From IMG/VR virus record IMGVR_UViG_3300042484_002457, positions 1-64,000 of that record: a stretch of DNA of 64,000 nucleotides. One strand, written 5' to 3'. The number at the start of each line of letters is the position of its first letter. Position 1 is the first letter of the stretch. Positions 1 through 64,000 of the stretch are shown here, one piece after another. The position numbers were made by a program, and so were the translations under genes. A model generated the notes under the pieces. That model saw only the letters and a list, made by a program, of their open reading frames with translations. It had not been told where the DNA came from and ran no database searches.

Positions 1-2
1 TC

Positions 3-971
3 ACAAGTACCCCTAACTCAGACGAAGACCAGTTTGCTTATATCTGGAAGGGTGCCAACAAGATTGAAGACGAATTTGGCAATCTGCGACCCAATGGCCT
101 TGGCATCAACGGTTTCAAAGCGTTTCGCGCTTTCTGGCGCGAGCATCCAGATCGTGATGATAAGTGGGCCGAAGAACAGCGTAGCCAACTGGGAGATGAA
201 CGTTTCCGTCGTGAAATGGACTGTGATTTTGTTATCAATGATGAAACATTGATTGCTCCTATCAAGCTGCTGGAAATAGAAGGGGTAGAACCCATACGTA
301 AAACAGGGCAAGTGCGTTGGTATCGCAATATAGAGCCTGACAAAATGTATATTGTTGCCCTTGACCCAAGCCTGGGCACAGGCGGAGATCCTGCAGCCAT
401 ACAGGTGTTTGAAGCAGACACCACACACCAAGTAGCAGAATGGCGCCACAATCGCAGTGATATCCCCACACAGATCAAGACCATGGTTGATATCATCAAA
501 GAGCTTCATTTGGTGACAAAGAACGAAAAACGCATTTACTTTTCAGTAGAGAACAATACCATTGGTGAAGCTGCACTGTTGAGTATTGCAGAATACGGGG
601 AAGAAAACATTCCTGGATACTTTTTGAGTGACAACAGTGTGGTAACTGGAACCAGCAGAAAGTTTCGCAAAGGGTTCAACACCACGCACAAGTCCAAGCT
701 CACAGCTTGCAACAAGTTTAAAATTCTAGTGGAATCTGGACGTATGAAAATATACTCCAAGCCCTTGGTTACTGAACTCAAAACATTTGTGGCTTCAGGC
801 ACTAGTTTTGCAGCAAAACCCGGAGAAACAGACGATCTTGTGATGTCAAGTTTGCTGGCAACTCGCATGCTGTTGCTGCTGCAAAGCTATCATACCGAGC
901 TTGACAGTCACCTCAAAGACCACACAGACAGCATAATTGAGCCTTATCCGTTCATAGCACTGCTTCGATAA
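3..971 (+). CDS. Terminase large subunit (T4 gp17-like), C-terminal part; 5' end lies outside the window
   Basis: Frame is open from nt 3 (TSTPNSDEDQF...WREHPDRDDKW...RFRREMDCDF). RNase H-like nuclease motifs VALDPSLGTGGD, VENNTIG, GFNTT and DDLVMS. Confidence 0.9.
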   Translation, partial: TSTPNSDEDQFAYIWKGANKIEDEFGNLRPNGLGINGFKAFRAFWREHPDRDDKWAEEQRSQLGDERFRREMDCDFVINDETLIAPIKLLEIEGVEPIRKTGQVRWYRNIEPDKMYIVALDPSLGTGGDPAAIQVFEADTTHQVAEWRHNRSDIPTQIKTMVDIIKELHLVTKNEKRIYFSVENNTIGEAALLSIAEYGEENIPGYFLSDNSVVTGTSRKFRKGFNTTHKSKLTACNKFKILVESGRMKIYSKPLVTELKTFVASGTSFAAKPGETDDLVMSSLLATRMLLLLQSYHTELDSHLKDHTDSIIEPYPFIALLR

Positions 972-981
972 ATACACAACC

Positions 982-3471
982 ATGGCTACACAAAACACTA
1001 TTGAACAACAATTACAAGACACTCTTGCCACCCGGAATTTTGAAACAGAAATGCTGGGCGCAGATGGTAAACCTACAAATCAAGTACAAGACGCAAAAAC
1101 TTTTACTTTTGATTATGTGTCAGGATCAGGTAAAAACTACGGAACCATGGTCATTGTGCTTGATACTGACAATGACATGAAAATCATGTACGGTGACAAT
1201 CTGGGACGTACCATGGAGCCACAAGACAAAGATGAATTCTTTGATTTTCTAGAGCACATGGGACTCTTGGCTCGTCGCAATCGTTGGACACGTACCACAC
1301 AAGATATAAACCAACTCAAGTACACCATGCAAGGTCTTGCAGCCATCAAAGAAGGCTTGTTTGAAGGTTACTATGGTAATCGAATTGTGAGCTACAGCGG
1401 CCAGCCCACTGAAGCCAGACTCATGATCCGACACAGTCAACAGCTAGGTGAGGATGATGCTAGATATCGTCACGTGGAAAGTATTTTTATTGAAACCACT
1501 GACGGTGAAAGATTCAAACTAGAGTCTCGTAGTTTGTCAGCAGCCCGTGCCATGCTGGAACATGTGCGTCAGGGTGGCAAGCCCTATGATGTACGTGGCA
1601 GTCATATTACAGAAATGATACGAGAAGTTGCAGTATTGAGCAGATTCAATCGTGCCAGCAGCCGTCGTGTAATGGAAGGTGTCACACAGCAAATTGTAGA
1701 ACAGGCCCAGCATTACTACAAACAACTGCGTGAAAACATCAAACATCTAGCAGCACCACGTGGATACAAATCTTATTTTGAAACATGGCATCCTGCAACA
1801 ATAACTGAGCAGGATGAGTTGGTTGAAGGTATCAAGAATTTATTCATTGAGCAACGTATTGATTCCAGAATTGAAGAAGCTTTACCGTTGCTGGCTAGAT
1901 TACAAAAACAAGGACAAGATATGAAAGAAATTAAAATGTTTGAATCTTGGGTAGAGACCCTGGGCGAAGGCACTTGGGCATTGCCCGACGACCCCGAAAC
2001 TCAGCAAAAGCTCAATGACCTAATGGCCAAAGAACTCATTGTTGGCCCCGACGCTACCAATGCTACTGAACAATTATATGATGTGGTTGGCGACGATGAA
2101 TTGTTTGACATACTACAAGACCTAGCACAGAGATCTGATGGTCGCGCCAACGTCTGGGACGATACTGATGTTCAACGTAGATTGAAAGAACTTGGAGTTC
2201 AATTGCCTACACCCAGTGCAGGTCTTGAGCAACCAGCACCTACTCCCCCAGCAGGCGGCGCACCTGGTGCAGCATCCCCTCCAATGATGGAAGCAATCTT
2301 GGACGAGAGTGGCGAAACACTGGACCATATTTTGAGTAGATTCAAAAATGAAGTCAAGCGATTTGAAACTGGCGACGACTTGGACAATGATTTGTACTAT
2401 GCACTGTTTGACTATTACTCAGACGCTGGCGAAATACCTTATGGTATTGCCAAAGGTCGCGACGGTGACCCGTATGAGTGGATTACTGATCGACTTGATC
2501 AGGAATTGGGCACTGGCAACTATGCACCACGATTGCCTGAAGCTGATAACATGGCCACTTTTGTTGAAGGCAACGGCTGTAACATGACCATGGAAGGCGA
2601 ATATTGTCCAGAACACGGTTTAATGGAATGTGGCATGATGGAAATGGGAACAGTAGCCGGCGGTGTAGCTACTGTAATGGGCGAACAAGACACAGCCGAA
2701 GGCATGTTGGGTAATCCAGGGCAAGAAGACAGCCCAGCTGCACAAGCAATCACACGTAGAATTTTGATGCAACGCACAGACTTGCTGGCCAAGTACGGTC
2801 CAGAAAAAGTTATGAGTGCTATTGACGAAGTTGCTGACTTTGTGGGCGATGTAGACGAGATTGGAAGTAGTGATGTTTCAGGTTGGGTTCGACAGGTAGA
2901 GCAAATGCTGGGCAACATGAAACAAGGCATGGCTGAAGGCTCAGGAACAAACAAAACACATTTAGCAATGGCATATCTAAAAGCAGTAGTCATGGCTCCT
3001 ATGGGAACCCCAGAAAAAAGAAGAATACTAAATTGGCAACAGATACTATCAAATCAATTTGATATCGAAATGGATCCTGCTACCCTTGCTCAAATGCTAC
3101 CACAACTTGACAGTCAGTTACAGTCAGGCAATCTGGATAAACTACAAAACCGAATGGCTAGTCGTGGCGAACTTGAAATAGGCGAGAGCGAGCAAGGTGT
3201 GGCGGAGGTTAGTGATGCTACGCTAACCAGTTATCTAACAAAATTAGATAAAGATAATCTTAAACACAGAATGGATCCCACAAAACGCAGTGACACAAAA
3301 CGCATGAAAAGTGGTCCTAATTTTGTTAAAGCGTTTACCAAATTGGATAATAGAAAGCAAGGTGTGGCGGAGGCTGATGATCCGATCAACTACAATGCAG
3401 CCATAACCGGCAGCTATTATGAATCTCAAGATCCATTGGCAAGAATAAAATCGCTAGCCCTGCGCAAGTGA
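982..3471 (+). CDS. Large acidic modular protein, probable virion head/internal protein
   Basis: 829-aa ORF; TAAATA 7 nt upstream; C-terminal modules delimited by QG[VM]AE motifs. Confidence 0.55.
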   Translation: MATQNTIEQQLQDTLATRNFETEMLGADGKPTNQVQDAKTFTFDYVSGSGKNYGTMVIVLDTDNDMKIMYGDNLGRTMEPQDKDEFFDFLEHMGLLARRNRWTRTTQDINQLKYTMQGLAAIKEGLFEGYYGNRIVSYSGQPTEARLMIRHSQQLGEDDARYRHVESIFIETTDGERFKLESRSLSAARAMLEHVRQGGKPYDVRGSHITEMIREVAVLSRFNRASSRRVMEGVTQQIVEQAQHYYKQLRENIKHLAAPRGYKSYFETWHPATITEQDELVEGIKNLFIEQRIDSRIEEALPLLARLQKQGQDMKEIKMFESWVETLGEGTWALPDDPETQQKLNDLMAKELIVGPDATNATEQLYDVVGDDELFDILQDLAQRSDGRANVWDDTDVQRRLKELGVQLPTPSAGLEQPAPTPPAGGAPGAASPPMMEAILDESGETLDHILSRFKNEVKRFETGDDLDNDLYYALFDYYSDAGEIPYGIAKGRDGDPYEWITDRLDQELGTGNYAPRLPEADNMATFVEGNGCNMTMEGEYCPEHGLMECGMMEMGTVAGGVATVMGEQDTAEGMLGNPGQEDSPAAQAITRRILMQRTDLLAKYGPEKVMSAIDEVADFVGDVDEIGSSDVSGWVRQVEQMLGNMKQGMAEGSGTNKTHLAMAYLKAVVMAPMGTPEKRRILNWQQILSNQFDIEMDPATLAQMLPQLDSQLQSGNLDKLQNRMASRGELEIGESEQGVAEVSDATLTSYLTKLDKDNLKHRMDPTKRSDTKRMKSGPNFVKAFTKLDNRKQGVAEADDPINYNAAITGSYYESQDPLARIKSLALRK
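2923..3373 (+). repeat. In-frame direct repeats encoding QG[VM]AE
   Basis: AGCAAGGTGTGGCGGAGG is identical at 3191-3208 and 3356-3373; degenerate CAAGGCATGGCTGAAGGC at 2923-2940. Confidence 0.85.
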
Positions 3472-3473
3472 CA

Positions 3474-3656
3474 TAAATAAACGCATAAAAGAAGGGCATG
3501 TAGTGGCATGCTCTTCCGTAAACAACTAGATAGGCAAAGTTCATTACCGTAAAGGTAGGAAGCACAGACAAGCTGTGTTAAAATAACTTGTAGGCAACAT
3601 TTAAGCAAGACTTAAATTTTTTAAATCATATTAACGCACATGAAAGGCAACACAAT
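3474..3656 (+). promoter_or_regulatory. TAAATA promoter plus multi-hairpin 5' leader of the ssDNA-binding protein gene
   Basis: TAAATA 3474-3479; hairpins 3491-3516, 3544-3558, 3561-3579 and 3599-3617. Confidence 0.55.
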
Positions 3657-4658
3657 ATGGCATCCTTAGCAGAAATTCGCGCACGTTTACAAGCATCCGA
3701 AAACAAAGGCTCTCAGAGCACAGGCGGTGGCGACAGGTCAATTTACCCGCACTGGAACATGGAAGAAGGACAAAGCGCAACGCTGCGATTCCTTCCCGAT
3801 GGAAACCCCAAAAACACATTCTTCTGGCAAGAGCGAGCCATGATCCGACTGCCCTTCAACGGCATCAAAGGTGAAATGGAAAGCAAGCAGGTCATGGTAC
3901 AAGTACCCTGCGTGGAAATGTGGGGCGATGCTTGCCCAATCTTGGCAGAAGTACGCACCTGGTTCAAGGACAAGAGTCTTGAAGACATGGGTCGCAAATA
4001 TTGGAAGAAGCGCAGCTACATCTTCCAAGGCTTTGTTCGTGAGAACCCCATCTCTGATGACACTACTCCGGACAATCCAATCCGTAAATTTATCATTGGT
4101 CCGCAATTGTTTACCTTGATCAAATCAGCTTTGATGGATCCTGAATTGGAAGAACTACCTACCGACTACATGCGTGGCCTTGACTTCCGTATCACCAAGA
4201 CTGCCAAGGGTGGATATGCTGATTACAACACTTCCAAGTGGGCACGTAAAGAGTCGGCACTAACTGAAGCAGAACAAGCAGCAGTTGACGCTCATGGCTT
4301 GTTTGACTTGAGCACATTCTTACCCAAGCGCCCAGGCGATGTCGAGTTGAAGGTGATTAAAGAGATGTTTGAAGCATCAGTTGACGGTCAACCATACGAT
4401 ACAGAACGTTGGGGTCAGTACTTCCGTCCAGCAGGTGTTAATGCACCAGGCGGCGCAAGTGGTGATGCAGAAACTCCAGCACCTGCCGCAGCACCTGCCC
4501 CGTCAGCTCGCCCAGCAGCACCTGCTCCAGTAGCAGAAACTCCTGCTTGGGAAGATGACGCAGCAGAAGCAGCAGCAGCACCGGTAGTTAAGCCAGCAGC
4601 TACTGGTCAAAATGCGCAAGACATTTTGGCTATGATTCGATCAAGACAAAAACAATAA
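3657..4658 (+). CDS. Single-stranded DNA-binding protein (T4 gp32-like)
   Basis: LRFLPDG, CPIL, YWKKRSY, G.DFRITK..KGGYADYNTSKW; Ala/Pro/acidic tail; next to UvsX and UvsY. Confidence 0.88.
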   Translation: MASLAEIRARLQASENKGSQSTGGGDRSIYPHWNMEEGQSATLRFLPDGNPKNTFFWQERAMIRLPFNGIKGEMESKQVMVQVPCVEMWGDACPILAEVRTWFKDKSLEDMGRKYWKKRSYIFQGFVRENPISDDTTPDNPIRKFIIGPQLFTLIKSALMDPELEELPTDYMRGLDFRITKTAKGGYADYNTSKWARKESALTEAEQAAVDAHGLFDLSTFLPKRPGDVELKVIKEMFEASVDGQPYDTERWGQYFRPAGVNAPGGASGDAETPAPAAAPAPSARPAAPAPVAETPAWEDDAAEAAAAPVVKPAATGQNAQDILAMIRSRQKQ

Positions 4659-4661
4659 TGC

Positions 4662-5573
4662 ATGGCGTACTGTATTGATTACAGAGCAGGAAGCATGGGT
4701 AATACTATATTAACCCATGCTTTGTTTGCTTGCAATCAGATTGATATAGACTTAACTAAATTTTTTAGCAAAAGCGGAAACGCCCATGCTCTAATTAATC
4801 GTACCAATTTAATTGAAGAACACTTGATTTAATACCCACACGACTCTACTCATTGTGTTTTAGAAGTTATGTCGGTTGATTGGTGGGAAGTTTTAAGACT
4901 GAAGATGGTATACCATAAGTTATATGGAACGTGTCCTACTATAGATAACATATCAACGTTCTATAATCATGTTATAAATTTGTCTGACCAAGAACAATCA
5001 CGGTTATGGCGGGAGTTTTATACAGTTTTCAAAGATCCGTCTTGGCCTGATTGTGCATCATACAATGATATTTTAATGTTGCCACAAGAGATACAAGAAG
5101 AAATTAGTAACGCATATATCAAACCGACTGTAACACTGGAATCAGAATTACAGTTTGTAGAATGGTTAACAACTGCATACTACGATGGATTTTGCAAACA
5201 TCCAGTAAAGAACTTTGAATCTGCTAATACAATGTTATTGGGCGACTACGTGCAAGGGAGATTTCAAGAATTAATTGATGTATGTACAAAAACATTACAT
5301 TGGACTTGGGATGTTGAACGCAGCCAGCAATTTTATAATAAAGTAACTGAAGTTAACTATCCATACTTATATTGGCTAGAACAAATAAAACAAGCAACTG
5401 ATGACGTTATGAACAAACGCATAATTACTACTAAATTTGATCTTTGGGAACAAGCGATTATAATTGCAAAAGTATGTGAATTCACACAACAGTCTCCATT
5501 GAATTTAAAATGGAACAATGCTGGTCGTGATACTAACAAAAATAATTTATACTTAGATATACTAAAGGATTAA
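4662..5573 (+). pseudogene. AT-rich hypothetical gene interrupted by one in-frame TAA (4830-4832)
   Basis: ATG 4662 (MAYCIDYRAGSMGNT...EEHLI*YPHDS...) is in frame with the 4869-5573 ORF. Confidence 0.65.
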
Positions 5574-5575
5574 CC

Positions 5576-6631
5576 ATGGCAAAACCATTTGACATTAGCA
5601 AGTTCCGCAAGGACATCACTAAGAGCATCGACGGCCTTAGTATCGGATTTAACGATCCTACTGATTGGATTAGTACTGGCAATTTTGCCTTGAATTATCT
5701 CATCTCAGGCGACTTTAACAAGGGAATTCCTTTAGGTAAAGTCACTGTGTTTGCTGGTGAATCAGGTGCTGGTAAAAGTTACATCTGTTCTGGAAATATT
5801 GTTAAGCATGCACAAGAACAAGGTATTTTTGTTATCTTAGTTGACTCAGAAAACGCACTTGACGAGAAGTGGTTGCATGCACTTGGAGTAGATACTGACG
5901 AAAGTAAGCTACTCAAACTTAATATGGCTATGATAGATGACGTAGCTAAAACAATTTCAACATTTATGATTGATTACAAAGCACTTCCAGATGGCGAACG
6001 CATGAAAGTACTATTTGTGATTGATTCGTTGGGTATGTTGTTGACACCAACTGACGTTAATCAGTTTGAAGCAGGTGATATGAAGGGTGACATGGGTCGT
6101 AAGCCTAAAGCACTAACAGCACTTGTTCGTAATTGTGTAAACATGTTTGGCTCGCATAACGTTGGTTTAGTAGCAACTAACCACACATACGCATCACAAG
6201 ATATGTTTGACCCAGATGATAAAATCTCTGGAGGTCAAGGTTTCATTTACGCATCGTCAATCGTTGTTGCGATGAAGAAAATGAAGTTAAAAGAAGACGA
6301 AGACGGTAACAAAGTTTCTGAAGTGAACGGTATCCGTGCTGGCTGCAAGATTATGAAAACACGTTATGCAAAACCTTTTGAGGGTGTGCAAGTGAAAATT
6401 CCGTATTCAACAGGCATGAGCCCATATAGCGGAATGGTAGACCTGGCCGAGAAAAAAGGTTTGCTCAAGCGTGAAGGCAATAGTTTGGTATTCACTACAA
6501 GTGATGGAGAAATTATTAAGAAGTTTCGTAAAGCATGGGAAAAGAACGATGACGGTTGTTTAGACAAAGTCATTCAAGATTTTGGCAATCAGAAGGAAGA
6601 GGTAAGTACCGTTGAAGGAGATGAAGAATGA
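5576..6631 (+). CDS. uvsX: RecA/UvsX recombinase
   Basis: Walker A GESGAGKS, DSENA, VIDSLGML, ISGGQGFIYASS, KTRYAKPF. Confidence 0.93.
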   Translation: MAKPFDISKFRKDITKSIDGLSIGFNDPTDWISTGNFALNYLISGDFNKGIPLGKVTVFAGESGAGKSYICSGNIVKHAQEQGIFVILVDSENALDEKWLHALGVDTDESKLLKLNMAMIDDVAKTISTFMIDYKALPDGERMKVLFVIDSLGMLLTPTDVNQFEAGDMKGDMGRKPKALTALVRNCVNMFGSHNVGLVATNHTYASQDMFDPDDKISGGQGFIYASSIVVAMKKMKLKEDEDGNKVSEVNGIRAGCKIMKTRYAKPFEGVQVKIPYSTGMSPYSGMVDLAEKKGLLKREGNSLVFTTSDGEIIKKFRKAWEKNDDGCLDKVIQDFGNQKEEVSTVEGDEE

Positions 6632-6873
6632 GCGAATCAATTGCAGCAGAAATTTGGGGTGAACTCAAAAGGTTTGTTAACACCGTAGACCGTGCAGAAG
6701 CAGCCGAGACCTTGGTAGCGGTACTAATTGATCATGACGAAAGTGCAGAAAGCATCCGCAATGCTTTCAAAGGAGACGCAGACGTCAAACGTGCTTTGGC
6801 AGTTTATTTAGATACCGACGCCGAATACGAAGACGAAGAGCCCGAAGACGACGACAACGATTGGGAAAACTAA
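6628..6873 (+). CDS. Hypothetical acidic protein
   Basis: 81-aa ORF coupled to uvsX and uvsY. Confidence 0.65.
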   Translation: MSESIAAEIWGELKRFVNTVDRAEAAETLVAVLIDHDESAESIRNAFKGDADVKRALAVYLDTDAEYEDEEPEDDDNDWEN

Positions 6874-7326
6874 ATGTGGTACAGCCGCGTGGTGGCTAGC
6901 TTGGATGCCTTGCCCGATTTTATTCAGCACTACGAGCGTGAGCTTGATGGTGCTAGGGCAGACTGCAAAGTTGGCGGTTTGATTGAACGCAACATCAAAG
7001 AACTGCCGGGCACCACAGAGTACAGATTCAACCAGCTGCAAGAAATTGAAGCTGTGTTGAACTATCTCAACATTCAGTTGCGCAAAATCCGTCGCAAACA
7101 CTTTCAGAAATATCTAGAAGGATATGCTAGAGCACTTACCAGCCGGGATGCTGAAAAGTATGTGGACGGTGAAGACGAAGTGATTGATTACGAAACCATT
7201 ATCAACGAAGTTGCATATTTGCGAAATCGTTGGTTGGGTATCATGAAAGGTCTTGACAGCAAACAGTGGATGTCGGGGCACATTGTAAAATTGCGGGCAG
7301 CCGGAATGGAAGATATATCTTTGTGA
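6874..7326 (+). CDS. uvsY: UvsY-like recombination mediator
   Basis: Helical 150 aa, KYLEGY..ALTSRDAEKYVDGE; located after uvsX. Confidence 0.75.
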   Translation: MWYSRVVASLDALPDFIQHYERELDGARADCKVGGLIERNIKELPGTTEYRFNQLQEIEAVLNYLNIQLRKIRRKHFQKYLEGYARALTSRDAEKYVDGEDEVIDYETIINEVAYLRNRWLGIMKGLDSKQWMSGHIVKLRAAGMEDISL

Positions 7327-7351
7327 CGGTTGCGTCACTGTAAATAATGCT

Positions 7352-8116
7352 ATGAAAATTGTACTTGTTACCGGCGGATTTGACCCTGTTCATTCCGGAC
7401 ACCTTGCCTACTTCAAAGCTGCCCGCACCCTAGGCGATCAGCTAATTGTGGGTCTTAATTCAGATGCTTGGCTAACCCGTAAAAAAGGTCGGCCATTCAT
7501 GCCCATGAGCGAACGGTTCGCACTCACAAGCAACCTTGTGATGGTAGACGAAGTTGTGACATTTGATGACTCAGATGGTTCTAGCTCAGACGCTATTAGA
7601 ATAGTCCGTGCTAGATATCCTGATGCTGATATTGTGTTTGCCAACGGTGGCGATAGAACCCAAGACAACATTCCTGAAATGAGTGTGCAAGATCCACACC
7701 TGGAATTTGCGTTTGGGGTCGGTGGTGAAGACAAAAAGAACAGTTCAAGTTGGATTCTTGAAGACTGGAAAAAACCCCGAACTGAACGTGCCTGGGGCCA
7801 TTATCGTGTGTTGCACGAAGTGGGCAATCATGTCAAACTCAAAGAACTTACAGTTACACCAAAAACATGCCTGAGCATGCAACGGCATGAAAATCGTGCG
7901 GAGTTTTGGTTTGTGGCCGAAGGTGAAGCCACAGTGTACACCGTGGACCCACACAGTACAGATTACGACTTGTTGGCCAGTCCAGCAAGGCACCAGCATA
8001 CTTGGATTCAACTCAACGAATGGCATCAGCTGTGCAACGAAACAGACCAACCTCTACGACTGATTGAAATCCAATACGGCGAAAACTGTGTGGAAGAAGA
8101 TATTGAACGCCGATGA
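7352..8116 (+). CDS. Cytidylyltransferase-family (RfaE/TagD-like) domain fused to a mannose-6-phosphate-isomerase-type cupin
   Basis: TGGFDPVHSGH (HxGH), GLNSD.WL.RKKG, FANGGDR, SSSWIL; then R.WG.Y.VL and LSMQRH..RAEFW. Confidence 0.85.
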   Translation: MKIVLVTGGFDPVHSGHLAYFKAARTLGDQLIVGLNSDAWLTRKKGRPFMPMSERFALTSNLVMVDEVVTFDDSDGSSSDAIRIVRARYPDADIVFANGGDRTQDNIPEMSVQDPHLEFAFGVGGEDKKNSSSWILEDWKKPRTERAWGHYRVLHEVGNHVKLKELTVTPKTCLSMQRHENRAEFWFVAEGEATVYTVDPHSTDYDLLASPARHQHTWIQLNEWHQLCNETDQPLRLIEIQYGENCVEEDIERR

Positions 8117-8796
8117 AACCAATTCCTGTATTTGTGGGATACGACCCACGTGAAGCTATTGCTTACCATACCTGTGCAAACTCAATCATACGCAACAGTT
8201 CACAGCCTGTGGCCATTGTGCCAGTGGCACTGAATCTGTTTCAAGACTATGCAGAAACCCACACAGACGGATCTAACCACTTTATCTACACACGCTTCCT
8301 GGTACCTTATCTTTGTGATTTTGCTGGTCATGCTATTTTCATTGATGGCGACATGATTGTGCGAGGCGATATTGCGGAACTATGGGCACTGCGTGACGCT
8401 AGCAAAGACGTACAAGTGGTCAAGCATGACTACAAGACTCGTATGCCAGTAAAATATCTAGGAGCAAAAAATGAAGACTATCCTCGAAAAAATTGGAGTA
8501 GTGTTATTCTGTGGAATTGTAATAGCTTTCCTAACAGGAAACTTACTCCCGAGTTCATCCAACAATCCACGGGCAGTGAGCTCCACCGCTTCTCGTGGCT
8601 AGAAGATGAACGTATTGACGAACTTCCGCCCGAATGGAACTGGTTGCCTGATGAATATGGGCCAAATGCCGACGCCAAGTTACTGCATTACACACTTGGC
8701 ACGCCATGCTTTCAGGAGTTTGCTGATACCCCACAAGGCAATGAGTGGCACCGTGAACGTATACTCACTGAATACTGCCAACAAAGAGATATTTAA
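8113..8796 (+). CDS. Glycosyltransferase (GT-A fold, GT8-like)
   Basis: FVGYDPRE, FIYTRFLVP, DxD (IDGDM), YPRKNWSS, WN.L, LHYTLGTP. Confidence 0.8.
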   Translation: MKPIPVFVGYDPREAIAYHTCANSIIRNSSQPVAIVPVALNLFQDYAETHTDGSNHFIYTRFLVPYLCDFAGHAIFIDGDMIVRGDIAELWALRDASKDVQVVKHDYKTRMPVKYLGAKNEDYPRKNWSSVILWNCNSFPNRKLTPEFIQQSTGSELHRFSWLEDERIDELPPEWNWLPDEYGPNADAKLLHYTLGTPCFQEFADTPQGNEWHRERILTEYCQQRDI

Positions 8797-9767
8797 TGGA
8801 ACAAGAACAACTAGCGCCGCCACCTCGACATATGTTTGACATGGTGCCTGATAACATACGTGCTGTTTTTGACGCTGTATTACAGTATCGTGTAGACCCA
8901 GCTGGCGAATATTATGGAGTGACTGCAAACAGTTTGATGCAACAAATCAACCAACTGTCTAGTGCAGGTGTAGTGGCGATTGACGTTGAGCCTGGCGAAA
9001 CAAAATACAAGGAAAAAGGAAAAATGTTTGATCCAGTTTTACAAAGTTTTGTGCAGGGCTGCGGTGGTCAAATCGGCACCTGGAGCAAGCACGAACAAAG
9101 CATGGCGCCAGCGGTGTTTCGTGGCGTAACCAAACGCAAAGAAATGAAAATTTGCAAAGACACCGGTAGAGATTTCTACTACATTGACACTGGCTATTTT
9201 GGTAATGGTAAAAAGAAAATCTATCATCGTATTACCAAAAACGATGTACAAAATTTTGGTCCTATTATTGATCGCCCAAGTGATCGCGTGGACAGATGCA
9301 ATATTCAGTTGGCCAAGTTTCGCAAACAAGGCAGCAAGGTATTGATTGCTCCACCTAGTCAGAAACTGTTAAATCTCTATAACATCAATCTTGAAGATTG
9401 GTTAACTGAAACACAACAAGAAATAAAAAAACACACTGATCGTCCCATAGACATACGATTGAAAAAAGGACGAACTGAACGTGTAAACACTGACACCATG
9501 GAAATGGCTCTAGCTGACGATGTATACTGCTTGGTTACATTTAGCAGCATTGCAGCAGGAGAAGCTCTGTTACTAGGTAAACCGGCTATTACTCTAGGGC
9601 CAAATGCAGCCGCTGCACTGTGCAGTAACAGCATTAGCGAAATTGAAAACATCAAGATACCCACACTAGATGAAGTTGCTGCGTGGTGTAGACATATTTC
9701 CTATTGTCAATTTACCGAAGCAGAAATGCGTGATGGAACAGCCTGGCGGATTCTCAACGGTGGTTGA
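8796..9767 (+). CDS. Capsule-polysaccharide-synthesis-like (GT-B-like) protein, paralog 1
   Basis: YIDTGYFG, VTFSSIAAGEALLLGKP, W..HISYCQFT..EM.DG.AW. Confidence 0.55.
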   Translation: MEQEQLAPPPRHMFDMVPDNIRAVFDAVLQYRVDPAGEYYGVTANSLMQQINQLSSAGVVAIDVEPGETKYKEKGKMFDPVLQSFVQGCGGQIGTWSKHEQSMAPAVFRGVTKRKEMKICKDTGRDFYYIDTGYFGNGKKKIYHRITKNDVQNFGPIIDRPSDRVDRCNIQLAKFRKQGSKVLIAPPSQKLLNLYNINLEDWLTETQQEIKKHTDRPIDIRLKKGRTERVNTDTMEMALADDVYCLVTFSSIAAGEALLLGKPAITLGPNAAAALCSNSISEIENIKIPTLDEVAAWCRHISYCQFTEAEMRDGTAWRILNGG

Positions 9768-10683
9768 TTGTGTTGTTTATGTAAGTTCAGTAGCAAACCC
9801 CAACAAGCACTCACGCAAGATTGCTTGTCTTGAGAACTTTGCTGCTGGTGTTCGCGCCACTGGTCACACAGTTGCAGTAGAGTGGGACTATCGATATCAG
9901 CCTTCAAAACTGGCAGTAATTCTGGGCTGGGCTACCACAAACACTGGTGGCCGAAACATCACACTACGCAAACAAATCATTGCTGAACAAAATAGACATG
10001 GATTTAAAACCATGTGCATTGATGCCAGTTGTTTCAAATACCTGGATGACACTGGAACATACTTGCGCTACAGCCTAGGCGGCCCGTTTTATGATCGCGC
10101 TGAATATGCAAATGCCAATAGTGATAGCACCAAATGGTTAGAAATACAACAACGTCTTGGTATTGTGTTAAAACCTCATCGTACCAATTTGCAAGGTTAT
10201 ATCTTGATTGGCATGCAACGAGATGGCGGCTTTGCAATGAAAACGCTAAGTCCCATGACATGGCTTCAGCAAAAAATTGTTGACATTAGAAAACATACTC
10301 GTCGCCCTATTGTGATTCGACCACATCCGGGACAATACAATATGCAAGACTTTGCTGCTTATTCTGGCAAGGATGCCTCAAGAAACAATGTTAGAGTTAT
10401 TGACCCCAAAGACTCCAAACTGATTGATGATCTACAACAAGCTCACGCTGCGGTATTTTTTAATAGTAGTGCCAGTGTTGCATCAGTACTAGAAGGTATT
10501 CCCACATATGTAGATGATGCATCAGCAGTGACTTGGCAGGTAGCACATCATGATGTTGCTGCGATTGAATCTCCACAACAGTTTGCAAGAGATCAATGGA
10601 TATACAATCTAGCTGCGGCCCACTGGAGCGACAATGATGGACTCGCAGGCCACATATATCAAAAATTTATTCCTTATCTATAA
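9760..10683 (+). CDS. Capsule-polysaccharide-synthesis-like (GT-B-like) protein, paralog 2
   Basis: GTG start coupled to the upstream stop; IRPHP, FFNSSASVASVLEGIP. Confidence 0.55.
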   Translation: MVDCVVYVSSVANPNKHSRKIACLENFAAGVRATGHTVAVEWDYRYQPSKLAVILGWATTNTGGRNITLRKQIIAEQNRHGFKTMCIDASCFKYLDDTGTYLRYSLGGPFYDRAEYANANSDSTKWLEIQQRLGIVLKPHRTNLQGYILIGMQRDGGFAMKTLSPMTWLQQKIVDIRKHTRRPIVIRPHPGQYNMQDFAAYSGKDASRNNVRVIDPKDSKLIDDLQQAHAAVFFNSSASVASVLEGIPTYVDDASAVTWQVAHHDVAAIESPQQFARDQWIYNLAAAHWSDNDGLAGHIYQKFIPYL

Positions 10684-11379
10684 CAGTTCAGGATTACCAG
10701 TAAGAGATAGTTCACCTATTCTTTGAAAATAATCTGGATGTAATCGTACAATGGTGGGTGTGGTAACTTGTATGTCCACGATTGCATCGCCTATTTGTTG
10801 GTCAGCTGGCACAAACCCATTGACAGCAATCCAGTTGATTAGTTTTTTAGCAGCGCCAGGTTTGATGATATATCCGTATGCTCCCCTCATGTAGTTACCA
10901 GTTTGAATCTTTGCATGCCATTTTGATTGTGGATCAAGCGTTTTTGCTTGATTGTTGTGATATTTTTGTACCGTAATATCAAGATTTTGTTGCTGAGTCA
11001 ACAGGGTGTTGTACTGCTTTGAGAACGGATCTAATCCATCCAATTTTAATATATCTGTAAACGTATTCAACACATCAGCTGGTAGTGGCTGAACAAAGTA
11101 ACCGTCGTGTTCTAAAATCAACAGCGGCTGACTAGATTCAACACATTTTTTCCAAAGGTAGTAATGACTCAAGAAACATCCAAACACCCCGGCACGACCT
11201 TTTTTGAATTTGTATCTTGGTTCAATGCCTAATCGTGCCACATGCTGTTGATATTCCAGTCCGTTGATGCCGTCAAAATACTCAACATCTATGCCAAATT
11301 TGCGTGCCTGGGCAACACCAAGGTCTGCGTATTTCTCAGACATGGCGTTGTTTTTCAGTCGAATTATGTATGCTTTCAT
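10678..11379 (-). CDS. Glycosyltransferase family 25-like
   Basis: AYIIRL, FDGING, GCFLSHY.LW, ILEHD, GAYGYIIKP.AAKKLI, PADQ. Confidence 0.85.
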   Translation of the reverse strand: MKAYIIRLKNNAMSEKYADLGVAQARKFGIDVEYFDGINGLEYQQHVARLGIEPRYKFKKGRAGVFGCFLSHYYLWKKCVESSQPLLILEHDGYFVQPLPADVLNTFTDILKLDGLDPFSKQYNTLLTQQQNLDITVQKYHNNQAKTLDPQSKWHAKIQTGNYMRGAYGYIIKPGAAKKLINWIAVNGFVPADQQIGDAIVDIQVTTPTIVRLHPDYFQRIGELSLTGNPELL

Positions 11380-11906
11380 AGCTCTAATAGATATACTCCG
11401 ATGATGTTACCAGTCCATGATCGTTTAATTTGAGGGAAAGTTTCTAACATTTCTGTGTGTGACCAATCGTCCTTTACATGTGCTTCGTAAGGATTTCCTT
11501 CCTCCTCGCCTTGTGGAAAATGCACAATAGGAATACTAACGATAATTCTTTTAGCAACCTTTAATAGATCGTCAACTACTTTAATTGCTTCTTCTTTGGT
11601 TATATGTTCCAATACATCACCGGCAAACACTAGATCTATTGGACTCAAGGTGTTGAAATCTACTGTTCTAATATCTGCGTTGATAATCTTATTATATCTT
11701 GTTAACAAATCAAATTCACGAATATAGGGCTCCCATGCTTCGACACCAATCCAGTATGCTTCTTTAAGAGCTGGCGACTTCCTGGTATACAGCCTATGAT
11801 AAGTTCCGTTCCCGACTCCAAGATCTAGTACAGTTTTTACGTCAGGACCAAATTCTGTAACCCATTCTCTTATTACTGACTTACCTTCTTTATTACTTGA
11901 TGGCAT
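11376..11906 (-). CDS. Class I SAM-dependent methyltransferase
   Basis: VLDLGVGNG motif I, GDVLEH; AT-rich relative to neighbours. Confidence 0.8.
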   Translation of the reverse strand: MPSSNKEGKSVIREWVTEFGPDVKTVLDLGVGNGTYHRLYTRKSPALKEAYWIGVEAWEPYIREFDLLTRYNKIINADIRTVDFNTLSPIDLVFAGDVLEHITKEEAIKVVDDLLKVAKRIIVSIPIVHFPQGEEEGNPYEAHVKDDWSHTEMLETFPQIKRSWTGNIIGVYLLEL

Positions 11907-11933
11907 GCTATTTCCTATTTTATAATCTTATTA

Positions 11934-12584
11934 TCAGTTCCAACCCATGATCCAGTCATCCTTGACTTGGTCTAGCCGGGTCATGCCCCAGGACTGTAGC
12001 AGTGCAATAGCAGCATGTTGACTGTATTCTTTGGAATACATGTCATGTGGTTTTTGTTCTAGCACAATTAGAGGCCTGCAACGCCGTATGGTTTGTTCAG
12101 CGCCACGAATTACTTTGTATTCATAACCTTCACAATCAATCTTGATGTAATCAACGTTTTCCATATTCAAGTTGTCCAGGCGCACAACCTGCACATTGCC
12201 TTGGTTCACCTTGTTGGGATCAATATGACTGTGCCCAGTGTTGCCCTCTGTAATCACCATAGTGGCTTGCATGTCTGTGTCGCCCAGGGCCATGGGGCTG
12301 GCCCATAATCGATCGCTAGTAACGTTCTTGGCCAAACACTCGCGAAACATGTCCACGGGCTCAAACGCAATGACTTTTTCAAAGTGTTGACAAAGATCCC
12401 GACTCCACAGCCCCACATTAGCTCCAACGTCTAGAGCTACTCGCTTGTTCTTTACATAGCTCAGGCTACGCAATCTAACTGGCTGCTGATATTCAGCGGG
12501 CCCGCCCTTGTCCACGCTTTTCTTCAGCATCTTTGGAAAGTGGCTTTCAATGTCAGGAAAGTGCCATCCCATGAATTCACGCAT
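11934..12584 (-). CDS. FkbM-family methyltransferase
   Basis: LDVGANVGLWS, AFEP, IKIDCEGYE..VI.GA. Confidence 0.9.
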   Translation of the reverse strand: MREFMGWHFPDIESHFPKMLKKSVDKGGPAEYQQPVRLRSLSYVKNKRVALDVGANVGLWSRDLCQHFEKVIAFEPVDMFRECLAKNVTSDRLWASPMALGDTDMQATMVITEGNTGHSHIDPNKVNQGNVQVVRLDNLNMENVDYIKIDCEGYEYKVIRGAEQTIRRCRPLIVLEQKPHDMYSKEYSQHAAIALLQSWGMTRLDQVKDDWIMGWN

Positions 12585-13389
12585 TTGATATCTCCTTGGT
12601 CTCGTTTAGTATACGAGCTGCTGTTCCATCAGCTAGCTCAGTGGTATGAAATTGTCCGTATGCAAGATGGCAAGCCCAGGCATGCACTTGATCTGATTCA
12701 GGAAACCAAGGATCTTCAATGCGACTTAAATCTATATTGGCCATGGGTCGTGCAGCATTGCAAGGTGCAGTTACAAACACTGGTACACCGGCCAACACAC
12801 TTTCAGTTGCAGCAACTGAATTGAATGTTACTAGAGCATGCACATCTGTGAGCCATTCTTCAGCAGATTGTGTTTTTCTTGCAGTACGGGCCACTGGTCG
12901 TTGTCTTATTTGTATAGGCCGGTCAGTGTGCTGTTTTATTGTAGCAATGGTTTGCTCTAGCCAGTCATGCAAAGTAATGCCATAGAATGCACAAGGCTTT
13001 TCGTCAGGGGCAGCAATCAGTATGGTCTTACTGTGTTGTTGATGCGGTCTCATTTGCAGTCCCAATCGTTCCCAACGATCAGCAGGCCTGGCAATAACTT
13101 GATCGTGTTGTAGGTTGTTGGGCACAATGCGATGATAAAATTTCCAACCATTGGGATTGCGTGGACCAGGTCTGTTGCCAAAATAACCAGTGTCCATGTA
13201 TCTAAATTGACGACCGTCCTGCCAGCAGCGTTTGATAATCTTGTGTTTCATGATGCCGCGTAGTACCAAGGGATCAGTGTTGCTGTCGTAGTCAAAAGAC
13301 TCCAGCGCAGTTATACCACTGCCTGAACCAGCAGCAAACATCTGCATGTATTCGTCAATGCCGTTTTTGCTGAGATAAGTCCAGTTCAT
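12577..13389 (-). CDS. Capsule-polysaccharide-synthesis-like (GT-B-like) protein, paralog 3
   Basis: YMDTGYFG, VTFNSVAATESVLAGVP, W..HLAYGQF...EL.DG.A. Confidence 0.55.
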   Translation of the reverse strand: MNWTYLSKNGIDEYMQMFAAGSGSGITALESFDYDSNTDPLVLRGIMKHKIIKRCWQDGRQFRYMDTGYFGNRPGPRNPNGWKFYHRIVPNNLQHDQVIARPADRWERLGLQMRPHQQHSKTILIAAPDEKPCAFYGITLHDWLEQTIATIKQHTDRPIQIRQRPVARTARKTQSAEEWLTDVHALVTFNSVAATESVLAGVPVFVTAPCNAARPMANIDLSRIEDPWFPESDQVHAWACHLAYGQFHTTELADGTAARILNETKEISNA

Positions 13390-14168
13390 TGCCAGTATTT
13401 CTCTTTGCGTTTGACCAGCAAATCGTCTTGTCCACTACGACCTTTTGTTTTGCGATTGCCTTTGAGATGGTCAATATACGCACCCCAGGCACAGTTGATT
13501 AGCGGGTGTCCCTCACCAGTGATGAGTCCTGCGCTCCAATTCAATTCTGCAACTGATACACGTGATCTAACAGCATCAAACACAAAGCTATCGTGCCACT
13601 CTTTCAGCGTAAAGATACCATTGTCAGCATCATCATACATGCGCTGAAATTCTGTTAGCCACTCACGTATCCTAGGCGATGTCAAGTTCATGCCGTATAA
13701 ACCACATTCGCTAAATTTGTTGGTACGCCCTGCAAAACACAAGTCGACTAAATCTGGGAAAAACTTACCAAGCTGTTGGTGATCAATAGTACTGTGGCAC
13801 ACCATGTCTCCATCCATCCAAATCAACCACTTGCTGTTGGCCGTTGCTGCTGCATGAAATATAGCGTACACTTTGTGGCTAAAACGCACCGCTTGCCATT
13901 TGAATGCTTTTTTCTCTGCTCCGGGGAATGGATGACCATTGGCCTTGGGCACATTGCGCCACTGGTTTTTGAATGCCACAAGTTCAGGACTGCTCACAGC
14001 TAGGTCTAGTACACGAACGTTTGGGGCTGGGGATTTGATAGCAAAGCCTTCTGTGTACACCAATAGTTCTACATCCTGGGGCCATGTTTTTACAAAAGTT
14101 TCAATCATGCGTTGACCATAAACATTGTAACCTTCTTGATTAAATGTGGTAACTACTGTATATTTCAT
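13386..14168 (-). CDS. Glycosyltransferase (GT-A, nucleotide-diphospho-sugar transferase-like)
   Basis: Start taken at MKYTVVTTF, 5 nt after a minus-strand TAAATA; AVRFSHKVYA, WMDGD, EWHDSFVFD, DHLKG.RK. Confidence 0.7.
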   Translation of the reverse strand: MKYTVVTTFNQEGYNVYGQRMIETFVKTWPQDVELLVYTEGFAIKSPAPNVRVLDLAVSSPELVAFKNQWRNVPKANGHPFPGAEKKAFKWQAVRFSHKVYAIFHAAATANSKWLIWMDGDMVCHSTIDHQQLGKFFPDLVDLCFAGRTNKFSECGLYGMNLTSPRIREWLTEFQRMYDDADNGIFTLKEWHDSFVFDAVRSRVSVAELNWSAGLITGEGHPLINCAWGAYIDHLKGNRKTKGRSGQDDLLVKRKEKYWQ

Positions 14169-14179
14169 AGGGATATTTA

Positions 14180-15034
14180 GTGATACGTTCAGCGGCGTAT
14201 TTTCCTTTGCAGTCAGCATTGAACTCAGCACCAATAATGGCTGCTGTGCTCGATAGCTTGAGCAGCTCAGGAATTGCAACTCAAGAAAACAGCATGGACT
14301 CAGATTGCGCAGTGATCTGGAGTGTGCTTTGGTCTGGCCGTATGGCACCAAATCGCACAGTGTACGAGCACTATCGTGCCCTAAACCGTCCAGTAATTGT
14401 AATTGAAGTAGGTGCACTGAAACGAGGTATTACCTGGAAAGTTGCTGTAAACAATGTTACAGCTCAGGGCTACTATGGACATCGTGACAATCTGGATTGG
14501 GACCGTCCAAAACATTTGGGTATCAACCCAACAACACCATCAAACACCAAGTCTGGAATTGTTATAGCACTGCAACATCAGCACAGCCTGCAAGTGGCCA
14601 ACATTGCCAACATGTCGCAGTGGGTTTACCACACTGTGCAACAGGTGCGTGAGCACACTGATCGTCCAGTTGTTGTTAGACCACACCCAAGATCCAGAAT
14701 TGCGTTGCCCCAATTGCCGCCTGATGTAAAATTTGAGCAGCCGCGTCGTCTGCACAACACCTATGATTCGTTTGACTTTGATCTTGGGTATCACGCAGTG
14801 ATAAATTATAACTCAGGACCAGGAATACAGGCAGCTATTGCAGGCACAAGGCCCTTGGTGGATCACACCAGCTTGGCTGCACCTGTGGGAATTGACTTGG
14901 CCAGTATTGAACGCCCGTACTTGATAGATCGAGCACAATGGCTGGTAGAAATATGTCACACTGAATACACACTAGAAGAATTGCAAAAAGGAACATGGCT
15001 AAAAAGAATCGCCCCAGCATTACAGGCACAATAG
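14180..15034 (+). CDS. Capsule-polysaccharide-synthesis-like (GT-B-like) protein, paralog 4
   Basis: VRPHP, INYNSGPGIQAAIAG, W...ICHTEYT.EEL..G. Confidence 0.55.
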   Translation: MIRSAAYFPLQSALNSAPIMAAVLDSLSSSGIATQENSMDSDCAVIWSVLWSGRMAPNRTVYEHYRALNRPVIVIEVGALKRGITWKVAVNNVTAQGYYGHRDNLDWDRPKHLGINPTTPSNTKSGIVIALQHQHSLQVANIANMSQWVYHTVQQVREHTDRPVVVRPHPRSRIALPQLPPDVKFEQPRRLHNTYDSFDFDLGYHAVINYNSGPGIQAAIAGTRPLVDHTSLAAPVGIDLASIERPYLIDRAQWLVEICHTEYTLEELQKGTWLKRIAPALQAQ

Positions 15035-15732
15035 ACTGTGCTTGTGTAATCCACGGCTCGGGCTATTCCTGGGAGTATGTGGAAAAGCTCTACAACATGT
15101 TGATGCGTGTGTTTGAAAACAACATACGATTTCATGTGTATACTGAACATGATCGTTCAGTGCCTCCTCACATGATCAAGCATATACTAGACGACTGGGG
15201 TATTTCGGGACCCAAAAAGTCCTGGTGGTACAAGCTACAGTTGTTTAATCCTCAGCACTATGATGGTAACATGTTGTATTTTGATCTTGACATGGTAGTA
15301 GTGCGTGAATTGGATTTTGTACGTGATCTTGATCCTGCTTATTTTTGGAGCATACGAGATTTTAAGTATCTGCAACGTCCAGTATTGCAAACAATAAACT
15401 CCAGTGTGATGTGGTTCAATGTGCCACAGTTTGCAGATGTTTGGCAGAAGTTCACAGCTCGCCCCTTGGATGTGACCACACAAGGGTATCCTGGAGATCA
15501 AGACTACATTGCTGCTGTGATAGATCACAATCGCAGGCGCTTTTTTCAAGATCAATATTTTGAAAGCTATCGTTGGCAATGCCTGGATGGCGGATATGAT
15601 TTTGCACGCCGACGATATCGACAACCCAGCAGTGGGGTAAACATAGCGCCCAACACCGCAGCAGTGGTATTTCACGGAATACCCAAACCACATCAAGTCA
15701 CTGCACCTGTGATTCAAGAATTATGGCGATAA
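14995..15732 (+). CDS. Glycosyltransferase (GT-A, GT8-like)
   Basis: Y..EYV.KL..M, WWYKLQLF, YFDLD, NSSVM, GDQDYI, VFHG.PKP. Confidence 0.78.
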   Translation: MAKKNRPSITGTIDCACVIHGSGYSWEYVEKLYNMLMRVFENNIRFHVYTEHDRSVPPHMIKHILDDWGISGPKKSWWYKLQLFNPQHYDGNMLYFDLDMVVVRELDFVRDLDPAYFWSIRDFKYLQRPVLQTINSSVMWFNVPQFADVWQKFTARPLDVTTQGYPGDQDYIAAVIDHNRRRFFQDQYFESYRWQCLDGGYDFARRRYRQPSSGVNIAPNTAAVVFHGIPKPHQVTAPVIQELWR

Positions 15733-15829
15733 AAACAACCTAGGACCATCTTTGCACGCCGGGGTCAGGCAAGAATTCTAGACTAGACCTACTACAATAT
15801 TCATGCAAATATGTATACTTTTGTAGTAC

Positions 15830-15858
15830 TTGACCAAAAATTCCCATTTTGCTATAAT
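15830..15858 (+). promoter_or_regulatory. sigma70-like early promoter
   Basis: TTGACC-N17-TATAAT with extended TG. Confidence 0.85.
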
Positions 15859-15886
15859 ACAAGAACAGTAGCAAAAAGGAGTCGCA

Positions 15887-16090
15887 ATGTCGTATGTTGT
15901 TTTTAAACACGCCAAAGAGTACGGTGCCCGCAAAGGCCTCGAAGGCCCGTTCCACTATCCCAACGGGCAGGTCTTGTACTACGATGTGAAAGAAGGAATG
16001 TACTACGATCCTACTACTGATTTTTACGTGGAACTGGACCAAGTCAACGAACTGCAAAATCAGATTTTTGACCTGTTGAAAAAGCAATAA
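15887..16090 (+). CDS. Small early hypothetical protein
   Basis: AAGGAG SD; GLEGPF.Y.NG.VLYYD.KEG.YYDP.TDFY. Confidence 0.75.
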   Translation: MSYVVFKHAKEYGARKGLEGPFHYPNGQVLYYDVKEGMYYDPTTDFYVELDQVNELQNQIFDLLKKQ

Positions 16091-16091
16091 A

Positions 16092-16292
16092 ATGTATACT
16101 TTGTTGTACATCACTACAATGGCGTTCATGGGCACTTATGCTGACCTGCCCAGTTGCGAAAACGCTGTTCGCGAAATTGTAACTGTGCAAATGAACCCGC
16201 CAGGGCAGCGTTTGCCTGCTGTAAACGAAAGCATTAATTTACGGATTGCCATGCAAAAATCGTTTGTATGTGTTCCGGTGAAAAAAGGTTGA
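16092..16292 (+). CDS. Small hypothetical protein
   Basis: 66-aa ORF directly downstream of the previous gene. Confidence 0.6.
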   Translation: MYTLLYITTMAFMGTYADLPSCENAVREIVTVQMNPPGQRLPAVNESINLRIAMQKSFVCVPVKKG

Positions 16293-16317
16293 CCAGAATT
16301 TCCCAATTTGCTATAAT
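16289..16317 (+). promoter_or_regulatory. sigma70-like early promoter
   Basis: TTGACC-N17-TATAAT with extended TG. Confidence 0.85.
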
Positions 16318-16349
16318 ATACACATAGCAAAGCAAAACAGGAGCCAGAA

Positions 16350-16526
16350 ATGAACTTTACCCAAGCACTTGAAGTGGTCCAGGATTATCAGCAAAATTGG
16401 GCCTTGCCCGGGCTGTTGGAAACTCTGGAACAGATGCAAGATTCCCTGGACCAGCTCACTGATCAGGAATGCCGTGCATTCCGTGTGGTGTTTCGCGAAA
16501 TGGGTAAACTGTTTGCCCCAGCCTAA
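16350..16526 (+). CDS. Small early hypothetical protein (58 aa, not in ORF track)
   Basis: AGGAG SD, then MNFTQALEVVQDYQQNWALPGLLETL...FAPA*. Confidence 0.7.
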   Translation: MNFTQALEVVQDYQQNWALPGLLETLEQMQDSLDQLTDQECRAFRVVFREMGKLFAPA

Positions 16527-16530
16527 GCGA

Positions 16531-16559
16531 TTGACCAATAAATCGCAATCTGCTATAAT
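16531..16559 (+). promoter_or_regulatory. sigma70-like early promoter
   Basis: TTGACC-N17-TATAAT with extended TG. Confidence 0.85.
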
Positions 16560-16589
16560 ATATTTTTAACGCACAAAAAGGAGCCAACT

Positions 16590-17612
16590 ATGAGTGCAAT
16601 TCGAGTCTTAAATGGTGTTTATCGTAACAAGCCTGTGAAAGATGTCACGTTCCAACTGGTCAAGGGTTTCCAGACTGGTGCCCGCGGCGGCTTTGTAACT
16701 GTGCAAAGCGATGGTTACTTTGGAGCAGAATTTGATGTGGTAAGAATCAAGGTTGACAACATCGCAGACATTGCATACACTAACGACATGACGCAAGATA
16801 ACCCCGTACACTTTGAGAAGTCTGTAGCTCCAGTCGAAACTGACGAGCAGGCCATGGATCGTATCCGTGAGCGTTTTGACATCCTGCACGAAATGACCAA
16901 GGCCACTGTGAGTGGTGACATCCGTGCCATGATTGTGAGCGGTCCCCCCGGCGTTGGCAAGAGCTTTGGTGTCGAGCAAGAAATTGACAAAGCCACTATG
17001 TTTGACAAACTGGCAGGCAAGCGCCTCCGTGCCGAAGTTGTCAAAGGCTCGGCTACTCCAATTGGCCTGTACCAAACCCTGTACAAATATTCAGATGAGA
17101 ACTGCGTGGTTGTGTTTGACGACTGTGACAGTATCTTGCTGGATGACGTTGCCTTGAACTTGCTCAAGGGCGCATTAGACTCTGGCAAAAAGCGCAAGAT
17201 CTCCTGGTTGAGTGAATCCAGCAGCCTGCGCCGTGAAGGTATTCCGGACAGTTTTGAGTTCAAAGGCAGTGCTATCTTTATCACTAACTTGAAATTTGAC
17301 AAGATGAAGTCGCAGAAGCTGCGGGACCACTTGGATGCACTGCAAAGCCGATGCCACTACTTGGACTTGACCTTGGACACCATGCGTGACAAGATCCTGC
17401 GTATCAAGCAGATTGCCAAAGACGGTGTGTTGTTTGCGGACTATGACTTTGAACCCTGTGTGCAAGATGAGATCATTGACTTCATGAATGATAATCAGAA
17501 TCGGTTGCGTGAAATGAGCCTGCGTATGGCAATCAAGATTGCAGACTTGCGCAAGAGCTTTCCTGGTAACTGGAAGCGCATGGCCGAAACAACTTGTATG
17601 AAAGCATCTTAA
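16590..17612 (+). CDS. AAA-family ATPase
   Basis: Walker A GPPGVGKS, Walker B VVVFDDCD, IFITN sensor, ALQSRC Arg finger. Confidence 0.85.
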   Translation: MSAIRVLNGVYRNKPVKDVTFQLVKGFQTGARGGFVTVQSDGYFGAEFDVVRIKVDNIADIAYTNDMTQDNPVHFEKSVAPVETDEQAMDRIRERFDILHEMTKATVSGDIRAMIVSGPPGVGKSFGVEQEIDKATMFDKLAGKRLRAEVVKGSATPIGLYQTLYKYSDENCVVVFDDCDSILLDDVALNLLKGALDSGKKRKISWLSESSSLRREGIPDSFEFKGSAIFITNLKFDKMKSQKLRDHLDALQSRCHYLDLTLDTMRDKILRIKQIAKDGVLFADYDFEPCVQDEIIDFMNDNQNRLREMSLRMAIKIADLRKSFPGNWKRMAETTCMKAS

Positions 17613-17622
17613 GGAGTAACTG

Positions 17623-17841
17623 ATGATCAAAAATGCTGTTGAAATGTTTGGTACTGTAGTTGGTGCTGTGGCAGTGATGGTGGGCATAAGCTTCCTACTG
17701 AGCTGGCCAGTTTACATGCTGTGGAACGGATGCTTGGTTGATGCGATCACCGGAGTTCGAGAAGTCACCTGGCTGCAGGCCTGGGGCTTGAATATTCTAG
17801 CTGGCTTCCTGTTCAAGACCACAGTCAGTACCAAGGCGTAA
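17623..17841 (+). CDS. Small membrane protein
   Basis: TAAGGAG SD; hydrophobic, LWN...TWLQAWGL. Confidence 0.7.
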   Translation: MIKNAVEMFGTVVGAVAVMVGISFLLSWPVYMLWNGCLVDAITGVREVTWLQAWGLNILAGFLFKTTVSTKA

Positions 17842-17844
17842 CAA

Positions 17845-17961
17845 ATGATAATGGGATGGCTCGCAGTATTGGTGCTGGTACTCACTGGCAATCTTGTGTG
17901 GAGTTTGGTACTGACTGCGGTGCAGTTGCTGTGTGAGAGATACGGTTTCCCTGGACAATAA
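17845..17961 (+). CDS. Putative 38-aa hydrophobic peptide
   Basis: MIMGWLAVLVLVLTGNLVWSLVLTAVQLLCERYGFPGQ* fills the gap before the terminator. Confidence 0.4.
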   Translation: MIMGWLAVLVLVLTGNLVWSLVLTAVQLLCERYGFPGQ

Positions 17962-17986
17962 ACGGTTGGCTCCGGTCCAGGTTTTG

Positions 17987-18018
17987 ACAGGTACCCCTAA
18001 AAAGGTACCTGTTTTTTT
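17987..18018 (+). terminator. Rho-independent terminator
   Basis: ACAGGTACC-loop-GGTACCTGT followed by a T run. Confidence 0.85.
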
Positions 18019-18045
18019 GACTTGTTGTTGCAGTAAGTATATAAT
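18017..18045 (+). promoter_or_regulatory. sigma70-like promoter, 5 nt upstream of ATG 18051
   Basis: TTGACT-N17-TATAAT. Confidence 0.7.
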
Positions 18046-18050
18046 GTTAT

Positions 18051-18914
18051 ATGTTTAAATTTTTGCGCATCAGTCTAGGGCATAACAAAGATCTTGATCT
18101 GCGATTTCGAATCATTCCTTCGCCGCTGGCTGAACGCTGGGTTGAGCGTATGCTACAACGCACAGCCTGGCCCATGGACAACCCTGACAGATTCTACGGA
18201 TTTGGCACTCCAGCACAAGAGCATGATCGCGCTGTGGCCATGATTCAGGATTGTGTGCATACCATCAACAGCCACCAACACATCATACATGGCAAGTTTG
18301 AATTATCGCAAGACTATCTCAATTATCTGCACCACATATTTGAAGTGCATCACGGCTTGCTAGATCAGCAAACATCAGACTTTTGGAAATCAGCACCCGA
18401 GTCTGTGCGCCAAGCTCTGGCCAATTTGAACTTGGCAGTGCATCGTTGTGAAAGTGTGGCGGCAGGAACTCACCCAAGATTTGTGTGCACTTGGTTTGGT
18501 ATGCCCAAGGCTCACAAACTAGATCCAGATCTGCAAGGTATGTACGGCACTTGGGACATACAATTTGGCACAGTTTATCTAAACTATTGCGAAATTGGCA
18601 AAACTGTAGAAGATCTTGCCAACGACAACGATAAGTACATAGGCCAAGATGCGTTCCGGCCATTCAGTCACTACAGTGCAGACTTCAATGTTGCATTTTA
18701 CGATCGTAACCTAAGTGACATTTATGGCCGTGTTCAAAACTACATTGATCAACATCAAGACTTTTTTGTTGCACACAACATCAAGAGTGTGTATAATATA
18801 AAAGCACAACCACTGCGCTTTCCTGTTGCCAAACTAGAGTTTGACGGCAATCGAGAAAAGTTGTTGTTTGAAATAGCCCAGCGCCAATGGGTGCAACAAG
18901 TAATACTAGAATGA
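18051..18914 (+). CDS. Hypothetical protein
   Basis: 287-aa ORF; LNYLHHIFE, LNLAVHRCE, VYLNYCEIGK. Confidence 0.7.
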   Translation: MFKFLRISLGHNKDLDLRFRIIPSPLAERWVERMLQRTAWPMDNPDRFYGFGTPAQEHDRAVAMIQDCVHTINSHQHIIHGKFELSQDYLNYLHHIFEVHHGLLDQQTSDFWKSAPESVRQALANLNLAVHRCESVAAGTHPRFVCTWFGMPKAHKLDPDLQGMYGTWDIQFGTVYLNYCEIGKTVEDLANDNDKYIGQDAFRPFSHYSADFNVAFYDRNLSDIYGRVQNYIDQHQDFFVAHNIKSVYNIKAQPLRFPVAKLEFDGNREKLLFEIAQRQWVQQVILE

Positions 18915-20380
18915 AACAAGCAACCATTGTTATCCGCGACGAAGTAAACATCAAAATTGAGGGCTTGGATCTTGACATGCGCAAGCGCCTGGTCACAGCA
19001 TTCAAATACGAAAACCCTGCCGCACGTTACATGCCAGCGGTGCGTCTAGGAAGATGGGACGGCAAGATAGCATACTTCCAGTTAGGAGGCAGTACCTACA
19101 CAAACTTGCTACCTGAAATCATTCCCATCCTTGAGAAGTTTGATTATGATATTGAACTGGATGACCAACGCGACTATTCAAACACTTTTAACTTTGAACA
19201 GGTACGTGAGGATTCATTTGCACATGTGAAGTGGCCCAAAGGACACCCTGCCACAGGTGAACCCATAATGATGCGGGACTACCAGGTTGAAATCGTAAAC
19301 AACTTTTTAGCCAATCCGCAATGCCTGCAAGAAGTAGCAACAGGTGCAGGTAAAACAATCATGACAGCGGCCCTGAGCAATGCAGTTGCACCTTATGGGC
19401 GAAGCATTGTGATTGTGCCCAACAAGAGTCTAGTAACACAAACAGAAAAAGATTACATCAACATGCAACAAGATGTTGGTGTTTATTTTGGCGATAGAAA
19501 AGAGTACGGCCGCACTCACACTATTTGCACCTGGCAGAGTTTGAATATCTTGTTAAAGAATACCAAGGCAGGGGTAGGCGACTGTACCATTGGTGAGTTC
19601 CTTGAAGGCGTTGTATGTGTTATTGTAGACGAAGTACACATGGCCAAGGCAGATGCACTGAAAACTCTGCTGACAGGTGTAATGGCTAGAGTGCCAATTC
19701 GCTGGGGTTTGACCGGAACTATTCCCAAAGAGAAGTTTGAGAGTCAAGCATTGTTAGTAGGACTTGGTCCTGTAGTTGGTCGCTTGAGTGCCAACGAACT
19801 GCAACAGCAAGGTGTTTTGGCCAACTGTCACGTGAATATTGTGCAACTGGTAGATCATGTGGAGTACAAAGAATATCAAAGCGAGCTTAAATACTTGCTG
19901 GAAGAGTCGGGTCGTTTAGACACCATGGCTGAACTTATACGCAAGGTAAACGAAACTGGAAATACGTTGGTGTTGGTTGACAGAGTTGCGGCGGGCCACG
20001 CATTATTAGAACGCCTAGGCGATTGTGCTGTGTTTGTATCGGGCGCAACAAAAGGAACAAAAAGACAAGAAGAATATGACAAAGTTGCGGACAGCGTTGA
20101 TAAGATTATTGTGGCTACCTATGGTGTTGCCGCTGTGGGCATTAACATCCCTAGGATTTTTAATCTGGTTCTTATTGAACCTGGAAAAAGTTTTGTCCGT
20201 GTTATCCAAAGCATTGGCCGCGGCATAAGAAAAGCAGAGGACAAGGATCATGTTCAAATTTGGGACATTACCAGTACCTGCAAGTTTGCCAAACGTCATT
20301 TGACCAAACGCAAGGCCTTCTATAAAGAAGCTAACTATCCTTTCTCTGTAGAAAAGCTGGAGTGGATGAAAATAGCATAA
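18911..20380 (+). CDS. uvsW: UvsW-like SF2 DNA helicase
   Basis: RDYQ, ATGAGKT, DEVH, GLTGT, VGINIP, QSIGRGIR. Confidence 0.92.
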   Translation: MKQATIVIRDEVNIKIEGLDLDMRKRLVTAFKYENPAARYMPAVRLGRWDGKIAYFQLGGSTYTNLLPEIIPILEKFDYDIELDDQRDYSNTFNFEQVREDSFAHVKWPKGHPATGEPIMMRDYQVEIVNNFLANPQCLQEVATGAGKTIMTAALSNAVAPYGRSIVIVPNKSLVTQTEKDYINMQQDVGVYFGDRKEYGRTHTICTWQSLNILLKNTKAGVGDCTIGEFLEGVVCVIVDEVHMAKADALKTLLTGVMARVPIRWGLTGTIPKEKFESQALLVGLGPVVGRLSANELQQQGVLANCHVNIVQLVDHVEYKEYQSELKYLLEESGRLDTMAELIRKVNETGNTLVLVDRVAAGHALLERLGDCAVFVSGATKGTKRQEEYDKVADSVDKIIVATYGVAAVGINIPRIFNLVLIEPGKSFVRVIQSIGRGIRKAEDKDHVQIWDITSTCKFAKRHLTKRKAFYKEANYPFSVEKLEWMKIA

Positions 20381-21191
20381 GTTTTTTGCAGTTATCACCA
20401 TGCCAGCGATTGTAATTTGACTGTCCCCCAACTATACTAACGCAATGCGGGCACTTAAATTTAGGCTTTGGTCCTTGTAGTTTAGCAACTGTTTCTGCGG
20501 AATGTGCAACTCCTCGGTTGTGCGCAGGCTTACCTACTAACCAAGTTGGCGTCTTCCCTTTTTTAGCGTCAGACATTTTTTGTCTCGATTCAACAGTGTG
20601 CGTGGTTGTTTTTCCTTTGTTACCAGCAGATATCTTTTGTTTTGTTTCTTCTGAATGTCGATAGTGCTTGCGTGATTCTAAAATTTTAGCAACTGTTTCG
20701 GGAGAAGTAATTTTACCTTTATGTGCTGCTGACAATTTTTGTTTTGCTTCGGCAGAATGTGTTTTTCCTTTAAAAGCTGACAGCCTGCCTGCGCAAGATT
20801 TAGACAGTTTTTCTCTTGTCTCTTTGGATACAGTTTTACCTTTGTGCAATTGTGATGAGTTTTTTGCCACTTCTATCTTGGCAAGATTGAAAGCACTTCC
20901 TTTGGATATTTTTCTTTGTTGGGCAACATTTTTTGTTCTTAACATCATCCACAGTGCATACCACATACTTTTTGTATGAGCAGGATCAATGGTCATCCGA
21001 GGTAATAAAATATGAACAAGGCGATGTTCTTTTGCAGTAAGTCTTATTAGATTATTTTGATCATTTGCCCCACCTAGACTTTTTGGGATAATGTGATGTT
21101 TTTCTGTATAAGTTTCTTTTGGCAAATCTCTTGACTTTGCACGATTAATGATGCTATAATAACATTTAGTATATTTGTTTTGTAAATACAT
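20331..21191 (-). mobile_element. Free-standing HNH homing endonuclease with NUMOD3 repeats and C-terminal Zn ribbon
   Basis: EKHHIIPKSLGG.N...NL..LT.KEH...H; repeated H(S/T)xE(T/A)+xK+S; CPHC...RWHGDNC; antisense to the operon. Confidence 0.85.
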
Positions 21192-21260
21192 GGCTGATAG
21201 TTCCTTGTAAACTGTTAGAGTCAATGGATCCTGCAAGATCGCGATTGACATTTTTATTTA
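21192..21260 (-). promoter_or_regulatory. Conserved two-hairpin endonuclease leader, copy A, with TAAATA promoter
   Basis: TAAATA-AAAAT-GTCAAT-CGC-GATC-ttgcag-GATC-C-ATTGAC-TCTAAC-AGTT-tacaagg-AACT-ATCAGC-C-ATG. Confidence 0.8.
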
Positions 21261-21775
21261 TGACGGAGAAAAAAATTCGGATCCTCACACTAGACAACAG
21301 TCACTACGACCTAGATCATCTGCCTGAAGAAATTGATGACATGCGTTTTGCTATCTTGGACAACAGCAATCCTGCAGATCCTGATTATCTTTTTATCCCG
21401 CTAATTTTTCTAGAGAGTTTTAACAGCCCTGCTTTGGTACTGCGCATTGGTACACAAACAATCAAGATGCCCATGGATTGGCAGGTACTAATTGGTGAAC
21501 CTGATGTAGGCGATCTAGAAGTGTTACCACTGACATCAATCAACGATCGCGGCTTTAAAGTATTTCAATTCAATCCCCTTACCAGCTATCGCCCCAGCTT
21601 TCCTGACATTGAAATTTTAGATGTGTATCATGATGTTTCATGGTACGCACCCAAACTCAAGAACGGACAAATGCTAGCAGTACCCATTAACGATGAACCT
21701 GAACCTGACTGTATCTATTTTGTAAAAGACGTCAGCCGCAACTGCGAAATTGTCAACTACAACAAGGCTTGGTGA
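21260..21775 (+). CDS. Conserved-looking phage hypothetical protein
   Basis: RILTLDN...MRFAILDNS...FIPLIFLESF; start taken at ATG 21260. Confidence 0.7.
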   Translation: MTEKKIRILTLDNSHYDLDHLPEEIDDMRFAILDNSNPADPDYLFIPLIFLESFNSPALVLRIGTQTIKMPMDWQVLIGEPDVGDLEVLPLTSINDRGFKVFQFNPLTSYRPSFPDIEILDVYHDVSWYAPKLKNGQMLAVPINDEPEPDCIYFVKDVSRNCEIVNYNKAW

Positions 21776-21779
21776 TAAC

Positions 21780-22037
21780 ATGGGCACACTGACACCTGGC
21801 GCAACTTACATTTACGAACGTGTTGGTGACGAAGTGTATGCTCGAGAAGCTGGCAGTCTTGAACGTAAATTGATAGGATACGACTCTCGCACCTCCGATG
21901 GCAGACCACTAAATGAACACATAAAAGAAGATCAGCTGTGGGGCAACATTAGACGAACAGCAAAGAAGAATCCTGCTTTACAAGAATGCCTGGACCGTGC
22001 TATAATGATCTATCAATTGAGTAAACCCAATGAGTGA
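21780..22037 (+). CDS. Hypothetical protein
   Basis: MGTLTPGATYIYER...; in operon. Confidence 0.65.
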   Translation: MGTLTPGATYIYERVGDEVYAREAGSLERKLIGYDSRTSDGRPLNEHIKEDQLWGNIRRTAKKNPALQECLDRAIMIYQLSKPNE

Positions 22038-22473
22038 TAAACTAAACATTGCCAATGAAATGCGGATGTTTGACCGCAAGGAGAGATCATTCTATGATGA
22101 TCTTACCCCAGAAGAACGCAAAAAATTCAGCAACTTCTTGATGATACGCTGGGGCAGTTGTGTAGAAGGCTCAAGAGAGCTACAGGAGTTTTATGTGATC
22201 AGCTGCAACGAGCGATTCAACAAACACTTTTACAGCATGAGTCGGCACCCCAAACTACAATGGCTCATGGCTACTACTGTGAGTCCAGATCTGGGGGCAC
22301 AACGACACAATTGGATTTCGCCCAAGAAGAAAGAAGCTGGTGCCAGTGCCAAACGCAAGGCCCTGCAGGAAATATTCCCGCACTACAAAAACGACGAGAT
22401 TGATGTCATGATGGCAATTACCACACAAAAAGAGATTGATCAGTATCGCAAACAGGCCGGGCAAGACAAGTGA
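22030..22473 (+). CDS. Possible clamp-loader small subunit (T4 gp62-like)
   Basis: Size and pattern KKFSNFLMIRWGS...N..FN...HP.LQW...H.WI, in a replication context. Confidence 0.45.
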   Translation: MSDKLNIANEMRMFDRKERSFYDDLTPEERKKFSNFLMIRWGSCVEGSRELQEFYVISCNERFNKHFYSMSRHPKLQWLMATTVSPDLGAQRHNWISPKKKEAGASAKRKALQEIFPHYKNDEIDVMMAITTQKEIDQYRKQAGQDK

Positions 22474-23180
22474 TTGAACAACTAGTAGTCAACGGATGCA
22501 GCTATAGCGAAAGCTATGCCATGGGCGGCGGGCATGAGTATCTTGCTGGTCAATTAGGAATTCCCCAAGCTCGCACCCTGGCTATAGGTGGTAGTGCCAA
22601 CACTCGCATACTGAGGACCACACTCAAGCACAGTTATAGTACCACGGTGCCCACGTTGTATGTGCTGGGCATGACTTTTGTGTCTAGGCTTGAGCTGCCT
22701 ATTTGTAACCCTGACAATGACTTTGAAGGACGTTGGTGCAATCCGCAAAATCAAGAGTTTTCACCGCGTTGGCAACATGAATGGACTCGCAAACAAACTG
22801 ATGAATTTGTTGCACTAAAACTTCGCAGCGAAGTTTACTCAATCTTGGACCGCACAGAAGATCTCATGTATCGCATGCTGGGCACCATTGCTGACTTACA
22901 GAGTCGCGGACATCGTGTTTTGATGTATCAACAAGCTGATAACTTGTACCAAGGTTACTTGACTGACGCCAGACTCCAGCAGTTTCGACGCCCAGAAATT
23001 ATAGGCGGATTTGAGTGGCGTGCTATTACCTGGCAACATGAGCAAGGTGTGCAACCAACAACATATACGGTTGGCTCGCCTAGTGTACCCCCAGACATGA
23101 CACACCCCAAACCAGGCCATCACAACTTGATCAACAACTATTTGACAAACTACATTCAAGAGCATAAACTGTTGACATGA
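22470..23180 (+). CDS. SGNH-hydrolase-like protein
   Basis: VVNGCSYS, LAIGGSAN.RI.R, C-terminal HP...HH. Confidence 0.55.
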   Translation: MIEQLVVNGCSYSESYAMGGGHEYLAGQLGIPQARTLAIGGSANTRILRTTLKHSYSTTVPTLYVLGMTFVSRLELPICNPDNDFEGRWCNPQNQEFSPRWQHEWTRKQTDEFVALKLRSEVYSILDRTEDLMYRMLGTIADLQSRGHRVLMYQQADNLYQGYLTDARLQQFRRPEIIGGFEWRAITWQHEQGVQPTTYTVGSPSVPPDMTHPKPGHHNLINNYLTNYIQEHKLLT

Positions 23181-23848
23181 GTTTTGTTTGTGAATACTGC
23201 CAAAAACATTTTGTTCGAGAAAACAGTATTTCCGTTCATGTGTGCGAATCCAAACGCAGGAGACTCATGCGTGATGAACCAGGTACTAGACTGGGCTTTC
23301 AAGCATTTGTACGCTTTTATGAGCTGCATCAAAAAGGTCGAGTCAAAACATATGATGACTTTTGTGACAGCAGCTACTTCAAGGCATTTGTGAAGTTTGG
23401 CAACTACTGTGTAAGCACTCGCGTGATCAATACTGCGCGATTCATGGAGTGGTTGTTGAAGCAACAAAAAAAGATTGATCAGTGGTGCAGTGACCGAGTA
23501 TACACAGAGTATTTGGTTTGGTACTTGCCCAATGAGAACGTGAGCGATGCGCTGAGTCGTGCAGTAGAACAAAGCATACAGTGGCAGGAACGCACTGGGC
23601 ATCCTGCACATGACATGTTGCGTTACGGCAATGCAAATGCATTGTGCTACGACATCACAAGCGGACGCTTGAGTCCCTGGGCGATTTACAATTCTGATTC
23701 AGGTATGAATTTTTTGAATCAGCTGAGTACAGAACAAATTGGCATGACATGGAGTTATATCAACAGCGATGTGTGGCAACGCAAGTTTCAAGACTATCCT
23801 GATGATCAGACCTATGCTCAAGACATACTAAAAAAGGCAGGTTGGTAA
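23177..23848 (+). CDS. Protein with N-terminal zinc finger
   Basis: FVCEYCQKHF.RE.S...H.C. Confidence 0.7.
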   Translation: MSFVCEYCQKHFVRENSISVHVCESKRRRLMRDEPGTRLGFQAFVRFYELHQKGRVKTYDDFCDSSYFKAFVKFGNYCVSTRVINTARFMEWLLKQQKKIDQWCSDRVYTEYLVWYLPNENVSDALSRAVEQSIQWQERTGHPAHDMLRYGNANALCYDITSGRLSPWAIYNSDSGMNFLNQLSTEQIGMTWSYINSDVWQRKFQDYPDDQTYAQDILKKAGW

Positions 23849-24201
23849 TGGAAACTGTGTTGATAATTCTTGTGCTGCTACAAATCAAACACTGGTGCAT
23901 GGACTTTGTGTATCAAACCAATGACGAGATTGCGCACAAAGGCACCTACTGGGACTGGCGCGGGATCACACACAGTCTCAAACACGGTGCAGCAACTGGC
24001 TTGATACTGATGTTCTTTGTGCCTTTTGAGTGGGCATACTTTTTGGCAGCAGTAGATTTTATGTTGCACTATCACATTGACTGGGCAAAATCAAACTATG
24101 GCAATCGTGATATTGGTACCAAGGCATTTTGGAATCACTTGGGCCTGGACCAGTTAGCACATCAACTAGTTTATATTTTTATTGTTTGGACACTATTATG
24201 A
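23848..24201 (+). CDS. DUF3307-like membrane protein
   Basis: KH...DF..Q, HS..HG, HYHIDWAK, FW..LGLDQLAH. Confidence 0.8.
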   Translation: METVLIILVLLQIKHWCMDFVYQTNDEIAHKGTYWDWRGITHSLKHGAATGLILMFFVPFEWAYFLAAVDFMLHYHIDWAKSNYGNRDIGTKAFWNHLGLDQLAHQLVYIFIVWTLL

Positions 24202-24545
24202 TTAGGAATATCACAGGCGGCCAGGGTATACACGTTTCGGGCAGTGTGTACAACGTTCCTTATATCGACACCACTAGAGCCAGTGCTGGCATAGTGCGAT
24301 ACGTCGGTGGCAACGTTGAAGTGTATGATGGCAGCTCATGGTTACCTTTACAATCCAGCTATCCGCAGATTGAACTTGACCACGAAACAATGGAAATTAT
24401 AAAGTGGGCGCAGAACCGAATGATTGAGGAAGAACGCATGACAGCACTGGCGGCCCAACATCCCACTGTGGCAGATGCACTGCTAGCCAGAGATCGTGCC
24501 CAAGATGCTTTGCGTATTGCAGTGGTCTTGTGTGATATAAAATGA
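24198..24545 (+). CDS. Hypothetical protein
   Basis: ORF coupled to both neighbours (ATGA overlaps). Confidence 0.65.
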   Translation: MIRNITGGQGIHVSGSVYNVPYIDTTRASAGIVRYVGGNVEVYDGSSWLPLQSSYPQIELDHETMEIIKWAQNRMIEEERMTALAAQHPTVADALLARDRAQDALRIAVVLCDIK

Positions 24546-25111
24546 GCGCAGATATTGACATTGACATGCCCGACAGGGACGCATTGCTGAAGCTGATTCA
24601 GCATGTTCCAGCACGTCAGAGCAATGGGCGCCGTCACAACTCTGGCGTTTATGTCACAGACATACCAGTTGATGCCGTGAACCGCTGTGCTGCCCTGGAT
24701 TATGAAACAGCAGAACAGCGAGGTTATTTCAAAATTGACTTGTTGAACATGAGTGTGTACAGCTTGGTAAAAAGTCCTGAGCACTACAAAGCCATGTTGA
24801 GCCAACAACCTCCATGGAGTCGACTGTGGACCGATGGAGCCTGGGCTTCTCAGCTGGTGCATGTGGGCAATTACACAGACTTACTGAAAATCATGCGGCC
24901 AGATTCAATACCCAGGATGGCTGCTTTTATTAGTATTATTCGTCCTGGTAAGGCGCACTTGCAGCGGAGACCTTGGGACGAAGTGTTTGCGTCAGTGTGG
25001 GATGGAGACGAAAGTCAGGGCTACACGTTCAAGCGTAGCCACTCAATTTCTTATGCCGCATTAGTTACACTGCACATGAATCTGATCAGTCAAGCCGTCG
25101 AACCAGTGTAA
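24542..25111 (+). CDS. Miniature DNA polymerase III alpha (DnaE)-like catalytic core
   Basis: DIDID, HNSGVY, FKIDLLN, IIRPG and YTFKRSHSISYA in DnaE order within 189 aa. Confidence 0.75.
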   Translation: MSADIDIDMPDRDALLKLIQHVPARQSNGRRHNSGVYVTDIPVDAVNRCAALDYETAEQRGYFKIDLLNMSVYSLVKSPEHYKAMLSQQPPWSRLWTDGAWASQLVHVGNYTDLLKIMRPDSIPRMAAFISIIRPGKAHLQRRPWDEVFASVWDGDESQGYTFKRSHSISYAALVTLHMNLISQAVEPV

Positions 25112-25463
25112 TACTCTTGCGTTTTGACTTTTTGCGAGCTATATCTAATAGGCTACAAGTTGGACCGTGTAGGATTTCCAAGTCCTTGTTGCTAAAAGTG
25201 CGCAGTGTGCCACGAAAAGGATCCCAGTCTCTGCGCAAGAATATGTTGATGGGAATACTGCGATTGCTTTCCCACCACCAAGTTGATGCTAGTTCTAGGA
25301 ATAGAATCTTATCTTCTTGATGTTTCACTGCTCCAAAGTCGTAGATGGTTGTGACAATGTCGTCTCTGTTCTGTACTACGCCTATATACTCTGCATTGGC
25401 ATACATGCACAATGTTATGAAAGGATATTTTTCTGTCAATTTATCAAAGATGTTGTTTCCCAT
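25086..25463 (-). CDS. Hypothetical protein
   Basis: 125 aa; TAAATA 6 nt upstream; WWWESNRSIPINIFL. Confidence 0.7.
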   Translation of the reverse strand: MGNNIFDKLTEKYPFITLCMYANAEYIGVVQNRDDIVTTIYDFGAVKHQEDKILFLELASTWWWESNRSIPINIFLRRDWDPFRGTLRTFSNKDLEILHGPTCSLLDIARKKSKRKSITLVRRLD

Positions 25464-25508
25464 TGCGGTTATTTATGGACGGCAAATTTTGGATAAACTA
25501 AATATAAC

Positions 25509-26579
25509 ATGTATTCCACTACCGCATATCTATACCAACAAATTACCAAAGTATTGTTAGTTGACACCAGCGGCGGCTATTTCACAATGAGGTATGACCC
25601 TGTGTACGCAAAAACTTTAACCATTAACAAAGGGGTCGACAACGTACTCCTATTTGAATTTATCAATCAAGATCAGAAGCCTGTAAACATTGCAGGCTCT
25701 ACCTTCTTGTTTCGTTTACTTAATCAAACTGGCGATGAGCTGTTTGTTCAGAAACAGTGCGAAGTCCTTAGTTCTGCACTGGGTCGCGTAAAGGTAGTTC
25801 TATCACCTGAAGATACCAATGATATTGTGGCCCAACCTGGCAGCTACAGTATTGAACGTGTGTCGGGCAATTACCACCAAGCAGTGTATGTAAACGCCAA
25901 CAGTCAGGCCCGAGCCAACTGTGACATTGTAAATAGTGTGTTCCCAGAATTTTTGCCTAGCCCGGTGCTCACAGTTCCCGACATGTACGGCAAGAATCAA
26001 TTGGTCAGTGCTGCACCTACCAACTGGCCAGACTGGGCACTTACTCCACAACCTCTTAACGGTATTCAATCAACTGAATTCTATTCAAGCTACATTCCCA
26101 CAAACGGGCAGAGCTTGACTACCATCAAGATGGACTTGGTGCATTACACTGGCACAGTCAAAATTCAAGGCGCTGAAAACTACGAATCTGTTTGGTACAA
26201 TGTAACTGAAAGTCGTAGCTATTATGACGCCACAGAAACTGTGTATTTCAATGCAGTGGGATTCCATCCCTTGTTGAGGGTGGCACTGAACAACTCAATT
26301 GGTTATGGCGCCACTGCCAATGCAACAGTCAGCAATGGAGTAGTCACTGGAATCAGCATTACCAATTCAGGAATTGGATACGTAGCCCCTCCTTATGTGC
26401 AAATACTAGGCAACGGTGCAGGCGCCGAAGCCTATTGTACCATTGGTGACAACAACCAAGTTGCTGCAATTGTGGTCACAAATGGTGGATCAGGTTATCT
26501 GCCGTTGCAATTCAACAACACTGTTTTTGCCACAGTGCTGCTCACTAACGGCAAAGTTGAAAATCTACAGTACCGATAA
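25509..26579 (+). CDS. Probable virion structural protein
   Basis: TAAATA upstream; beta-rich; C-terminal ITN.G.GY..PP.V.I.G.G.GA.A repeats typical of phage structural proteins. Confidence 0.6.
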   Translation: MYSTTAYLYQQITKVLLVDTSGGYFTMRYDPVYAKTLTINKGVDNVLLFEFINQDQKPVNIAGSTFLFRLLNQTGDELFVQKQCEVLSSALGRVKVVLSPEDTNDIVAQPGSYSIERVSGNYHQAVYVNANSQARANCDIVNSVFPEFLPSPVLTVPDMYGKNQLVSAAPTNWPDWALTPQPLNGIQSTEFYSSYIPTNGQSLTTIKMDLVHYTGTVKIQGAENYESVWYNVTESRSYYDATETVYFNAVGFHPLLRVALNNSIGYGATANATVSNGVVTGISITNSGIGYVAPPYVQILGNGAGAEAYCTIGDNNQVAAIVVTNGGSGYLPLQFNNTVFATVLLTNGKVENLQYR

Positions 26580-26617
26580 GCATTGCTTGATACCAAAAAA
26601 TCTGTTAAACTAAACAG

Positions 26618-27604
26618 ATGATTGATATTACGATTTACTTGCCCGCAAAACGCAAGCAAAGTCCCAGTGGTTGGGTCAGCTTCAATGCGGTATGCTGTAC
26701 TCATAATGGCAACAGTGCAGACAAGCGCCAGCGTGGCGGAATCAAAATAACTGAACAAGGCTGGAGCTATCACTGTTTCAATTGTTCATACACTGCTAGT
26801 TTTGTACTGGGACGCACTGTAAGTTTCAAAGCACGTAGATTACTGACTTGGTTGGGTGTTTCTGAAAATGAAATTGAACACTTGAATCTTGAAAGCCTGC
26901 GTCATCGCAGCATACACGGAATTATTCAAGATCGTCAGCGTGTGGCCAACATACTACAAGGCATTGACTTTGAAGAACGCGACGATTTCCCACCGTTCTC
27001 AGAAGTGATTACTCCTGAGTTTCCGTTGTATTGGGATTACATTCAAAGTCGATGCGTACCAAAAGATTACCCACTGATGACAGCCATCAAGACTGATGGC
27101 ATACATTGGGTAAGACCATTTGTGCTGGTACCGTTCACATACGAAAACAAAGTAGTAGGTTGGAGTGCTAGGTTTTTAGACAACAAACTCCCCAAGTACA
27201 TCAATCACTCACAGCCCGGTTATGTGTTTGGAACAGATCTACAGCAACCTGGTTGGCAGCATGTGTTGGTAATGGAAGGTTTGTTTGATGCACTGAGTAT
27301 TGGTGGCCTGGCGGTGATGCACAATACCATAAGTGATAGTCAAGCAAGATTGATTCGCAATCTTGGTCGAGAGATCACTGTGGTACCAGATCAAGATCAA
27401 GCTGGACTAGAACTTGTTGATCGTGCTGTTGAACTAGGATGGGCAGTAAGCATACCCAACTGGGAAGGCTGCAAAGATGTCAACGACGCTGTAAAGAAAT
27501 ATGGTAAATTGGGCGCACTGCTAACTATTATGCAGGCTCGAGAAACCAGCCGTATCAAAATAGAATTAAGAAAGAGACAACTTGTTAAAAGATTACTCAG
27601 TTGA
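26618..27604 (+). CDS. DNA primase (Zn finger plus TOPRIM)
   Basis: YHCFNC, KYIN, VMEGLFDA, PDQDQAG, KDVND. Confidence 0.88.
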   Translation: MIDITIYLPAKRKQSPSGWVSFNAVCCTHNGNSADKRQRGGIKITEQGWSYHCFNCSYTASFVLGRTVSFKARRLLTWLGVSENEIEHLNLESLRHRSIHGIIQDRQRVANILQGIDFEERDDFPPFSEVITPEFPLYWDYIQSRCVPKDYPLMTAIKTDGIHWVRPFVLVPFTYENKVVGWSARFLDNKLPKYINHSQPGYVFGTDLQQPGWQHVLVMEGLFDALSIGGLAVMHNTISDSQARLIRNLGREITVVPDQDQAGLELVDRAVELGWAVSIPNWEGCKDVNDAVKKYGKLGALLTIMQARETSRIKIELRKRQLVKRLLS

Positions 27605-29030
27605 TGTACAACGACTGTTTTTGGAAATGATGCTGGAGGATGCAAGTTCTTATGTACGAGTCCAAAACATCTACAACCCACAGAACTTTGACCGAAGTCT
27701 AAGAGCCGCGGCTGAATTCGTCAAGGAACATTCAGACAAGTACAAGACACTGCCAGATCGTACACAGATTTCTGCGGCTACTGGAGTTAAACTTAGTCCT
27801 GTGCCTGAACTAAACGAAGGACACTTTGATTGGTTCATGGCCGAGTTTGAAAGCTTTACCAAGCGCCAAGAACTTGAACGTGCAATTTTAAAAGCAGCAG
27901 ACTTGTTGGAAAAGGGCGAATACGATCCTGTTGAAAAATTAATCAAAGACGCTGTGCAAATTTCGTTAACCAAAGATCTAGGCATGGATTTTTGGCAGGA
28001 CCCTGAAGGCATGTTCACAAGATATTTTGATTCTGGTGGACAAGTTAGCACAGGTTGGCCACAACTGGATAGACTGTTGTATGGCGGATTCAGTCGTGGT
28101 GAATTAAACATCTTTGCAGGTGGATCAGGATCAGGTAAAAGCTTGGTCATGATGAACATTGCCTTGAACTGGGTACAACTGGGTCTGCATGGTGTTTATA
28201 TAACACTGGAACTCTCAGAAGAACTTACAGGTTTGAGAACAGCAGCCATGCTTACAGACATGAGCACCAAGGACATTCGCAAAGACAAAGGTACAGCAGC
28301 ACTAAAAATCAAGATGGTGGGCAAAAAGGCCGGTAGCTATCAGGTCAAGGCACTGCCAGCACAAAGCAACATCAATGACATTCGTGCATTCTTGAAAGAA
28401 TATCAGATCAAGACAGGACACCGTGTGGACTTTATCATGATTGACTACTTGGATTTGTTGATGCCCGTGAGTGCAAAAGTCAGCCCCAATGACTTGTTTG
28501 TGAAAGACAAATATGTGAGTGAGGAACTGCGCAACTTGGCCAAGGAGCTGGGTATACTAATGGTAACAGCTAGTCAGTTGAACCGATCAGCTGTGGAAGA
28601 AATTGAATTTGATCACTCGCACATTTCGGGTGGTATCAGCAAGATCAACACAGCAGACAACGTGTTTGGTATTTTTACAAGTCGGGCTATGAAAGAGCGT
28701 GGCAAGTATCAAATTCAGTGTATGAAGTCGCGTAGTAGTACAGGCGTGGGGCAAAAGATTGATCTAGAATACAACATCGAAACCATGCGTATCACTGATG
28801 AAGGCGGCGATAATCCTGACTCGTATCGTGGCGGCCCGTCGGCTAGTGTCATGGATTCAATCAAGGCCAAGAGCCAAGTCAAGGCAGCAGAAGCTGATGG
28901 CAATGCCACTGCACCTTGGGAACCGGCAGCTAGTACCAAAGGGCGTTACTCAGATGATACTGGCAAAGTCACAGCAGATGTTCAAAGTACCAAACTCAAA
29001 CAGCTACTGGGCAAAATCAAGTCATCATGA
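27582..29030 (+). CDS. Replicative DnaB/gp41-like helicase
   Basis: GGSGSGKS, TLELSE, IDYLDL, TASQLNR, KSR. Confidence 0.92.
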   Translation: MLKDYSVDVQRLFLEMMLEDASSYVRVQNIYNPQNFDRSLRAAAEFVKEHSDKYKTLPDRTQISAATGVKLSPVPELNEGHFDWFMAEFESFTKRQELERAILKAADLLEKGEYDPVEKLIKDAVQISLTKDLGMDFWQDPEGMFTRYFDSGGQVSTGWPQLDRLLYGGFSRGELNIFAGGSGSGKSLVMMNIALNWVQLGLHGVYITLELSEELTGLRTAAMLTDMSTKDIRKDKGTAALKIKMVGKKAGSYQVKALPAQSNINDIRAFLKEYQIKTGHRVDFIMIDYLDLLMPVSAKVSPNDLFVKDKYVSEELRNLAKELGILMVTASQLNRSAVEEIEFDHSHISGGISKINTADNVFGIFTSRAMKERGKYQIQCMKSRSSTGVGQKIDLEYNIETMRITDEGGDNPDSYRGGPSASVMDSIKAKSQVKAAEADGNATAPWEPAASTKGRYSDDTGKVTADVQSTKLKQLLGKIKSS

Positions 29031-30142
29031 ACAGCGACCTGTATTGCTCTCTAATACACGGCGGACTTGAACTAAACTTCAAAGGCGGTGAAGCCACTGC
29101 CCAACATTGTTGTTTGCGCCCAGGTAGATTTGACATAGATCCCAATACTGATTTTTGGAAGGATCCCAGGTTCATTCCTTTGAGAAAACTAAACGATCAA
29201 AATCGTTGGGCACCCGGCTGCGAAAACTGCCAATCAGTAGAGTCAATTGGGTTGCCAAGCTTTCGCACAGGTATGAACGCAGGACTCAGTGGCAGCAACA
29301 ACAATCTTTCAGGACCCACACGCATTGATCTCATGTTTGATATCAGTTGCAATATTGCATGCAGAACCTGTGGAACACATTCTAGTACCTTTTGGCAAAA
29401 GCATCTCAAACAGCACAACGAGTGGACAGCGCCAATCTCTGTTGGCCAAAATCACAGCACTGTGATTGCTGCACTAGAACAGCTTGACCTGAGTAATTTA
29501 CAAATGCTAGTGTTCAGCGGCGGAGAGACTTTGCTGGGCAACTCACACTGGGAAGTGGCCAAGTGGTTGGCTGATCATGTGCCCAACGCTCAACAACAAC
29601 TGACCGTGTGTTTTCAAACCAATGGAACTCAGTCAATCAATTCACGAAATTACGAACTAATACATAAGTTTCGATTGGTCAAACTGCATCTAAGTCTTGA
29701 TGGAGTTGGCGAACAATTTGAGTATTTGCGTTGGCCTGCTAGTTGGAATCAAGTGGTTGACAACATGCTGGAAATTCGTGATAGTGCACCCAGCAACATG
29801 ATGTTTCACATTGAAGAGACGGTGAGCATCTTTAATCTGTATTACACACAGCGACTGGAATCTTGGGCCCGGGAAAATTTTGCTGCCAATCGTGAAGGTG
29901 ATGTTGTCAATCACAACAAACATGTGGCACGTGGAACGTTTGCCCTGGCAAATTGCACTCAAGAATATGTAGATGCAATGCAACAAAGTGAATACAAAAA
30001 TCTAATTCCAAAAAACTGGAAAGAAAATCCATCACGCATTTCTGCAATGATGGATTCCATACGCAAGTTTGATACTTTCAGGTCTGAATCGTTTGAGCAC
30101 ACGTTCCCTGAAGTGGCAAAGTTGTATACAAGATATCTTTAA
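29027..30142 (+). CDS. Radical SAM protein
   Basis: CNIACRTC, SGGE, TNGT, SLDG...FEYLRWP. Confidence 0.85.
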   Translation: MNSDLYCSLIHGGLELNFKGGEATAQHCCLRPGRFDIDPNTDFWKDPRFIPLRKLNDQNRWAPGCENCQSVESIGLPSFRTGMNAGLSGSNNNLSGPTRIDLMFDISCNIACRTCGTHSSTFWQKHLKQHNEWTAPISVGQNHSTVIAALEQLDLSNLQMLVFSGGETLLGNSHWEVAKWLADHVPNAQQQLTVCFQTNGTQSINSRNYELIHKFRLVKLHLSLDGVGEQFEYLRWPASWNQVVDNMLEIRDSAPSNMMFHIEETVSIFNLYYTQRLESWARENFAANREGDVVNHNKHVARGTFALANCTQEYVDAMQQSEYKNLIPKNWKENPSRISAMMDSIRKFDTFRSESFEHTFPEVAKLYTRYL

Positions 30143-30144
30143 GG

Positions 30145-31071
30145 TTAGGTAATTGATCCCTTGATCACTGCATATCGCAGTACCAAGGCTTCACTTAACG
30201 GACCAGCAGTAACGTTGCGCACAGTGATCACAGCAGATCCTGTGGTACAGTTAGCGCCAAATGTGTAAGCTCCAGCGGTGCCGCCGCCAACTAAGTTGAT
30301 CGTTAATAGATCTCTAGGGCCAATGACACTATTGGTCAATGTAAAACTCACTGATGTAGCAGCACTTAATGCAGCGGCCTGCATGGTAATCTCACCTGAA
30401 GGTTTGTTTAGCACAACTGCTGTGGATTTGTCAGTGGCCTGTGTGACTGTGCCTCCGGCACCAGTGGTGTAGCCAAATGCATTGGTATACGCTGCAAGTG
30501 GGCGATTTAAATCATATACGGTTACAGCAATGCCACCATTGCTGGTACTAAATGCAAACTGGTATGTACCTGTTGCAGCAAAAGTAATTACTCCACCTGA
30601 GTAACCCTGGATTCCTGTAGTACCAAGTGTTACCTCTGCAGGCAAGGTCAATGTATGAGAAGTATTAGTTACATTAATTGCAATTTGCACTATGCCAGCA
30701 CCCAAGGTGCTTTCTGGCCAGTTTGTAAAGCTCAAACTAATTGGGCCTGTAGTAGAAATAAACTGATACTGGGCAGCACTATAATCAATAGGTATTGATC
30801 CAGCGGTGGCAGTTTGTTGCAAATAGGTATAACTAACGTCTTGCAGTTTCACAGCGTACAACAGATTGTTATTCATGTTGTTGTCCAGTGTGGTGCCAGT
30901 CAAGGCCTGTTTCAAAATTACCTTGCTTTGTAAGTCATTGATTTCAGTTTGAGCATACTCAAAGTTGGTTTTGGTATTGGTAAAGTTATCCCTGAAACCT
31001 TGAGTGTTGTTGGGCTGTCCAGCAACTGGATAGTTGCCGTCGATGTTGTTTGGATTGATAGAGCTTGTCAT
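30145..31071 (-). CDS. Probable virion structural (tail/fibre-associated) protein
   Basis: YPVAGQ.N.TQGFRDNF N-terminus; Thr/Gly/Ala-rich; minus-strand TAAATA at 31091-31096. Confidence 0.6.
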   Translation of the reverse strand: MTSSINPNNIDGNYPVAGQPNNTQGFRDNFTNTKTNFEYAQTEINDLQSKVILKQALTGTTLDNNMNNNLLYAVKLQDVSYTYLQQTATAGSIPIDYSAAQYQFISTTGPISLSFTNWPESTLGAGIVQIAINVTNTSHTLTLPAEVTLGTTGIQGYSGGVITFAATGTYQFAFSTSNGGIAVTVYDLNRPLAAYTNAFGYTTGAGGTVTQATDKSTAVVLNKPSGEITMQAAALSAATSVSFTLTNSVIGPRDLLTINLVGGGTAGAYTFGANCTTGSAVITVRNVTAGPLSEALVLRYAVIKGSIT

Positions 31072-31142
31072 GAGGTGTTCCTTGCTTCAATATTTATTTG
31101 ATGCTATAATACACTAAATAATACAAAGGTTTATGACCCCAA

Positions 31143-31391
31143 ATGCAAAAAAAGACCCGCAGTTTATTAGAAGAATTAGAGTCGCTGTACATTGAAAGAG
31201 ACCGCCGCCATCTAATAGAAAGCCGCGCCAGCAACATTATCACCAGTGCAATCAGACTGGTTGAACAGATTGAAGCAGAATTTCCCGCTGATCAAGCAGA
31301 AAATCTCACAAGAAAATTACTCAATGCCATACGTACCAAGGACGCTGGAAAATTCTCCAGGTCAGTAAGGAGAACCAATGCAGATTCATGA
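31143..31391 (+). CDS. Hypothetical protein
   Basis: 82 aa, after a TTGCTT-N17-TATAAT and a TAAATA. Confidence 0.7.
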   Translation: MQKKTRSLLEELESLYIERDRRHLIESRASNIITSAIRLVEQIEAEFPADQAENLTRKLLNAIRTKDAGKFSRSVRRTNADS

Positions 31392-32100
31392 AATTACAGC
31401 TCGTAAACTAAATGAAATATCCTTGGCCGGAGGATTTGCCGGTGCTCTTGCAAACAAGTTTGTTTCGTCAACTCTGGGTATTGATGCCAGAGATACTCCG
31501 TCTGACGATCCCTTGGCAAGATCCAAAGGTGCCATGGAGATCAATAAACAGCTCGCTGGAAAAATGGGGCAAGAGCTGAACAAGATGTGGGGTCAGGTGG
31601 TTCAAAATTTCATGGCCACCCATAAGGACACCAGCGGCTATCCATTGAACAATATAAAAAGTGCGGCGCCAGCAGATGCTGCCAAGTTGAGTCAGGAATT
31701 AGATAAAATCGTTGTAGATATGTCTCGCGTCGGCAAAGCCCTGGACCAATGGGCAGCAGGAATCAACACTGGTGATCCCAAGGATGCTGCTGAAGCCAGA
31801 GTAATGGTAGGACAACTCAAAGACATCAAAGATGCTATCTGGAAAGAAACACTAGATCCATCAGATACTAGTGGCCAGGCCCGAGCTCAAGCGTTTGCCA
31901 AGCTTGGTACAGCCATTGCACAAATACAAAACATCAATAGCTTTGTTGAACAATCTAAAAAATCAGGTGCTGCACCCGGAACACCAAGAGTAACAACAGA
32001 TCCAAGAACAAACGCTTTCATGGTTGATCGTCAACCATATGATCCAAAGAACCCCGTTCACGTAACAGCCGTGAAAGACTTTATAAACTCAAAAAAATGA
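31378..32100 (+). CDS. Hypothetical protein, probable head-internal protein
   Basis: AAGGAG SD; N-terminal MQIHEI...LNE. Confidence 0.55.
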   Translation: MQIHEITARKLNEISLAGGFAGALANKFVSSTLGIDARDTPSDDPLARSKGAMEINKQLAGKMGQELNKMWGQVVQNFMATHKDTSGYPLNNIKSAAPADAAKLSQELDKIVVDMSRVGKALDQWAAGINTGDPKDAAEARVMVGQLKDIKDAIWKETLDPSDTSGQARAQAFAKLGTAIAQIQNINSFVEQSKKSGAAPGTPRVTTDPRTNAFMVDRQPYDPKNPVHVTAVKDFINSKK

Positions 32101-34001
32101 ATCTTTTAAAAGAAGGCGGCAATGTTTTCAAAGACAAACAAGGCCAACCACTAACACAACGAATCAACCAAGCTGATGTGCCAGGCACTGTACAATGGCT
32201 GGAATCTGTGCTGGGCATGGATCTCAGCGGAGAAAAAGACCCTGCTACTGGATACCCCAGTCGTTGGCTGGGCAGCACAGGAAAAAAAGCCACGTCAGGT
32301 GACCTTGACATTGCCATAGACACAAACGAAATCAGCAAAGGTGAACTGGCCAACAAGCTCACAAATTTTATCGTCAAGCAGCAGTTAGATCCAAAAGAAT
32401 GGGTCAGGCAAGGCGGGGAAGTACACTTCCGCACTCCCATCAATGGTGACCCTGATCGGGGCTATGTGCAGACTGATTTTATGTTTTTCCCTAATCTTGA
32501 CTGGGGCCAATTCTTTTATGGCGGCGCAATAGACTCTGCTTACAAAGGCATGAACCGTAATGTGCTCATGAGCAGCATTGCCAAGAGCCTGGGACTCAAA
32601 GTGGGTGCCAACGGTGTATTCAGCAGAGCTAGCGAAAAGCTGGTAAGTCAAGATCCTGATCAATTAGCACAGTGGCTACTGGGATCCAACTTTGATCGTG
32701 GGCACTTAAAAAATGTTGAAAGCATTTATGCAGCACTCAGTAATGATCCTGCCATGGATGCCAAGCTTAAAGATTTTCGTGATTATCTAGCTCGAGAAGG
32801 TTTACAAGAACCACAGCAGGGCGTGGCCGAAAGTGAAGCAGGCTTTTTGGGACGACTGCGTGATCGTATTGTGAATCGTGGATATGTTGCTCTTGTAGAA
32901 GCAGAAGCAGCCGGAGTAGGCGGTAGAGCCAAGGGCATCGAACACCTGGAAGACTATGTGTTTCGCAAAGGCACAGCTGGCATACAACAGGCCTTGGAAA
33001 TTGTGCAGCAGGCCACAGCGGCTCCCAAGACTACCACAGCCAAATGGGATGGTAAGCCTGCTGTGATATTTGGACGCAAACCTGACACAGGCGAGTTTGT
33101 GCTCACAGACGGGTCAGGATTTGAAGCCAAGGGCTACGATGGCCTGGCCACAAGTCCCCAAATGATGGCTGACATTCAGAACCGTCGATCTGGTGATAGA
33201 ACTGAGTTGATTCAGATCTATGCCACATTGTTTCCTTTGCTAGAAGCATCACTGCCGCAAAACTTTCGAGGATATGTCAAGGGTGATTTGTTGTACATGA
33301 GCACCCCGCCCCTGCAAGCCGGCAATTATGTGTTCAAGCCCAACACTATTGAATACCGTATTCCAGCAAAGAGTGCCCTGGGCCAGCGCATCAGCAACAG
33401 TACCATTGGCATTGCTATTCACTCAATGTATGCTGATGTGGGCGAGCCACGTCAGCCACTGAGTGGAGTAGCATTTAATCCAGTACCTGGACTGATGCTG
33501 GAAAAACCAGCTACTCCCAAGGCTTTGCAGACTGAGACCAATGCTGAAAAACAACTCAGAGAGATAGTTCGCACACACGGCAAAGACATTGATACCTTGT
33601 TTAATCCAGTTGAACTGCGAGCACACAAGATTACTGACCTAGCCAAACTAGCAGTAGACTACATCAACTCCAAGGTTGGTGCACCGCTAAACAAGCAAAC
33701 CCTGTTGCCAGAATTTGGTGACTGGCTACAACAAAAAGTTACCCCACAAAAGTTCAACAACATCGTGGAATATCTACGTAGTCCAACATCCAACACCACT
33801 GCATTGGCCGCTGCATTCACAGCATTTGTTCTGTTACATGATCTAAAAATGTACCTTAAACAGCAGGCCGATACTGAGTACCCAGGGCAAGAAGGCTGGG
33901 TTATGGCTACCCCTGCTGGCTACGCCAAATTGGTCGGCAGATTTGATCCCAAAGCTTTTGCTGCTCAAAATCGCGCCCAAAACAACCCTCAACAGGCATA
34001 A
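32097..34001 (+). CDS. Pol-beta-type nucleotidyltransferase fused to an RNA-ligase-like (DUF6267-like) domain
   Basis: LGSTGKKATSGDLDI and VQTDFM; QQGVAE linker; then KWDG, KGDLLY, EGWV and AKLV. Confidence 0.6.
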   Translation: MNLLKEGGNVFKDKQGQPLTQRINQADVPGTVQWLESVLGMDLSGEKDPATGYPSRWLGSTGKKATSGDLDIAIDTNEISKGELANKLTNFIVKQQLDPKEWVRQGGEVHFRTPINGDPDRGYVQTDFMFFPNLDWGQFFYGGAIDSAYKGMNRNVLMSSIAKSLGLKVGANGVFSRASEKLVSQDPDQLAQWLLGSNFDRGHLKNVESIYAALSNDPAMDAKLKDFRDYLAREGLQEPQQGVAESEAGFLGRLRDRIVNRGYVALVEAEAAGVGGRAKGIEHLEDYVFRKGTAGIQQALEIVQQATAAPKTTTAKWDGKPAVIFGRKPDTGEFVLTDGSGFEAKGYDGLATSPQMMADIQNRRSGDRTELIQIYATLFPLLEASLPQNFRGYVKGDLLYMSTPPLQAGNYVFKPNTIEYRIPAKSALGQRISNSTIGIAIHSMYADVGEPRQPLSGVAFNPVPGLMLEKPATPKALQTETNAEKQLREIVRTHGKDIDTLFNPVELRAHKITDLAKLAVDYINSKVGAPLNKQTLLPEFGDWLQQKVTPQKFNNIVEYLRSPTSNTTALAAAFTAFVLLHDLKMYLKQQADTEYPGQEGWVMATPAGYAKLVGRFDPKAFAAQNRAQNNPQQA

Positions 34002-34064
34002 TTTTTACCAAAAGACTAAATAAGAGTAGGAACAACATGTTCCACTAACTTAAAGGAAATTATC

Positions 34065-34481
34065 ATGGCAGTATTAACAAAAGTAAACGGCACAACACAA
34101 CCAGTGTTTGCCATCGACGTACAAAACGGTACCATCGCTAACACAGCTAACATCGCGGCTGGCGGCCCAGTGCAAATGGCTGGTCCCAAGCTGGACTTCT
34201 TCAGCTTGACAGCCAACAGCGCTCTTAGTGCTAGTGGTGCTGCTAATGCTACTGGTTATATCAACAACGTGTTGCAAGCCGTTCAGCAAACAGCTACCAT
34301 TGCTATGTATCAAGTTACACCAACTGCACCAACTGTGTTGAACATTGCGTTGTACCCAACAGGTGCATACACAACAGCTACCCTGGTTACTGCTGCTCAA
34401 ACAGCCAACGCCACAGGTGGCTTGAACATTGGTATCCCAACTGCCAACGTTGCAGCGAGTGCTACTTTCACAAACGTCTAA
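34065..34481 (+). CDS. Probable abundant virion protein (decoration-like)
   Basis: TAAATA, AAGGA SD, Ala/Thr-rich, strong terminator downstream. Confidence 0.55.
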   Translation: MAVLTKVNGTTQPVFAIDVQNGTIANTANIAAGGPVQMAGPKLDFFSLTANSALSASGAANATGYINNVLQAVQQTATIAMYQVTPTAPTVLNIALYPTGAYTTATLVTAAQTANATGGLNIGIPTANVAASATFTNV

Positions 34482-34501
34482 TTCTAGACTCACCGTGAGA
34501 C

Positions 34502-34531
34502 AACCCCGGATTAATTCCGGGGTTTTCTTTT
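34502..34531 (+). terminator. Rho-independent terminator
   Basis: AACCCCGGA-ttaat-TCCGGGGTT followed by TTCTTTT. Confidence 0.88.
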
Positions 34532-34549
34532 GTCGTTAAATACTTCGAA

Positions 34550-34972
34550 ATGAAAGTATTGTGTCGCACACTGTTTGATTGTACTCGCACCGGGGTAACT
34601 GGTCGCTTCCGCGGCCCTGAATTGCCGTTTGTTGATGCTGCTGGACAATCAGTTGTGACACTTCAAGACTGGACCAGAAGTCGTAACCAACAGCGCAACT
34701 ATGAAACATTGTTGCAGATATTTGGATTGAGAACACAGCCACAAGAAATAAGTGAACCACAGTGCAATAACACACGGTGGTCATTTACATTTGAGAGTGA
34801 AAACGAAAAAGTGTTTTCCGTTGATGGCAACACTGATGAACTTGCTGCTCTAAAACAAGACTGTAATGGCATACCCATGATGTTGGCTCTAACAGAAGCT
34901 GCTGGCGTTGAGCCAGTGTTGGTGTGTCAAGATAGCAAACAGAACATTTGGTTTGAACTGGTAAATAACTAA
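34550..34972 (+). CDS. Hypothetical late protein
   Basis: TAAATA 7 nt upstream; TLFDCT.TGV, RNQQRNYETL.Q. Confidence 0.7.
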   Translation: MKVLCRTLFDCTRTGVTGRFRGPELPFVDAAGQSVVTLQDWTRSRNQQRNYETLLQIFGLRTQPQEISEPQCNNTRWSFTFESENEKVFSVDGNTDELAALKQDCNGIPMMLALTEAAGVEPVLVCQDSKQNIWFELVNN

Positions 34973-34974
34973 CT

Positions 34975-35238
34975 ATGGTTGACACTACCGATATTGAAAA
35001 AAAGAGCCTTGAAGCTCACGTGGAGCTCTGCGCTGAGAGATATCGCATGCTTGAACTCAAACTGGAAACAGTAGAGTCGACCGTGAGCGAAGTAAAAGAT
35101 ATCATGCACGAAACACACGATTTAGTGCATGCGCTGGCTGAAAAACGCAATAGTCAATTAATTGGCTGGAGCATAGGTATTATAGGATTTTTGATTGCAG
35201 CCCTGGGTTATGTGATCAAAGAATACATATTAAAATGA
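34975..35238 (+). CDS. Coiled-coil protein with a C-terminal TM helix (holin-like candidate)
   Basis: LEAHVELCAERY coiled coil; IGWSIGIIGFLIAALGYVI. Confidence 0.55.
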   Translation: MVDTTDIEKKSLEAHVELCAERYRMLELKLETVESTVSEVKDIMHETHDLVHALAEKRNSQLIGWSIGIIGFLIAALGYVIKEYILK

Positions 35239-35693
35239 ACCATCAACAAAAAGTAGAGCGTTGGGCTGAAAAAGAGATTCGCCGCAATTTTGATCACTTG
35301 ATAATTGACGATGGTAATCAGCTGATTGCTTTTGGGTTCTATTACCTAGAACAACGTGATCAGGGCTGGGTAGTAAGTGATCAAGATCGCGTTATCCATC
35401 AATTTCAAAACAAAAAAACAGCCATAAGTTGGTGTGTGGCTGACAAATACAAACGATACCAATTGGCCAATAACATAATAAATCTTGATCGCAAGAAACA
35501 AACAATTGCAGCAGACATATACTGTCGCAGAACACTGGGTGAGCGCAGTCGATCTGAATCTTTTTATGAAACTGTGACAGCAAAAATACAGCCCAAAATT
35601 ATGCAGTACAACGGGATAACATCCGAACTTGAAAAATGCATAAATCAGACTAAATATCTACAAATTAGAGGATTCTCAAATGAAACTAAATGA
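35235..35693 (+). CDS. Hypothetical protein
   Basis: 152 aa, coupled to neighbours. Confidence 0.65.
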   Translation: MNHQQKVERWAEKEIRRNFDHLIIDDGNQLIAFGFYYLEQRDQGWVVSDQDRVIHQFQNKKTAISWCVADKYKRYQLANNIINLDRKKQTIAADIYCRRTLGERSRSESFYETVTAKIQPKIMQYNGITSELEKCINQTKYLQIRGFSNETK

Positions 35694-36582
35694 ACTTGCG
35701 GCACCCAAGCCCAGTAAACAAATTGGCAAAGTATTCGAAAGTTACTTTGGTCGCACTATCAAATTTGATCAACTTGATCGTGGTCAAGCTCGACTCATGT
35801 TGAGAAAAGTGCAAGGGCTATTGAGCGAACAGCGTAACTCTGTAACTCGTCATCAAAGCGAGCGCAACCCTGCGTACTTGAAGCTGGTTATGATGGAGTC
35901 TGCCTTGGTAGCTCGTATCAAAGAAGAACAAATACCGGTGCCCCCAACAACCACTACACCCGCGCCAGGTGCAAAAATTGAAGTCAAGGACCCCAAGTTG
36001 GCCGCTGCACTGAAAAAGAGCACAGCTGGTCAGCAGTTGAATCCTGAAGAACAAAAGCTTGTGGCCGGAGCTGCCATGATGAAGGCCGAAAGTCGCCTAC
36101 GTCGAGCAATGACACGCCTGAACGAAAGCGAAGTTCAACAAGCACAAGTGGTTCTTGCTGCCCAAGACATGGTGGACCGCATGCAAGGCATGTTGGAAGA
36201 TGTTAGCGAACTACAATTCAAAGAACTACCTGCTCTAATAGACTCTATCAAGAATCAAGTCGGTATTGATCAAGCAACACAGTTCAACGCTGATGCTACC
36301 GCAGCCCTGGCAGGACTATTACAGAACATCCAAGGCGCCAAACAACAGCTTGACTCTGCATTGAATGTGGTAACTGGTGCAGCGCCTGCTGGTGGAGTTG
36401 ATGCTGCTGCCGATGCTGCTATGGCTGGTGCCGACATGGGAGCTGCTGCTGGTGCCGACATGGGCGCTGCTGGTGCCGAAATGGATGCTGCTGACATGGG
36501 CGCTGCTGATGATTTAGCTGCTGAGTTACCTGAACCTGGTGCAGAACCAACTGGTGCTGTACTTGGACGTGGCAAGAGATAA
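35680..36582 (+). CDS. Probable prohead core/scaffold-like protein
   Basis: MKLNEL; LNESEVQQAQVVLAAQDMVD; AGADMG repeats at about 36405-36510. Confidence 0.5.
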   Translation: MKLNELAAPKPSKQIGKVFESYFGRTIKFDQLDRGQARLMLRKVQGLLSEQRNSVTRHQSERNPAYLKLVMMESALVARIKEEQIPVPPTTTTPAPGAKIEVKDPKLAAALKKSTAGQQLNPEEQKLVAGAAMMKAESRLRRAMTRLNESEVQQAQVVLAAQDMVDRMQGMLEDVSELQFKELPALIDSIKNQVGIDQATQFNADATAALAGLLQNIQGAKQQLDSALNVVTGAAPAGGVDAAADAAMAGADMGAAAGADMGAAGAEMDAADMGAADDLAAELPEPGAEPTGAVLGRGKR

Positions 36583-36584
36583 AA

Positions 36585-36935
36585 ATGCGAATCAACGAAG
36601 TTGAATCTTCGCCAACGCCGGCCCCAAATCAACTAATGGGGTTGGCGGATTTTCTTGCGGGCCGGGCCAAAGACACAAATGGCCCTAAACAAATAGACAA
36701 GGCCACATTCACCGAATTGGCCAGCAGTATGGGAATCATACTAACAAACAATCAATTAGTAGATATTGTTTCTAAACCACCATTAAGCAACATGTTTGAA
36801 CCGGTGGATCCCAATTCTGACAAACTCATGTTCAAAGGTGCTGAACAGCTTGACGTAGGCATGCCAGTTAACAAAGCACAGGACGTTGTGGCTCAATCAG
36901 CCAAAAAGGCCATGAATCGAGACCGCGGCGTCTAA
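36585..36935 (+). CDS. Hypothetical protein, probable head protein
   Basis: MRINEV N-terminus. Confidence 0.55.
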   Translation: MRINEVESSPTPAPNQLMGLADFLAGRAKDTNGPKQIDKATFTELASSMGIILTNNQLVDIVSKPPLSNMFEPVDPNSDKLMFKGAEQLDVGMPVNKAQDVVAQSAKKAMNRDRGV

Positions 36936-36955
36936 CCAAATTGGATCAACAAAGG

Positions 36956-36984
36956 TTGACCTAAAACGTTAAATATAGTATAGT
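36956..36984 (+). promoter_or_regulatory. Hybrid promoter: sigma70-like with TAAATA in the spacer
   Basis: TTGACC-N17-TATAGT; TAAATA 36970-36975. Confidence 0.6.
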
Positions 36985-37014
36985 GTTGTTACTGTGTTTA
37001 TTTAGGAGTCTAAA

Positions 37015-37299
37015 ATGAAAAAAGCTGCAATTGTTGTTTTAATGAGTGCATTGGTTAGTACTAACGCCCTGGCCTGGGGCGATCGTGAACAAGGCATCCT
37101 AGCTGGCATGGCAGCATTGTGGGCCTTCCAGAAACTTAACCAAGCCGATGCTGCCCCACCGCAGCCTGTTTATGTTAGACCTCAACCAGTGTACGTCGAT
37201 CGCCCTGTGGTTGAATATCAGCGGCAACAGTGTAGTCCCTGGATCGAAACTCGTAACTGGGACGGTACTGTGACTAGATCTAGAACCTGTAACTACTAA
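37015..37299 (+). CDS. Exported hypothetical protein
   Basis: Signal peptide MKKAAIVVLMSALVSTNALA; Pro/Val/Tyr-rich. Confidence 0.7.
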   Translation: MKKAAIVVLMSALVSTNALAWGDREQGILAGMAALWAFQKLNQADAAPPQPVYVRPQPVYVDRPVVEYQRQQCSPWIETRNWDGTVTRSRTCNY

Positions 37300-37682
37300 T
37301 GGCATATTCAGAAAAAGTAATTGAGCATTACGAAAACCCACGCAACGTGGGTAGCTTTGCCAAGGATGACCCCGAAGTGGGTACTGGCATGGTTGGTGCA
37401 CCGGCCTGCGGTGATGTAATGAAACTACAAATCAAAGTGCAAGATGGCATCATCACAGACGCAAGATTCAAAACCTACGGTTGCGGTAGTGCGATCGCAA
37501 GTTCCTCTCTTGTTACCGAGTGGGTTAAAGGCAAGACGCTGGACCAAGCCGCAGCTCTTAAAAATTCAGAGATTGCTGAAGAACTTGCCCTGCCCCCAGT
37601 CAAAATCCATTGCAGCATCCTTGCTTCTGATGCCATCGCTGCTGCAATCAAAGACTATAAGGAAAAACACGATCAAACATAG
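37299..37682 (+). CDS. iscU: Fe-S cluster scaffold IscU
   Basis: MAYSEKVIEHYENPRNVG, APACGDVM, GCGSAIAS, LPPVKIHCS. Confidence 0.97.
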   Translation: MAYSEKVIEHYENPRNVGSFAKDDPEVGTGMVGAPACGDVMKLQIKVQDGIITDARFKTYGCGSAIASSSLVTEWVKGKTLDQAAALKNSEIAEELALPPVKIHCSILASDAIAAAIKDYKEKHDQT

Positions 37683-37708
37683 AGCAAATAACTTTGATAA
37701 ATAAAGTT

Positions 37709-38473
37709 ATGAAAAATCTATGTAACTGTGGTTGTGGTATTCCTCTAAGAAAAGATAACAAAACTGGATATCAAAAAGGTCACAAGCCTTGCCCTGTATG
37801 CGGAACTCTTGTTAAAGGGTCAGGAATAGAATGCTGTTCAAAATCTTGTGCAGCAAAGTTGCATTGGCAGCGAAATCCAGATATGAAAGAGTCACGAATA
37901 TGGAATGCTGATCGGTATGCGACTCGAGAAAAAAATAGAGACACCTGGACTAAAAAGTTGTCTGACTCTTGCAAAGGCAGAATACCTTGGAATAAAAATA
38001 CACAAGGATTACAAACAGCCTGGAACAAAAACTTACCAGCCAATCAGCAACCGTTTTACGGCAAAACTCATAGTGCAGAATATTATCAAAAACGGGACAA
38101 AACTGTTTTTGAAAAATACGGCGTTGCCTGTGCCCTTGAATTAGCAAAAACATCTCCGAGAAGCAAAAAAGAAAAACTCTTAGAAAATGTGTTAGTTGGA
38201 TATCAATCAAATAAGCGAGTGGGTAGATACAAACCTGATTACGTAAATGAAACCACAAAACACATAGTTGAAGTTTATGGTGATTATTGGCATTGTAATC
38301 CAACTGTATTCAAAGAAGATTTTTATCATCCTCAGTTAAAGAAAACTGCCAAAGAAAAATGGCAATTGGATTTTGAAAGACAGACCAGCCTGGAATCAAT
38401 GGGATATAATGTTACTATTGTTTGGGAGAGTAAGTTGGAAGAATTTATAAAACAATATGATAACGTTCACTGA
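37709..38473 (+). mobile_element. Inserted Vsr/DUF559-like PD-(D/E)XK endonuclease with N-terminal Zn fingers (putative homing endonuclease)
   Basis: AT-rich; CNCGCG, CPVC, CCSKSC; PDY...IVEVYGDYWH...D..R...L...GYNV.IVWE; separates iscU from iscA. Confidence 0.75.
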
Positions 38474-38780
38474 CACAGCCCGAAAAAAAATCGCCAAACT
38501 AGTTGCAGTCAAGGGCTATGCAGGAATTCGGCTGGGCGTTAAAACTACAGGTTGCTCAGGACTTGCTTATGTGTTAGAATACGTAAACACCTACCAACCC
38601 CAATCGGGCTGTATCAACTATGCTCAACCTGAGTTTATTGTGTTGGTAGATCAAAAACACGATGTGTACTTGCAAAACACCGAAGTTGATTATGTTCGAC
38701 AAGGCCTTAACGAAGGCTTTGAATTTGTCAACCCCAACGAACGCGATCGCTGCGGATGTGGCGAAAGTTTTAGAGTTTGA
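38457..38780 (+). CDS. iscA: Fe-S cluster A-type carrier IscA/HesB
   Basis: GVKTTGCSGLAY, NPN...RCGCGESF. Confidence 0.93.
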   Translation: MITFTDTARKKIAKLVAVKGYAGIRLGVKTTGCSGLAYVLEYVNTYQPQSGCINYAQPEFIVLVDQKHDVYLQNTEVDYVRQGLNEGFEFVNPNERDRCGCGESFRV

Positions 38781-39205
38781 AACAAAAATACATTGATTTA
38801 TACATGGACTGGGCTCGCCGTGCTGCTGAACTCAGTCATGCTCGTCGCCTGCACGTGGGTGCTGTGATAGTCAAGGACGACACAGTGATCAGTTACGGCT
38901 ACAACGGCATGCCAGCTGATTGGGACAACAACTGTGAAGATGAAGTATATCAGCAAGATGGTACAATAGGGCTAAAAACCAAACCTGAGGTGTTGCATGC
39001 AGAAAGCAATGCTATTTCTAAATTGGCAAAGGGCCATAATAGTGGTGCTGGCGCTGACATCTTTATTACTCATGCGCCCTGCATTGAATGTGCAAAATTA
39101 ATCTATCAATCAGGAATTCGTCAAGTGTATTATAGTCAAGCATACCGAGATAACTCTGGCATTGAATTCTTAGAAAAATCCAACATTGAAGTAAACAAAA
39201 TATGA
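38777..39205 (+). CDS. dCMP deaminase
   Basis: VGAVIV, GYNG, HAESNAI, PCIECAK. Confidence 0.92.
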   Translation: MKQKYIDLYMDWARRAAELSHARRLHVGAVIVKDDTVISYGYNGMPADWDNNCEDEVYQQDGTIGLKTKPEVLHAESNAISKLAKGHNSGAGADIFITHAPCIECAKLIYQSGIRQVYYSQAYRDNSGIEFLEKSNIEVNKI

Positions 39206-39912
39206 TCGCTCAACGTTACAATTACACACCCTTGGATCGTACCACCATTGACGGCAAACGCCATTACTGTTTGCCTGATGGCAGCAAGGTTCCCAGCGTT
39301 ACAACTATCTTGGACAAAACCAAATCCCAAGAGTCACGGGAAGCTCTGGCCAATTGGAAAAAGCGTGTGGGCGAAGCCAAGGCACAAGAAATTACAACAG
39401 AAGCTGCTAATCGTGGCACACGTATGCATGCCTATTTAGAGCACTATGTTTTAAGTGAGGACATGAAACCCTTGCCAGGTAATCCTTATGCACACCCTTC
39501 GTGGTTTATGGCAGCAGAAGTCATACTCAAGGGTCTGAGCAATGTTGACGAATTTTGGGGTGTAGAAGTTCCATTGTATTATTCAGGCCTGTATGCAGGT
39601 ACCACAGACTGTGTGGGTGTATGGAAGGGCCGGCCTGCAATCCTAGACTTTAAACAGTCAAATCGTCCCAAAAAGCGTGAGTGGATTGAAGACTACTTTT
39701 TGCAGTTGGCAGCATATGCAGCAGCACACAACGAAATGCATGGTACAGAGATTGATACTGGTGTTATTTTAATGGCTGTGCAGCCCAAGTTACAAGCAGA
39801 CGACACATATTCTACCCCAGAATATCTAGAATTTGTTGTGGAAAAACAGGAGTTTGCACACTGGTCCAACGAGTGGATGAAACGAGTGGAGCTATACTAT
39901 TTGACACGCTAA
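39202..39912 (+). CDS. PD-(D/E)XK exonuclease
   Basis: PSVTTIL, RGT.MH, YAGTTD, ILDFK, QLAAY. Confidence 0.85.
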   Translation: MIAQRYNYTPLDRTTIDGKRHYCLPDGSKVPSVTTILDKTKSQESREALANWKKRVGEAKAQEITTEAANRGTRMHAYLEHYVLSEDMKPLPGNPYAHPSWFMAAEVILKGLSNVDEFWGVEVPLYYSGLYAGTTDCVGVWKGRPAILDFKQSNRPKKREWIEDYFLQLAAYAAAHNEMHGTEIDTGVILMAVQPKLQADDTYSTPEYLEFVVEKQEFAHWSNEWMKRVELYYLTR

Positions 39913-39939
39913 ATATGTGATATCGCAAGGACTATCACT

Positions 39940-41718
39940 GTGGCAATAGTACAAATTTCAAGAGTCACCCAACGCAAGGGTTTAGCATCAGATTTACCTC
40001 AACCCTTGGCCAGCGCCGAACTTGGCTGGGCCACTGACGAACGTAGACTGTTTATTGGTAACGGTACGCTGGAGGACGGCGCCCCAGTTATTGGTAACAC
40101 CGAAGTCCTTACTGAATTTTCAGACATTCTGGGCTTTGCTACATCCTACATTTATCGAGGCGAAGCAGCAGGATACACTGTACAAACTGGCCCCACACTG
40201 GGCAGTCCTGCGACGCAGAGTATTCAAACTAGACTTGACAGCTATGCAGTAATCACAGATTTTGGTCCCACAGGTGATGGCATTACTGATGTCACAGCAG
40301 ATATCAATCGTGCACTGTATCAAATTTATTGCAGAGAAGTAAACCCTGCTATTCGACGCAGTTTGTTTTTCCCCGCAGGTGTGTATGTGATCACAGACAC
40401 CTTGGACATTCCTCCCTATGCCAAGTTGTATGGCGAAGGCGCTGAAAGCACCATAATTTATTTCAACGTGCAAAACTGGACCAGTGCAATTTCCTATGCA
40501 TCGGGCGTGTTGGTTTACAACGTATCAACTGGTTTTTATTATCGTTCCAACTATGTTGTGCCAGTTGGCAAAAACATAGGCGACAACAATCCTGACGGCG
40601 ATCCTTACTGGACACAGGAAACACTGCCTGGTTATATTTTTAGAACAGCTGACAGTCTGCAACAGATTGATGCCAACATTGAAACCAACGGTGCTTTGCC
40701 ACCGGGCAATGTTGAAGTATCTGGCATGAAGTTTGTAACCAATCGCACAAACAGTGCAGCACTGATTCAAAACGCTTCTTCGTGCTTGTTTGATGCTGTG
40801 AATTTTGAAGGATCATTGAGCTCTGCAGAGCTAGTATCGTCTGCAGCAGGCAGCATGGCTGTTGATTGGGCCAGTACCAGTAGCTCGGTGTCCAGCAATG
40901 CCACATTCAACAACTGCAAATTCTCCAAGTTCACATATGCCACAAACACTGACCAACAGATCAAGGGTGTTACATTCAGCAACTCTGAATTCACAACCCT
41001 GTATCAAGGTGTGGTACTGGGTGGATCAACACCGGTCAACGGTGGTGCCACTGGTGTTAGAATTACACAAAACACATTTGATGATGTGTACAAAGAAGGT
41101 ATTGTGATTGAGAATGTTGGGTTGAATTGCTCGGCCTACAACACCTTTTATGATGTGGGCAATCACTTCCAAGGAGTCGGTACTCCTGAAACTGCTATTA
41201 TCAACATAGATGGCGACAACAACGTGTCTGTTGGAGACATGTTTGAGCGTACCACAGCAAACTCTGGCGACCTGCATCCAAGAATTGCACTAAACAATCG
41301 CAACAACATGGCCATGAGCATGAATGCTCGCAGCCTAACGTTCTATCAAGCTGGCTCGGCAGTTGACACATTCAGCAACACACTAGACCTTGGCACTTAT
41401 CAACGCACAGCCGGTATTGAAGATACCTTGGTCAACAACAGCACAAACGATCTTGTGGTGATATCACAAACTGGCTTGGCCCCAATTTACGCATTTAAAA
41501 TTGACTATACCATTATCCGCGGAACCGCATACCGTACTGGAACTATCAGTGCCAGCAGCGGCACTGGCTTTTCCTATACAGATGATTTTACTGAAAACTC
41601 TACCACTGGCGTAACACTGTCACTAGTGGATAATTCAGGTGATGTCACGGTGTCATACACAACAACTTCAACCGGTACCAACGGCAGCATTAAATACAGC
41701 ATTACAAATCTCAGTTAA
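39940..41718 (+). CDS. Tail/baseplate-associated protein with a pectate-lyase-like beta-helix
   Basis: MAIVQISR...R.G; DFG..GDG.TD.TA.INRA, LFFPAG.Y, LYGEG; TAAATA upstream. Confidence 0.65.
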   Translation: MAIVQISRVTQRKGLASDLPQPLASAELGWATDERRLFIGNGTLEDGAPVIGNTEVLTEFSDILGFATSYIYRGEAAGYTVQTGPTLGSPATQSIQTRLDSYAVITDFGPTGDGITDVTADINRALYQIYCREVNPAIRRSLFFPAGVYVITDTLDIPPYAKLYGEGAESTIIYFNVQNWTSAISYASGVLVYNVSTGFYYRSNYVVPVGKNIGDNNPDGDPYWTQETLPGYIFRTADSLQQIDANIETNGALPPGNVEVSGMKFVTNRTNSAALIQNASSCLFDAVNFEGSLSSAELVSSAAGSMAVDWASTSSSVSSNATFNNCKFSKFTYATNTDQQIKGVTFSNSEFTTLYQGVVLGGSTPVNGGATGVRITQNTFDDVYKEGIVIENVGLNCSAYNTFYDVGNHFQGVGTPETAIINIDGDNNVSVGDMFERTTANSGDLHPRIALNNRNNMAMSMNARSLTFYQAGSAVDTFSNTLDLGTYQRTAGIEDTLVNNSTNDLVVISQTGLAPIYAFKIDYTIIRGTAYRTGTISASSGTGFSYTDDFTENSTTGVTLSLVDNSGDVTVSYTTTSTGTNGSIKYSITNLS

Positions 41719-42143
41719 TGCTGCCCCGAACTTTTGCTGAAAGACTTGAGTCTTGGAAAGACCTAAGACTCAATGCTCAAAATCTTCCCTTACAACAATC
41801 GTTGGAATTGATTAACTCTTGGTGGTTTCAAACCCCATGGAGAGTTTACCATTTGCACTGGGATGATCGGCCCACATGGCCTGATCCTTGGCAACTCTTG
41901 GATGACAACATGTATTGTTCTCTTGCTCGAGGACTGGGAATAATGTATACTCTAGCTATTATAGAGCGTGATGATACGCAGGATGCCGCGTTGGTCGAAG
42001 TTGGCGGCGACAATTTAGTCCAGGTCTCAGGAAAGAAATATATACTGAATTGGGAAGCCAATGAGATTGTAAATATCAACCTAGAAGCAACAAAAATGTC
42101 ACGTTGTGTGACACTGGATCAGATACAACAAAAATTAAGGTAA
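41718..42143 (+). CDS. Hypothetical protein
   Basis: WPDPWQLL.DN.YC..ARGLG..YTL. Confidence 0.65.
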   Translation: MLPRTFAERLESWKDLRLNAQNLPLQQSLELINSWWFQTPWRVYHLHWDDRPTWPDPWQLLDDNMYCSLARGLGIMYTLAIIERDDTQDAALVEVGGDNLVQVSGKKYILNWEANEIVNINLEATKMSRCVTLDQIQQKLR

Positions 42144-42145
42144 CG

Positions 42146-44467
42146 ATGAAGCAAATTACTGTTTTAAAGCGGGATGGAACTCGCGAGCCCCTTGCCCTTG
42201 AAAAATGGCAGACACAAATTGCAAAAGTTTGTTCAGGAATAGCTGACGTGAGTCAGAGCATGGTAGAAATCAAAGCCCAATTACACTTTTACGATGGCAT
42301 CACTACCAAAGAAATTGATGGGATTACGCTGAGGGCCATAGTTGATCTAATTGATGTAGAATCAAACCCAGACGTGGGCCACACCAACTATCAATATGTA
42401 GCAGGTAAACAACGACTCAGCATGCTGCGCAAAGATGTGTATGGCAGTTATCAGCCACCTCGCTTGTATGATATTGTTAAAAAGAATGTGGCCACTGGCC
42501 TGTACACACCTGAGCTACTAGAGTGGTACACTCAAGAAGAGTGGGACAAGATGGAAGACATCATTGACCACGCCAAGGACGAACAATACGGCTATGCTGC
42601 TATTGAACAACTGATTGAAAAGTACCTGGTGCGCAATCGCAGCACAAAAGAAATTTACGAAACACCGCAGGTGCGTTACATGATTGCTGCTGCCACAGTG
42701 TTTCACAAAGAAGAGCCCAACAGTGCTCGGATGAAATACATCAAGGAATATTACAATGCTGCTAGTGATGGCCTATTCACTCTTGCTACTCCTGTGCTTG
42801 CTGGTCTTGGAACTCCTACTAAGCAATTCTCTAGCTGCGTTCTTATTCGCAGTGATGATGACCTGGACAGTATTTTTGCTAGTGGAGAAATGATGGCCAA
42901 GTATGCCAGCAAGCGAGCTGGCATTGGATTAGAAATTGGACGCTTACGTCCACTAGGCTCGCCCATTCGCGGCGGTGAAATCATGCACACTGGCATGATC
43001 CCGTTCTTGAAGAAATGGTTTGGTGATTTACGATCATGTTCACAAGGAGGTATTCGTAATGCAAGTGCTACTGTTTTTTATCCTATTTGGCATCATCAGT
43101 TTGATGATCTTATTGTGCTCAAGAACAACCAAGGAACAGAAGAAACCCGAGTCCGTCATATGGATTATGGGGTTGTGCTTAGTGCTTTCTTCTGGAGACG
43201 ATTCAAACACAAACAAGACATAACCTTCTTTGACCCCAACGAAGTACCTGATTTATACCAAGCCTTCTACTCTAATACAGAGTTGTTTGAAGAACTCTAC
43301 GTCAAGTATGAAAAGCGCAAAGACCTTCGTAAAAAGACCATGAGTGCTGAAGAAGTATTCAAGAGTGGTATCTTAAAGGAACGAACAGACACTGGTCGTA
43401 TCTATCTAGTGTTCATTGACAACGTGATGAAACAAGGACCATTTGATCCTGAATACCATACCATTTACCAGAGTAACCTTTGCTGTGAAATCCTATTACC
43501 TACTCGGTCTTTTAAACGTCTTGATGATGCTGATGGTCGCATTGCTTTATGCACACTGGGCAGTATCAACTGGGGAGCTTTCCGGAACCCAGAAGATATG
43601 CGTAGGGCTTGCCGTATACTTCACCGCAGTCTTAACAATATCCTTGATTACCAAGACTTCTTGAGCATCCAATCCAAGTTAAGCAATGACGAGATTCGTC
43701 CATTAGGCATAGGTATCACTAACCTTGCATACTGGCATGCCAAGCGTGGTCTTGAATACGGTGACAAAGATGCCTTGCACGAAGTCAAAACTTGGATGGA
43801 GCATCAGGCATTTTATCTCACTGAAATGAGTGTTGAACTGGCCAAAGAACGTGGAGCCTGTTTGGGCAGTGATCAAACACGTTACGGCAAAGGTGTGTTC
43901 CCGTGGGAACTGCGAGCCAAGGGTGTAAATGAACTTACTGACTTCAAACCAGAATTGAACTGGGATGGACTTCGTGCACAGATGCGAGCTTATGGTGTTC
44001 GTAATGCCACTAGCATGGCCATTGCTCCAGTTGAGTCTAGTAGTGTTGTAATCAACTCAACCAATGGTATTGAAATGCCCATGAGCCTGATCTCAGTAAA
44101 AGAATCCAAGGCCGGCAGTTTGACACAAGTGGTTCCTGAATATCACAAGTTGAAAAACAAGTACCAACTGATGTGGGCACAAAAAGACTGTGACGGTTAC
44201 CTAAAGACTGCGGCTGTGTTGGCAGCCTATGTTGATCAGTCAATCAGCACCAACACATTTTACAATCCAGCACACTTTCCAGATCGCAAAGTTCCTACAA
44301 CATTGATTGCCAAGAACTTGATGCAGGCGCATTACTGGGGACTCAAGACGTTCTACTACAGCTTGATCAACAAAGCAGGCAGCAAAATGGTCAAAGAAGA
44401 CGCATCTGTGCCCTTGCTTGAGATTGATTTTGATCTTGAAGAAGATTGCGAAGCTTGTAAGCTATGA
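42146..44467 (+). CDS. nrdA: Ribonucleotide reductase class Ia alpha subunit
   Basis: ATP cone, QFSSCVL, SNLCCEI, LCTL, TFYY, C-terminal CEACKL; uninterrupted. Confidence 0.97.
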   Translation: MKQITVLKRDGTREPLALEKWQTQIAKVCSGIADVSQSMVEIKAQLHFYDGITTKEIDGITLRAIVDLIDVESNPDVGHTNYQYVAGKQRLSMLRKDVYGSYQPPRLYDIVKKNVATGLYTPELLEWYTQEEWDKMEDIIDHAKDEQYGYAAIEQLIEKYLVRNRSTKEIYETPQVRYMIAAATVFHKEEPNSARMKYIKEYYNAASDGLFTLATPVLAGLGTPTKQFSSCVLIRSDDDLDSIFASGEMMAKYASKRAGIGLEIGRLRPLGSPIRGGEIMHTGMIPFLKKWFGDLRSCSQGGIRNASATVFYPIWHHQFDDLIVLKNNQGTEETRVRHMDYGVVLSAFFWRRFKHKQDITFFDPNEVPDLYQAFYSNTELFEELYVKYEKRKDLRKKTMSAEEVFKSGILKERTDTGRIYLVFIDNVMKQGPFDPEYHTIYQSNLCCEILLPTRSFKRLDDADGRIALCTLGSINWGAFRNPEDMRRACRILHRSLNNILDYQDFLSIQSKLSNDEIRPLGIGITNLAYWHAKRGLEYGDKDALHEVKTWMEHQAFYLTEMSVELAKERGACLGSDQTRYGKGVFPWELRAKGVNELTDFKPELNWDGLRAQMRAYGVRNATSMAIAPVESSSVVINSTNGIEMPMSLISVKESKAGSLTQVVPEYHKLKNKYQLMWAQKDCDGYLKTAAVLAAYVDQSISTNTFYNPAHFPDRKVPTTLIAKNLMQAHYWGLKTFYYSLINKAGSKMVKEDASVPLLEIDFDLEEDCEACKL

Positions 44468-44655
44468 ACAGCATTGAAAAAGTCTGGGCCCGGGCCACCG
44501 GGCACTTGATGGGCGAGAGTGATCATGACCGCCCAGATGTGCCAATCCTCACTTTGCGAGAAGCCCAAATAGCCTTGTTCTTTAAAACATTTTGGGTTAT
44601 AATACATGTTGTGACCTGTGGGTTCATCATAGCAAACACAATAAGACACTGGTAA
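44464..44655 (+). CDS. Small membrane protein
   Basis: 63 aa between nrdA and nrdB; C-terminal hydrophobic helix ending IANTIRHW. Confidence 0.6.
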   Translation: MNSIEKVWARATGHLMGESDHDRPDVPILTLREAQIALFFKTFWVIIHVVTCGFIIANTIRHW

Positions 44656-44659
44656 AATT

Positions 44660-45760
44660 ATGTCAAAACAACAATATGATTTAAAAACAAAAACAGACTA
44701 TCTCAATAGAAAGATGTTTCTAGACCCAGCAGGGCCAGTTACCATTCAACGATTTGAGGAGGTTAAATATCAGAAACTAGTCAAGTACGAACAAGAAGCA
44801 CGTGGCTTCTTCTGGGTACCAGAAGAGATCTCATTAACCAAAGACTCACAAGATTTCAAAGACGCTAGTGATACTGTCAAGCACATCTTTACATCAAACT
44901 TGTTACGCCAAACTGCCTTGGACAGTTTGCAAGGACGTGGTCCCAGCCAAATCTTTACACCTGTTGTTTCAATTCCTGAACTGGAAGCCTTGGTCTACAA
45001 CTGGACATTCTTTGAAACAAACATTCACTCACGCAGTTACAGTCACATTATACGTAACATCTACAACGTGCCCAAGGATGTGTTTAACACCATCCATGAC
45101 ACACAAGAAATTGTGGACATGGCCAGTTCAGTTGGCAACTACTACGAAGCATTGCACATGGTCAACTGTCGTAAGCAACTAGGCGAGTCTGTTACAGAGC
45201 ACGAACATATTCGAGCAATCTATATGGCTCTACATGCTAGCTATGCGCTAGAAGCATTCCGCTTCATGGTTAGCTTTGCCACAAGTCTTGCCATGGTAGA
45301 GAATCGCATCTTTATGGGCAATGGTAATATTATTGGGCTAATCTTACAAGACGAGATTCTGCACAAAGAATGGACAGCTTGGTTGATCAATCAAGTGGTC
45401 AAAGAAGATCCGCGCTTTGCCAAGGCCAAAGTAGAATGTGAAGCTGAAGTGTACCAGATGTACTTGGATGTGATCCGTGAAGAAAAAGCCTGGGCTGAAT
45501 ACTTGTTCAAGAAGGGTCCAGTTATTGGTCTTAATGCAAATATTCTTAAAGACTTTGTGGACTACACAGCAGTAGGTGCACTGAAAGAAATTGGCATCAA
45601 GTATCTTGAGCCTGCTCCGCGTAACACACCAATCCCGTGGTTTAACAAGCATGTGGACACAAGCAAGAAACAATCGGCCTTACAGGAAAACGAATCAACC
45701 AATTATGTAATTGGAGCGATGAGCGAGAATATTGATTACGACGAGTTACCAAATCTATGA
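44660..45760 (+). CDS. nrdB: Ribonucleotide reductase class Ia beta subunit
   Basis: FFWVPEE, LDSLQGR, ETNIHSRSY, LEAFRF..SF, DEILH, QE.E...Y. Confidence 0.96.
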   Translation: MSKQQYDLKTKTDYLNRKMFLDPAGPVTIQRFEEVKYQKLVKYEQEARGFFWVPEEISLTKDSQDFKDASDTVKHIFTSNLLRQTALDSLQGRGPSQIFTPVVSIPELEALVYNWTFFETNIHSRSYSHIIRNIYNVPKDVFNTIHDTQEIVDMASSVGNYYEALHMVNCRKQLGESVTEHEHIRAIYMALHASYALEAFRFMVSFATSLAMVENRIFMGNGNIIGLILQDEILHKEWTAWLINQVVKEDPRFAKAKVECEAEVYQMYLDVIREEKAWAEYLFKKGPVIGLNANILKDFVDYTAVGALKEIGIKYLEPAPRNTPIPWFNKHVDTSKKQSALQENESTNYVIGAMSENIDYDELPNL

Positions 45761-46053
45761 TATTGTCAAGACTGGAGTTTATAGATTACTTCAAAACTTT
45801 AGACTCCAGGATTGACGGCAACGATCCTGATTGTCCGCTGTGGATACCCGAGCATGATAGCAAACCATCTAGTTGGTTTGTGCGAGTAGTACCCATTAAG
45901 GCACATAGATTCAAGCGGAAATATTACGATTGGTGCAACAACACACTAGCAGATGTTGTTCGCTGTTATAGCAGTGATCCAGACCACCAACAAGAGTGGT
46001 GGGGATTTACCAATCAAAAGGATATTGTACCATGGTTGTTAAAGTGGTCTTAA
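45757..46053 (+). CDS. Hypothetical protein
   Basis: 98 aa, ATGA overlap with nrdB. Confidence 0.6.
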
Positions 46054-46689
46054 AATCCATCCTTTAACAACTTTGCGTTTTGCCTTAACTAAGTTGTTCA
46101 CGCCGCCACTGTCGAGCTTATATGTAGTTCGAAAGTCATACTGAGTCATACTAACTTCCTCGTTGGTGATGGTATTAAAGAAACAATATATAGTATGATC
46201 ATACCGTACACTGCCTGAACCAGTATATAATTTGCGATATAGATCTTTGTTTTTCTGACTGTGCCCCGGATTAGCAGGCCCGGACATACGTAAGCTAGCA
46301 GACAGATTAGTACGACCAAGCAAAGATGTGCTAGTATTTGGGCGTTTTTGTCCTGTTTGTTTTTTTATGTTTATAGCAACACGATGGGCGATTTGTTCTT
46401 TAGTTTGTTTCATCCCGCAAGATCCGTCGCCGCCGTTTGTTTTATTTCGAAGAATACCTGTGCCAATATCTTTGCGACCATACCAGCGTATCATCCTGCG
46501 TTCAATAGCTAACGCACCAACATCGGTTAGATTACTTTCAAGTATTATAATTCTTGAACGATCAACTGGAGGATGAACTTCGCCTTTTCCTTTGATCCAG
46601 GCTCGACGATCTTTGCCTTTTCCTATATAATAAGGAGTTCCGTCTTCTCGCAAATATGCATAGACGTAAAAATTGTTAGTTAAATACAT
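46039..46689 (-). mobile_element. Free-standing GIY-YIG homing endonuclease
   Basis: [34 protein letters not shown](D/E)G; antisense to the operon. Confidence 0.85.
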
Positions 46690-46756
46690 TGCTGATGTTC
46701 CTCCAGAACGTTAGAGTAGTTGGGAACGCCAATTCCGCGAACTACACCTATATTTA
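46690..46756 (-). promoter_or_regulatory. Conserved two-hairpin endonuclease leader, copy B, with TAAATA promoter
   Basis: TAAATA-TAGGT-GTAGTT-CGC-GGAA-ttggcg-TTCC-C-AACTAC-TCTAAC-GTTC-tggag-GAAC-ATCAGC-A-ATG. Confidence 0.8.
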
Positions 46757-46773
46757 TGAAAGAAAATAAAAAT

Positions 46774-46998
46774 ATGACAAAAGCTATAGTCTGGAGCAAG
46801 GACGGTTGTAGCCACTGCGTTCAAGCCAAGAGTCTATTAGAGAGCCGCGGTATTGAATATGAAGAACGCAATGTAAGCCAGGACTGGACCCGAGAACAAC
46901 TATTAGAAGCTGTACCAACAGCCCGAACACTTCCGCAAATCTTCTTGAATGAAGAACATGTGGGCGGATTTACAGAACTCAGAAAGAAACTAGCATAA
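46774..46998 (+). CDS. Glutaredoxin
   Basis: CSHC, TLPQIF, VGGF.EL. Confidence 0.92.
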   Translation: MTKAIVWSKDGCSHCVQAKSLLESRGIEYEERNVSQDWTREQLLEAVPTARTLPQIFLNEEHVGGFTELRKKLA

Positions 46999-47303
46999 TG
47001 CAAATAGCACTCGAACTAAATCAAGTATACACATTCAAAATGAACTCAGGCGAAGAAATGGTAGCCAAAGTCAAACAATCTGGCGGTGATTGGATCACTC
47101 TAGAAGAACCGGTAAGTATTGCTCCGGGTCCTCAAGGCATGGGTCTTGTGCCCAGTTTGTTTACTGCAGATCCCAAAGAAGAAATCAGGTTAAATACTAA
47201 CAGCGTTGCTTTGGTATCCAAAACTGATGACTCAGTCAAAATGAAATATCTAGAAGCAACAACTGGTATCAAGGTACCAGAAAAGAAACTTATACTAGGA
47301 TAA
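46998..47303 (+). CDS. T4-like conserved hypothetical protein (possibly Sm-like fold)
   Basis: FKMNSGEEMVAK...Y...TTGI.VP. Confidence 0.6.
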   Translation: MQIALELNQVYTFKMNSGEEMVAKVKQSGGDWITLEEPVSIAPGPQGMGLVPSLFTADPKEEIRLNTNSVALVSKTDDSVKMKYLEATTGIKVPEKKLILG

Positions 47304-47304
47304 T

Positions 47305-47595
47305 ATGCCAGCAGTGCAGCGAAATGGTGATTCAAACGCAGGGGGTGGCGTGGCCCAAGGAGGCGTGACGTCAGTGCGAATCAACGGACTTCCGGTAATG
47401 ATACCTGGCCAGAGTGTAACACCGCATCCTCCTTACCCAAAAGATGGCCGCAATGAACACAACAATGGTAGCCAGGCCACCGCTGGTGGGAACGGTTCAG
47501 TTCGTGCTGGCGGCCAACCAATTGTTGTAACTGGCAATACAGACACTTGCGGCCATCCTCGAGCCGGTGGTAGTCCGGATGTAAGGATTGGCTAA
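47305..47595 (+). CDS. PAAR spike-tip protein
   Basis: MPAVQR.GD, V.ING.P, H...H, TCGH...GS.DV.IG. Confidence 0.88.
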   Translation: MPAVQRNGDSNAGGGVAQGGVTSVRINGLPVMIPGQSVTPHPPYPKDGRNEHNNGSQATAGGNGSVRAGGQPIVVTGNTDTCGHPRAGGSPDVRIG

Positions 47596-49706
47596 TGGTA
47601 CAAAGTATTGTATCGCCTTTACAGCTTACCGCTGCTGCTAGCCTGTTGCAAAATCAAGGTCTGCGGTCCCTGCCCACAAGTTTGACCGCAGCAATCCATG
47701 CATACAATGCAACCACGCTGGCCATCAATATAAAGTCTGCACTGGATTGGTACAAAGCACAAGCATTTTACACTGAGTCTACTTTTGATGCTTTGCTAAG
47801 TTTGGGCAGCACAACATGCCCTGCACTGGGAAACTCTATTCCTGCTGGTGCCCTAGGCACTTTTGCGTACCTTGATCAAGAATATCTTACCAACAACCCT
47901 CCCGACGATGGCAGTACCTTTCAACCATCAGGATTTACAAATCTAATAGAACAAGTGGCCAGCGCATACCTGGGCAATGGCAGTGCAGCAAAGTTTGCTC
48001 AAGGATTCATGGGCGTAGTAGGATATACCAACACAGTAAATCAATTTATTACCAGCAGTGTCAATGCCAACGAATATCTTGGCCCAACATTTGCTGGCAT
48101 GGACGCACTGACCACTGCCAGCATCAGCGCAATTAATCCTGTGTTTGATCGTTTTGGCACTGACATTGCTCGCCAAGGCAACCTTGTAAATTTGGCCAAC
48201 CTTGACAATTACGGAACGCCCAGCGCATTGATACAGCAAATAAGCAAGCTGGCAAAACTGCAGGGAAGAACTTTGCCTGCAATTCAAAGTGCGCTGATTC
48301 GCGTGGGTGTTACCACAGACGAAATCAAAGACATTGTTGACAACAATCGAGCCAGTTTGCTCAACCCCAATGGCCTAACACAAAATCAGTGGGACCGACT
48401 ACAAAAGCGAGCATATCAAGGTTTCAGTCAACTCAAGGGCGCTGAACTACAGCAAGTGTTAGACATATTAGATGTTACCACCCCCAACATCACCAGCTTG
48501 GATCAGTTACTGGATCCAACAAAAACGTTTCCCTTGAGCTATCCCACCATGCAGACATTGTCTCCAGAAGGCTCAATTTTTATTTTTTCGCCTGACGGCA
48601 GTGTTAATTCCAGCATTACACCTGTTGTAGATTTGTATCTGCCCACAGCAACTGGTTGCGATGAACTGGGAAAAATTATTCCACAGGCCGACGCCACAGC
48701 AAACAAGGCCATACAAGTGGCTTTACAAAACGTTCCCAACATAACAGCCACAACTTGGCCTGATTTTGGCAATAGCATATCTGGCAACAACAATATTGTA
48801 ACTGGGTTTACAAATACAGAATGGACTCCAGACCAAGAGTATTTGCCAAATCAAATTGTGGCGGTAGCGTCTGGCGAACTCAATTTGTATTATCAAAGTC
48901 AACAAGATGTACCTGTGGGTGTTAACATAACCAACACCAGTTACTGGGAACCTATCAGCCTGGGTGGTCTTGTGACCATGGAAGGATTAGATCTAATTCA
49001 AGCACAGACCACAGCAGTGTATCCCAGTGTTACTGATTATTTTTCCACTGAAGTTGCAAACGGTTCAGGCGCCTACGGTACAATTACTATTCTTGATGTT
49101 CTTGGAGTGACCTTGGATAGTGGTGACTTTGCAACCAAGCTCAATTCAGTAACTGCCAAGATTGACGCATTACAAACTGCTGGCACATTAAACACACTAA
49201 ACACCATATTATCAACAACATTACAGGCACAAATCAATGATGCCGGAGTATTAACTCAAATCGCCGCAGCAAACGCAGCCATTAATGGTATTTCATCCAC
49301 TGACAAAGATTTATTAAACAGTTATTGGATACCAATGGCCACAGCATTGAATTTCTCAGCAAAGATTGTACAAGAAGCTGGTATAGATTACTTTGTGTTG
49401 ACTGGGGCAGAAAATGTTTCAGTATATTCATTTGTTCAGTCATTGTCAACCTATGCTGCTAATGATACTCCTGGTGGCACCTGGGATTATCTAAGTCAAA
49501 TAGCTGATACTGATACTCTTGGCGGACAAGCAATAGTGGGTTGTTTACGCGAAGCCAATAATAGAAATAGATTAGATCAAACTCAAATCAGGAGTCGACC
49601 ACCAACAGAAATACCAGTTGGTGCAGTACCTGGGGGTAATTTTGTTACTCCTGCCCCTGACAGCGAATTATACAGTACATACCCACAAAATATTAGTCAA
49701 ATCTAA
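47595..49706 (+). CDS. Large probable baseplate/tail protein
   Basis: 703 aa, coupled to PAAR, followed by a terminator. Confidence 0.55.
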   Translation: MVQSIVSPLQLTAAASLLQNQGLRSLPTSLTAAIHAYNATTLAINIKSALDWYKAQAFYTESTFDALLSLGSTTCPALGNSIPAGALGTFAYLDQEYLTNNPPDDGSTFQPSGFTNLIEQVASAYLGNGSAAKFAQGFMGVVGYTNTVNQFITSSVNANEYLGPTFAGMDALTTASISAINPVFDRFGTDIARQGNLVNLANLDNYGTPSALIQQISKLAKLQGRTLPAIQSALIRVGVTTDEIKDIVDNNRASLLNPNGLTQNQWDRLQKRAYQGFSQLKGAELQQVLDILDVTTPNITSLDQLLDPTKTFPLSYPTMQTLSPEGSIFIFSPDGSVNSSITPVVDLYLPTATGCDELGKIIPQADATANKAIQVALQNVPNITATTWPDFGNSISGNNNIVTGFTNTEWTPDQEYLPNQIVAVASGELNLYYQSQQDVPVGVNITNTSYWEPISLGGLVTMEGLDLIQAQTTAVYPSVTDYFSTEVANGSGAYGTITILDVLGVTLDSGDFATKLNSVTAKIDALQTAGTLNTLNTILSTTLQAQINDAGVLTQIAAANAAINGISSTDKDLLNSYWIPMATALNFSAKIVQEAGIDYFVLTGAENVSVYSFVQSLSTYAANDTPGGTWDYLSQIADTDTLGGQAIVGCLREANNRNRLDQTQIRSRPPTEIPVGAVPGGNFVTPAPDSELYSTYPQNISQI

Positions 49707-49726
49707 AAATAATACTCTAGTACTAC

Positions 49727-49758
49727 AAAGACCCTGCAAGCAGCAGGGTCTTTCTTTT
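49727..49758 (+). terminator. Rho-independent terminator
   Basis: AAAGACCCTGC-aagca-GCAGGGTCTTT-CTTTT. Confidence 0.88.
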
Positions 49759-49760
49759 GG

Positions 49761-49789
49761 TTGACCCAAATTTTCCAATTTGCTATAAT
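49761..49789 (+). promoter_or_regulatory. sigma70-like early promoter
   Basis: TTGACC-N17-TATAAT; spacer nearly identical to the one at 16289. Confidence 0.85.
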
Positions 49790-49819
49790 AGTGGCATACA
49801 AAGCAAAAAGGAGACCAAA

Positions 49820-49963
49820 ATGACCATAGCAGATTTGATAGCACTATTGCAACAATTGCCACAAGATGCAGACGTTTGGGTTTCGCAGAACGGTGGCGAG
49901 TATTTGGGAGACATGAGCGGTGACGTTGATGTCCAAGACGGTCGCGTGATATTTTTGGATTAA
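49820..49963 (+). CDS. Small early hypothetical protein
   Basis: AAGGAG SD; MTIADLIALLQQLPQDA. Confidence 0.7.
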   Translation: MTIADLIALLQQLPQDADVWVSQNGGEYLGDMSGDVDVQDGRVIFLD

Positions 49964-49973
49964 GGAGACTGAT

Positions 49974-50108
49974 ATGAGTTTACTCAGAGGCGGAAAGACA
50001 GGTGCTGATCCCGGACTTTTGCAGGACGATTCTAGGGCCCTGTTCCGCTGGTTTGCTTCGCGGTTGGACTCTCGCTGGACACTCCGCAGAGTCTTGACAG
50101 AATATTGA
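49974..50108 (+). CDS. Small hypothetical protein (44 aa, not in ORF track)
   Basis: TAAGGAG SD; MSLLRGGKTGADPGLLQDDSRALFRWFASR... Confidence 0.6.
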   Translation: MSLLRGGKTGADPGLLQDDSRALFRWFASRLDSRWTLRRVLTEY

Positions 50109-50122
50109 TTTGGTGTTATAAT
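50094..50122 (+). promoter_or_regulatory. sigma70-like early promoter
   Basis: TTGACA-N17-TATAAT with extended TG. Confidence 0.85.
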
Positions 50123-50151
50123 ACAAACTGTTCACTAACTAGGAGCTCTCA

Positions 50152-50433
50152 ATGTCCGATCTCACTATTCAACAAGTTAACTCTGCAATCATGTTTGGTA
50201 AATTTACCAACACTGAACTCACCAGCATCATCGACGCTGTGAAATATGCCCGGGCTCAACTCACACAGAAAACCAAACGTAGCCTGTTCCTGGGAGACAC
50301 TGTGAAATTTACCAGCACCAAGAACGGCTTGACATTTGTTGGCACAGTGAGCAAGATTGCTATCAAGTATGTAACAGTTCATACCCAGCAAGGCTTGTGG
50401 AAAGTGCCAGCCAACATGTTGGAGGCAGTATAA
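50152..50433 (+). CDS. Hypothetical protein (SH3-like C-terminus)
   Basis: AGGAG SD; GD.VKF...G.V.KI..K...V....W.V.A.ML. Confidence 0.7.
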   Translation: MSDLTIQQVNSAIMFGKFTNTELTSIIDAVKYARAQLTQKTKRSLFLGDTVKFTSTKNGLTFVGTVSKIAIKYVTVHTQQGLWKVPANMLEAV

Positions 50434-50786
50434 TGGGCCTGGATATGTATGCATATGTTGGCACCAAAGGCCAGCGCGATGATTACTATGACAACCGAGA
50501 AATTGCTTACTGGCGCAAGCACCCTAACCTGCATGGTTGGATGCAACGTCTTTGGGAAAGCCAAGGCAACTCGGGTGACTTCAATGGCGACGAACTTGAA
50601 CTGACTTGGGCAGATCTTGATGCGCTGGAACAGGCAGTAACACACGGGCAGTTGCCTGCCACAGGTGGATTCTTTTTTGGCAACAATGCTGACGAGCACT
50701 ATCGCAAAAGTGACTTGGAGTTCATCAAGCATGCTCGTGCTGAGTTGTTCTTGGGACTCCGAGTGTTCTACAATAGTTCGTGGTGA
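50433..50786 (+). CDS. Phage hypothetical protein
   Basis: MGLDMY...YWRKH..LH.WM...GFFFG...FY.SSW. Confidence 0.75.
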   Translation: MGLDMYAYVGTKGQRDDYYDNREIAYWRKHPNLHGWMQRLWESQGNSGDFNGDELELTWADLDALEQAVTHGQLPATGGFFFGNNADEHYRKSDLEFIKHARAELFLGLRVFYNSSW

Positions 50787-50796
50787 AAGCGTAAAT

Positions 50797-52173
50797 ATGA
50801 TTAATGAAATTGACTTTAGCAACAATCGGTTTGAGGGTGTAATGGCCGCAGGATGGATCCGCGATCTTGAATCCAGCGACAGTAGAATTCACAAAGAAAA
50901 AACAATTGAAAAAGCCTTGATGGCTGCAAAACTGGGCAGTACAGACGCACAGATTTTCTTGTTCAACTGCTATCAGGCCTACAATCCTTTCTACACATTC
51001 AATGTGCGGCAAGTGCCAGAAACGTCGGATCTAACTGGCCGCGACAATCCTTGGCCAGTGTTCTGGGCCTTGTTGGAAAATCTACGCACCCGTGGTATCA
51101 CAGGACACCGTGCTCGTGATCGTATTCAAGAAGTAGCTGAACAGTTTGACTCAGACGAGTGGAATAACTTGGCCCGCAGAGTGATCATCAAAGATCTGCG
51201 TTGCGGCATCAGTGAAAAAACCATCAACAAAGTTGTAGGCAACACAGAGTGGCGGATCCCGGTGTTTAGTGTGCAGTTGGCTCAGGACAGTGCTGGACAG
51301 CCCAAAAAGATGAAGGGTATCAAGCGCCTGGAGGTCAAACTAGACGGCGTTCGTGTGGTGGCTGTGGTACAGGGCGATGTTTGCACACTGTACAGCCGCA
51401 ATGGCAAGGTGTTTGAAAACTTCCCGCAGATTGCTGAAGCCATTGAAGCCAACCGCAAGGCGTTTCAATACGGTCGCGGCACCGGTGGCCAATTTGTACT
51501 GGACGGTGAAATTGTGGGCGAGAGCTTTCAAAAGCTCATGAAACAGGCACATCGCAAGAGTGATGCCGAAACTTCGGGTATGGTGTATCATATTTTTGAT
51601 GTGTTGCCCCTGGATGCACTCAAAGAAGGTCATTGGAATGTGAAACAACAAGCTCGCCTGGAATGGTTGGACAGTGCCAAATTGGCCTTAGAAGAGACTG
51701 ACAACCTGCGAATTATGCCGGGCATGGATGTAGACTTGGACACAGCAGAAGGACATGACATCATGCGCCGATTTGCTGAAGCATCAGTGAAACAGGGCTA
51801 CGAAGGCATCATGATCAAGAATCTGGATGCACCTTATCTCTGCAAGCGTAGCGATTCATGGATGAAATGGAAACCCACCATCACTGTGGACTTGACCATT
51901 GTGGGGTTTGAAGAAGGCACTGGTCGCAATGAGGGTCGGTTGGGTGCTATAATTTACGAAGGAGTTGACAATGAACGAAATATTCGGGTTAATGTTGGTA
52001 CTGGTTATAGTGATAGCGATCGTGATGAGTTTTGGGCTGCACGGCATCGGCTACTTGGTGTCATCGGTGAAGTTGAAGCTGATGCAGTTACGCAAAACCA
52101 AGACGGAACATACTCACTAAGATTCCCCCGTCACAAACGATTCCGTGGATTTGAACCTGGAGAAAAATTATGA
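50797..52173 (+). CDS. ATP-dependent DNA ligase
   Basis: KLDG, SRNG, LDGEI, IFD, EGIMIK, W.KWK, SLRFP. Confidence 0.93.
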   Translation: MINEIDFSNNRFEGVMAAGWIRDLESSDSRIHKEKTIEKALMAAKLGSTDAQIFLFNCYQAYNPFYTFNVRQVPETSDLTGRDNPWPVFWALLENLRTRGITGHRARDRIQEVAEQFDSDEWNNLARRVIIKDLRCGISEKTINKVVGNTEWRIPVFSVQLAQDSAGQPKKMKGIKRLEVKLDGVRVVAVVQGDVCTLYSRNGKVFENFPQIAEAIEANRKAFQYGRGTGGQFVLDGEIVGESFQKLMKQAHRKSDAETSGMVYHIFDVLPLDALKEGHWNVKQQARLEWLDSAKLALEETDNLRIMPGMDVDLDTAEGHDIMRRFAEASVKQGYEGIMIKNLDAPYLCKRSDSWMKWKPTITVDLTIVGFEEGTGRNEGRLGAIIYEGVDNERNIRVNVGTGYSDSDRDEFWAARHRLLGVIGEVEADAVTQNQDGTYSLRFPRHKRFRGFEPGEKL

Positions 52174-52400
52174 GCAAACGCATTGGACCTATTACATTGG
52201 ACGGCGACGCAGCTGATCGCATCACTGTGCTCACGCTGAAAGAACAACGATCCTACCTCAAGAAAGAACTTGCAGAGTGGAAGAAAAATCCACGTACAGA
52301 TACCAATCCTGAGGGTGTTTGGATGCACCCTGAAGACGTGGAACTCAACACTCGCATGATTGAATCGTTGAACACTGTGATCAAATACTTTGGCGGATAA
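52170..52400 (+). CDS. Hypothetical protein
   Basis: 76 aa, coupled to the ligase. Confidence 0.65.
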   Translation: MSKRIGPITLDGDAADRITVLTLKEQRSYLKKELAEWKKNPRTDTNPEGVWMHPEDVELNTRMIESLNTVIKYFGG

Positions 52401-53034
52401 ATGAACAACGATCAAAGTGCCAACGAGTCATAGCAGATATTCCTCCAGTTTTGCTGCAATGCGGGCAAGTGGCTAATGGTTTAGATTTTCCTCTATTGCT
52501 ATTACCAATTTTTTCTTTTGTTTCTTCAGAAATAACTTGCAACGATCTTGCCGCCTTAATTTTTTGTTTAGTTTCATTGGTATGAGCTCGGTGGTGTCCG
52601 GTCCCTTTTCCAGTTCTTCCTTTGCTAATTTTTATCCTATCACCAACTGATCGAGTCTTGCCTTTCCAGAAACCAACTGCACCCTTGTGTCCTTTGTTCG
52701 GAGGGGGTCGTCCAAGCCCTGCAATAGAAATCTTATTTCTTGATTCGGCGCTTAATTTTCCTCGGGCATCACCAGTTTCTTCTTTAAGATTAGCCCATTC
52801 ATTGCTTTCGACTATATTCCAAAGATTACTATAAAACAATCCCCAGTATGAAAATTCATCTTTAGTATGACACTCTTTTATAATTTCTGTGCGATAATCT
52901 TTTCCGTGTTTTTTTAAATGTGATTTCCAATAAGTGCCTGATCCAGGATACTTGTGAGGATCTTTTGACTCGGTCTTGCCAAGATATTTGAGACCAGTAA
53001 CATTGTGGGTTTTGACGTACAGGTAAATAGTCAT
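52381..53034 (-). mobile_element. Free-standing GIY-YIG (Seg-like) homing endonuclease with NUMOD3 and C-terminal Zn ribbon
   Basis: IYLYVKTH..TGLKYLGKT, Y.GSG.YW..HL.KHG, WANL.EE.G; CPHC...RWHFDRC; antisense to the operon. Confidence 0.85.
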
Positions 53035-53103
53035 GCTGATTGCTCCTTGTTAGCGTTAGAGTAGTTGGGGAGGTGAGATACCCGCGAACTACACTTCTAT
53101 TTA
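53035..53103 (-). promoter_or_regulatory. Conserved two-hairpin endonuclease leader, copy C, with TAAATA promoter
   Basis: TAAATA-GAAGT-GTAGTT-CGC-GGG-tatctcacct-CCC-C-AACTAC-TCTAAC-GCT-aacaagg-AGC-A-ATCAGC-ATG. Confidence 0.8.
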
Positions 53104-53107
53104 TCTC

Positions 53108-53136
53108 TTGACTTTAATCTACGTGTTGTGTATAAT
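53108..53136 (+). promoter_or_regulatory. sigma70-like early promoter
   Basis: TTGACT-N17-TATAAT. Confidence 0.8.
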
Positions 53137-53163
53137 GTAAGTTCAAACATTGAAAGGCATGTT

Positions 53164-53562
53164 ATGCGTATAGGATTGAGTCTTAGTCGTTGCGTTCGCG
53201 ATATTGTTGAGGGTCAAGTCAACATTGATGATGTGTTGATACTGATCACTCGCACTGACTTTGACCCTACAGTTCCGGAACAATGGGACAGCATTTGGGA
53301 TGGGTACACCTCAATGAATCCTGAGTGGTACGGCCTGGAGCATGACGCTGTGTACGCAGTTGTTATGAAGTTGTGGTCCACTGGTCGCATTCATCAACCC
53401 CGCAAGTTTGGATATAATCCACCTCGCCGGCGAGAGTTTTGGCTGGAAACTGTGTTGCCTGATTCAGAACTGGCGTCGCGTCCTGCTGTGAAAGAAGCTT
53501 GGGATCAGTTTCAAATGCTAGCCGGTCTTACCAACACCAAACTGGACAAGAACTATCAATGA
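53164..53562 (+). CDS. Hypothetical protein
   Basis: MRIGLSLSRCVRDIV...GRIHQPR.FG. Confidence 0.7.
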   Translation: MRIGLSLSRCVRDIVEGQVNIDDVLILITRTDFDPTVPEQWDSIWDGYTSMNPEWYGLEHDAVYAVVMKLWSTGRIHQPRKFGYNPPRRREFWLETVLPDSELASRPAVKEAWDQFQMLAGLTNTKLDKNYQ

Positions 53563-53861
53563 ACTACGAACATATCGGTTGGTGTCGTGAAGGTACCTCT
53601 GACAAAGTATGGGGAGCTATCTGTTTGAGTCACTCAGGGACATCCTATGGTGACAACAAGTATGTTACCTTTTGGGGTCGCCGTGGTAAAAAACTTCAAA
53701 CTAAAATTGTTGAAGGTAATAACTGGACAATCAATTTGATGTTTATTAAGAAACAAGACAAGGGATACGTTTCAGTTGATATCAAAAGACTCAACGAAGT
53801 GTATCCAGAGTTCCAACAAGATTTAGAAAAGACTGCCTTCTGGGCAACATTACGAGCATGA
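53559..53861 (+). CDS. WGR-domain-like protein
   Basis: SDKVW...FWGRRG...K..KGY. Confidence 0.65.
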   Translation: MNYEHIGWCREGTSDKVWGAICLSHSGTSYGDNKYVTFWGRRGKKLQTKIVEGNNWTINLMFIKKQDKGYVSVDIKRLNEVYPEFQQDLEKTAFWATLRA

Positions 53862-54325
53862 AAAAAGTCTACTATGTCAAAGAGGGTCGCAGGTACAAAC
53901 CAGTGGCCGAGTACGACAATGATCTTATGGATAGTTTTCACAAAGGTGCTCATCTTGTGATGGTATATCCAGGCGGCCAGTCTCGCCGTTTTAACATTGA
54001 CCCAAATTATGCTGCTATGATTGCAGCTGGCCGAGTGGCCGAGGATGCTATGTGCAAGGCCATGATGGAGTCTAGCGAATTAAGACCACAGCGAACTCCA
54101 TTGACCCCTGGTCAACTAAGGGCATGGAAAAAATTAGCCAAAGAGTTCGGGGAAGAACTCTGCACTCTACAAGGTTCAAGCACACGTGACATTGTAGAAG
54201 CCGGAGTGCAGGCCATGCAGGCCGAAGCTGATCTTCTGATGCAACACCCAGCGGTTCAAGATGCATATCAGCAGTTTCAACTGGTGTGTGAATTAGTAAA
54301 GCACAAAGATTGCCATACCGATTGA
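53858..54325 (+). CDS. Hypothetical protein
   Basis: 155 aa, ATGA overlap. Confidence 0.7.
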   Translation: MKKVYYVKEGRRYKPVAEYDNDLMDSFHKGAHLVMVYPGGQSRRFNIDPNYAAMIAAGRVAEDAMCKAMMESSELRPQRTPLTPGQLRAWKKLAKEFGEELCTLQGSSTRDIVEAGVQAMQAEADLLMQHPAVQDAYQQFQLVCELVKHKDCHTD

Positions 54326-54351
54326 CCTCAGTACCAATGCTGTTGTATAAT
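54322..54351 (+). promoter_or_regulatory. sigma70-like promoter
   Basis: TTGACC-N18-TATAAT. Confidence 0.7.
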
Positions 54352-54357
54352 TACTGT

Positions 54358-54540
54358 GCATAGCGTTGGACCTGGCCAGGATATTATGGTTGCCAAACGG
54401 AAGCAAGGATAGCTTTAAGTCGACCCTTGCTATTATCTGTGGCTCTTTGGTGTAAATCCATGAGGTGTGGCACTGTCCTAGACGCAAGTCAAAACCTGGC
54501 TGATACCCGGGAGTAAGCCCATTAGGATAAAACAGTGAAA
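54358..54540 (+). ncRNA. Candidate structured ncRNA or cis-regulatory leader (~180 nt)
   Basis: Six predicted helices, a T-loop-like TGGTGTAAATCCA, a GNRA loop (GAC-GCAA-GTC) and a 7-bp long-range pseudoknot, in an ORF-free gap after a promoter. Confidence 0.55.
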
Positions 54541-54547
54541 GGACTTT

Positions 54548-54871
54548 ATGTCTGTTAATATTGAAACCGCTGCCGGTAACGGTACGTTGCAGTCTCTTGA
54601 CCCGCTTAAAACAACGACCGATGCTATGCACCTATATCGCGTCGTGGTTGAATTGGAAAATACTGATGAATGGTATGCCATCATCCGCGAAGCACAACGA
54701 CTGTTTGGCCCTGGAAACTGGGACAGTCAACCCAGAGTAAAACGCAAGCTAGAACGCAATCGCTGGACCCAAGCCAAGGTTCGAGTTTGGTTTGATGTTC
54801 CTGAGGTCAGTTTTGGTACCTGGGTTGGTGTTAAACTAGCAGTTAGGGTGCTGAGTGTGGCCAATAAATAA
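54548..54871 (+). CDS. Hypothetical protein
   Basis: AAGGA SD; 107 aa. Confidence 0.65.
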   Translation: MSVNIETAAGNGTLQSLDPLKTTTDAMHLYRVVVELENTDEWYAIIREAQRLFGPGNWDSQPRVKRKLERNRWTQAKVRVWFDVPEVSFGTWVGVKLAVRVLSVANK

Positions 54872-54875
54872 TCTT

Positions 54876-56261
54876 ATGTTCCTCAGTTATATTACTTTGG
54901 CAGTTGCACTAAGCCTGTCAGTTATTGCCGCCTACTACTCCATTGCTGGCCTCACCGCAATCTTTGCCGCTGCTGTGATCCCTATTGTGATCATGGGTGG
55001 CATATTGGAAGTGGGCAAAGTTGTAGTTACCCTGTGGCTGCACGAGTACTGGCAACAGTGTCGTTTGCTGATGAAAATGTACCTGGTTCCAGCTGTGGCT
55101 GTGCTGATGCTGATCACCAGCATGGGCATTTTTGGTTTCTTGAGCAAGGCACACAGTGATCAAAGCATGGTATCAGGAGACGTGCAGGCCAAGATTGCAG
55201 TCTACGACGAAAAAATAAAAGTATCACAGGACAACATTGATGTTAATCGCAAAGCACTTAAACAGCTCGATGAGGCGGTGGATCAAAGCATGGCACGCTC
55301 GACAACAGAAACGGGTGCTGACAAAGCAGTGGCCATCCGTAAGTCGCAAGCAAAAGAAAGATCTAGACTACTGGCTGAAATTGCAGCCGAACAGAAAACA
55401 ATTAGTGCTCTTAGACAAGAACGAGCACCCATATCGGCCGAAGTACGAAAGGTTGAAGCCGAAGTTGGACCTATAAAATACATAGCCAAGTTGATCTACG
55501 GGGACAACCCCGATGCCAACCTGCTGGAAAAAGCAGTGACCTGGGTTATCATTGTGATTGTTGCGGTGTTTGATCCATTGGCTATCATGATGTTGTTGGC
55601 TGCAACAGAAAGTTTGAAGTGGGGGCGAGAAAAGCGATTGGCGCCGCAACCAACAGAATCCAACAGTGAACCAGAAGTAGAGGAACAGCCACCTGCAGAA
55701 CCAGAACCTGAAAAATCTATACTGGAACAACATCCGTACCTTACCCAAGGATTTGCGCACTTTACAGACTTGCAGCCCATAGTACACAAACCTGAGCCAA
55801 AAATTGATCCAGTGCCGGTTGAAGTTGCTCAGTCAGTAGAAGATGAAGAAGAGCGACCTGAGGTACAAGATGCAATTCGTCGATGGAAAGCAGAGAATCC
55901 CAACGACACATTGAAAAATCAGCGAGCACGCCTGGCACGTGGGGAAATTGACGAGCTGCCTTGGATGCAGTTGATCCAAGTATTGCCAGCTGCCACTAAC
56001 TCAGGGTATGGGAATCAGTTCCCGGGTAATGCCAACAAAGGCGACATATTTGTAAGAATTGACAAACTGCCCAATTTGGTCTATAAGTACAATGGTAATA
56101 ACTGGATTAAAATTGACAAAAATCTAACAGACAGTTACACTTATGATGTTGCCTACATTGATCACCTAATTGACAGAATCAGTTGTGGTGAGTACGACAC
56201 CGAGCTTTTGAGCGAAAGCGAAAAAGAACAAGTTAAACAACGTTTAGAAAATCGAGCATGA
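54876..56261 (+). CDS. Membrane-anchored coiled-coil protein
   Basis: N-terminal TM helices (AAYYSIAGL, TSMGIFGFLSKAH), coiled coil, EAEVGPIKYIA, TM VFDPLA; TAAATA 5 nt upstream. Confidence 0.75.
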   Translation: MFLSYITLAVALSLSVIAAYYSIAGLTAIFAAAVIPIVIMGGILEVGKVVVTLWLHEYWQQCRLLMKMYLVPAVAVLMLITSMGIFGFLSKAHSDQSMVSGDVQAKIAVYDEKIKVSQDNIDVNRKALKQLDEAVDQSMARSTTETGADKAVAIRKSQAKERSRLLAEIAAEQKTISALRQERAPISAEVRKVEAEVGPIKYIAKLIYGDNPDANLLEKAVTWVIIVIVAVFDPLAIMMLLAATESLKWGREKRLAPQPTESNSEPEVEEQPPAEPEPEKSILEQHPYLTQGFAHFTDLQPIVHKPEPKIDPVPVEVAQSVEDEEERPEVQDAIRRWKAENPNDTLKNQRARLARGEIDELPWMQLIQVLPAATNSGYGNQFPGNANKGDIFVRIDKLPNLVYKYNGNNWIKIDKNLTDSYTYDVAYIDHLIDRISCGEYDTELLSESEKEQVKQRLENRA

Positions 56262-57460
56262 AACAAACTGAAACCCAAGATACTTGCAACTTTTGCGGTA
56301 AACACAAAGATGCAGTGGCCAAGCTCATAGTAGGTGAAGATGTGGCCATCTGCAATGAGTGTGTGGAGTTGTGCCAAACGTTGTTGAAAGACGACACACC
56401 AGTCAAAGCTGCTGTTAATGCAATCCTAGATCCACTAAAAGTCAAACAACATCTAGACCAATACGTGATTGGACAAACACGAGCCAAGCAGTTGTTGAGC
56501 GTGGCTATTGTAAACCACTACAAGCGCATCAATAACCCCAATCCTGAAACTGAAATTGAAAAGACCAACATCCTCATGCTTGGCCCCACAGGCTCAGGAA
56601 AAACTTTGTTGGCTCGCAGTGTAGCACGTTATCTTGACGTGCCCTTTGTTATTGCTGATGCCACCAGTTTGACCGAAGCTGGTTATGTAGGCGATGATGT
56701 AGAAAGCTTGATCTCAAGACTTTTTGCTGCCGCTGAATACAGTGTTGAACGTTGCCAGCGTGGCATTGTGTTCATTGACGAAATTGACAAAATTAGTCGT
56801 CGCAGCGAAAGTGCCAGTATCACACGAGATGTCAGCGGCGAGGGTGTTCAGCAGGCCCTGCTCAAGCTGGTAGAAGGCACCAAGTGCCGCATCACTCCAC
56901 AGGGCGGGCGCAAGCACCCATCAGGTGAGACCGTGGAAATTGACACCACAAACATTTTGTTCATTGCTGGCGGAGCATTTGTGGGACTGGACAATCTTGT
57001 CAAGAGTCGTATCAAGGGCACCAGCATTGGGTTTAATGCACAGGTGGTCAAGGACTCCAAGCCCAGCTTGGATCATACCACACCTGAAGACCTTATCAAG
57101 TTTGGCATGATTCCTGAGTTTGTGGGGCGTTTCCCCAGTTGGGTGGCACTCAGTGAGCTTTCCAAGCAGGATCTTGTGCACATTCTGCAAGACGTCAAGC
57201 ACAGCTATGTGTCGCAGTATTCATGGTTGTTTGGTGTTGACGAAATTGAACTGGACTTTACACCTGAAAGCCTGGATCTCATTGCTGAACGCACTCTTGC
57301 TAACAAAACTGGAGCTCGTGGGCTGCACAGTGAACTAGAACGTGTGTTGCTGCCACACATGTTTTACCTTGCAGAGTATCGCAGACAAGGCATCAAGACC
57401 GTGACAATTGACGTTGAGCAAGTAAATACTCCAAAGGAGCTTCGAGTTGTAAATGGGTAA
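56258..57460 (+). CDS. clpX: ClpX ATPase
   Basis: C4 Zn-binding domain, [12 protein letters not shown] pore loop, [23 protein letters not shown] loop, GARGL. Confidence 0.96.
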
Positions 57461-57677
57461 ACTTTATGGTAGATCAGTGTTGGTACAAGACGGCCAAGTT
57501 GATCGAGCACTGCGTAAATTAAAAAAGAAGGTACAGGCATCAGGTTTGATGGAAGAGCTGCAACAACGAGCACACTACATCAAACCCACAACGGCCCGCA
57601 AAATCCAGGCAGGCGCTGCAAGATCGCGCTGGCGCAAAAAGCTTCGTGAGCAAGAACTGCCTAAAAAACTGTACTAA
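57453..57677 (+). CDS. rpsU: Ribosomal protein bS21
   Basis: V.V....VDRALRKLKKKV...G...EL..R.HY.KPT..R. Confidence 0.88.
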   Translation: MGKLYGRSVLVQDGQVDRALRKLKKKVQASGLMEELQQRAHYIKPTTARKIQAGAARSRWRKKLREQELPKKLY

Positions 57678-57940
57678 TGTACATTGAGTTCAGTCTGGTT
57701 GGGTGGTCAATTCGAGCAAGCTACGAGATTGACCACGCTCTACAGGAGTGGAGCAACAAATACAATATCCCTTATAACGTAAAAAACGTCAAGGAGTTCA
57801 AACGCACAACGTTTGATCAGGACGAGTATTATTCATTGTTTGCTATGACATGGAATCCTGATCAAAAACATCCTGCTTTGGGCAGGTGGCGCATTGTGTC
57901 TGACCTAAATAACAAAATAGAATTCAGTTCTAGTGTATAA
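57677..57940 (+). CDS. Hypothetical protein
   Basis: 87 aa, coupled to rpsU. Confidence 0.6.
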   Translation: MYIEFSLVGWSIRASYEIDHALQEWSNKYNIPYNVKNVKEFKRTTFDQDEYYSLFAMTWNPDQKHPALGRWRIVSDLNNKIEFSSSV

Positions 57941-58010
57941 TAAATACTCTTGTAAAGTGCTGATAAGCAGGCTTTACAAAGTCATAAATCGCTTAATAAA
58001 GGAGAATAAC

Positions 58011-58463
58011 ATGACAAAAACTTTAACTCTTCGTTCTTTCGACATTCCCGCAATCACCAAATTTGGTATCGGCTTTGATAACATGTTTGATGAACTCATG
58101 CGGGTAAGCGCCCAACAAGGCTCAACAAATTATCCACCCTACAACATTGTACAAATCAACGAAGATGAGTACATGATTAGTCTTGCTGTGGCTGGTTTTG
58201 GGCTTGATAATCTCTCAGTTACCAAGGACAAAAATTTCTTGATCATTGAAGGCAAAGAATATCAGTCTGACAGCGAAAAGATTGTGCCAAACTACCTGCA
58301 CAAAGGTATTAGCAATAGAGATTTCCGTCGTGAATTCCAACTTGCAGATCATGTGGAAATCAACAATGCGCACCTTGAACTTGGTATCTTGAATGTGCGT
58401 TTAAAGCGCGAAGTTCCTGAGGAAGCCAGGCCTAAAACTATTGCTATCACTTACAAAACTTGA
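58011..58463 (+). CDS. Small heat-shock protein (Hsp20/IbpA-like)
   Basis: IGFD, NYPPYNI, LAVAGF, YLHKGIS.R.F.R.F.LA, GIL. Confidence 0.93.
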   Translation: MTKTLTLRSFDIPAITKFGIGFDNMFDELMRVSAQQGSTNYPPYNIVQINEDEYMISLAVAGFGLDNLSVTKDKNFLIIEGKEYQSDSEKIVPNYLHKGISNRDFRREFQLADHVEINNAHLELGILNVRLKREVPEEARPKTIAITYKT

Positions 58464-58519
58464 TATAATAGTGTAAATACAGTGGCGGCGCAGTGCTGCC
58501 ACTGGCAACAAGGAACAAA

Positions 58520-58834
58520 ATGTCACAATCAGAAACACGTACAAAAATCAAACCCTTGGAATCTATCATTGAGCCTCCAATGTTTCGAGTAATTTATCTT
58601 AACGATAATACCACTACCTATGACTTTGTTGTTGAAACCTTGGTTGACTATTTTAACTACACTGAAGAAACTGCTGATCAGATCACTGTGGATATTCATG
58701 AATCAGGATCGGCTATTGTGGCTGTGCTGCCCTATGAAATTGCCGAACAAAAAGGCGTTGAAGTCACAATGTTGGCTCGTGCACAAAGCTATCCTTTGCA
58801 GATCAAGCTTGAGCCTGAATCAGTAACTCAGTAA
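58520..58834 (+). CDS. clpS: ClpS adaptor protein
   Basis: PPMFRVIYLNDNTT..DFVV, IH..G.A.V, EIAEQK, YPL. Confidence 0.9.
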   Translation: MSQSETRTKIKPLESIIEPPMFRVIYLNDNTTTYDFVVETLVDYFNYTEETADQITVDIHESGSAIVAVLPYEIAEQKGVEVTMLARAQSYPLQIKLEPESVTQ

Positions 58835-59616
58835 TCAATTACAATTCTTTGCGGGTAATACACATATTTTGAATACTGTGTATTGGCCCTGCCCCGACAG
58901 TTGTTGACAAATCGTATACCCGAGCGCACCTGATCTACACTGCCGTGATAGTGTCCAAAGCACCAGGTATGGATTTTGTTTTCAGTGTCAGCAGCGGCAG
59001 CCTGCATCATGTAACGATTGCCCATGACATTGAATCTCATGCTACCTTCAAGGTCAATATCATGCATGATCAAGGCAGGATCTGGCACAGTGTGAGTTAC
59101 CATCACAATCTTTTTGACATCTTGATGTGTTTGTAAACGTTTCACACTGTTGATCATGTACTGTGCGTCAGTAACTGCCATTTTACTAATGCTTTTTGCA
59201 GCCTGCGGGGAAATCATGTATTTTTCTTGTGCCCACATGCTGACTTGGTCCGGACTGATTGAAAAATCAAAATCGTATCCCCACCAGCCGTTGGTGCCAA
59301 GTATGGCAACACCATCTACTACAACCACGTTGTCTTGTAGATACACAACATTGGGGATTTTTTCAATTTGTTTGGCCAAAGGCACATAACTGGCGCTTAG
59401 GTTTTCAATGTAGTCAATATGCTCGTCATTGCCGTCAACATAGAACACTGCCTGATACACATTGCCCAGGTGTCGTAGTGTTTTTAGCAACAACTGACGA
59501 TCACGGGCAACATCACCAGCCACAACACAAATAGTGCTGGTGGGTTGGTGGTCCCAATTAAAATTGCCCCAGGTATCAACGTGCAAATCAGAAATTAAAT
59601 CAAATGCGAATCTCAT
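58828..59616 (-). CDS. Calcineurin-like metallophosphoesterase
   Basis: SDLH, AGD, GNDE, VTHTVP, FGHYH. Confidence 0.88.
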   Translation of the reverse strand: MRFAFDLISDLHVDTWGNFNWDHQPTSTICVVAGDVARDRQLLLKTLRHLGNVYQAVFYVDGNDEHIDYIENLSASYVPLAKQIEKIPNVVYLQDNVVVVDGVAILGTNGWWGYDFDFSISPDQVSMWAQEKYMISPQAAKSISKMAVTDAQYMINSVKRLQTHQDVKKIVMVTHTVPDPALIMHDIDLEGSMRFNVMGNRYMMQAAAADTENKIHTWCFGHYHGSVDQVRSGIRFVNNCRGRANTQYSKYVYYPQRIVIDY

Positions 59617-59642
59617 GATACATATTTAAAAGGAAATACACT

Positions 59643-59996
59643 ATGAACATTATATTTGGCGATGCAGTAAAAGAGATACCCGATAGCTACACAATTCTAG
59701 AACTTGACACATTTCGACTACCAAATGCTCCGGATCCTGTGCCGTTTTATTGCTTGATTGAAAAGATTCCCATGGGAGACTTTGCAACCCTGGAGCACTG
59801 GAAAAAGATACATGCTGATTTGATCACACTGTATCGACAACAGCAGTGGAACTATTGCGAAAAAGCCCTGGAAAGCTTGTTGGGCAAATGGAACGGAGAA
59901 GTTGACACATTCTATCAAAGCTTGCTAGAGCGCATCAAAGACCACAAAGAAAACCCACCGCCCAAGGGCTGGGACGGCATACTAGACAAAAAATAA
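59643..59996 (+). CDS. Stand-alone domain resembling the C-terminal tail of CHASE2 class III adenylate cyclases
   Basis: LELD..., Y..QQW..C...L...W.G....FY....ER......PP..WDG; no cyclase catalytic core. Confidence 0.5.
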   Translation: MNIIFGDAVKEIPDSYTILELDTFRLPNAPDPVPFYCLIEKIPMGDFATLEHWKKIHADLITLYRQQQWNYCEKALESLLGKWNGEVDTFYQSLLERIKDHKENPPPKGWDGILDKK

Positions 59997-60017
59997 AGCA
60001 CTGTTTTATAAAATTAC

Positions 60018-60047
60018 AAACCCCGCGTAAATACTATGCGGGGTTTT
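60018..60047 (+). terminator. Terminator-like hairpin with an embedded TAAATA late promoter
   Basis: AAACCCCGCGTA-aatac-TATGCGGGGTTTT; TAAATA 60028-60033. Confidence 0.75.
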
Positions 60048-60049
60048 CC

Positions 60050-60487
60050 ATGAAAAACATAATAATAATAGCCTTGCTTGCTGTTTCAACACGGGCCGGA
60101 GCCACGGAGCTAGTACATCAATTCAATTCGCCTGCCTTTTCAGGAATGGGCTACAGTAGTCACGTGCTTACAATTGAGCAACTGGAAGCTACCCGTCGTC
60201 AAAAACTACGAGAAGAAGAAGCCAGCAGGCTGGCCCGGGCCGAGCTTGCGGCCAAACAAACCAACATAGCTAAATTCCTAGTCAACGTAGAAAGTCGCAT
60301 CTATGCTCAGTTGAGCAAGCAGTTGGCAGACTCGTTATTCAGCGGTGGCGGCACCACTGGCAGTTTGGATTTTCAAGGCACCAACATCAGCTGGGTCAAG
60401 ACTTCTACTGATGTCACCATGACCATTCTAGAAAGCAATGGTAATCGCACAGAGATCACTGTGCCACTAGCGAGTTTTGCATTTTGA
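60050..60487 (+). CDS. csgF: Curli assembly protein CsgF-like
   Basis: Signal peptide, then ELVHQFNSPAFSG (compare CsgF FQFRNPNFGG); adjacent to csgG. Confidence 0.75.
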   Translation: MKNIIIIALLAVSTRAGATELVHQFNSPAFSGMGYSSHVLTIEQLEATRRQKLREEEASRLARAELAAKQTNIAKFLVNVESRIYAQLSKQLADSLFSGGGTTGSLDFQGTNISWVKTSTDVTMTILESNGNRTEITVPLASFAF

Positions 60488-61311
60488 TGAAAGCACTATT
60501 TTTATCATTGTTGTTGGCCTTGACTGGGTGTGCCAGTCTGGACCAAACTCAGTTTGATTCGCAGCCACCTCAGTTGGTGCCGCGACAAAACTTGTTGGCC
60601 ATGTTACCCGAACTGGATGGTCCACGAATACCTATTGCTGTATATGGTTTCACAGACAAGACTGGTCAGAAAAAAAGCAGTGAGAAGTTGGCGCTGTTTT
60701 CTACAGCAGTAACACAAGGTGCCGAAGTGTTCTTGATCAAGGCCTTACAAGATACTCCCAACTGGTTCACAGTGGTAGAACGTGTGAGTCTAGACAATCT
60801 GATCAAAGAGCGCCAGCTGATTAGAAATCAGCGCGAAGTATACGAAGGCAAAGAAGCCAAGCCGCTCAAGCCATTGCTGGTAGCCGGCCTTATGATTGAA
60901 GGTGGCATCATAGGTTATGACACCAACATCACGTCAGGCGGCAGTGGTGCTAGAATACTAGGCATTGGGGCCAGTACACAATATCGTGTGGATGAAATTG
61001 TTATTTCCATGCGAGTAGTTTCAGTTAACACTGGGGAAGTGTTGCTGAATACGGCTGTGAGTAAAACTGTTTTTAGCACAGCTCACAACCAAGGAGTTCT
61101 CAAATTTGTCGATGTTGGCACAATCAGCATTGAACTTGAGAATGGGGCTGCTATCAACGAGCCTACAACATACGCAGTTCGAATAGCCATTGAACAAGCG
61201 GTGTATGAAATGATCCAAGAAGGGGCAAAACGAAAACTTTGGTCATACAAAAAGGGTACACCCCCAAGGAGTGGCGTAGAGGATAGTAACTCACCCACAA
61301 AACAAAAATGA
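60487..61311 (+). CDS. csgG: Curli secretion channel CsgG lipoprotein
   Basis: Lipobox LTGC; AVYGF.DKTGQ.K, FSTAVTQGA, WF.VVER..LDNL.KERQLIR, EGGIIGYD.N..SGG.GAR.LGIG, NEP. Confidence 0.92.
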   Translation: MKALFLSLLLALTGCASLDQTQFDSQPPQLVPRQNLLAMLPELDGPRIPIAVYGFTDKTGQKKSSEKLALFSTAVTQGAEVFLIKALQDTPNWFTVVERVSLDNLIKERQLIRNQREVYEGKEAKPLKPLLVAGLMIEGGIIGYDTNITSGGSGARILGIGASTQYRVDEIVISMRVVSVNTGEVLLNTAVSKTVFSTAHNQGVLKFVDVGTISIELENGAAINEPTTYAVRIAIEQAVYEMIQEGAKRKLWSYKKGTPPRSGVEDSNSPTKQK

Positions 61312-61934
61312 AAATAACAAGATCTCTCAAAGGGACAATATTTGCATTGGGCATGATGGCGTTATCGCATGCACAGGCTGCAAATGAAATTTATATAGAG
61401 CAAGTTGGCGATAATGCCACTGTTACGTTGAAACAAGCTGGCAACAACAACACTATTGGTGATGCCCTGGCGCCAGCCTTTATTGGCGGTGGACAGAACA
61501 CAGTATACATTGAACAATCAGGCAGTGGCAATCAGCTGGCTATGTTGGTCAACGGTGCTGGCACCAATGTCACTTCCATAGTCACAGGCGACAGCAACCA
61601 ACAGACCATCACATGCGGAACCAGCATCAGCGCCAGCTGTAGCGGATCTGCAATCACGCATACCATAACAGGTGACAACAACGATGTGCAAAGTTTGCTG
61701 GGCACCACCGGAGGAGCACACACCAGCAATATCACAGTGCTAGGGGATTACAACCATGTCACACACAACAGTTCAGGATCAGGCGCCAACTCCGCCACAA
61801 TCAATGTTAGTGGGTCAGGTTCTGGTGCAACTCCCAACGCAATTACTGTGTCTCAAAGCGGTATGAATACTCAGAGTGCCACTGTCAATGCTTCAGGCAA
61901 TAACCTTAACATTAGCATTATTCAGTCTGACTAA
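61308..61934 (+). CDS. Curlin-repeat (CsgA/CsgB-like) secreted protein
   Basis: Signal peptide; repeats IEQVGDN, LKQAGNNN, IEQSGSGN, TGDSN, TGDNN, LGDYN. Confidence 0.72.
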   Translation: MKITRSLKGTIFALGMMALSHAQAANEIYIEQVGDNATVTLKQAGNNNTIGDALAPAFIGGGQNTVYIEQSGSGNQLAMLVNGAGTNVTSIVTGDSNQQTITCGTSISASCSGSAITHTITGDNNDVQSLLGTTGGAHTSNITVLGDYNHVTHNSSGSGANSATINVSGSGSGATPNAITVSQSGMNTQSATVNASGNNLNISIIQSD

Positions 61935-62964
61935 TGCCTGGGCCGGCGTAGGCAAGGTCACAGAAATGTCGGGGCCGACAGAAATAATACGGGCTCAAAA
62001 AAGCATATCCAGTGCTGTGAATACTGCGGTGGAAATGAATGACACCATTGTCACGGCTCGATCCCGAGCTGAACTGACTTTTGAAGATGCCACCAAAGTA
62101 AAAATTACCGAGCAGTCAAAGCTGATAATTGATGACTTCGTATACGACCCCAAGCAAGGAACAGGCAAGTTGGCCATGAAAGTGGCCTTGGGCACAGCTA
62201 GATATGCATCGGGCCAAATAGCCAAAAATAATCCTCAACAGGTATCAGTCAAAACCCCTACAGCGTCAATTACTGTCAGGGGCACAGACTTTTCAATGAC
62301 AGTGGACGAGTTAGGTCGTAGCCTTGTTATGCTACTGCCCAGCTGCGATGACAAAACGTGTGTGACTGGGGCTATTGAAGTCAGTAACGAGGCTGGCAGC
62401 ATTTTGATGACCCAGGCCTATCAAGCCACCTTGGTTTCATCAGCAGACACTCTGCCTACAAGACCAGTTGTGTTAACCATTGATCAAGCCAACATCAACA
62501 ACATGTTGATCATTAGCCGACCTCGGGAAATCAGCGAAGACAACCGAGACAACAAACGCGATGTTCGAACAGCCTTGGACGTGAATTTTCTTGATCAAGA
62601 CTTTTTAAAACCTGCAGACTTGGACAATCAGCTGGATGCGTTTAATCAACTGGATCGCAATGAACTAGAAGATGACCTGTTGCCCAACGCATTGGATGCT
62701 GTAAATGCTGCTTTGTCAGCCACGCAAGAAGCCATGTCAACTACACTCAGCATGCTACCGGGCTATGACGCAGGCTCAGGGTTGAAATGGCGCACAACCG
62801 ATTCAGAACAGCTGGTTTTGACTAGATACAGCACTCATATTTTTGAACTAACTGTGCCCCGAGAACAAGGGGCAATCTTGGATCTACAACAGGACGGTAT
62901 TCCTGTGTATCAAAAAATCAACACAGGTGGAACCACCACCATCACAGTTATCCAGAGTCAATAA
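61888..62964 (+). CDS. Secreted FecR-domain protein
   Basis: Signal peptide MLQAITLTLALFSLTNAWA; D.I.T...AELTFED.T.V.ITE.S.L.ID.FVYD, TPTASI.VRGTDF. Confidence 0.82.
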   Translation: MLQAITLTLALFSLTNAWAGVGKVTEMSGPTEIIRAQKSISSAVNTAVEMNDTIVTARSRAELTFEDATKVKITEQSKLIIDDFVYDPKQGTGKLAMKVALGTARYASGQIAKNNPQQVSVKTPTASITVRGTDFSMTVDELGRSLVMLLPSCDDKTCVTGAIEVSNEAGSILMTQAYQATLVSSADTLPTRPVVLTIDQANINNMLIISRPREISEDNRDNKRDVRTALDVNFLDQDFLKPADLDNQLDAFNQLDRNELEDDLLPNALDAVNAALSATQEAMSTTLSMLPGYDAGSGLKWRTTDSEQLVLTRYSTHIFELTVPREQGAILDLQQDGIPVYQKINTGGTTTITVIQSQ

Positions 62965-62991
62965 ATACTATTATAAAAACAAGGAGCCATT

Positions 62992-63273
62992 GTGGGTGAA
63001 TTTTTTAAATTGGTAGCCGAAGTAGGCTTCCCGATAGCAGCAGCTATAGGTGCAGGATATTTTGTATTCTTGACATTGAAATTTATTTTGGCTGGCGTAA
63101 CCAGCAGCGTAAATGGTATCAAAGGCATCATTGGAGCACTGGACAATCGAGTCAAAACCATGAATCACGACGTGATACGCATTGACACTATTGTGAGCAA
63201 TGCTCTTGGACTTAGGCCTGATGTGGACCGTATTGCACGAGCAGATGGCAAGAACGATGCTCGGAGAGACTGA
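62992..63273 (+). CDS. Single-TM coiled-coil protein (holin-like), paralog 1
   Basis: AAGGAG SD; GFPIAAA.G.GYFVF; LDNRVKTMNHDVIRID. Confidence 0.65.
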   Translation: MGEFFKLVAEVGFPIAAAIGAGYFVFLTLKFILAGVTSSVNGIKGIIGALDNRVKTMNHDVIRIDTIVSNALGLRPDVDRIARADGKNDARRD

Positions 63274-63455
63274 TGTTGTACTTTGATTATCATTGGGACC
63301 TAGACAAAGATGTTATGATTCCGGATCCTGAGTTGAATACTGACCAATTAGATTGGAAACCCGGGGACTTGTTTCAGGTTCAAGAATTCAATGGGAAGAA
63401 ATTTCTTTGCAGAGTTGACCCTTTGGTTAAATTTATACGAGATGGGGTAAAATAA
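63273..63455 (+). CDS. Small hypothetical protein
   Basis: 60 aa; L.WKPGDLF.V. Confidence 0.55.
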   Translation: MLYFDYHWDLDKDVMIPDPELNTDQLDWKPGDLFQVQEFNGKKFLCRVDPLVKFIRDGVK

Positions 63456-63778
63456 TGGACATAGCTGAACTCATAAACAAATATGGTTTCCCAATCGTGG
63501 CAGCTGGTGGCACCGGGTATATGATATACTATGTGTGGGAGTGGGCCACAAAAGAAATCAAGCCTGTGCTGAGCGAAGCCAACACTACTCTGATTGCCTT
63601 GATTGATCGCATTCGTATGCTGGACAATGACTTGATACGTTTGAATCAAAAAGTCAACACTGTGCTTCATTTGCGTGGCAAAATCATTGAAAGCGAACGT
63701 GTACTAGAAGCTCAAAAAGTAGACAATGAAGCTGAAAAGAAGTTTGAAGCTGCGGTCAAGACTGACACACAGAAATAA
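63455..63778 (+). CDS. Single-TM coiled-coil protein (holin-like), paralog 2
   Basis: GFPIVAAGG.GY.IYYVW; LIDRIRMLDNDLIRL. Confidence 0.65.
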   Translation: MDIAELINKYGFPIVAAGGTGYMIYYVWEWATKEIKPVLSEANTTLIALIDRIRMLDNDLIRLNQKVNTVLHLRGKIIESERVLEAQKVDNEAEKKFEAAVKTDTQK

Positions 63779-63781
63779 TCA

Positions 63782-64000
63782 ATGCTAGAAATCATCCTAA
63801 CTTTGGTAATGACCCACATTACCATTATATGTGTTACTCTGTATCTACATCGCGGACAAGCACATCGTGGCATTGAATTTGATCCTGTACTAGAGCATTT
63901 TATGCGTGCTTGGCTGTGGCTCACAACAGGCATGGTAACCAAACAGTGGGTGGCCATACATCGCAAACATCATAGATACTGTGAGCAATCCAACGATCCG
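63782..64000 (+). CDS. Fatty-acid (delta-9, DesA-like) desaturase, 3' end outside the window
   Basis: MLEIILTLVMTHITIICVTLYLHRGQAH...WLWLTTGMVTKQWVAIHRKHH...DP; His boxes HxxxxH and HxxHH. Confidence 0.88.
   Translation, partial: MLEIILTLVMTHITIICVTLYLHRGQAHRGIEFDPVLEHFMRAWLWLTTGMVTKQWVAIHRKHHRYCEQSNDP

What the first reader, a model, noticed from the sequence alone, without database searches (positions are those of the whole stretch)
46039..46756. Endonuclease leader copy B: invariant linkers pair better on the antisense strand
Seen: on the plus strand the invariant CTGAT...GTTAG extend P3 by five pairs, two of them G-U (with one extra T in copy C). On the endonuclease-sense strand those two positions are A-C mismatches. 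All three elements lie antisense to their plus-strand neighbours, so both strands are likely transcribed. Inference: the functional fold may be in the antisense RNA or in ssDNA (G-T pairs, as at hairpin recombination or transposition ends), or the A-C mismatches are a deliberate recognition or destabilising feature.
Basis: partly seen in the sequence, partly recalled or inferred. Interest (0 to 1): 0.6.

Follow-up and report, generated by a model that had tools for sequence, protein, structure and literature searches.

The report
Antisense-strand fold in homing-endonuclease leaders
A ~78-base element at the start of homing-endonuclease genes in large lake-water phages is a widespread three-stem structure whose pairing rules show selection on the strand opposite the gene, so an antisense RNA (less likely single-stranded DNA), not the messenger, is probably the working molecule.

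Summary
CTGAT (46692-46696) and GTTAG (46710-46714) extend the small hairpin by five pairs on the + strand, two of them G-U. On the endonuclease-sense strand those two positions are A-C.

The element is not a local curiosity. The genome has 5 copies. More than 150 distinct copies occur in uncultured phage contigs, with up to 16 per jumbo-phage genome. It precedes nucleases of several unrelated families.

Across 154 distinct copies every non-Watson-Crick pair in the two informative helices is A-C on the sense strand (G-U on the antisense strand). None is the reverse. Both helices also show compensatory double changes. Pairing is therefore selected on the strand antisense to the endonuclease gene.

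On both strands the fold is flanked by a TAAATA box, then N4, then TG. TAAATA matches the late-promoter type read by the gp55 sigma factor. Five other carrier genomes encode gp55.

My best reading is a cis-antisense RNA covering the ribosome-binding site and start codon of the endonuclease mRNA. No transcript data were available, so RNA versus ssDNA and the exact function remain inferred.

The element has no Rfam match and no match in 50,697 deposited phage genomes.

The parts
46039..46689 (-). Copy B homing-endonuclease ORF (216 aa). The N-terminus is GIY-YIG-like but has no Pfam hit. The start codon is at 46687-46689.
   Evidence: Relatives are annotated as homing, seg-like or intron endonucleases.
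46681..46686 (.). ORF-side hexamer: TAAATA on the + strand, TATTTA on the sense strand, just after the ATG. It is either the 5' arm of closing stem P0 or the -10 box of an antisense late promoter.
   Evidence: TATTTA lies 5-7 nt from the linker in 94/105 copies, in all three reading frames, and in 136/154 copies.
46690..46691 (+). Conserved TG just before CTGAT on the + strand. It mirrors the TG before P1 on the sense strand and is the candidate +1 of an antisense RNA.
   Evidence: On the sense strand, C is present in 149/154 and A in 137/154 copies at these two positions.
46692..46714 (+). P3 plus its 5-bp extension. CTGAT pairs with GTTAG (two G.U) around GTTC/GAAC. The loop carries CUCC, the complement of the endonuclease Shine-Dalgarno.
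   Evidence: Covariation is shown.
46715..46715 (+). Single junction A between P3ext and P1.
46716..46745 (+). P1 (GTAGTT/AACTAC) stacked on GG/C-G-C-G, with two bulged G, and on the P2 hairpin.
46746..46750 (+). Pyrimidine-rich spacer (ACCTA) between P1 and the box.
46751..46757 (-). ATAAATA box on the sense strand (CATAAATA with 46758), a T4-late-type -10 element for the endonuclease gene. Its complement TATTTAT is the U-rich tail, or the 3' arm of P0, on the + strand.
   Evidence: ATAAATA lies next to a gene start in 25/29 cases in this genome. gp55 is present in other carrier genomes.
21183..21262 (+). Copy A of the same element. Its endonuclease ORF is 20331-21191 (-), HNH + NUMOD3.
53024..53105 (+). 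Copy C of the same element. Its endonuclease ORF is 52381-53034 (-), with NUMOD3. It has a bulged extra T after CTGAT.

Best explanation
The element is a mobile control cassette of about 78 nt, spanning 46681-46758 in copy B, that sits at the 5' end of free-standing homing-endonuclease genes.

Shown:
- It is a conserved three-stem fold: P3 plus a 5-bp extension, P1 stacked on P2, and perhaps an A/U closing stem P0.
- Its pairs are kept by compensatory change.
- Its tolerated wobbles are G-U only on the strand antisense to the endonuclease gene.

Inferred:
- The working molecule is an antisense RNA that covers the Shine-Dalgarno and AUG of the endonuclease mRNA.
- This RNA holds endonuclease translation down, in the manner of IS10 RNA-OUT or SymR/SymE.
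- It exposes the anti-Shine-Dalgarno CUCC in the P3 loop for a loop-loop contact.
- The mRNA copy of the same sequence is left weakly folded by the A-C mismatches, so it remains translatable when the antisense RNA is scarce.

More speculative:
- Both strands read TAAATA-N4-TG in front of the fold, which suggests two face-to-face gp55-type late promoters.
- One promoter would start the mRNA at the first G of P1.
- The other would start a roughly 70-75 nt antisense RNA at the G before CUGA.
- That RNA would end after the P1/P2 hairpin in the U-rich complement of the sense promoter.
For: Strand of the fold:
- P1 has 619 WC, 23 A.C and 0 G.U; the linker helix has 352 WC, 173 A.C and 0 G.U, all on the sense strand, in 105 copies.
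- A symmetric parse of 154 copies gives 265 A.C against 0 G.U.
- On the CM alignment, 161 pairs are G.U on the antisense strand against 10 A.C on it.
- The core MFE is -16.6 kcal/mol antisense against -12.0 sense. The antisense strand is the more stable in 97/105 copies, p 4e-18.
- alifold gives -39.8 against -29.7.
- The three window copies fold to -18.6, -17.0 and -23.2 on the + strand against -17.2, -13.2 and -14.3 on the - strand.

The helices are real:
- 97.8% of pairs are standard, 16 pairs show double changes, and 0/500 shuffles reach the observed values.
- Linker variants CTATG/CACAG, TTAAT/ATCAA and CTGTT/AACAG keep the pairing.

Not a mutation-bias artefact:
- The A.C excess is the same in co-oriented and anti-oriented insertions.

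Promoter reading:
- ATAAATA precedes gene starts on the same strand in 25/29 cases, against 10-64% for same-composition 7-mers.
- Five of five other carrier genomes encode a gp55-family late sigma factor.
- The TAAATA-N4-TG arrangement is mirrored on both strands.
- The antisense P1/P2 hairpin (-9.4 kcal/mol) is followed by ACUUUUAUUUAU. The sense P3ext hairpin is only -2.6 kcal/mol.

Precedent:
- CfrI is an antisense RNA running antisense to a homing-endonuclease gene and psbA in the T4-like cyanophage S-PM2 (PMC2984593).
Against: - No transcript evidence exists. The phage is known only from lake metagenomes, and the 'RNA' runs hold only contigs that are probably DNA.
- The ORF-side box deviates in part of the copies: GTAAATA in about 20% and TAAGTA in about 10%. 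That is easier to reconcile with a G-U-tolerant stem P0 than with a strict promoter.
- The simple terminator scan does not flag the + strand fold.
- In this genome the + strand genes just downstream, such as the glutaredoxin-like gene at 46774, must be transcribed through the element. It therefore cannot be a strong terminator for every polymerase form.
- No gp55 homolog was found in the window's own genome fragment, which is 58% complete.
- G-T tolerance applies to ssDNA as well as to RNA.
Confidence: 0.5

Rival explanations
1. The fold works in long + strand read-through transcripts of the phage's own genes, not as a discrete regulator of the endonuclease. It would act as a processing site, 5' stabiliser or insulator that preserves expression of the phage gene lying downstream of an antisense-inserted cassette.
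For: - In this genome all five cassettes are antisense to their neighbours, and their 3' ends overlap the preceding + gene.
- The HEG-less allele has nrdB and the glutaredoxin-like gene 13 nt apart. The HEG-bearing allele places the fold about 17 nt before that gene's start.
- A read-through RNA would contain both arms of P0. That fits the G-U-type variants of the ORF-side hexamer.
- Copy C folds with P0 closed.
Against: - 34 of 92 cassettes with a callable neighbour are co-oriented with the upstream gene. They show the same asymmetry and the same conservation of TATTTA.
- The distance from the box to the divergent neighbour's start is not fixed: median 58 nt, range about 0-280.
Confidence: 0.2
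2. This is the classical phage homing-endonuclease control, as in I-TevI, segB and Aeh1 mobE. [quoted passage not shown] A late promoter lies inside the hairpin, so late transcripts lack its 5' arm. The A-C positions would be tolerated or deliberately weakening.
For: - The sense strand carries an ATAAATA box, a Shine-Dalgarno in the P3 loop and 3' arm, and the ATG.
- The box is complementary to TATTTA just after the ATG.
- Hairpins with TATAAATA in the 5' UTRs of metagenomic free-standing endonucleases were described and read this way (PMC2677866). The paradigm is reviewed in PMC2988022.
- In co-oriented insertions the upstream gene stops inside the box.
Against: - A fold selected in the mRNA should tolerate G-U and avoid A-C. 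The observed pattern is the exact opposite, 265:0.
- Some P1 variants carry two A-C in six pairs, which effectively breaks sense P1.
- The sense P3ext hairpin averages only -2.6 kcal/mol.
- P1, P2 and P3 lie downstream of the presumed late start, so late transcripts would contain them too. This differs from the I-TevI logic.
Confidence: 0.15
3. The fold forms in single-stranded DNA of the + strand during replication, recombination or homing repair. It would be recognised there, in the way of attC sites, IS200/IS605 ends or hairpin promoters.
For: - G-T is tolerated and A-C is not in DNA hairpins too, so the tally fits equally well.
- The element ends in a short inverted repeat, TAAATA...TATTTA.
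- The cassette is mobile and multi-copy.
Against: - No tyrosine or HUH recombinase or transposase accompanies it. The adjacent gene is always an HNH, GIY-YIG or PD-(D/E)XK-type nuclease.
- As DNA the fold is marginal: -7.5 kcal/mol, MFE frequency 2%, z -1.3.
- The element overlaps a promoter-like box, a Shine-Dalgarno and a start codon, which are expression signals.
Confidence: 0.12

Closest known systems
RBS-sequestering hairpins with an embedded T4-type late promoter upstream of phage homing-endonuclease genes (I-TevI, segB, Aeh1 mobE; PMC2988022). Also the 5'-UTR hairpins with TATAAATA reported for free-standing GIY-YIG and Vsr-like endonucleases in metagenomic 'fractured genes' (PMC2677866).
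   Same: - The genomic position is the same, directly in front of a free-standing endonuclease ORF.
- A late-promoter box is followed by a hairpin and then SD/AUG.
- The element is shared by unrelated nuclease families.
[quoted passage not shown]
   Different: - Here the covariation pattern assigns the selected pairing to the antisense strand. Those elements are interpreted, and for mobE and I-TevI tested, as mRNA structures.
- The fold here is a three-stem junction lying mostly downstream of the presumed late start.
- I could not compare sequences with the 2009 figures. No supplement is held.
cis-encoded antisense RNAs that cover the SD/AUG of a selfish or toxic gene: IS10 RNA-OUT/RNA-IN and SymR/SymE (from my own knowledge), and CfrI of cyanophage S-PM2 (PMC2984593, PMC5931967).
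   Same: - A structured RNA is proposed on the opposite strand.
- It overlaps the 5' UTR and start codon.
- The candidate promoter sits just inside the target ORF.
- The target is a mobile nuclease gene.
   Different: - No transcript has been demonstrated here.
- CfrI is about 225 nt, and the covariance model finds no homolog in S-PM2.
- The mirrored TAAATA-N4-TG arrangement and the spread across four or more nuclease families are not features of those systems.
PeSL composite promoter-terminator cassettes of T4-like phages (PMC2839356, PMC4122927).
   Same: - It is a short, conserved, multi-copy regulatory module in T4-superfamily genomes.
- It combines a promoter and a stem-loop.
- It joins otherwise unrelated genes, which is consistent with recombinational exchange.
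   Different: - PeSLs carry an early sigma-70-type promoter plus a terminator on one strand, and they flank hyperplastic-region ORFs.
- This element carries a late-type box and is tied to endonuclease genes.
- Its stem-loops are selected on the strand opposite the promoter.

Membership tests
Phage HEG translational-control hairpin (I-TevI / mobE type) | T4-type late promoter (TATAAATA) immediately upstream of the endonuclease ORF | tested here: met
   A NATAAATA box is present in all 5 genome copies. The TAAATA core is present in 152/154 copies. In this genome ATAAATA is tied to gene starts. gp55 is present in 5/5 other carrier genomes.
Phage HEG translational-control hairpin (I-TevI / mobE type) | Hairpin pairing selected in the sense mRNA | tested here: not met
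   All wobble or mismatch pairs in P1 and P3ext are A-C on the sense strand, 265 against 0 G-U. The sense fold is weaker in 97/105 copies.
Phage HEG translational-control hairpin (I-TevI / mobE type) | The late promoter lies inside the hairpin, so late transcripts lose the inhibitory arm | tested here: inconclusive
   The box is complementary to TATTTA after the ATG (P0). Both hexamers are near-invariant and the flanking seventh pair does not covary. P1, P2 and P3 lie downstream of the presumed start.
cis-antisense regulatory RNA (RNA-OUT / SymR / CfrI kind) | A transcript from the opposite strand overlapping the SD and AUG of the target | not testable with these tools
   No usable RNA data exist. 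The runs are lake DNA metagenomes or contigs of doubtful RNA origin.
cis-antisense regulatory RNA (RNA-OUT / SymR / CfrI kind) | Stable, conserved secondary structure of the antisense molecule | tested here: met
   97.8% of pairs are standard, 16 pairs covary and 0/500 shuffles reach the observed values. alifold gives -39.8 antisense against -29.7 sense.
cis-antisense regulatory RNA (RNA-OUT / SymR / CfrI kind) | Own promoter and terminator | tested here: inconclusive
   TAAATA-N4-TG is mirrored on the antisense strand, but about 30% of ORF-side boxes deviate. The hairpin plus U-rich tail is only moderate and is not called by the terminator scan.
Any Rfam 15 family (including hammerhead, twister, pistol, hatchet and phage RNA motifs) | Match to a curated covariance model | tested here: not met
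   Only chance-level snoRNA and lncRNA hits with E>3 on either strand.
ssDNA hairpin recombination or transposition sites (attC, IS200/IS605 ends) | Association with a tyrosine or HUH recombinase or transposase | tested here: not met
   The adjacent ORFs are NUMOD3, HNH, HNH_3, GIY-YIG or TnsA-like nucleases. No recombinase lies in the flanks of the five genome copies.
PeSL promoter-terminator cassettes | Early sigma-70-type promoter joined to a stem-loop terminator on the same strand | tested here: not met
   No conserved -35/-10 sigma-70 pair is present at the element. The early-type TTGACC-N17-TGCTATAAT repeats of this genome lie elsewhere.

The most novel reading that the evidence does not exclude
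The element is a self-contained, horizontally exchanged 'bidirectional' control cassette for selfish nuclease genes. Two face-to-face gp55 late promoters lie about 80 bp apart, and each one's complement serves as the U-rich tail of the other transcript. Between them a three-way-junction RNA is made from the strand opposite the endonuclease gene. This roughly 70-75 nt antisense RNA throttles endonuclease translation. The design is strand-asymmetric: G-U pairs in the regulator are A-C mismatches in the target. That keeps the regulator folded and the mRNA open. The cassette has been captured by at least four nuclease superfamilies and has amplified to 13-16 copies in jumbo phages.
Probability: 0.3. 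Interest if true: 0.75.

Novelty: new variant of a known kind. Interest (0 to 1): 0.62.

Why it matters
Homing endonucleases are the commonest selfish genes of large phages, and how the phage and the endonuclease limit the damage is known only from a few T4 and Aeh1 cases. All of those are read as mRNA hairpins.

Here one compact leader serves HNH, HNH_3, GIY-YIG and TnsA-like nucleases in hundreds of uncultured freshwater phages. Its evolutionary signature says the selected fold lies on the other strand.

If an antisense RNA is confirmed, three things would follow:
- It would be a new and abundant phage regulatory RNA class, currently absent from Rfam.
- It would be a clean natural example of G-U/A-C asymmetry used to fold a regulator while leaving its perfectly complementary target open.
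- It would be a portable late-expression and insulation module.

It also warns that 5'-UTR hairpins annotated from sequence alone may be assigned to the wrong strand.

Tried and rejected
- Rfam on both strands gave nothing.
- I considered a hammerhead-like reading of CUGAUG...CGAA on the + strand and rejected it. The GAAA and stem III features are absent, and the hammerhead models do not match.
- megablast and blastn of the region and of the leader against 50,697 deposited phages found no match.
- The covariance model found nothing in S-PM2, the host of the CfrI antisense RNA.
- It also found nothing in the freshwater phage S-SRM01. That phage's related endonuclease has a different leader, with a long-range stem around a terminator and a second TATAAATA.
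- Public runs gave only lake DNA metagenomes.
- gp55 was not found in the window's own genome by the T4 protein, phrog_234 or phrog_12791. The record is only 58% complete, so this says little.
- P0 covariation could not be shown. The seventh pair does not covary and both hexamers are almost invariant.
- The sigma-70 promoter scan found one 10/12 match inside ORF B on the + strand (46603-46631). It comes from the YYIG codons of one protein family, and the scan found 4 matches against 3.4 expected by chance.
- The genome contigs pattern scan gave 19 hits, about what chance predicts. Only 9 are real by the covariance model, all on MAG contigs and none in an isolate genome.
- Strand-biased mutation as the cause of the A-C excess is rejected, because co-oriented and anti-oriented cassettes show the same bias.
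- The supplement of PMC2677866, which holds the motif logos, is not held.
Full report
WHAT IS THERE

The finding covers a - strand ORF of 216 aa (46039-46689) and the 70 nt in front of it. Read on the ORF's own strand, the leader runs as follows:
- CATAAATA, then 4 nt, then TG.
- A 6-bp stem P1 (GTAGTT/AACTAC). P1 encloses the invariant CGCG and a small hairpin P2.
- TCTAAC.
- A 4-bp hairpin P3 with GGAGG in its loop.
- ATCAG, then CA, then ATG.

On the + strand the linkers read CTGAT (46692-46696) and GTTAG (46710-46714). The same holds for copy A (21194-21218) and copy C (53036-53059, with one bulged T).

The window is the first 64 kb of a 209.5-kb IMG/VR phage record that is 58% complete. 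That record holds two more copies, near 150.2 kb and 168.7 kb.

All five copies precede - strand endonuclease ORFs set between + strand genes. The five proteins are not one family. A and D are HNH (A with NUMOD3 repeats). B is GIY-YIG-like without a Pfam hit. C has a GIY-like N-terminus and a NUMOD3 motif. E looks GIY-YIG-like by eye and was not scanned.

HOW WIDESPREAD

A second pattern fixed only the commonest P1 and left the box and the linkers free. It hit the limit again with many new contigs.

A covariance model built on the + strand orientation (R1) gave these results:
- 85 matches in 78 of those loci.
- 13, 2, 13, 16 and 1 copies in five other phage genomes of 219-525 kb.
- Nine true copies on MAG contigs and none in isolate genomes.
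- Nothing in S-PM2 or S-SRM01.

blastn of the leader finds nothing in 50,697 deposited phage genomes. Rfam has no match on either strand. The phage itself is held by about 20 lake-water metagenome runs.

Of 93 complete downstream ORFs, the Pfam matches were NUMOD3 (31), HNH (13), HNH_3 (11), GIY-YIG or SegE (4), the I-TevI DNA-binding domain (2) and TnsA-like (2). One leader therefore serves several unrelated nuclease folds.

WHICH STRAND

In 105 distinct copies from the strict set, read on the sense strand:
- P1 has 619 Watson-Crick pairs, 23 A.C, 0 G.U and 0 other.
- The linker helix has 352 Watson-Crick, 173 A.C and 0 G.U.
- Linker pair 5 is T-A (40), C-G (16) or C.A (49), and never T.G.

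A second parser accepts G.U and A.C on equal terms. It was run over all loci:
- It gives 154 distinct copies from 141 sources.
- There are 31 P1 haplotypes, with 14 A.C and 0 G.U.
- There are 12 linker haplotypes, with 15 A.C and 0 G.U.
- Leaving out the near-invariant third linker pair, the count is 18:0. That is about 4e-6 under symmetry.

The linker helix is not an accident of two conserved words. The variants CTATG/CACAG, CTATT/AACAG, CTATA/TACAG, CTACA/TGCAG, TTAAT/ATCAA and CTGTT/AACAG keep it by double changes at pairs 1, 4 and 5. In the last variant the third pair is G-C.

On the model-fitted alignment A4:
- 97.8% of cells are standard pairs on the + strand orientation.
- 16 of 26 pairs show changes on both sides.
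- No shuffle out of 500, and no slid register, comes close.
- The same pairs read on the sense strand give 90.8%. There are 161 G.U on the antisense strand against 10 A.C on it.

Energies agree:
- The core MFE is -16.6 (antisense) against -12.0 kcal/mol (sense). The antisense strand is better in 97 of 105 copies.
- alifold gives -39.8 against -29.7.
- The three window copies fold to -18.6, -17.0 and -23.2 on the + strand, against -17.2, -13.2 and -14.3 on the - strand.

P3 proper (3-4 bp) is all Watson-Crick and covaries, so it is neutral on the strand question. P2's loop-closing position is ambiguous.

A strand-biased mutation process cannot explain the excess. Cassettes antisense to their upstream neighbour (58) and co-oriented with it (34) show the same A.C frequencies and no G.U.

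I take as settled, at about 0.85-0.9, that pairing is selected in a molecule with the polarity of the window's + strand.

THE FLANKS

The sense box is ATAAATA in all five genome copies. In the unbiased set its core is TAAATA (ATAAATA about 78, CTAAATA about 15, GTAAATA about 5).

In this genome 25 of 29 ATAAATA sites lie just upstream of an ORF start on the same strand. The figure is 10-64% (median about 20%) for 7-mers of the same composition.

All five other carrier genomes tested encode a gp55-family late sigma factor, with E between 1e-21 and 5e-27. The window's own incomplete record shows none. The box is therefore very likely a T4-type late promoter. This is an inference from the known specificity of gp55 for TATAAATA, as reviewed in PMC2988022.

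The complement of the box, TATTTA, recurs just after the ATG. It lies 5-7 nt from the linker in 94/105 and 136/154 copies, in all three reading frames (MxIY, MYL, MIFI). This is nucleotide-level conservation, not protein-level.

Both strands consequently read TAAATA-N4-TG followed directly by a helix:
- On the sense strand, T is present in 153/154 and G in 154/154 copies before P1.
- On the antisense strand, the corresponding T is present in 137/154 and G in 149/154 copies before CUGR.

Two readings are possible, and I could not separate them.
- (a) P0, a 6-bp A/U stem closing a three-way junction. RNAalifold draws it and copy C folds that way. The commonest variant, TACTTA, is again A.C on the sense strand. 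However, the adjacent seventh pair does not covary.
- (b) A second, antisense late promoter. It would start an RNA at the conserved G, in the same register as the sense promoter.

MECHANISM

Shown:
- The fold.
- Its strand.
- Its link to endonuclease starts.
- Its promoter-like box.
- Its mobility. HEG-less relatives have nrdB and the glutaredoxin-like gene 13 nt apart. A HEG-bearing relative and the window carry the reverse-complemented endonuclease plus leader there, ending at the TATTTAT box.

Inferred: the selected molecule is an antisense RNA complementary to the whole 5' UTR, Shine-Dalgarno and AUG of the endonuclease mRNA.
- Its P3 loop displays CUCC(U), the complement of the Shine-Dalgarno sitting in the mirror-image loop of the mRNA. 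That is the geometry used by kissing antisense regulators.
- G-U pairs keep the regulator folded (P3ext -5.8, P1/P2 -9.4 kcal/mol).
- The same positions are A-C in the mRNA (P3ext -2.6 kcal/mol), which leaves its ribosome-binding site accessible.
- Keeping a DNA-cutting selfish gene at low expression suits both the phage and the endonuclease, as argued for T4 in PMC2988022.
- An antisense RNA running antisense to a homing-endonuclease gene is documented in the T4-like cyanophage S-PM2 (CfrI; PMC2984593, PMC5931967). It is not homologous by R1.

More speculative: the RNA is a discrete species of about 70-75 nt. It would be made from the ORF-side box and ended by the P1/P2 hairpin plus ACUUUUAUUUAU. 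Against this:
- About 30% of ORF-side boxes deviate from ATAAATA.
- The terminator scan is silent.
- + strand genes downstream must be read through the element in this genome.

RIVALS

- The fold may act in long + strand operon transcripts for the benefit of the downstream phage gene (0.2). This fits this genome but not the third of cassettes that are co-oriented.
- The classical sense-mRNA hairpin with an embedded late promoter (0.15) is what a specialist would assume. It is how similar metagenomic hairpins were read in 2009 (PMC2677866). The 265:0 tally contradicts it.
- ssDNA (0.12) fits the tally. But the DNA fold is marginal (-7.5 kcal/mol), no recombinase accompanies it, and the element is built from expression signals.

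COMPARISON AND NOVELTY

The general kind, regulatory leaders of phage homing endonucleases with a late promoter, is known. So are cis-antisense regulators and the mobile promoter/stem-loop cassettes of T4-like phages (PeSLs; PMC2839356, PMC4122927).

What seems new:
- This specific, very abundant three-stem motif, which is absent from Rfam.
- Its use by four or more nuclease families, with up to 16 copies per genome.
- The strand assignment.

I could not check whether the two motifs on the hairpin stem in PMC2677866 are the same sequences. If they are, the element was seen before but read on the other strand.

I rate it a new variant of a known kind, with interest about 0.6. The evidence for the strand is strong and the motif is common, but the function rests on inference without any transcript data.

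HOUSEKEEPING

No non-standard code, spliced model or broken toxin gene was involved.

Noticed in passing
window 968, 25470(-), 37697, 54864; also genome 68585, 108963, 163209(-): ATAAATA boxes lie only 4-7 nt before an ATG with no room for a Shine-Dalgarno, for example ATAAATA-aagtt-ATG. If the box is a late promoter with +1 about 6 nt downstream, several late genes of this phage would be leaderless or nearly so.
   Followed up: partly
window 15828-15878, 16287-16337, 16529-16579, 49759-49809: A four-copy direct repeat family reads TTGACC-N17-TGCTATAAT (extended -10). These are likely early sigma-70-type promoters and are distinct from the endonuclease leader.
   Followed up: no
window 20331-20380, 46039-46053, 52381-52400: The 3' ends of the three - strand endonuclease ORFs overlap the 3' ends of the preceding + strand ORFs by 15-50 nt (convergent overlap). 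This leaves no room for terminators. In relative L271 the two stop codons form TGATCA.
   Followed up: partly
genome G000:C1 192743-193530 (-), outside the window: A sixth HNH-type endonuclease gene (MYLINKY...) has TATAAATA, a Shine-Dalgarno and ATG-TATTTA, but none of the P1/P2/P3ext structure. It is a 'minimal' leader that keeps only the two hexamers.
   Followed up: no
L009:747-794 and L116 (same sequence): The leader is intact through P1/P2 and then fused directly to a remnant encoding the C-terminal ...NRWHFENC motif. This is a deletion derivative of the cassette. Seven other copies precede ORFs of only 4-70 aa, which are decaying endonuclease genes with an intact leader.
   Followed up: partly
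L204, L215, L224, L246 versus L271 and window 45757-46774: Relatives show several alleles between nrdB and the glutaredoxin-like gene. The two genes are either directly adjacent (13 nt) or separated by about 170, 460 or 980 nt of other inserts, or by the endonuclease cassette. The site is a hotspot. The window additionally carries a 98-aa ORF (45757-46053) absent from L271.
   Followed up: partly
co-oriented cassettes in L003-L122: When the upstream gene has the same orientation as the endonuclease gene, its stop codon usually lies inside the box. The stop is the TAA of A-TAA-ATA, or TA plus the following A. The cassette thus supplies stops in two frames.
   Followed up: no
window 36426-36511: There is a short imperfect tandem repeat (units of about 15-24 nt, TGGTGCCGACATGGG...GCTGCTG) inside a + strand coding region.
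   Followed up: no
L202:480-585 (Synechococcus phage S-SRM01, upstream of a NUMOD3 endonuclease): This is a different leader architecture. It has two NATAAATA boxes, a GC-rich terminator-like hairpin between them and a 10-13 nt long-range complement (GTGTTTGGTC...GACCAAACAC). It resembles the classical I-TevI/mobE design.
   Followed up: no
window 45689 to 46625 (joints): Metagenome contigs at 85% or higher likeness join nrdB-like sequence at 45689 to the endonuclease N-terminus and leader at 46625, skipping 935 nt. They are probably other phages with a related cassette next to nrdB.
   Followed up: no

Follow-up and report, generated by a model that had tools for sequence, protein, structure and literature searches.

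Free-standing homing endonucleases of T4-type phages, encoded by seg and mob genes, join a GIY-YIG or HNH catalytic domain to NUMOD3 and zinc-finger DNA-binding modules. They insert between conserved genes, are present or absent among relatives, use late-type promoters, are tightly controlled and often decay to pseudogenes. In T4 e, I-TevI, mobE and segB, late promoters are placed in hairpins that sequester the ribosome-binding site, and T4 endonucleases are under late-promoter and RNA-structure control (PMC3014915). In the T4-like cyanophage S-PM2, whose late promoter is NATAAATA, the antisense RNA CfrI overlaps a homing endonuclease gene (PMC2984593). IS10 RNA-IN/RNA-OUT and type I toxin-antitoxin antisense RNAs rely on face-to-face promoters flanking the 5′ end of a gene for a DNA-cutting or toxic protein, with a short stable hairpin RNA complementary to the 5′ UTR, Shine-Dalgarno site and AUG. 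Finally, PeSLs of T4-type phages are conserved promoter-plus-stem-loop cassettes of about 100 bp attached to accessory genes, and have been proposed to carry regulation with the gene and to mediate shuffling (PMC2839356, PMC4122927). How phages tolerate many selfish nucleases in one genome is only partly understood, and controls such as late promoters and hairpins sequestering the ribosome-binding site are specific to single genes.

We analysed a stretch of 64,000 nucleotides (the window), positions 1 to 64,000 of the 209.5-kb IMG/VR virus record IMGVR_UViG_3300042484_002457. A sequence-only reading had noticed in it three antisense endonuclease genes (copies A, B and C), each behind a TAAATA box and a common leader and ending inside a convergent host gene. 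Copy C occupies 52381–53103 and consists of a minus-strand SegD-like GIY-YIG endonuclease gene of 217 aa behind a TAAATA box (53103–53098) and a 63-nt leader. The features of the three loci are as follows.

52381–53034, minus strand: homing endonuclease gene C, with an N-terminal Seg-type GIY-YIG domain, NUMOD3 repeats and a C-terminal CxxC...H...C zinc finger; the last 7 codons and the stop (52381–52400) are antisense to ORF76.
53098–53104, minus strand: ATAAATA box, a T4-type late-promoter-like element for the endonuclease mRNA, with a predicted +1 at G 53092.
53061–53092, plus strand: hairpin 2 (P1/P2), of 6 bp, one G-C pair and 3–5 bp, with two invariant bulges, selected on the strand opposite the endonuclease gene.
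53036–53059, plus strand: hairpin 1, CUGAU.../...GUUAG with an invariant G.U pair and CUCCUU (anti-Shine-Dalgarno) in its loop; it forms only on the plus strand and is the complement of the Shine-Dalgarno region and of the invariant AUCAG and CUAAC.
53023–53029, plus strand: GTAAATA box inside endonuclease codons 2–4, the putative late promoter of the antisense RNA, with a predicted +1 at G 53035.
53035–53104, plus strand: predicted cis-antisense small RNA of about 70 nt, inferred from sequence alone, made of hairpin 1, hairpin 2 and the U-rich tail ACUUCUAUUUAU (53093–53104).
53032–53048, minus strand: Shine-Dalgarno AAGGAG (53048–53043), invariant CAGC (53038–53035) and start codon ATG (53034–53032) of the endonuclease.
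52401–53163: inserted segment at site C relative to empty-site alleles, in which the ORF76 stop codon is directly followed by the ORF144 ATG.
53108–53136, plus strand: sigma-70-type promoter TTGACT-N17-TATAAT for ORF144, immediately after the cassette and inside the inserted segment.
52170–52400, plus strand: ORF76, the conserved host gene whose 3′ end supplies the endonuclease stop codon.
53164–53562, plus strand: ORF144, the conserved downstream host gene, whose first three codons differ from those of empty-site alleles.
20331–21191, minus strand: endonuclease gene A (HNH, NUMOD3 repeats and zinc finger), whose last 16 codons and stop are antisense to the uvsW 3′ end.
21183–21261: cassette A, with box ATAAATA at 21261–21255 (minus), hairpin 2 at 21220–21249 and TATTTA at 21188–21183 (minus), which reads TAAATA on the plus strand.
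46039–46689, minus strand: endonuclease gene B, GIY-YIG-like by motif only (YVYAYL...PYYIGKG) and without a Pfam match.
46681–46757: cassette B, with its box at 46757–46751 (minus), hairpin 2 at 46716–46745 and TATTTA at 46686–46681 (minus).
45761–46758: inserted segment at site B between nrdB and the glutaredoxin gene, containing orf98 (45757–46053, plus), endonuclease B and the cassette.
20381–21274: inserted segment at site A between the uvsW stop codon and orf171, whose native ATG reads ATT at 21275.

The observation made from the sequence alone proved correct. The leader motif occurs exactly three times in the window, without mismatch and always on the minus strand (21240–21260, 46736–46756 and 53083–53103), and the downstream motif CCANNNACTCTAAC marks the same three places. 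The overlaps with the convergent plus-strand ORFs are exactly 50 nt (20331–20380), 15 nt (46039–46053) and 20 nt (52381–52400), as had been claimed. The complement of the promoter, TATTTATG, is present on the plus strand at 21255–21262 and 46751–46758, with its ATG in frame with the next plus-strand ORF. A matches Pfam HNH and carries NUMOD3, which is also found in C, and the two proteins share the C-terminal NUMOD3 repeats and the CxxC...RWHxDxC tail (E 9e-11). For C, Pfam SegE_GIY-YIG scores only E 0.034, but the protein is about 30% identical over its full length to T-even SegD, matches phrog_314 at 3e-13, and its AlphaFold2 model (pLDDT 82) has the I-TevI catalytic domain (1mk0 and 1ln0) as top PDB hits, with probability 1.0 and TM 0.66. 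The similarity of the leaders is far beyond chance. A covariance model finds exactly five copies in the whole record, all on the minus strand in front of endonuclease genes. Some qualifications are needed. The automatically called start of A (21251) lies inside the leader, the real start being ATG 21191, and orf98, the ‘host gene’ overlapped by B, is itself absent from empty-site relatives. The two copies outside the window, D and E, have their own stop codons, which abut the host stop by 1 and 0 nt.

The interpretation attached to this observation, minimal promoter-leader-ORF units inserted at gene junctions without stop codon or terminator of their own and swapping domains, is supported only in part. 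Empty-site alleles that already contained the leader, or boundaries unrelated to the motif, would have spoken against it. Such alleles exist in related phage contigs for all three sites, C (contigs L132, L133 and L139), B (L140 and L173) and A (L212 and L222), and none carries a cassette at the junction, whereas one boundary of the insertions sits at or near the TAAATA box and the other right after the zinc-finger tail. For A and C, the last codons and the stop are antisense to host sequence that pre-exists in empty alleles. Flank identity at site C is mosaic and drops from about 93% to about 80% within roughly 250 nt of the insert against L133, which is only indirect evidence of co-conversion. 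The sharing of DNA-binding modules between HNH and GIY-YIG proteins is also confirmed, although this modularity is already known for homing endonucleases. On the other hand, the lack of an own stop codon is not general, since B ends inside a non-conserved ORF that is part of the insert and D and E have their own stops. The ATG supplied by the promoter complement is plausibly used in A, where the native ATG is ATT, but it is not needed in B: from the empty alleles, the conserved glutaredoxin start is the downstream ATG 46774. Moreover, the unit does carry a terminator-like hairpin with a U tract, but at its 5′ end and on the other strand, and the element is not simply an mRNA leader.

The leader belongs to a widespread, apparently undescribed cassette of about 85 bases. 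Two pattern scans of viral contigs, each returning at least 120 rows, gave at least 173 distinct cores, and the ORFs behind them are NUMOD3, HNH, HNH_3, GIY-YIG or TnsA-like proteins, or homing-endonuclease PHROGs. The cassette precedes endonucleases of at least three unrelated nuclease families. Rfam gave no match at gathering score on the window and none at E <= 1 on the five loci. Megablast and blastn of the locus against cultured phage records gave no match, nor did blastn of the cassette alone. Of nine pattern hits in bacterial genome contigs, three did not match the covariance model and were set aside as chance.

The conserved structure of the cassette is selected on the strand opposite the endonuclease. 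On the endonuclease strand, 9 of 11 pairs covary, but 54 cells are A.C against 7 G.U; among 52 distinct outer-helix arm pairs, the counts are 283 Watson-Crick, 28 A.C and 1 G.U. On the opposite strand 98.7% of those cells are standard pairs, and RNAalifold finds two hairpins there de novo. On that strand 96.4% of cells pair, against 31–51% in slid controls, with 328 double-change cells, and none of 500 shuffles reaches the covariation score, although the variants are related by descent and these counts overstate the number of independent events. The invariant CUCUAAY and AYCAGC of the ‘leader’ pair with each other only on the opposite strand, where one G.U pair is invariant in 84 of 84 sequences; this helix is 8–9 bp in 86 of 129 variants there but breaks after 2 bp in 129 of 129 on the endonuclease strand. 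The A.C mismatches are equally frequent where neighbouring genes are divergent (36 of 97) and co-oriented (22 of 57), so that the opposite-strand function belongs to the cassette and not to host transcripts.

A second TAAATA box, facing the first, is constrained at the nucleotide level. TATTTA follows CAGC at 4–6 nt in 148 of 153 cases, while its offset from the ATG takes all three frames. In 93 M-x-I-Y starts, the second codon ends in T 93 of 93 times across 11 codon types, against a 48% background, and Ile is ATT in 92 of 93. For GIY-YIG proteins part of this signal coincides with the catalytic I-Y motif, and one HNH gene of this genome without the hairpin also begins ATGTATTTA; however, we rejected the I-Y motif as the sole cause because of the synonymous-site constraint and because HNH starts carry TATTTA in other frames. 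Its presence does not clearly depend on the orientation of neighbouring genes (90% in divergent contexts, 79% in co-oriented ones). The inner box is the full ATAAATA in only about 69% of variants, being GTAAATA in A and C, TTAAATA in B and ATAAGTA in E. As for the outer box, NATAAATA is invariant and the sequence upstream of it is unconserved, but cassettes found by the model without the fixed pattern show that it also varies to CTAAATA or GTAAATA, the core being therefore TAAATA. A protein search did not find T4 gp55 in the record itself, which is only 58% complete, but all four complete relatives encode a gp55-type late sigma factor, and TAAATA lies 5–80 nt upstream of ORF starts in 48 of 107 cases, against about 4% expected.

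The tail after hairpin 2 has 7–8 U in 12 nt, most often ACUUUUAUUUAU, and the spacer is strand-asymmetric (A 385, T 100, C 7). The predicted RNAs of copies A, B and C fold as two hairpins plus a free tail, with z-scores of −2.0 to −3.5. Hairpin 2 is only moderately stable (mean −10 kcal/mol) and interrupted by bulges. A simple terminator scan did not flag it, which is weak evidence only since the rules of the scan exclude bulged stems.

We suppose that copy C is a free-standing Seg-type GIY-YIG homing endonuclease gene, antisense between two conserved phage genes and driven by a portable cassette which, in a large clade of uncultivated jumbo T4-related phages, precedes endonucleases of unrelated families. 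In this view, two late promoters facing each other about 70 bp apart would start the endonuclease mRNA and, from within codons 2–4, a small RNA of about 70 nt on the opposite strand. This RNA would have a 5′ hairpin with an anti-Shine-Dalgarno loop, a second hairpin, and a U-rich tail, the complement of the endonuclease promoter, which together with the second hairpin resembles an intrinsic terminator. Fully complementary to the 5′ UTR, Shine-Dalgarno site and start codon, it would pair with the endonuclease mRNA and limit its translation or stability, as RNA-OUT does for IS10 transposase. Our analysis establishes the insertions, the nuclease identity, the conservation, the covariation, the strand on which structure is selected and the nucleotide-level constraint on the inner box, whereas it is by inference that both boxes fire, that the small RNA is made, that the hairpin with its U tract terminates transcription, that the RNA represses the endonuclease and that the nuclease cleaves the empty allele and is copied into it. 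G.T pairs being also tolerated in single-stranded DNA, an RNA is not proven. We hold this explanation, the best at hand, to be about as likely as not.

Alternatively, the cassette could be only a 5′ UTR, as the sequence-only reading implied, with a late promoter followed by a 5′-terminal stabilising hairpin or protein-binding operator and by a small hairpin presenting the Shine-Dalgarno site; in a T4-style variant, read-through transcripts would be silenced by pairing of AUAAAUA with the UAUUUAU that follows the AUG. The predicted +1 is indeed the first base of the hairpin, hairpin 2 also folds on this strand, the inner 3–5 bp around the Shine-Dalgarno site covary with some sense-strand G.U pairs, and T4 offers the precedents cited above. 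A 6–7 bp pairing of the two boxes is possible, but the positions flanking them show no covariation. The excess of A.C mismatches and the helix that cannot form on this strand argue against this reading, and since most copies are antisense to all their neighbours, read-through transcripts that need silencing would be rare. We consider it unlikely.

It is also possible, though again unlikely, that the opposite-strand hairpin and U tract form a terminator or insulator for host-direction transcription and that the inner box is a late promoter for the downstream host gene, a PeSL-like device letting an antisense insertion sit between transcription units without harm. About 60% of copies are antisense to both neighbours, and a sigma-70-type promoter follows the cassette in the host direction in 23 of 97 divergent contexts, copy C included, against 3 of 57 co-oriented ones; empty alleles of site A have TTGACT-N17-TAAAAT at that junction, and PeSLs combine stem-loop terminators with promoters (PMC2839356). 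Yet the same structure and A.C tolerance are kept in co-oriented contexts, where no host transcript runs on that strand, hairpin 1 with its anti-Shine-Dalgarno loop has no role in a terminator, the element never occurs away from endonuclease genes in this genome, and a strong terminator would cut off the downstream host genes at sites A and B, which have no new promoter. The least likely alternative in our view is a recombination handle, either shared homology letting unrelated endonuclease ORFs swap or move, as proposed for PeSLs, or a single-stranded DNA hairpin used during repair, the structure being incidental or acting at the DNA level. In its favour, the same cassette fronts unrelated nuclease families, degenerate and deleted endonuclease genes keep it, its distribution among close relatives is patchy (13, 5, 0, 0 and 0 copies) and DNA hairpins tolerate G.T pairs. 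However, hundreds of compensatory changes keep the pairing while the sequence drifts, indicating selection on a fold and not homology alone, and promoter boxes at fixed spacing and a U tract fit transcription units.

More tentatively, the cassette may define a new family of phage-encoded cis-antisense small RNAs, a portable promoter-plus-antisense-brake adaptor that any selfish nuclease gene can acquire in these jumbo phages. As cassettes within a genome share long identical stretches, the small RNAs could also act in trans on each other's mRNAs and, in mixed infections, on incoming endonuclease genes, and so set a genome-wide ceiling on nuclease expression. A single structured module shared by unrelated nuclease families would be a general containment device, of which an antisense RNA is the most likely form, and the same 7 bases would serve as promoter on one strand and as terminator tail on the other, a compact example of two functions in one sequence. 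The cassette also provides a clean, testable RNA motif with more than 170 natural variants and a marker for endonuclease insertions in uncultivated jumbo phage genomes.

The genes described here share with the seg and mob genes, SegD and the I-TevI catalytic domain their domain composition and their insertion next to uvsW, nrdB/glutaredoxin and ligase, but many unrelated endonuclease genes share one conserved structured cassette, most lie antisense to the host genes, and they commonly run tail-to-tail into the neighbouring gene by 0–100 nt. As in T4 gene e, I-TevI, I-TevII/III, Aeh1 mobE and segB, a TATAAATA-like box lies just upstream of an endonuclease gene, RNA structure surrounds the ribosome-binding site and the complement of the box lies next to the AUG; here, however, the conserved helices do not appear to sequester the ribosome-binding site on the mRNA strand but are selected on the opposite one. 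With respect to IS10 RNA-OUT and type I antitoxin RNAs, the arrangement is equivalent at the sequence level only: an opposite-strand TAAATA box facing the target promoter, and two covarying strand-specific hairpins followed by a U-rich tail, a putative terminator. Both boxes are here phage late-type, the U tract doubles as the complement of the target's promoter and the module serves many unrelated nuclease families in phage genomes. CfrI, an antisense RNA of about 225 nt and of unknown function, is a single locus linking the endonuclease gene to psbA, and shares neither sequence nor structure with the cassette. PeSLs have sigma-70 early promoters, poly-G/poly-C stems and ORFan cargo, whereas this cassette has late-type boxes, two covarying hairpins with invariant bulges and endonuclease cargo only, and contains no sigma-70 promoter, one merely adjoining it in copy C and in 24% of divergent contexts.

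The 209.5-kb virus record, of which the window forms the first 64 kb, carries at its minus strand an endonuclease gene (copy C) whose leader is shared by two other genes of the window, copies A and B. The relevant features are the following:
52381-53034, minus strand, 217-aa ORF of copy C
53104-53098, minus strand, ATAAATA box preceding this ORF, followed by a 63-nt leader, AAGGAG and ATG
20331-21191, copy A, an HNH endonuclease gene with the same leader
46039-46689, copy B, a GIY-YIG-like endonuclease gene with the same leader
The copy C protein has NUMOD3 repeats, is about 30% identical over its full length to T-even SegD and falls in a homing-endonuclease PHROG. An AlphaFold2 model built on 25 homologues (pLDDT 82) has the I-TevI catalytic domain as its top PDB matches. 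The overlaps of copies A, B and C with the convergent ORFs, 50, 15 and 20 nt respectively, are exact, and a covariance model finds just five copies in the record, all on the minus strand and all preceding endonuclease genes. Thus, the observation made by the sequence-only reading, of a common promoter, leader and ORF arrangement running into the convergent gene, is confirmed.

To examine the insertion architecture, the ligase and uvsW proteins were used to retrieve hundreds of related viral contigs. At site C, in the closest relatives, the ORF76 stop codon is directly followed by the ORF144 ATG (TAAATG, TAAAAATG or TAACAATG), and window 52401-53163 is therefore an insert. The endonuclease-specific sequence ends at the last zinc-finger cysteine, whereas its last codons and stop are the antisense of conserved ORF76 codons. 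The insert also carries a Shine-Dalgarno site and a new start for ORF144, together with a near-consensus sigma-70-type promoter, TTGACT-N17-TATAAT (53108-53136, plus strand), just before this gene; in related contigs a -35 TTGAC often sits 2-10 nt after the cassette in the host direction. Another small indel lies next to the endonuclease site, since the 100-aa ORF between ORF144 and ORF155 (53559-53861, plus strand) is missing from the closest relative, contig L133.

At site A, empty alleles have the uvsW stop codon, TTGACT-N17-TAAAAT and then ATG. In the window the insert begins right after the uvsW stop, while the endonuclease runs 50 nt into uvsW on the antisense strand. The native ATG of the following gene, orf171, reads ATT in this phage, so that the possible starts (21260-21277, plus strand) are the ATG within TATTTATG, or ATT 7 nt after a GGAG. 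The uvsW-orf171 junction is an insertion hot spot: among the related loci L211-L290 many carry inserts of 0.6-2.2 kb with other content, and only L221 has a homologue of A with the cassette. At site B, empty alleles run from the nrdB stop codon through a Shine-Dalgarno site to the glutaredoxin ATG. The insert (45761-46758) includes orf98 (45757-46053, plus strand), so that the gene overlapped by B is not a conserved host gene. Lying between nrdB and endonuclease B, orf98 has no family match and no homologue in the 80 related loci apart from the identical contig L131, and looks like cargo of the insertion rather than a host gene. The glutaredoxin start is the downstream ATG at 46774. The two remaining copies of the record, D and E, have their own stop codons, which abut the host stop.

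In a survey of the first 103 variants, 42 of 51 convergent cases overlap or abut the neighbouring gene. Among 170 variants the antisense orientation dominates but is not universal, 66 being divergent/convergent and 24 co-oriented on both sides. Flank identity is mosaic near the insert, which is compatible with co-conversion. The interpretation proposed in the sequence-only reading, of units inserted at gene junctions with domain swapping between them, is thus partly supported: its insertion component is largely right, whereas the shared protein modules are ordinary for homing endonucleases. The notable result is instead the conserved cassette and its opposite-strand structure.

The cassette is widespread. 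A pattern built from the five copies gave at least 120 matches in each of two scans of viral contigs, corresponding to at least 173 distinct cores. The ORFs behind the cassette are NUMOD3, HNH, HNH_3, GIY-YIG or TnsA-like proteins, and most fall in homing-endonuclease PHROGs. Among the members of one alignment (A4), two ORFs behind the cassette have a TnsA-like (Tn7) endonuclease N-terminal domain and two match ‘head closure’ PHROGs, which is unusual cargo for such a cassette. Several of these genes are pseudogenes or deletion remnants with an intact cassette (contigs L069, L088, L098, L106, L118, L055; L017/L127; L110:7705-7788): endonuclease genes are broken by frameshifts or stop codons, one allele fuses the hairpin directly to the zinc-finger tail, and another keeps only a 15-codon stub plus a NUMOD3 remnant.

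Among complete relatives of 340-364 kb, one (G003, 360.7 kb) has 13 copies and three (G001, G002 and G004) have none, a very uneven endonuclease load within one clade. The window's own genome (G000) also has endonuclease genes that lack the hairpin cassette, at 68596-69252 (plus), 175727-176419 (plus), 192779-193492 (minus) and 127279-128169 (minus). They have TATAAATA-like boxes close to the ATG, and the one at 127-128 kb has in-frame TAG stops. Neither Rfam nor cultured phage records searched by blastn contain the cassette. Six true cassettes (L400, L402-L406) lie in metagenome bins of unrelated bacteria, labelled Haliscomenobacter, Dechloromonas, Erysipelotrichaceae, Geobacteraceae and Bacteroidetes. 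These are presumably mis-binned phage contigs and consequently give no reliable host clue.

We next asked which strand carries the structure. On the endonuclease strand the hairpin after the box covaries strongly, with 9 of 11 pairs covarying, 311 double-change cells and 94.5% of cells paired against 36-47% when slid. Its non-canonical cells, however, are 54 A.C against 7 G.U, and among 52 distinct outer arms the counts are 28 A.C and 1 G.U. Since A.C on one strand is G.U on the other, the fold is selected on the strand opposite the endonuclease, where 98.7% of cells pair. The hairpin is also more stable on that strand (-10.0 against -8.2 kcal/mol). Moreover, the two invariant single-stranded blocks of the ‘leader’, CUCUAAY and AYCAGC, turn out to be the arms of a second helix that exists only on the opposite strand, reading CUGAU/GUUAG with a G.U pair in 84 of 84 sequences. 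This second helix is 8-9 bp in 86 of 129 variants on the opposite strand, but breaks after 2 bp in all 129 on the endonuclease strand. RNAalifold, run de novo on 84 opposite-strand sequences, returns both hairpins, and in total 96.4% of cells pair against 31-51% when slid. The A.C tolerance is the same whether the neighbours are divergent or co-oriented.

Directly after the start codon lies TATTTA(T), the reverse complement of the promoter box, which sits 4-6 nt from CAGC in 148 of 153 variants. Its offset from the ATG is 0, 1 or 2, as in ATGTATTTA, ATGATATTTAT and ATGACTATTTAT. In 93 M-x-I-Y starts the second codon ends in T every time, across 11 codon types and against a 48% background, and Ile is ATT in 92 of 93; the hexamer is therefore under nucleotide-level selection. 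Cassettes found by the covariance model without the fixed pattern show that the outer box too can read CTAAATA or GTAAATA, so that the core is TAAATA. This core is enriched about 11-fold just upstream of ORF starts in this genome, and complete relatives encode a gp55-type late sigma factor. NATAAATA late promoters are known in T4-like cyanophages (PMC2984593). The T4 late box spans -13 to -6. On that spacing the endonuclease mRNA would start at the first G of the complement of hairpin 2 (the hairpin following the outer box), whereas the opposite-strand RNA would start at the G before CUGAU.

Several explanations could be considered for this organization. A pure mRNA leader does not explain the strand asymmetry, and a mere recombination handle does not explain the compensatory changes. 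A host-direction terminator combined with a late promoter would fit the common antisense orientation and the sigma-70 promoter that follows the cassette in 24% of divergent contexts, but it fits neither the co-oriented copies nor hairpin 1, the CUGAU/GUUAG helix.

The opposite strand reads, in order, TAAATA box, 5 nt, G, hairpin 1 (with CUCCUU in its loop), hairpin 2 and then ACUUUUAUUUAU. This is the layout of a small RNA gene with an intrinsic terminator, whose U tract is the complement of the endonuclease promoter, and the RNA would be complementary to the whole 5′ UTR, Shine-Dalgarno site and AUG of the endonuclease mRNA. We therefore read the cassette as a portable expression module with a putative built-in antisense brake. 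While the conservation and the strand of the fold rest on the sequences themselves, the firing of either box, the termination and the action of the RNA on the mRNA remain inferences. This reading also fits the known need to hold phage endonucleases down (PMC3014915). Among known systems, the alternative terminator and promoter arrangement would be PeSL-like (PMC2839356), whereas the module proposed here resembles IS10 RNA-IN/RNA-OUT, and CfrI of S-PM2 is a precedent for antisense RNA at a phage homing endonuclease gene (PMC2984593).

What the first reader, a model, noticed from the sequence alone, without database searches (positions are those of the whole stretch)
54358..54540. Candidate ~180-nt pseudoknotted ncRNA with T-loop and GNRA loop
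Seen, directly after a sigma70 promoter: CGTTGG/CCAAACG (54364-54399); AGCAAGG/CCTTGCT (54402-54431); CTC..TGG-TGTAAAT-CCA.GAG (54443-54464, T-loop-like); and a multibranch domain closed by CACTGT-CCTA/TAGG..ACAGTG (54471-54537) containing GAC-GCAA-GTC and GGG-AGTAAG-CCC. Loop GGCCAGG (54374-54380) can pair with CCTGGCT (54495-54501). The structure ends at the SD of ORF 54548. Inference: a complex tertiary RNA (ribozyme, riboswitch-like leader or phage sRNA); it is not a tRNA and I cannot assign a family.
Basis: partly seen in the sequence, partly recalled or inferred. Interest (0 to 1): 0.65.

Follow-up and report, generated by a model that had tools for sequence, protein, structure and literature searches.

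The report
New structured leader RNA in lake phages
The flagged stretch is a real, strongly conserved, pseudoknotted RNA of about 180-195 bases that matches no Rfam family. It forms the 5' leader of one small gene of unknown function in a large group of freshwater jumbo phages, and what it senses is not known.

Summary
A near-consensus sigma-70 promoter (54322-54351) is followed by a leader (about 54358-54547) that ends 1 nt before the SD of ORF 54548-54871.

I collected 104 unique homologues from viral, metagenome and one MAG contig. On a covariance-model alignment of 100 of them, 87-89% of pair cells are paired, against 74% in shuffles. 30-31 pairs show compensatory changes. The covariation score is 0.38-0.43, against 0.16-0.17 shuffled and 0.05-0.12 slid.

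- **Supported helices:** long-range H1, Pb, Pa, P1, P2, P3 (GNRA loop), P4, and a pseudoknot GGCU/AGCC.
AGCAAGG/CCTTGCT, CACTGT-CCTA/TAGG-ACAGTG and GAC-GCAA-GTC.
CGTTGG/CCAAACG, the T-loop hairpin, GGG/CCC and the GGCCAGG/CCTGGCT pseudoknot.

No Rfam family matches, and no tRNA was found.

The RNA and the about 105-aa protein co-occur 80/80 from either side. The protein has a ferredoxin-like model and no known family.

The most likely role is a cis translational operator, possibly controlled by the gene's own product. A riboswitch is the main rival. The palindromic Pa loops hint at RNA dimerisation.

The parts
54322..54351 (+). Sigma-70-type promoter: TTGACC (54322-27), 18-nt spacer, TATAAT (54346-51)
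   Evidence: One search gives 11 of 12 matches. Across 93 distinct homologous upstream regions, TTGACA occurs in 77, TATAAT in 78 and a 17-nt spacer in 77. The -10 hexamer ends 6-8 nt before the conserved GCA.
54358..54391 (+). Leader segment with no supported pairing, starting at the inferred transcription start (GCA). 54358-54369 is a 12-nt extension specific to the window's clade. 54371-54380 (CCUGGCCAGG) is a 10-nt palindrome. In other clades this segment reads GCAUGAYCARGGAGRU (SD-like, purine-rich).
   Evidence: alignments. No helix involving this segment passed the column-pair scans. The start site is inferred from promoter geometry only.
54392..54396 (+). H1 5' strand (GCCAA), pairs with 54447-54451
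   Evidence: The five core pairs are paired in 72-100 of 100 sequences, with 3-5 pair types each. Examples are GCUGA/UCAGC, GUUCA/UGAAC, AUCUA/UAGAU and GUUUG/CAAAC. An optional sixth outer pair (col 25/112) is paired in only 44 of 100.
54397..54400 (+). Pb 5' strand (ACGG), pairs with 54437-54440 (CUGU)
   Evidence: 98.5% of cells are paired. There is a G-C to A-U compensatory change in 6 sequences and a U-G to C-G change in 3.
54402..54431 (+). Pa hairpin: AGCAAGG (54402-08) / CCUUGCU (54425-31), with a variable apical loop 54409-24 that contains the palindromes AGCU and GUCGAC
   Evidence: All 10 model pairs show compensatory changes, with up to 6 pair types per column. Palindrome enrichment in the apical loop: 42 of 50 unique loops, against 9.9 +/- 2.8 in shuffles.
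54437..54440 (+). Pb 3' strand (CUGU), part of the invariant CYGUGGC block
54441..54444 (+). Pseudoknot H3 5' strand (GGCU), in the bulge between Pb and H1; pairs with 54516-54519 (AGCC)
   Evidence: 99.8% of cells are paired. The fourth pair is A-U in 88 sequences and U-A in 12, with no exception, in at least three lineages. The first pair is G-C in 82, G-U in 17 and unpaired in 1.
54447..54451 (+). H1 3' strand (UUGGU)
54452..54470 (+). Conserved linker (GUAAAUCCAUGAGGUGUGG; family consensus RUAARUCC..AGG.UG.GA), pairing unresolved
Evidence: conservation. A mini-hairpin I tried is not supported either (helix 5, 43.6% paired).
54471..54476 (+). P1 5' strand (CACUGU), pairs with 54532-54537 (ACAGUG)
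   Evidence: Four of 6 pairs show compensatory changes, for example CACUGA/UCAGUG, CACUGC/GCAGUG and CAAGG/UCUGG.
54477..54480 (+). P2 5' strand (CCUA), pairs with 54523-54526 (UAGG)
   Evidence: All 4 pairs show compensatory changes and 93% of cells are paired. Examples are CUCA/UGAG, CUUA/UAAG, CCAA/UUGG, CCUC/GAGG and CCUU/AAGG.
54481..54490 (+). P3 hairpin GAC-GCAA-GUC, with a GNRA tetraloop at 54484-87
   Evidence: 94.5% of cells are paired. Stem length varies from 3 to 6 bp. Loops seen in the homologues inspected are mostly GCAA, GAAA and GUAA, by eye and not counted.
54491..54494 (+). J3/4, AAAA of the near-invariant UCAAAAC block
   Evidence: invariant columns
54495..54511 (+). P4 hairpin CCUGG (54495-99) / CCGGG (54507-11), with the 7-nt loop CUGAUAC (family consensus YUGGUAS)
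   Evidence: 95% of cells are paired, and one column has 6 pair types. Examples are CCAGG/CCUGG, ACUCGG/CCGAGU and ACACUGG/CCAGUGG.
54512..54522 (+). J4/2 (AGUAAGCCCAU). 54516-19 (AGCC) is the 3' strand of pseudoknot H3.
54523..54537 (+). P2 3' strand UAGG (54523-26), A-rich J2/1 (54527-31), P1 3' strand ACAGUG (54532-37)
54538..54550 (+). Shine-Dalgarno AAAGGA (54538-43) and start codon ATG (54548-50), starting 1 nt after P1
   Evidence: GAAAGGA is nearly invariant
54548..54871 (+). ORF of 107 aa, the gene that always follows the RNA. N-terminal 24 residues are predicted disordered, followed by a ferredoxin-like beta-alpha-beta core. No known family.
   Evidence: Linkage.

Best explanation
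This is a genuine structured RNA family that matches no Rfam model. It is the 5' leader, about 155-200 nt long, of one small gene in a large group of uncultured freshwater jumbo phages. I did not see it outside that group.

**Shown**
- It is transcribed from a near-consensus host-type sigma-70 promoter.
- It folds into two domains. Domain 1 is a coaxial H1-Pb-Pa stack. Domain 2 is P1-P2 closing a three-way junction that carries P3 (GNRA loop) and P4 (invariant 7-nt loop).
- The domains are tied together by a 4-bp pseudoknot between a bulge of domain 1 and junction J4/2 of domain 2.
- The fold ends 0-3 nt before the Shine-Dalgarno sequence.

**Inferred**
- It acts in cis on translation initiation of the downstream ORF, and probably of the membrane-protein gene that abuts that ORF. 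A factor bound to the compact fold would hinder or help 30S binding at the adjacent SD.
- The most likely factor is the ORF's own product, a small ferredoxin-like protein with invariant aromatic and basic residues. That would be autogenous control of the kind known for T4 gene 32 and ribosomal-protein operons.

That the RNA is real and new to Rfam I hold at about 0.95. That it is a cis translational operator I hold at about 0.6. The autogenous version I hold at about 0.35-0.4.
For: **Conservation and structure**
- 104 unique full-length homologues were collected.
- A covariance-model alignment of 100 sequences scores 82-178 bits.
- 87-89% of pair cells are paired, against 74% in shuffles (0 of 500 shuffles reach it).
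- 30-31 pairs have compensatory changes: 666-672 double-change cells, against about 230 +/- 17.
- The covariation score is 0.38-0.43, against 0.16-0.17 shuffled and 0.05-0.12 when partners are slid by 1-3 columns.

**Strand**
There are 418 G-U cells against 80 A-C cells. The U-G pair in Pb is present in 96 of 100 sequences. This fits the + strand only.

**Pseudoknot**
99.8% of cells are paired, and the A-U/U-A swap has no exception.

**Promoter**
TTGACA-17-TATAAT is conserved.

**Cis role**
- The SD starts 1 nt after P1.
- No terminator-like site lies in the window's leader.
- 80 of 80 loci fetched by protein patterns alone carry the RNA ending at the start codon.
- 80 of 80 evaluable RNA instances fetched by a DNA pattern alone are followed by the protein gene. 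One further hit, L257, was a chance match inside an unrelated gene.
- When extra genes are inserted after the upstream 155-aa gene, the RNA stays with the downstream ORF.

**Protein**
- The model has pLDDT 78 overall and above 85 for residues 30-107, with a beta-alpha-beta-alpha-beta ferredoxin-like core.
- W42, Y43, W58, R66, W81, F82, W92 and K96 are invariant. K65 and Q61 are nearly invariant.
Against: - No binding data exist.
- The protein matches no RNA-binding family. Its fold matches are generic: Z is at most 7.7, and the Foldseek E-value is at least 0.1.
- The size, the invariant junction and loop nucleotides and the pseudoknot are more typical of riboswitches and ribozymes than of most protein operators.
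- No conserved alternative pairing sequesters the SD. The best partner is the P2 5' strand, in only about 40% of sequences, at about -6.5 kcal/mol. The switching mechanism is therefore not visible in the sequence.
- The leader could also be a constitutive element.
Confidence: 0.45

Rival explanations
1. It is a small-molecule or ion-sensing riboswitch. The two-domain pseudoknotted fold is an aptamer whose ligand-dependent stabilisation of P1, P2 and H3 changes ribosome access to the SD that abuts P1. This would let the phage tune an early gene to the host's metabolic state.
For: - It is a complex multi-helix junction with a pseudoknot.
- Invariant nucleotides are concentrated in junctions and loops: CGUGGC, UG.GAC, UCAAAAC, YUGGUASCC and GUAWGC.
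- It lies in a 5' UTR ending at the SD.
- It belongs to no known class, so it would be a new one.
Against: - It is linked to a single gene family of unknown function, not to a set of pathway genes.
- No conserved alternative SD-sequestering or terminator structure was found.
- There is no clue to a ligand.
Confidence: 0.25
2. It is an RNA with a function of its own, a ribonucleoprotein partner of the small protein or a self-associating 'ornate' RNA. Being upstream of the ORF would then serve co-expression. Palindromic loop sequences would mediate homodimer or multimer formation by kissing interactions.
For: - 42 of 50 unique Pa apical loops contain at least one 6-nt palindrome, against 9.9 +/- 2.8 (maximum 19) in 1000 shuffles.
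- In 31 of 50 the palindrome sits at a fixed place next to the stem. Its sequence changes while staying self-complementary: CCCGGG, ACCGGU, CCUAGG, GUCGAC. A 6-nt palindrome cannot fold on itself.
- The strict 1:1 RNA-protein linkage also fits an RNP.
- Natural RNA-only multimers are documented for OLE, ROOL and GOLLD (bioRxiv 10.1101/2024.12.08.627333, seen).
Against: - No terminator or processing signal separates the RNA from the ORF.
- Eight of the 50 unique loops have no 6-nt palindrome, including the mini-variants that lack the Pa apex altogether.
- The first palindrome can also be read as a short stem closing a tetraloop.
- The palindromes could act at the DNA level.
Confidence: 0.12
3. 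It is a constitutive leader with no sensor. It could be an mRNA-stabilising or translation-enhancing structure. It could also be an RNA that modifies the transcribing RNA polymerase just after an early promoter, as HK022 put RNA does.
For: - It lies immediately downstream of a strong, conserved early-type promoter.
- No conserved alternative fold was found.
Against: - About 45 conserved base pairs, a pseudoknot and many invariant unpaired nucleotides are far more than stabilisation needs.
- The extreme 5' end has no supported pairing, so it gives no obvious protection from 5'-end-dependent decay.
- put RNAs are two simple stem-loops of about 70 nt (from my own knowledge).
Confidence: 0.1
4. 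It is a self-cleaving or other catalytic RNA that processes the 5' end of the transcript.
For: Only the general resemblance: a compact pseudoknotted fold with invariant core nucleotides.
Against: - It matches no ribozyme family in Rfam, even at E up to 10.
- No conserved candidate cleavage site was seen.
Confidence: 0.03
5. It is not an RNA element. The conservation would reflect a DNA-level site, a small unannotated ORF, or chance.
For: - Single-sequence folding energy is at chance level, z = 0.11.
- The region contains palindromes, which can be protein-binding DNA sites.
Against: - Hundreds of compensatory double changes keep pairing in seven helices.
- G-U pairs fit one strand only.
- No reading frame is conserved through the leader, judged by reading a few sequences by eye. 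The window has no + strand ORF of 40 aa or more in 54358-54547.
Confidence: 0.02

Closest known systems
Autogenous translational operators in phage and ribosomal-protein mRNAs (T4 gene 32 leader pseudoknot; S15, L20 and S6:S18 leaders; E. coli thrS operator)
   Same: - It is a structured element, often pseudoknotted, in the 5' UTR of the regulator's own mRNA, placed against the SD.
- It shows one-to-one linkage of RNA and gene.
- It has a phage early/middle gene context.
   Different: - It is much larger and more conserved in sequence than those operators.
- It has no sequence or model similarity to any of them that are in Rfam.
- The protein is not a known nucleic-acid binder, and binding is untested.
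- The T4 gene 32 comparison rests on my own knowledge and on PMC10690425, section 2.6.
Translation-controlling riboswitches (for example the cobalamin, TPP and SAM-II/preQ1 classes)
   Same: - A 5' UTR aptamer-like multi-helix junction with a pseudoknot.
- Invariant junction nucleotides.
- The closing helix P1 lies next to the ribosome-binding site.
   Different: - It matches no known class.
- No ligand is known.
- No conserved alternative expression-platform fold was detected.
- It is associated with one hypothetical gene only.
Candidate structured RNAs catalogued from IMG/VR (Fremin et al. 2023, PMC10690425)
   Same: The source data are the same (IMG/VR phage contigs), and so is the kind of object: covariation-supported intergenic motifs upstream of phage genes.
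   Different: - That catalogue's motifs are 29-151 nt long, shorter than this RNA.
- I could not check whether part of this RNA is among the 8,495 entries, because no supplementary files are held.
Large 'ornate' RNAs found on phages and prophages that self-assemble (ROOL, GOLLD, OLE)
   Same: - A phage-borne, intricately folded RNA.
- Self-complementary loop sequences that could mediate RNA-RNA contacts.
   Different: - It is three to four times smaller.
- It is fused to an mRNA rather than free-standing.
- It has no Rfam match to these families.
- Self-association is only inferred.
HIV-1 dimerisation initiation site type kissing loop
   Same: A 6-nt palindrome lies in a hairpin loop and is flanked by unpaired purines, for example GUGA-AUCGAU-AA and G(A/G)U-CCUAGG.
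   Different: It is unrelated in origin. Here there are often two palindromes per loop, and function is untested. The resemblance is recalled from my own knowledge and was not tested.

Membership tests
Any Rfam 15 family (4227 models, including riboswitches, ribozymes, manA, raiA, FMN, cobalamin, ROOL/GOLLD, HEARO, YrlA) | Covariance-model score at or above the family's gathering threshold | tested here: not met
   - There were 0 hits in the whole window at gathering threshold.
- Only two chance-level hits (E about 5) appeared in 54200-54700.
- There were 0 hits at E up to 1 in ten diverse homologous loci.
tRNA / tRNA-like element with T-loop | Cloverleaf detectable by ARAGORN; a conserved T-arm hairpin with a UUCRA-type loop | tested here: not met
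   - ARAGORN found no gene in the window.
- The proposed T-loop hairpin UGG-UGUAAAU-CCA is paired in only 31% of cells in homologues. Its 5' arm instead belongs to H1.
Riboswitch (as a kind) | Conserved, structured aptamer in the 5' UTR of the regulated gene | tested here: met
Riboswitch (as a kind) | Direct, selective binding of a small ligand | not testable with these tools
   This needs in-line probing, ITC or a reporter assay.
Riboswitch (as a kind) | Expression platform with mutually exclusive folds (terminator/antiterminator or SD/anti-SD) | tested here: inconclusive
   - No terminator-like site lies in the window's leader.
- The best SD partner is the P2 5' strand in about 40% of sequences, at about -6.5 kcal/mol.
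Riboswitch (as a kind) | Association with genes of a common pathway or transport function | tested here: not met
   It is always found upstream of one hypothetical protein family. That family comprises 864 clusters, none with a Pfam domain among the 120 best listed.
Autogenous translational operator | The element lies in the 5' UTR of the regulator's own mRNA, next to or overlapping the ribosome-binding site | tested here: met
   The SD starts 1 nt after P1, and the RNA ends at the start codon in 80 of 80 loci.
Autogenous translational operator | Strict co-occurrence of RNA and protein gene | tested here: met
   80/80 from the protein side. 80/80 evaluable instances from the RNA side.
Autogenous translational operator | The encoded protein binds the leader RNA | not testable with these tools
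   - The fold is ferredoxin-like with conserved aromatic and basic residues.
- The fold matches are generic.
HK022 put-type polymerase-modifying RNA | Two simple stem-loops of about 70 nt just downstream of an early promoter, acting on downstream terminators | tested here: not met
   The position after an early promoter fits. The architecture does not: there are eight helices, a pseudoknot and about 190 nt. The put definition comes from my own knowledge.
Kissing-loop self-associating RNA | A self-complementary loop sequence kept through sequence change | tested here: met
   - 42 of 50 loops have a 6-nt palindrome, against 9.9 +/- 2.8 in shuffles.
- CCCGGG, ACCGGU, CCUAGG and GUCGAC occur at a fixed site.
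Kissing-loop self-associating RNA | Dimer or multimer formation | not testable with these tools
   This needs native gels, SEC-MALS or cryo-EM.

The most novel reading that the evidence does not exclude
The RNA is a new class of sensor or assembly RNA in jumbo phages. One version is a riboswitch for a host metabolite or signalling molecule that gates an early phage operon. The other is an RNA, or an RNA-protein particle with the about 105-aa partner, that dimerises through the palindromic Pa loops and has a function beyond regulating its own mRNA.
Probability: 0.35. Interest if true: 0.85.

Novelty: new variant of a known kind. Interest (0 to 1): 0.68.

Why it matters
Structured RNAs of this size, with eight covariation-supported helices and an inter-domain pseudoknot, are uncommon. 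Many of those found earlier turned out to be riboswitches, ribozymes or RNP scaffolds.

This one is widespread. There are 104 unique variants and 864 clusters of the partner protein in lake metagenomes. It is tied to a gene of unknown function expressed from a consensus promoter, which should make it easy to express in E. coli.

The model is directly testable, with defined compensatory mutants for H1, P4 and H3. It could reveal a new regulatory ligand or protein-RNA pair in jumbo phages, which are otherwise hard to study.

The case also shows that a single-sequence folding-energy test would have discarded a real RNA.

Tried and rejected
- **Rfam.** Searched at gathering threshold and at permissive E-values on the window and on ten homologues. 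Nothing was found.
- **ARAGORN.** No tRNA or tmRNA.
- **GenBank phage collection.** Megablast and blastn of the region found no match. tblastn with the ClpX-like protein found only distant relatives, all below 60% identity.
- **Single-sequence MFE.** z = 0.11, so it is uninformative.
- **RNAalifold on raw MAFFT alignment A1.** It recovered only 9 pairs because indels were misplaced. I replaced it with a manual and column-scan structure plus a covariance-model realignment.
Rejected as described above.
- **My own candidate pseudoknot GUGG (54439-42) / CCAU (54458-61).** Dropped. It competes with Pb and H3, which pair in 98.5-99.8% of cells.
- **Mini-hairpin in the linker.** 43.6% paired, rejected.
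- **5' purine-rich segment pairing with the linker.** Only 73-77% paired with an internal mismatch, not claimed.
- **Leader pairing with the first 60 nt of the ORF.** The best candidate is the L4 loop with ORF nt 6-10. It is nearly all G-U pairs with one-sided changes, not claimed.
- **P4 loop as an anticodon-arm mimic (CU-GGU-AC).** Considered and dropped. The middle position varies between G and A (window and L071), and nothing else supports it.
- **Conserved upstream ORF in the leader.** Frames and lengths differ between clades, judged by reading a few sequences by eye. Not supported.
- **Protein function.** Searched Pfam, PHROGs, NCBIfam, PADLOC, PDB sequences, Foldseek against the PDB and VIA-align. 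No specific match.
- **PMC10690425 supplement.** Not held, so overlap with that catalogue could not be checked.
- **Chance pattern matches.** L241, L242, L244-L246 and L257 were chance matches to the DNA pattern.
Full report
**What is at the coordinates**

The window carries TTGACC-18-TATAAT at 54322-54351, 11 of 12 consensus matches. An intergenic stretch of about 190 nt follows. Then come the Shine-Dalgarno sequence AAAGGA (54538-43) and the ATG of a 107-aa ORF (54548-54871).

On the single sequence the fold is not special. The MFE is -51.3 kcal/mol, against -51.75 +/- 4.05 for dinucleotide shuffles, z = 0.11. Rfam gives nothing at gathering threshold and only E about 5 noise when relaxed. 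ARAGORN finds no tRNA.

**Source**

The window is part of a 209.5-kb IMG/VR contig. It has no nucleotide match among GenBank phages. Its genes are typical of the replication and nucleotide-metabolism region of a jumbo phage: helicases, DnaB, class I ribonucleotide reductase, an ATP-dependent ligase, a ClpX-like ATPase, Hsp20 and a bS21 homologue.

**Homologues**

- The upstream 155-aa protein fetched 80 related viral loci. blastn showed the intergenic element conserved in a subset, sometimes 1-3 kb further from that gene.
- A first alignment showed conserved blocks and obvious compensatory changes.
- A degenerate DNA pattern from the most conserved block retrieved 78 viral contigs, 93 metagenome contigs and one true genome-collection hit. 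That hit is a contig binned with a Haliscomenobacter MAG.
- This gave 179 full-length instances, 104 of them unique, with an effective number of about 37-40 at 90% identity.
- Nearly all keep TTGACA (77 of 93), TATAAT (78 of 93) and a 17-nt spacer (77 of 93). The -10 hexamer ends 6-8 nt before a conserved GCA.

**Structure**

RNAalifold on raw MAFFT output failed because of misplaced indels. A column-pair scan was more useful. Its best-covarying helix was long-range, 54392-96 (GCCAA) with 54447-51 (UUGGU). It also recovered P2, Pa, P3 and P4.

I wrote a consensus structure on alignment A3, built covariance model R1 and realigned 100 sequences (A4; 82-178 bits; one hit in the window, 54370-54551). 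A rescan of A4 added Pb, and it also recovered the pseudoknot H3, first noticed by eye.

The final model in window coordinates:

| Element | 5' strand | 3' strand | Note |
|---|---|---|---|
| H1 | 54392-96 | 54447-51 | long-range |
| Pb | 54397-400 | 54437-40 | |
| Pa | 54402-08 | 54425-31 | variable apical loop 54409-24 |
| H3 (pseudoknot) | 54441-44 (GGCU) | 54516-19 (AGCC) | joins the two domains |
| P1 | 54471-76 | 54532-37 | |
| P2 | 54477-80 | 54523-26 | |
| P3 | 54481-83 | 54488-90 | loop GCAA |
| P4 | 54495-99 | 54507-11 | loop CUGAUAC |

All 34 nested pairs are canonical or G-U in the window sequence.

**Tests of the structure**

- For the 40-pair model, 89.4% of cells are paired, against 73.8 +/- 0.4% in shuffles.
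- 30 pairs have changes on both sides.
- There are 666 double-change cells, against 229 +/- 17.
- The covariation score is 0.426, against 0.173 shuffled. No shuffle in 500 reaches any of these values.
- Sliding the 3' partners by 1-3 columns, which keeps the relatedness of the sequences, gives 32-44% pairing and scores of 0.05-0.12.
- Adding Pb keeps the picture.
- Pb and H3 alone are 99.1% paired, against 29-37% when slid. They have 18 double-change cells, against 1.8 +/- 1.2.
- In H3 the fourth pair is A-U in 88 sequences and U-A in 12, with no exception. The swap occurs in the window's clade, in the short-variant clade and in L264.
- G-U cells (418) far outnumber A-C cells (80), so the + strand is the folded one.

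The alignment was fitted to the model, which favours it somewhat. The main helices were already visible in the unfitted MAFFT alignment.

- **Confirmed:** Pa, P1, P2, P3 and the GNRA loop.
- **Not supported:** the T-loop hairpin (31% and 55% paired for its two parts), GGG/CCC (76%, but it competes with P4, which is 95% paired and has six pair types in one column) and the pseudoknot GGCCAGG/CCUGGCU (64%). Together these are 58.3% paired, against 57.2% in shuffles.
- **CGTTGG/CCAAACG:** it uses a 12-nt 5' extension that exists only in the window's clade. There it keeps 3-5 of 6 pairs, while H1 is 5/5 with the compensatory change GCCAA/UUGGU to GCUGA/UCAGC.

**Linkage to the gene**

- The RNA always ends at the start of a protein of about 105 aa.
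- Loci fetched with protein patterns only (VWF[DE]VPD and another) all carry the RNA directly upstream, 80 of 80, down to a 36-bit divergent variant.
- Conversely, all 80 evaluable RNA instances fetched by the DNA pattern alone are followed by the gene. The single exception was a chance match inside a TonB-type receptor gene.
- In a short-variant lineage (L008 and similar) Pa is nearly absent and the ORF starts 29 nt further downstream, but the pair stays together.
- No terminator-like site lies between promoter and ORF in the window.

**The protein**

- No hit in Pfam, PHROGs, NCBIfam, PADLOC or PDB sequences.
- A profile search found 864 clusters. In the 120 best listed, all but one of the names given are 'hypothetical protein' and none has a Pfam domain.
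- AlphaFold gives a confident ferredoxin-like core for residues 28-107 and a disordered N-terminus.
- Fold matches are generic ACT, HMA, PII and S6-like domains: Foldseek E at least 0.1, Z at most 7.7.
- Several Trp, Tyr and Phe residues and an R/K-rich helix are invariant.

**Mechanism**

*Shown:* a conserved two-domain pseudoknotted leader, transcribed from a host-type promoter, whose closing helix P1 ends 0-3 nt before the SD.

*Inferred:* it controls translation initiation in cis. I looked for a conserved anti-SD. The best partner is the P2 5' strand, whose normal partner resembles an SD, but only in about 40% of sequences and weakly. The switch is therefore not visible.

The strict one-gene linkage favours an operator for the gene's own product, or an RNP. 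The complexity and the invariant junction nucleotides favour a riboswitch. I rank autogenous or trans-factor control first and a riboswitch second.

**A further feature**

- The Pa apical loops are rich in 6-nt palindromes: 42 of 50 unique loops, against 9.9 +/- 2.8 in shuffles.
- In 31 of 50 one sits at a fixed place against the stem. It changes sequence while staying self-complementary: CCCGGG, ACCGGU, CCUAGG, GUCGAC.
- A hexamer palindrome cannot pair with itself within one molecule. This points to RNA-RNA kissing (dimerisation) or to a DNA-level site.
- Natural RNA-only multimers are known for ROOL, GOLLD and OLE (10.1101/2024.12.08.627333).
- This is a hypothesis, not a finding.

**Novelty**

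- No Rfam family matches the window or ten diverse homologues.
- A catalogue of 8,495 candidate structured RNAs from IMG/VR exists (PMC10690425). Its motifs are 29-151 nt long, and I could not check overlap.
- I therefore treat this as a new family of a known kind, a structured cis-acting leader. There is a fair chance that it is a new riboswitch class or an RNP or assembly RNA.

Noticed in passing
window 57453-57677 (+): The 74-aa ORF is a ribosomal protein bS21 homologue (TIGR00030, 53.2 bits against a cutoff of 28.95). It lies between the ClpX-like gene and Hsp20. Phage-encoded bS21 is known in freshwater huge phages, but in a different, structural-gene context (PMC9723584).
   Followed up: partly
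window 56258-57460 (+) and 57933-58463 (+): A ClpX-like AAA+ ATPase with an N-terminal C4 zinc finger and an Hsp20 small heat-shock protein lie about 1.4-3.1 kb downstream of the ORF's end on the same strand. They may be co-transcribed with it.
   Followed up: partly
window 54409-54424, and Pa apical loops of homologues (A4 columns 47-78): Six-nt palindromes are strongly enriched in the Pa apical loop: 42 of 50 unique loops, against about 10 expected. One sits at a fixed position and covaries while staying self-complementary (CCCGGG, ACCGGU, CCUAGG, GUCGAC). This suggests kissing-loop dimerisation or a DNA-level site.
   Followed up: partly
window 54371-54380: CCUGGCCAGG is a perfect 10-nt palindrome in the 5' segment of the window's clade that has no supported pairing. 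Other clades have CAUG, UGAUCA or GCAUGC at the equivalent 5' end.
   Followed up: no
window 54548-54573 and homologues: The first 26 or so nt of the ORF are unusually conserved at the nucleotide level, including third codon positions (AUGUCUGUUGAAAUUGAAACCUCUGC). Protein identity across the family is only 40-73%. No convincing pairing with the leader was found.
   Followed up: partly
L243 (NZ_JBBAKG010000057.1, 39-kb contig of a Haliscomenobacter sp. MAG), 3615-3809: This is the only hit in the genome collection, a contig binned with a Bacteroidota MAG. The family, however, uses a TTGACA-17-TATAAT promoter and an AAGGA Shine-Dalgarno. From my own knowledge these are not typical of Bacteroidota. 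The binning or the host inference is therefore doubtful.
   Followed up: no
window 52381-53034 (-): A homing endonuclease (NUMOD3; PHROG 314) lies on the opposite strand, between the DNA ligase gene and the hypothetical genes upstream of the RNA.
   Followed up: no
window 53858-54325 (+), loci L006-L085: The upstream 155-aa hypothetical protein is very widely conserved: 134 viral loci, with 63-100% identity among the best 80. Its distance to the RNA-ORF module varies from about 30 nt to about 3 kb or more because of inserted genes.
   Followed up: partly
L008 3493-3647, L011 4067-4219, L109, L142, L353, L355, L360: These are short variants of the RNA, about 155-160 nt and 74-88 bits. They lack most of the 5' segment and the Pa apex but keep H1, Pb, H3 and P1-P4. 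In L008 the ORF starts 29 nt after the RNA instead of directly after the SD.
   Followed up: partly
window 54855/54876-56261 (+): The next gene encodes a protein of about 461-468 aa with hydrophobic N-terminal helices and a long charged middle, and no family match. It starts within about 5 nt of the small ORF's stop, or overlaps it by 17 nt if the GTG start is used. Translational coupling to the leader-controlled ORF is therefore possible.
   Followed up: no
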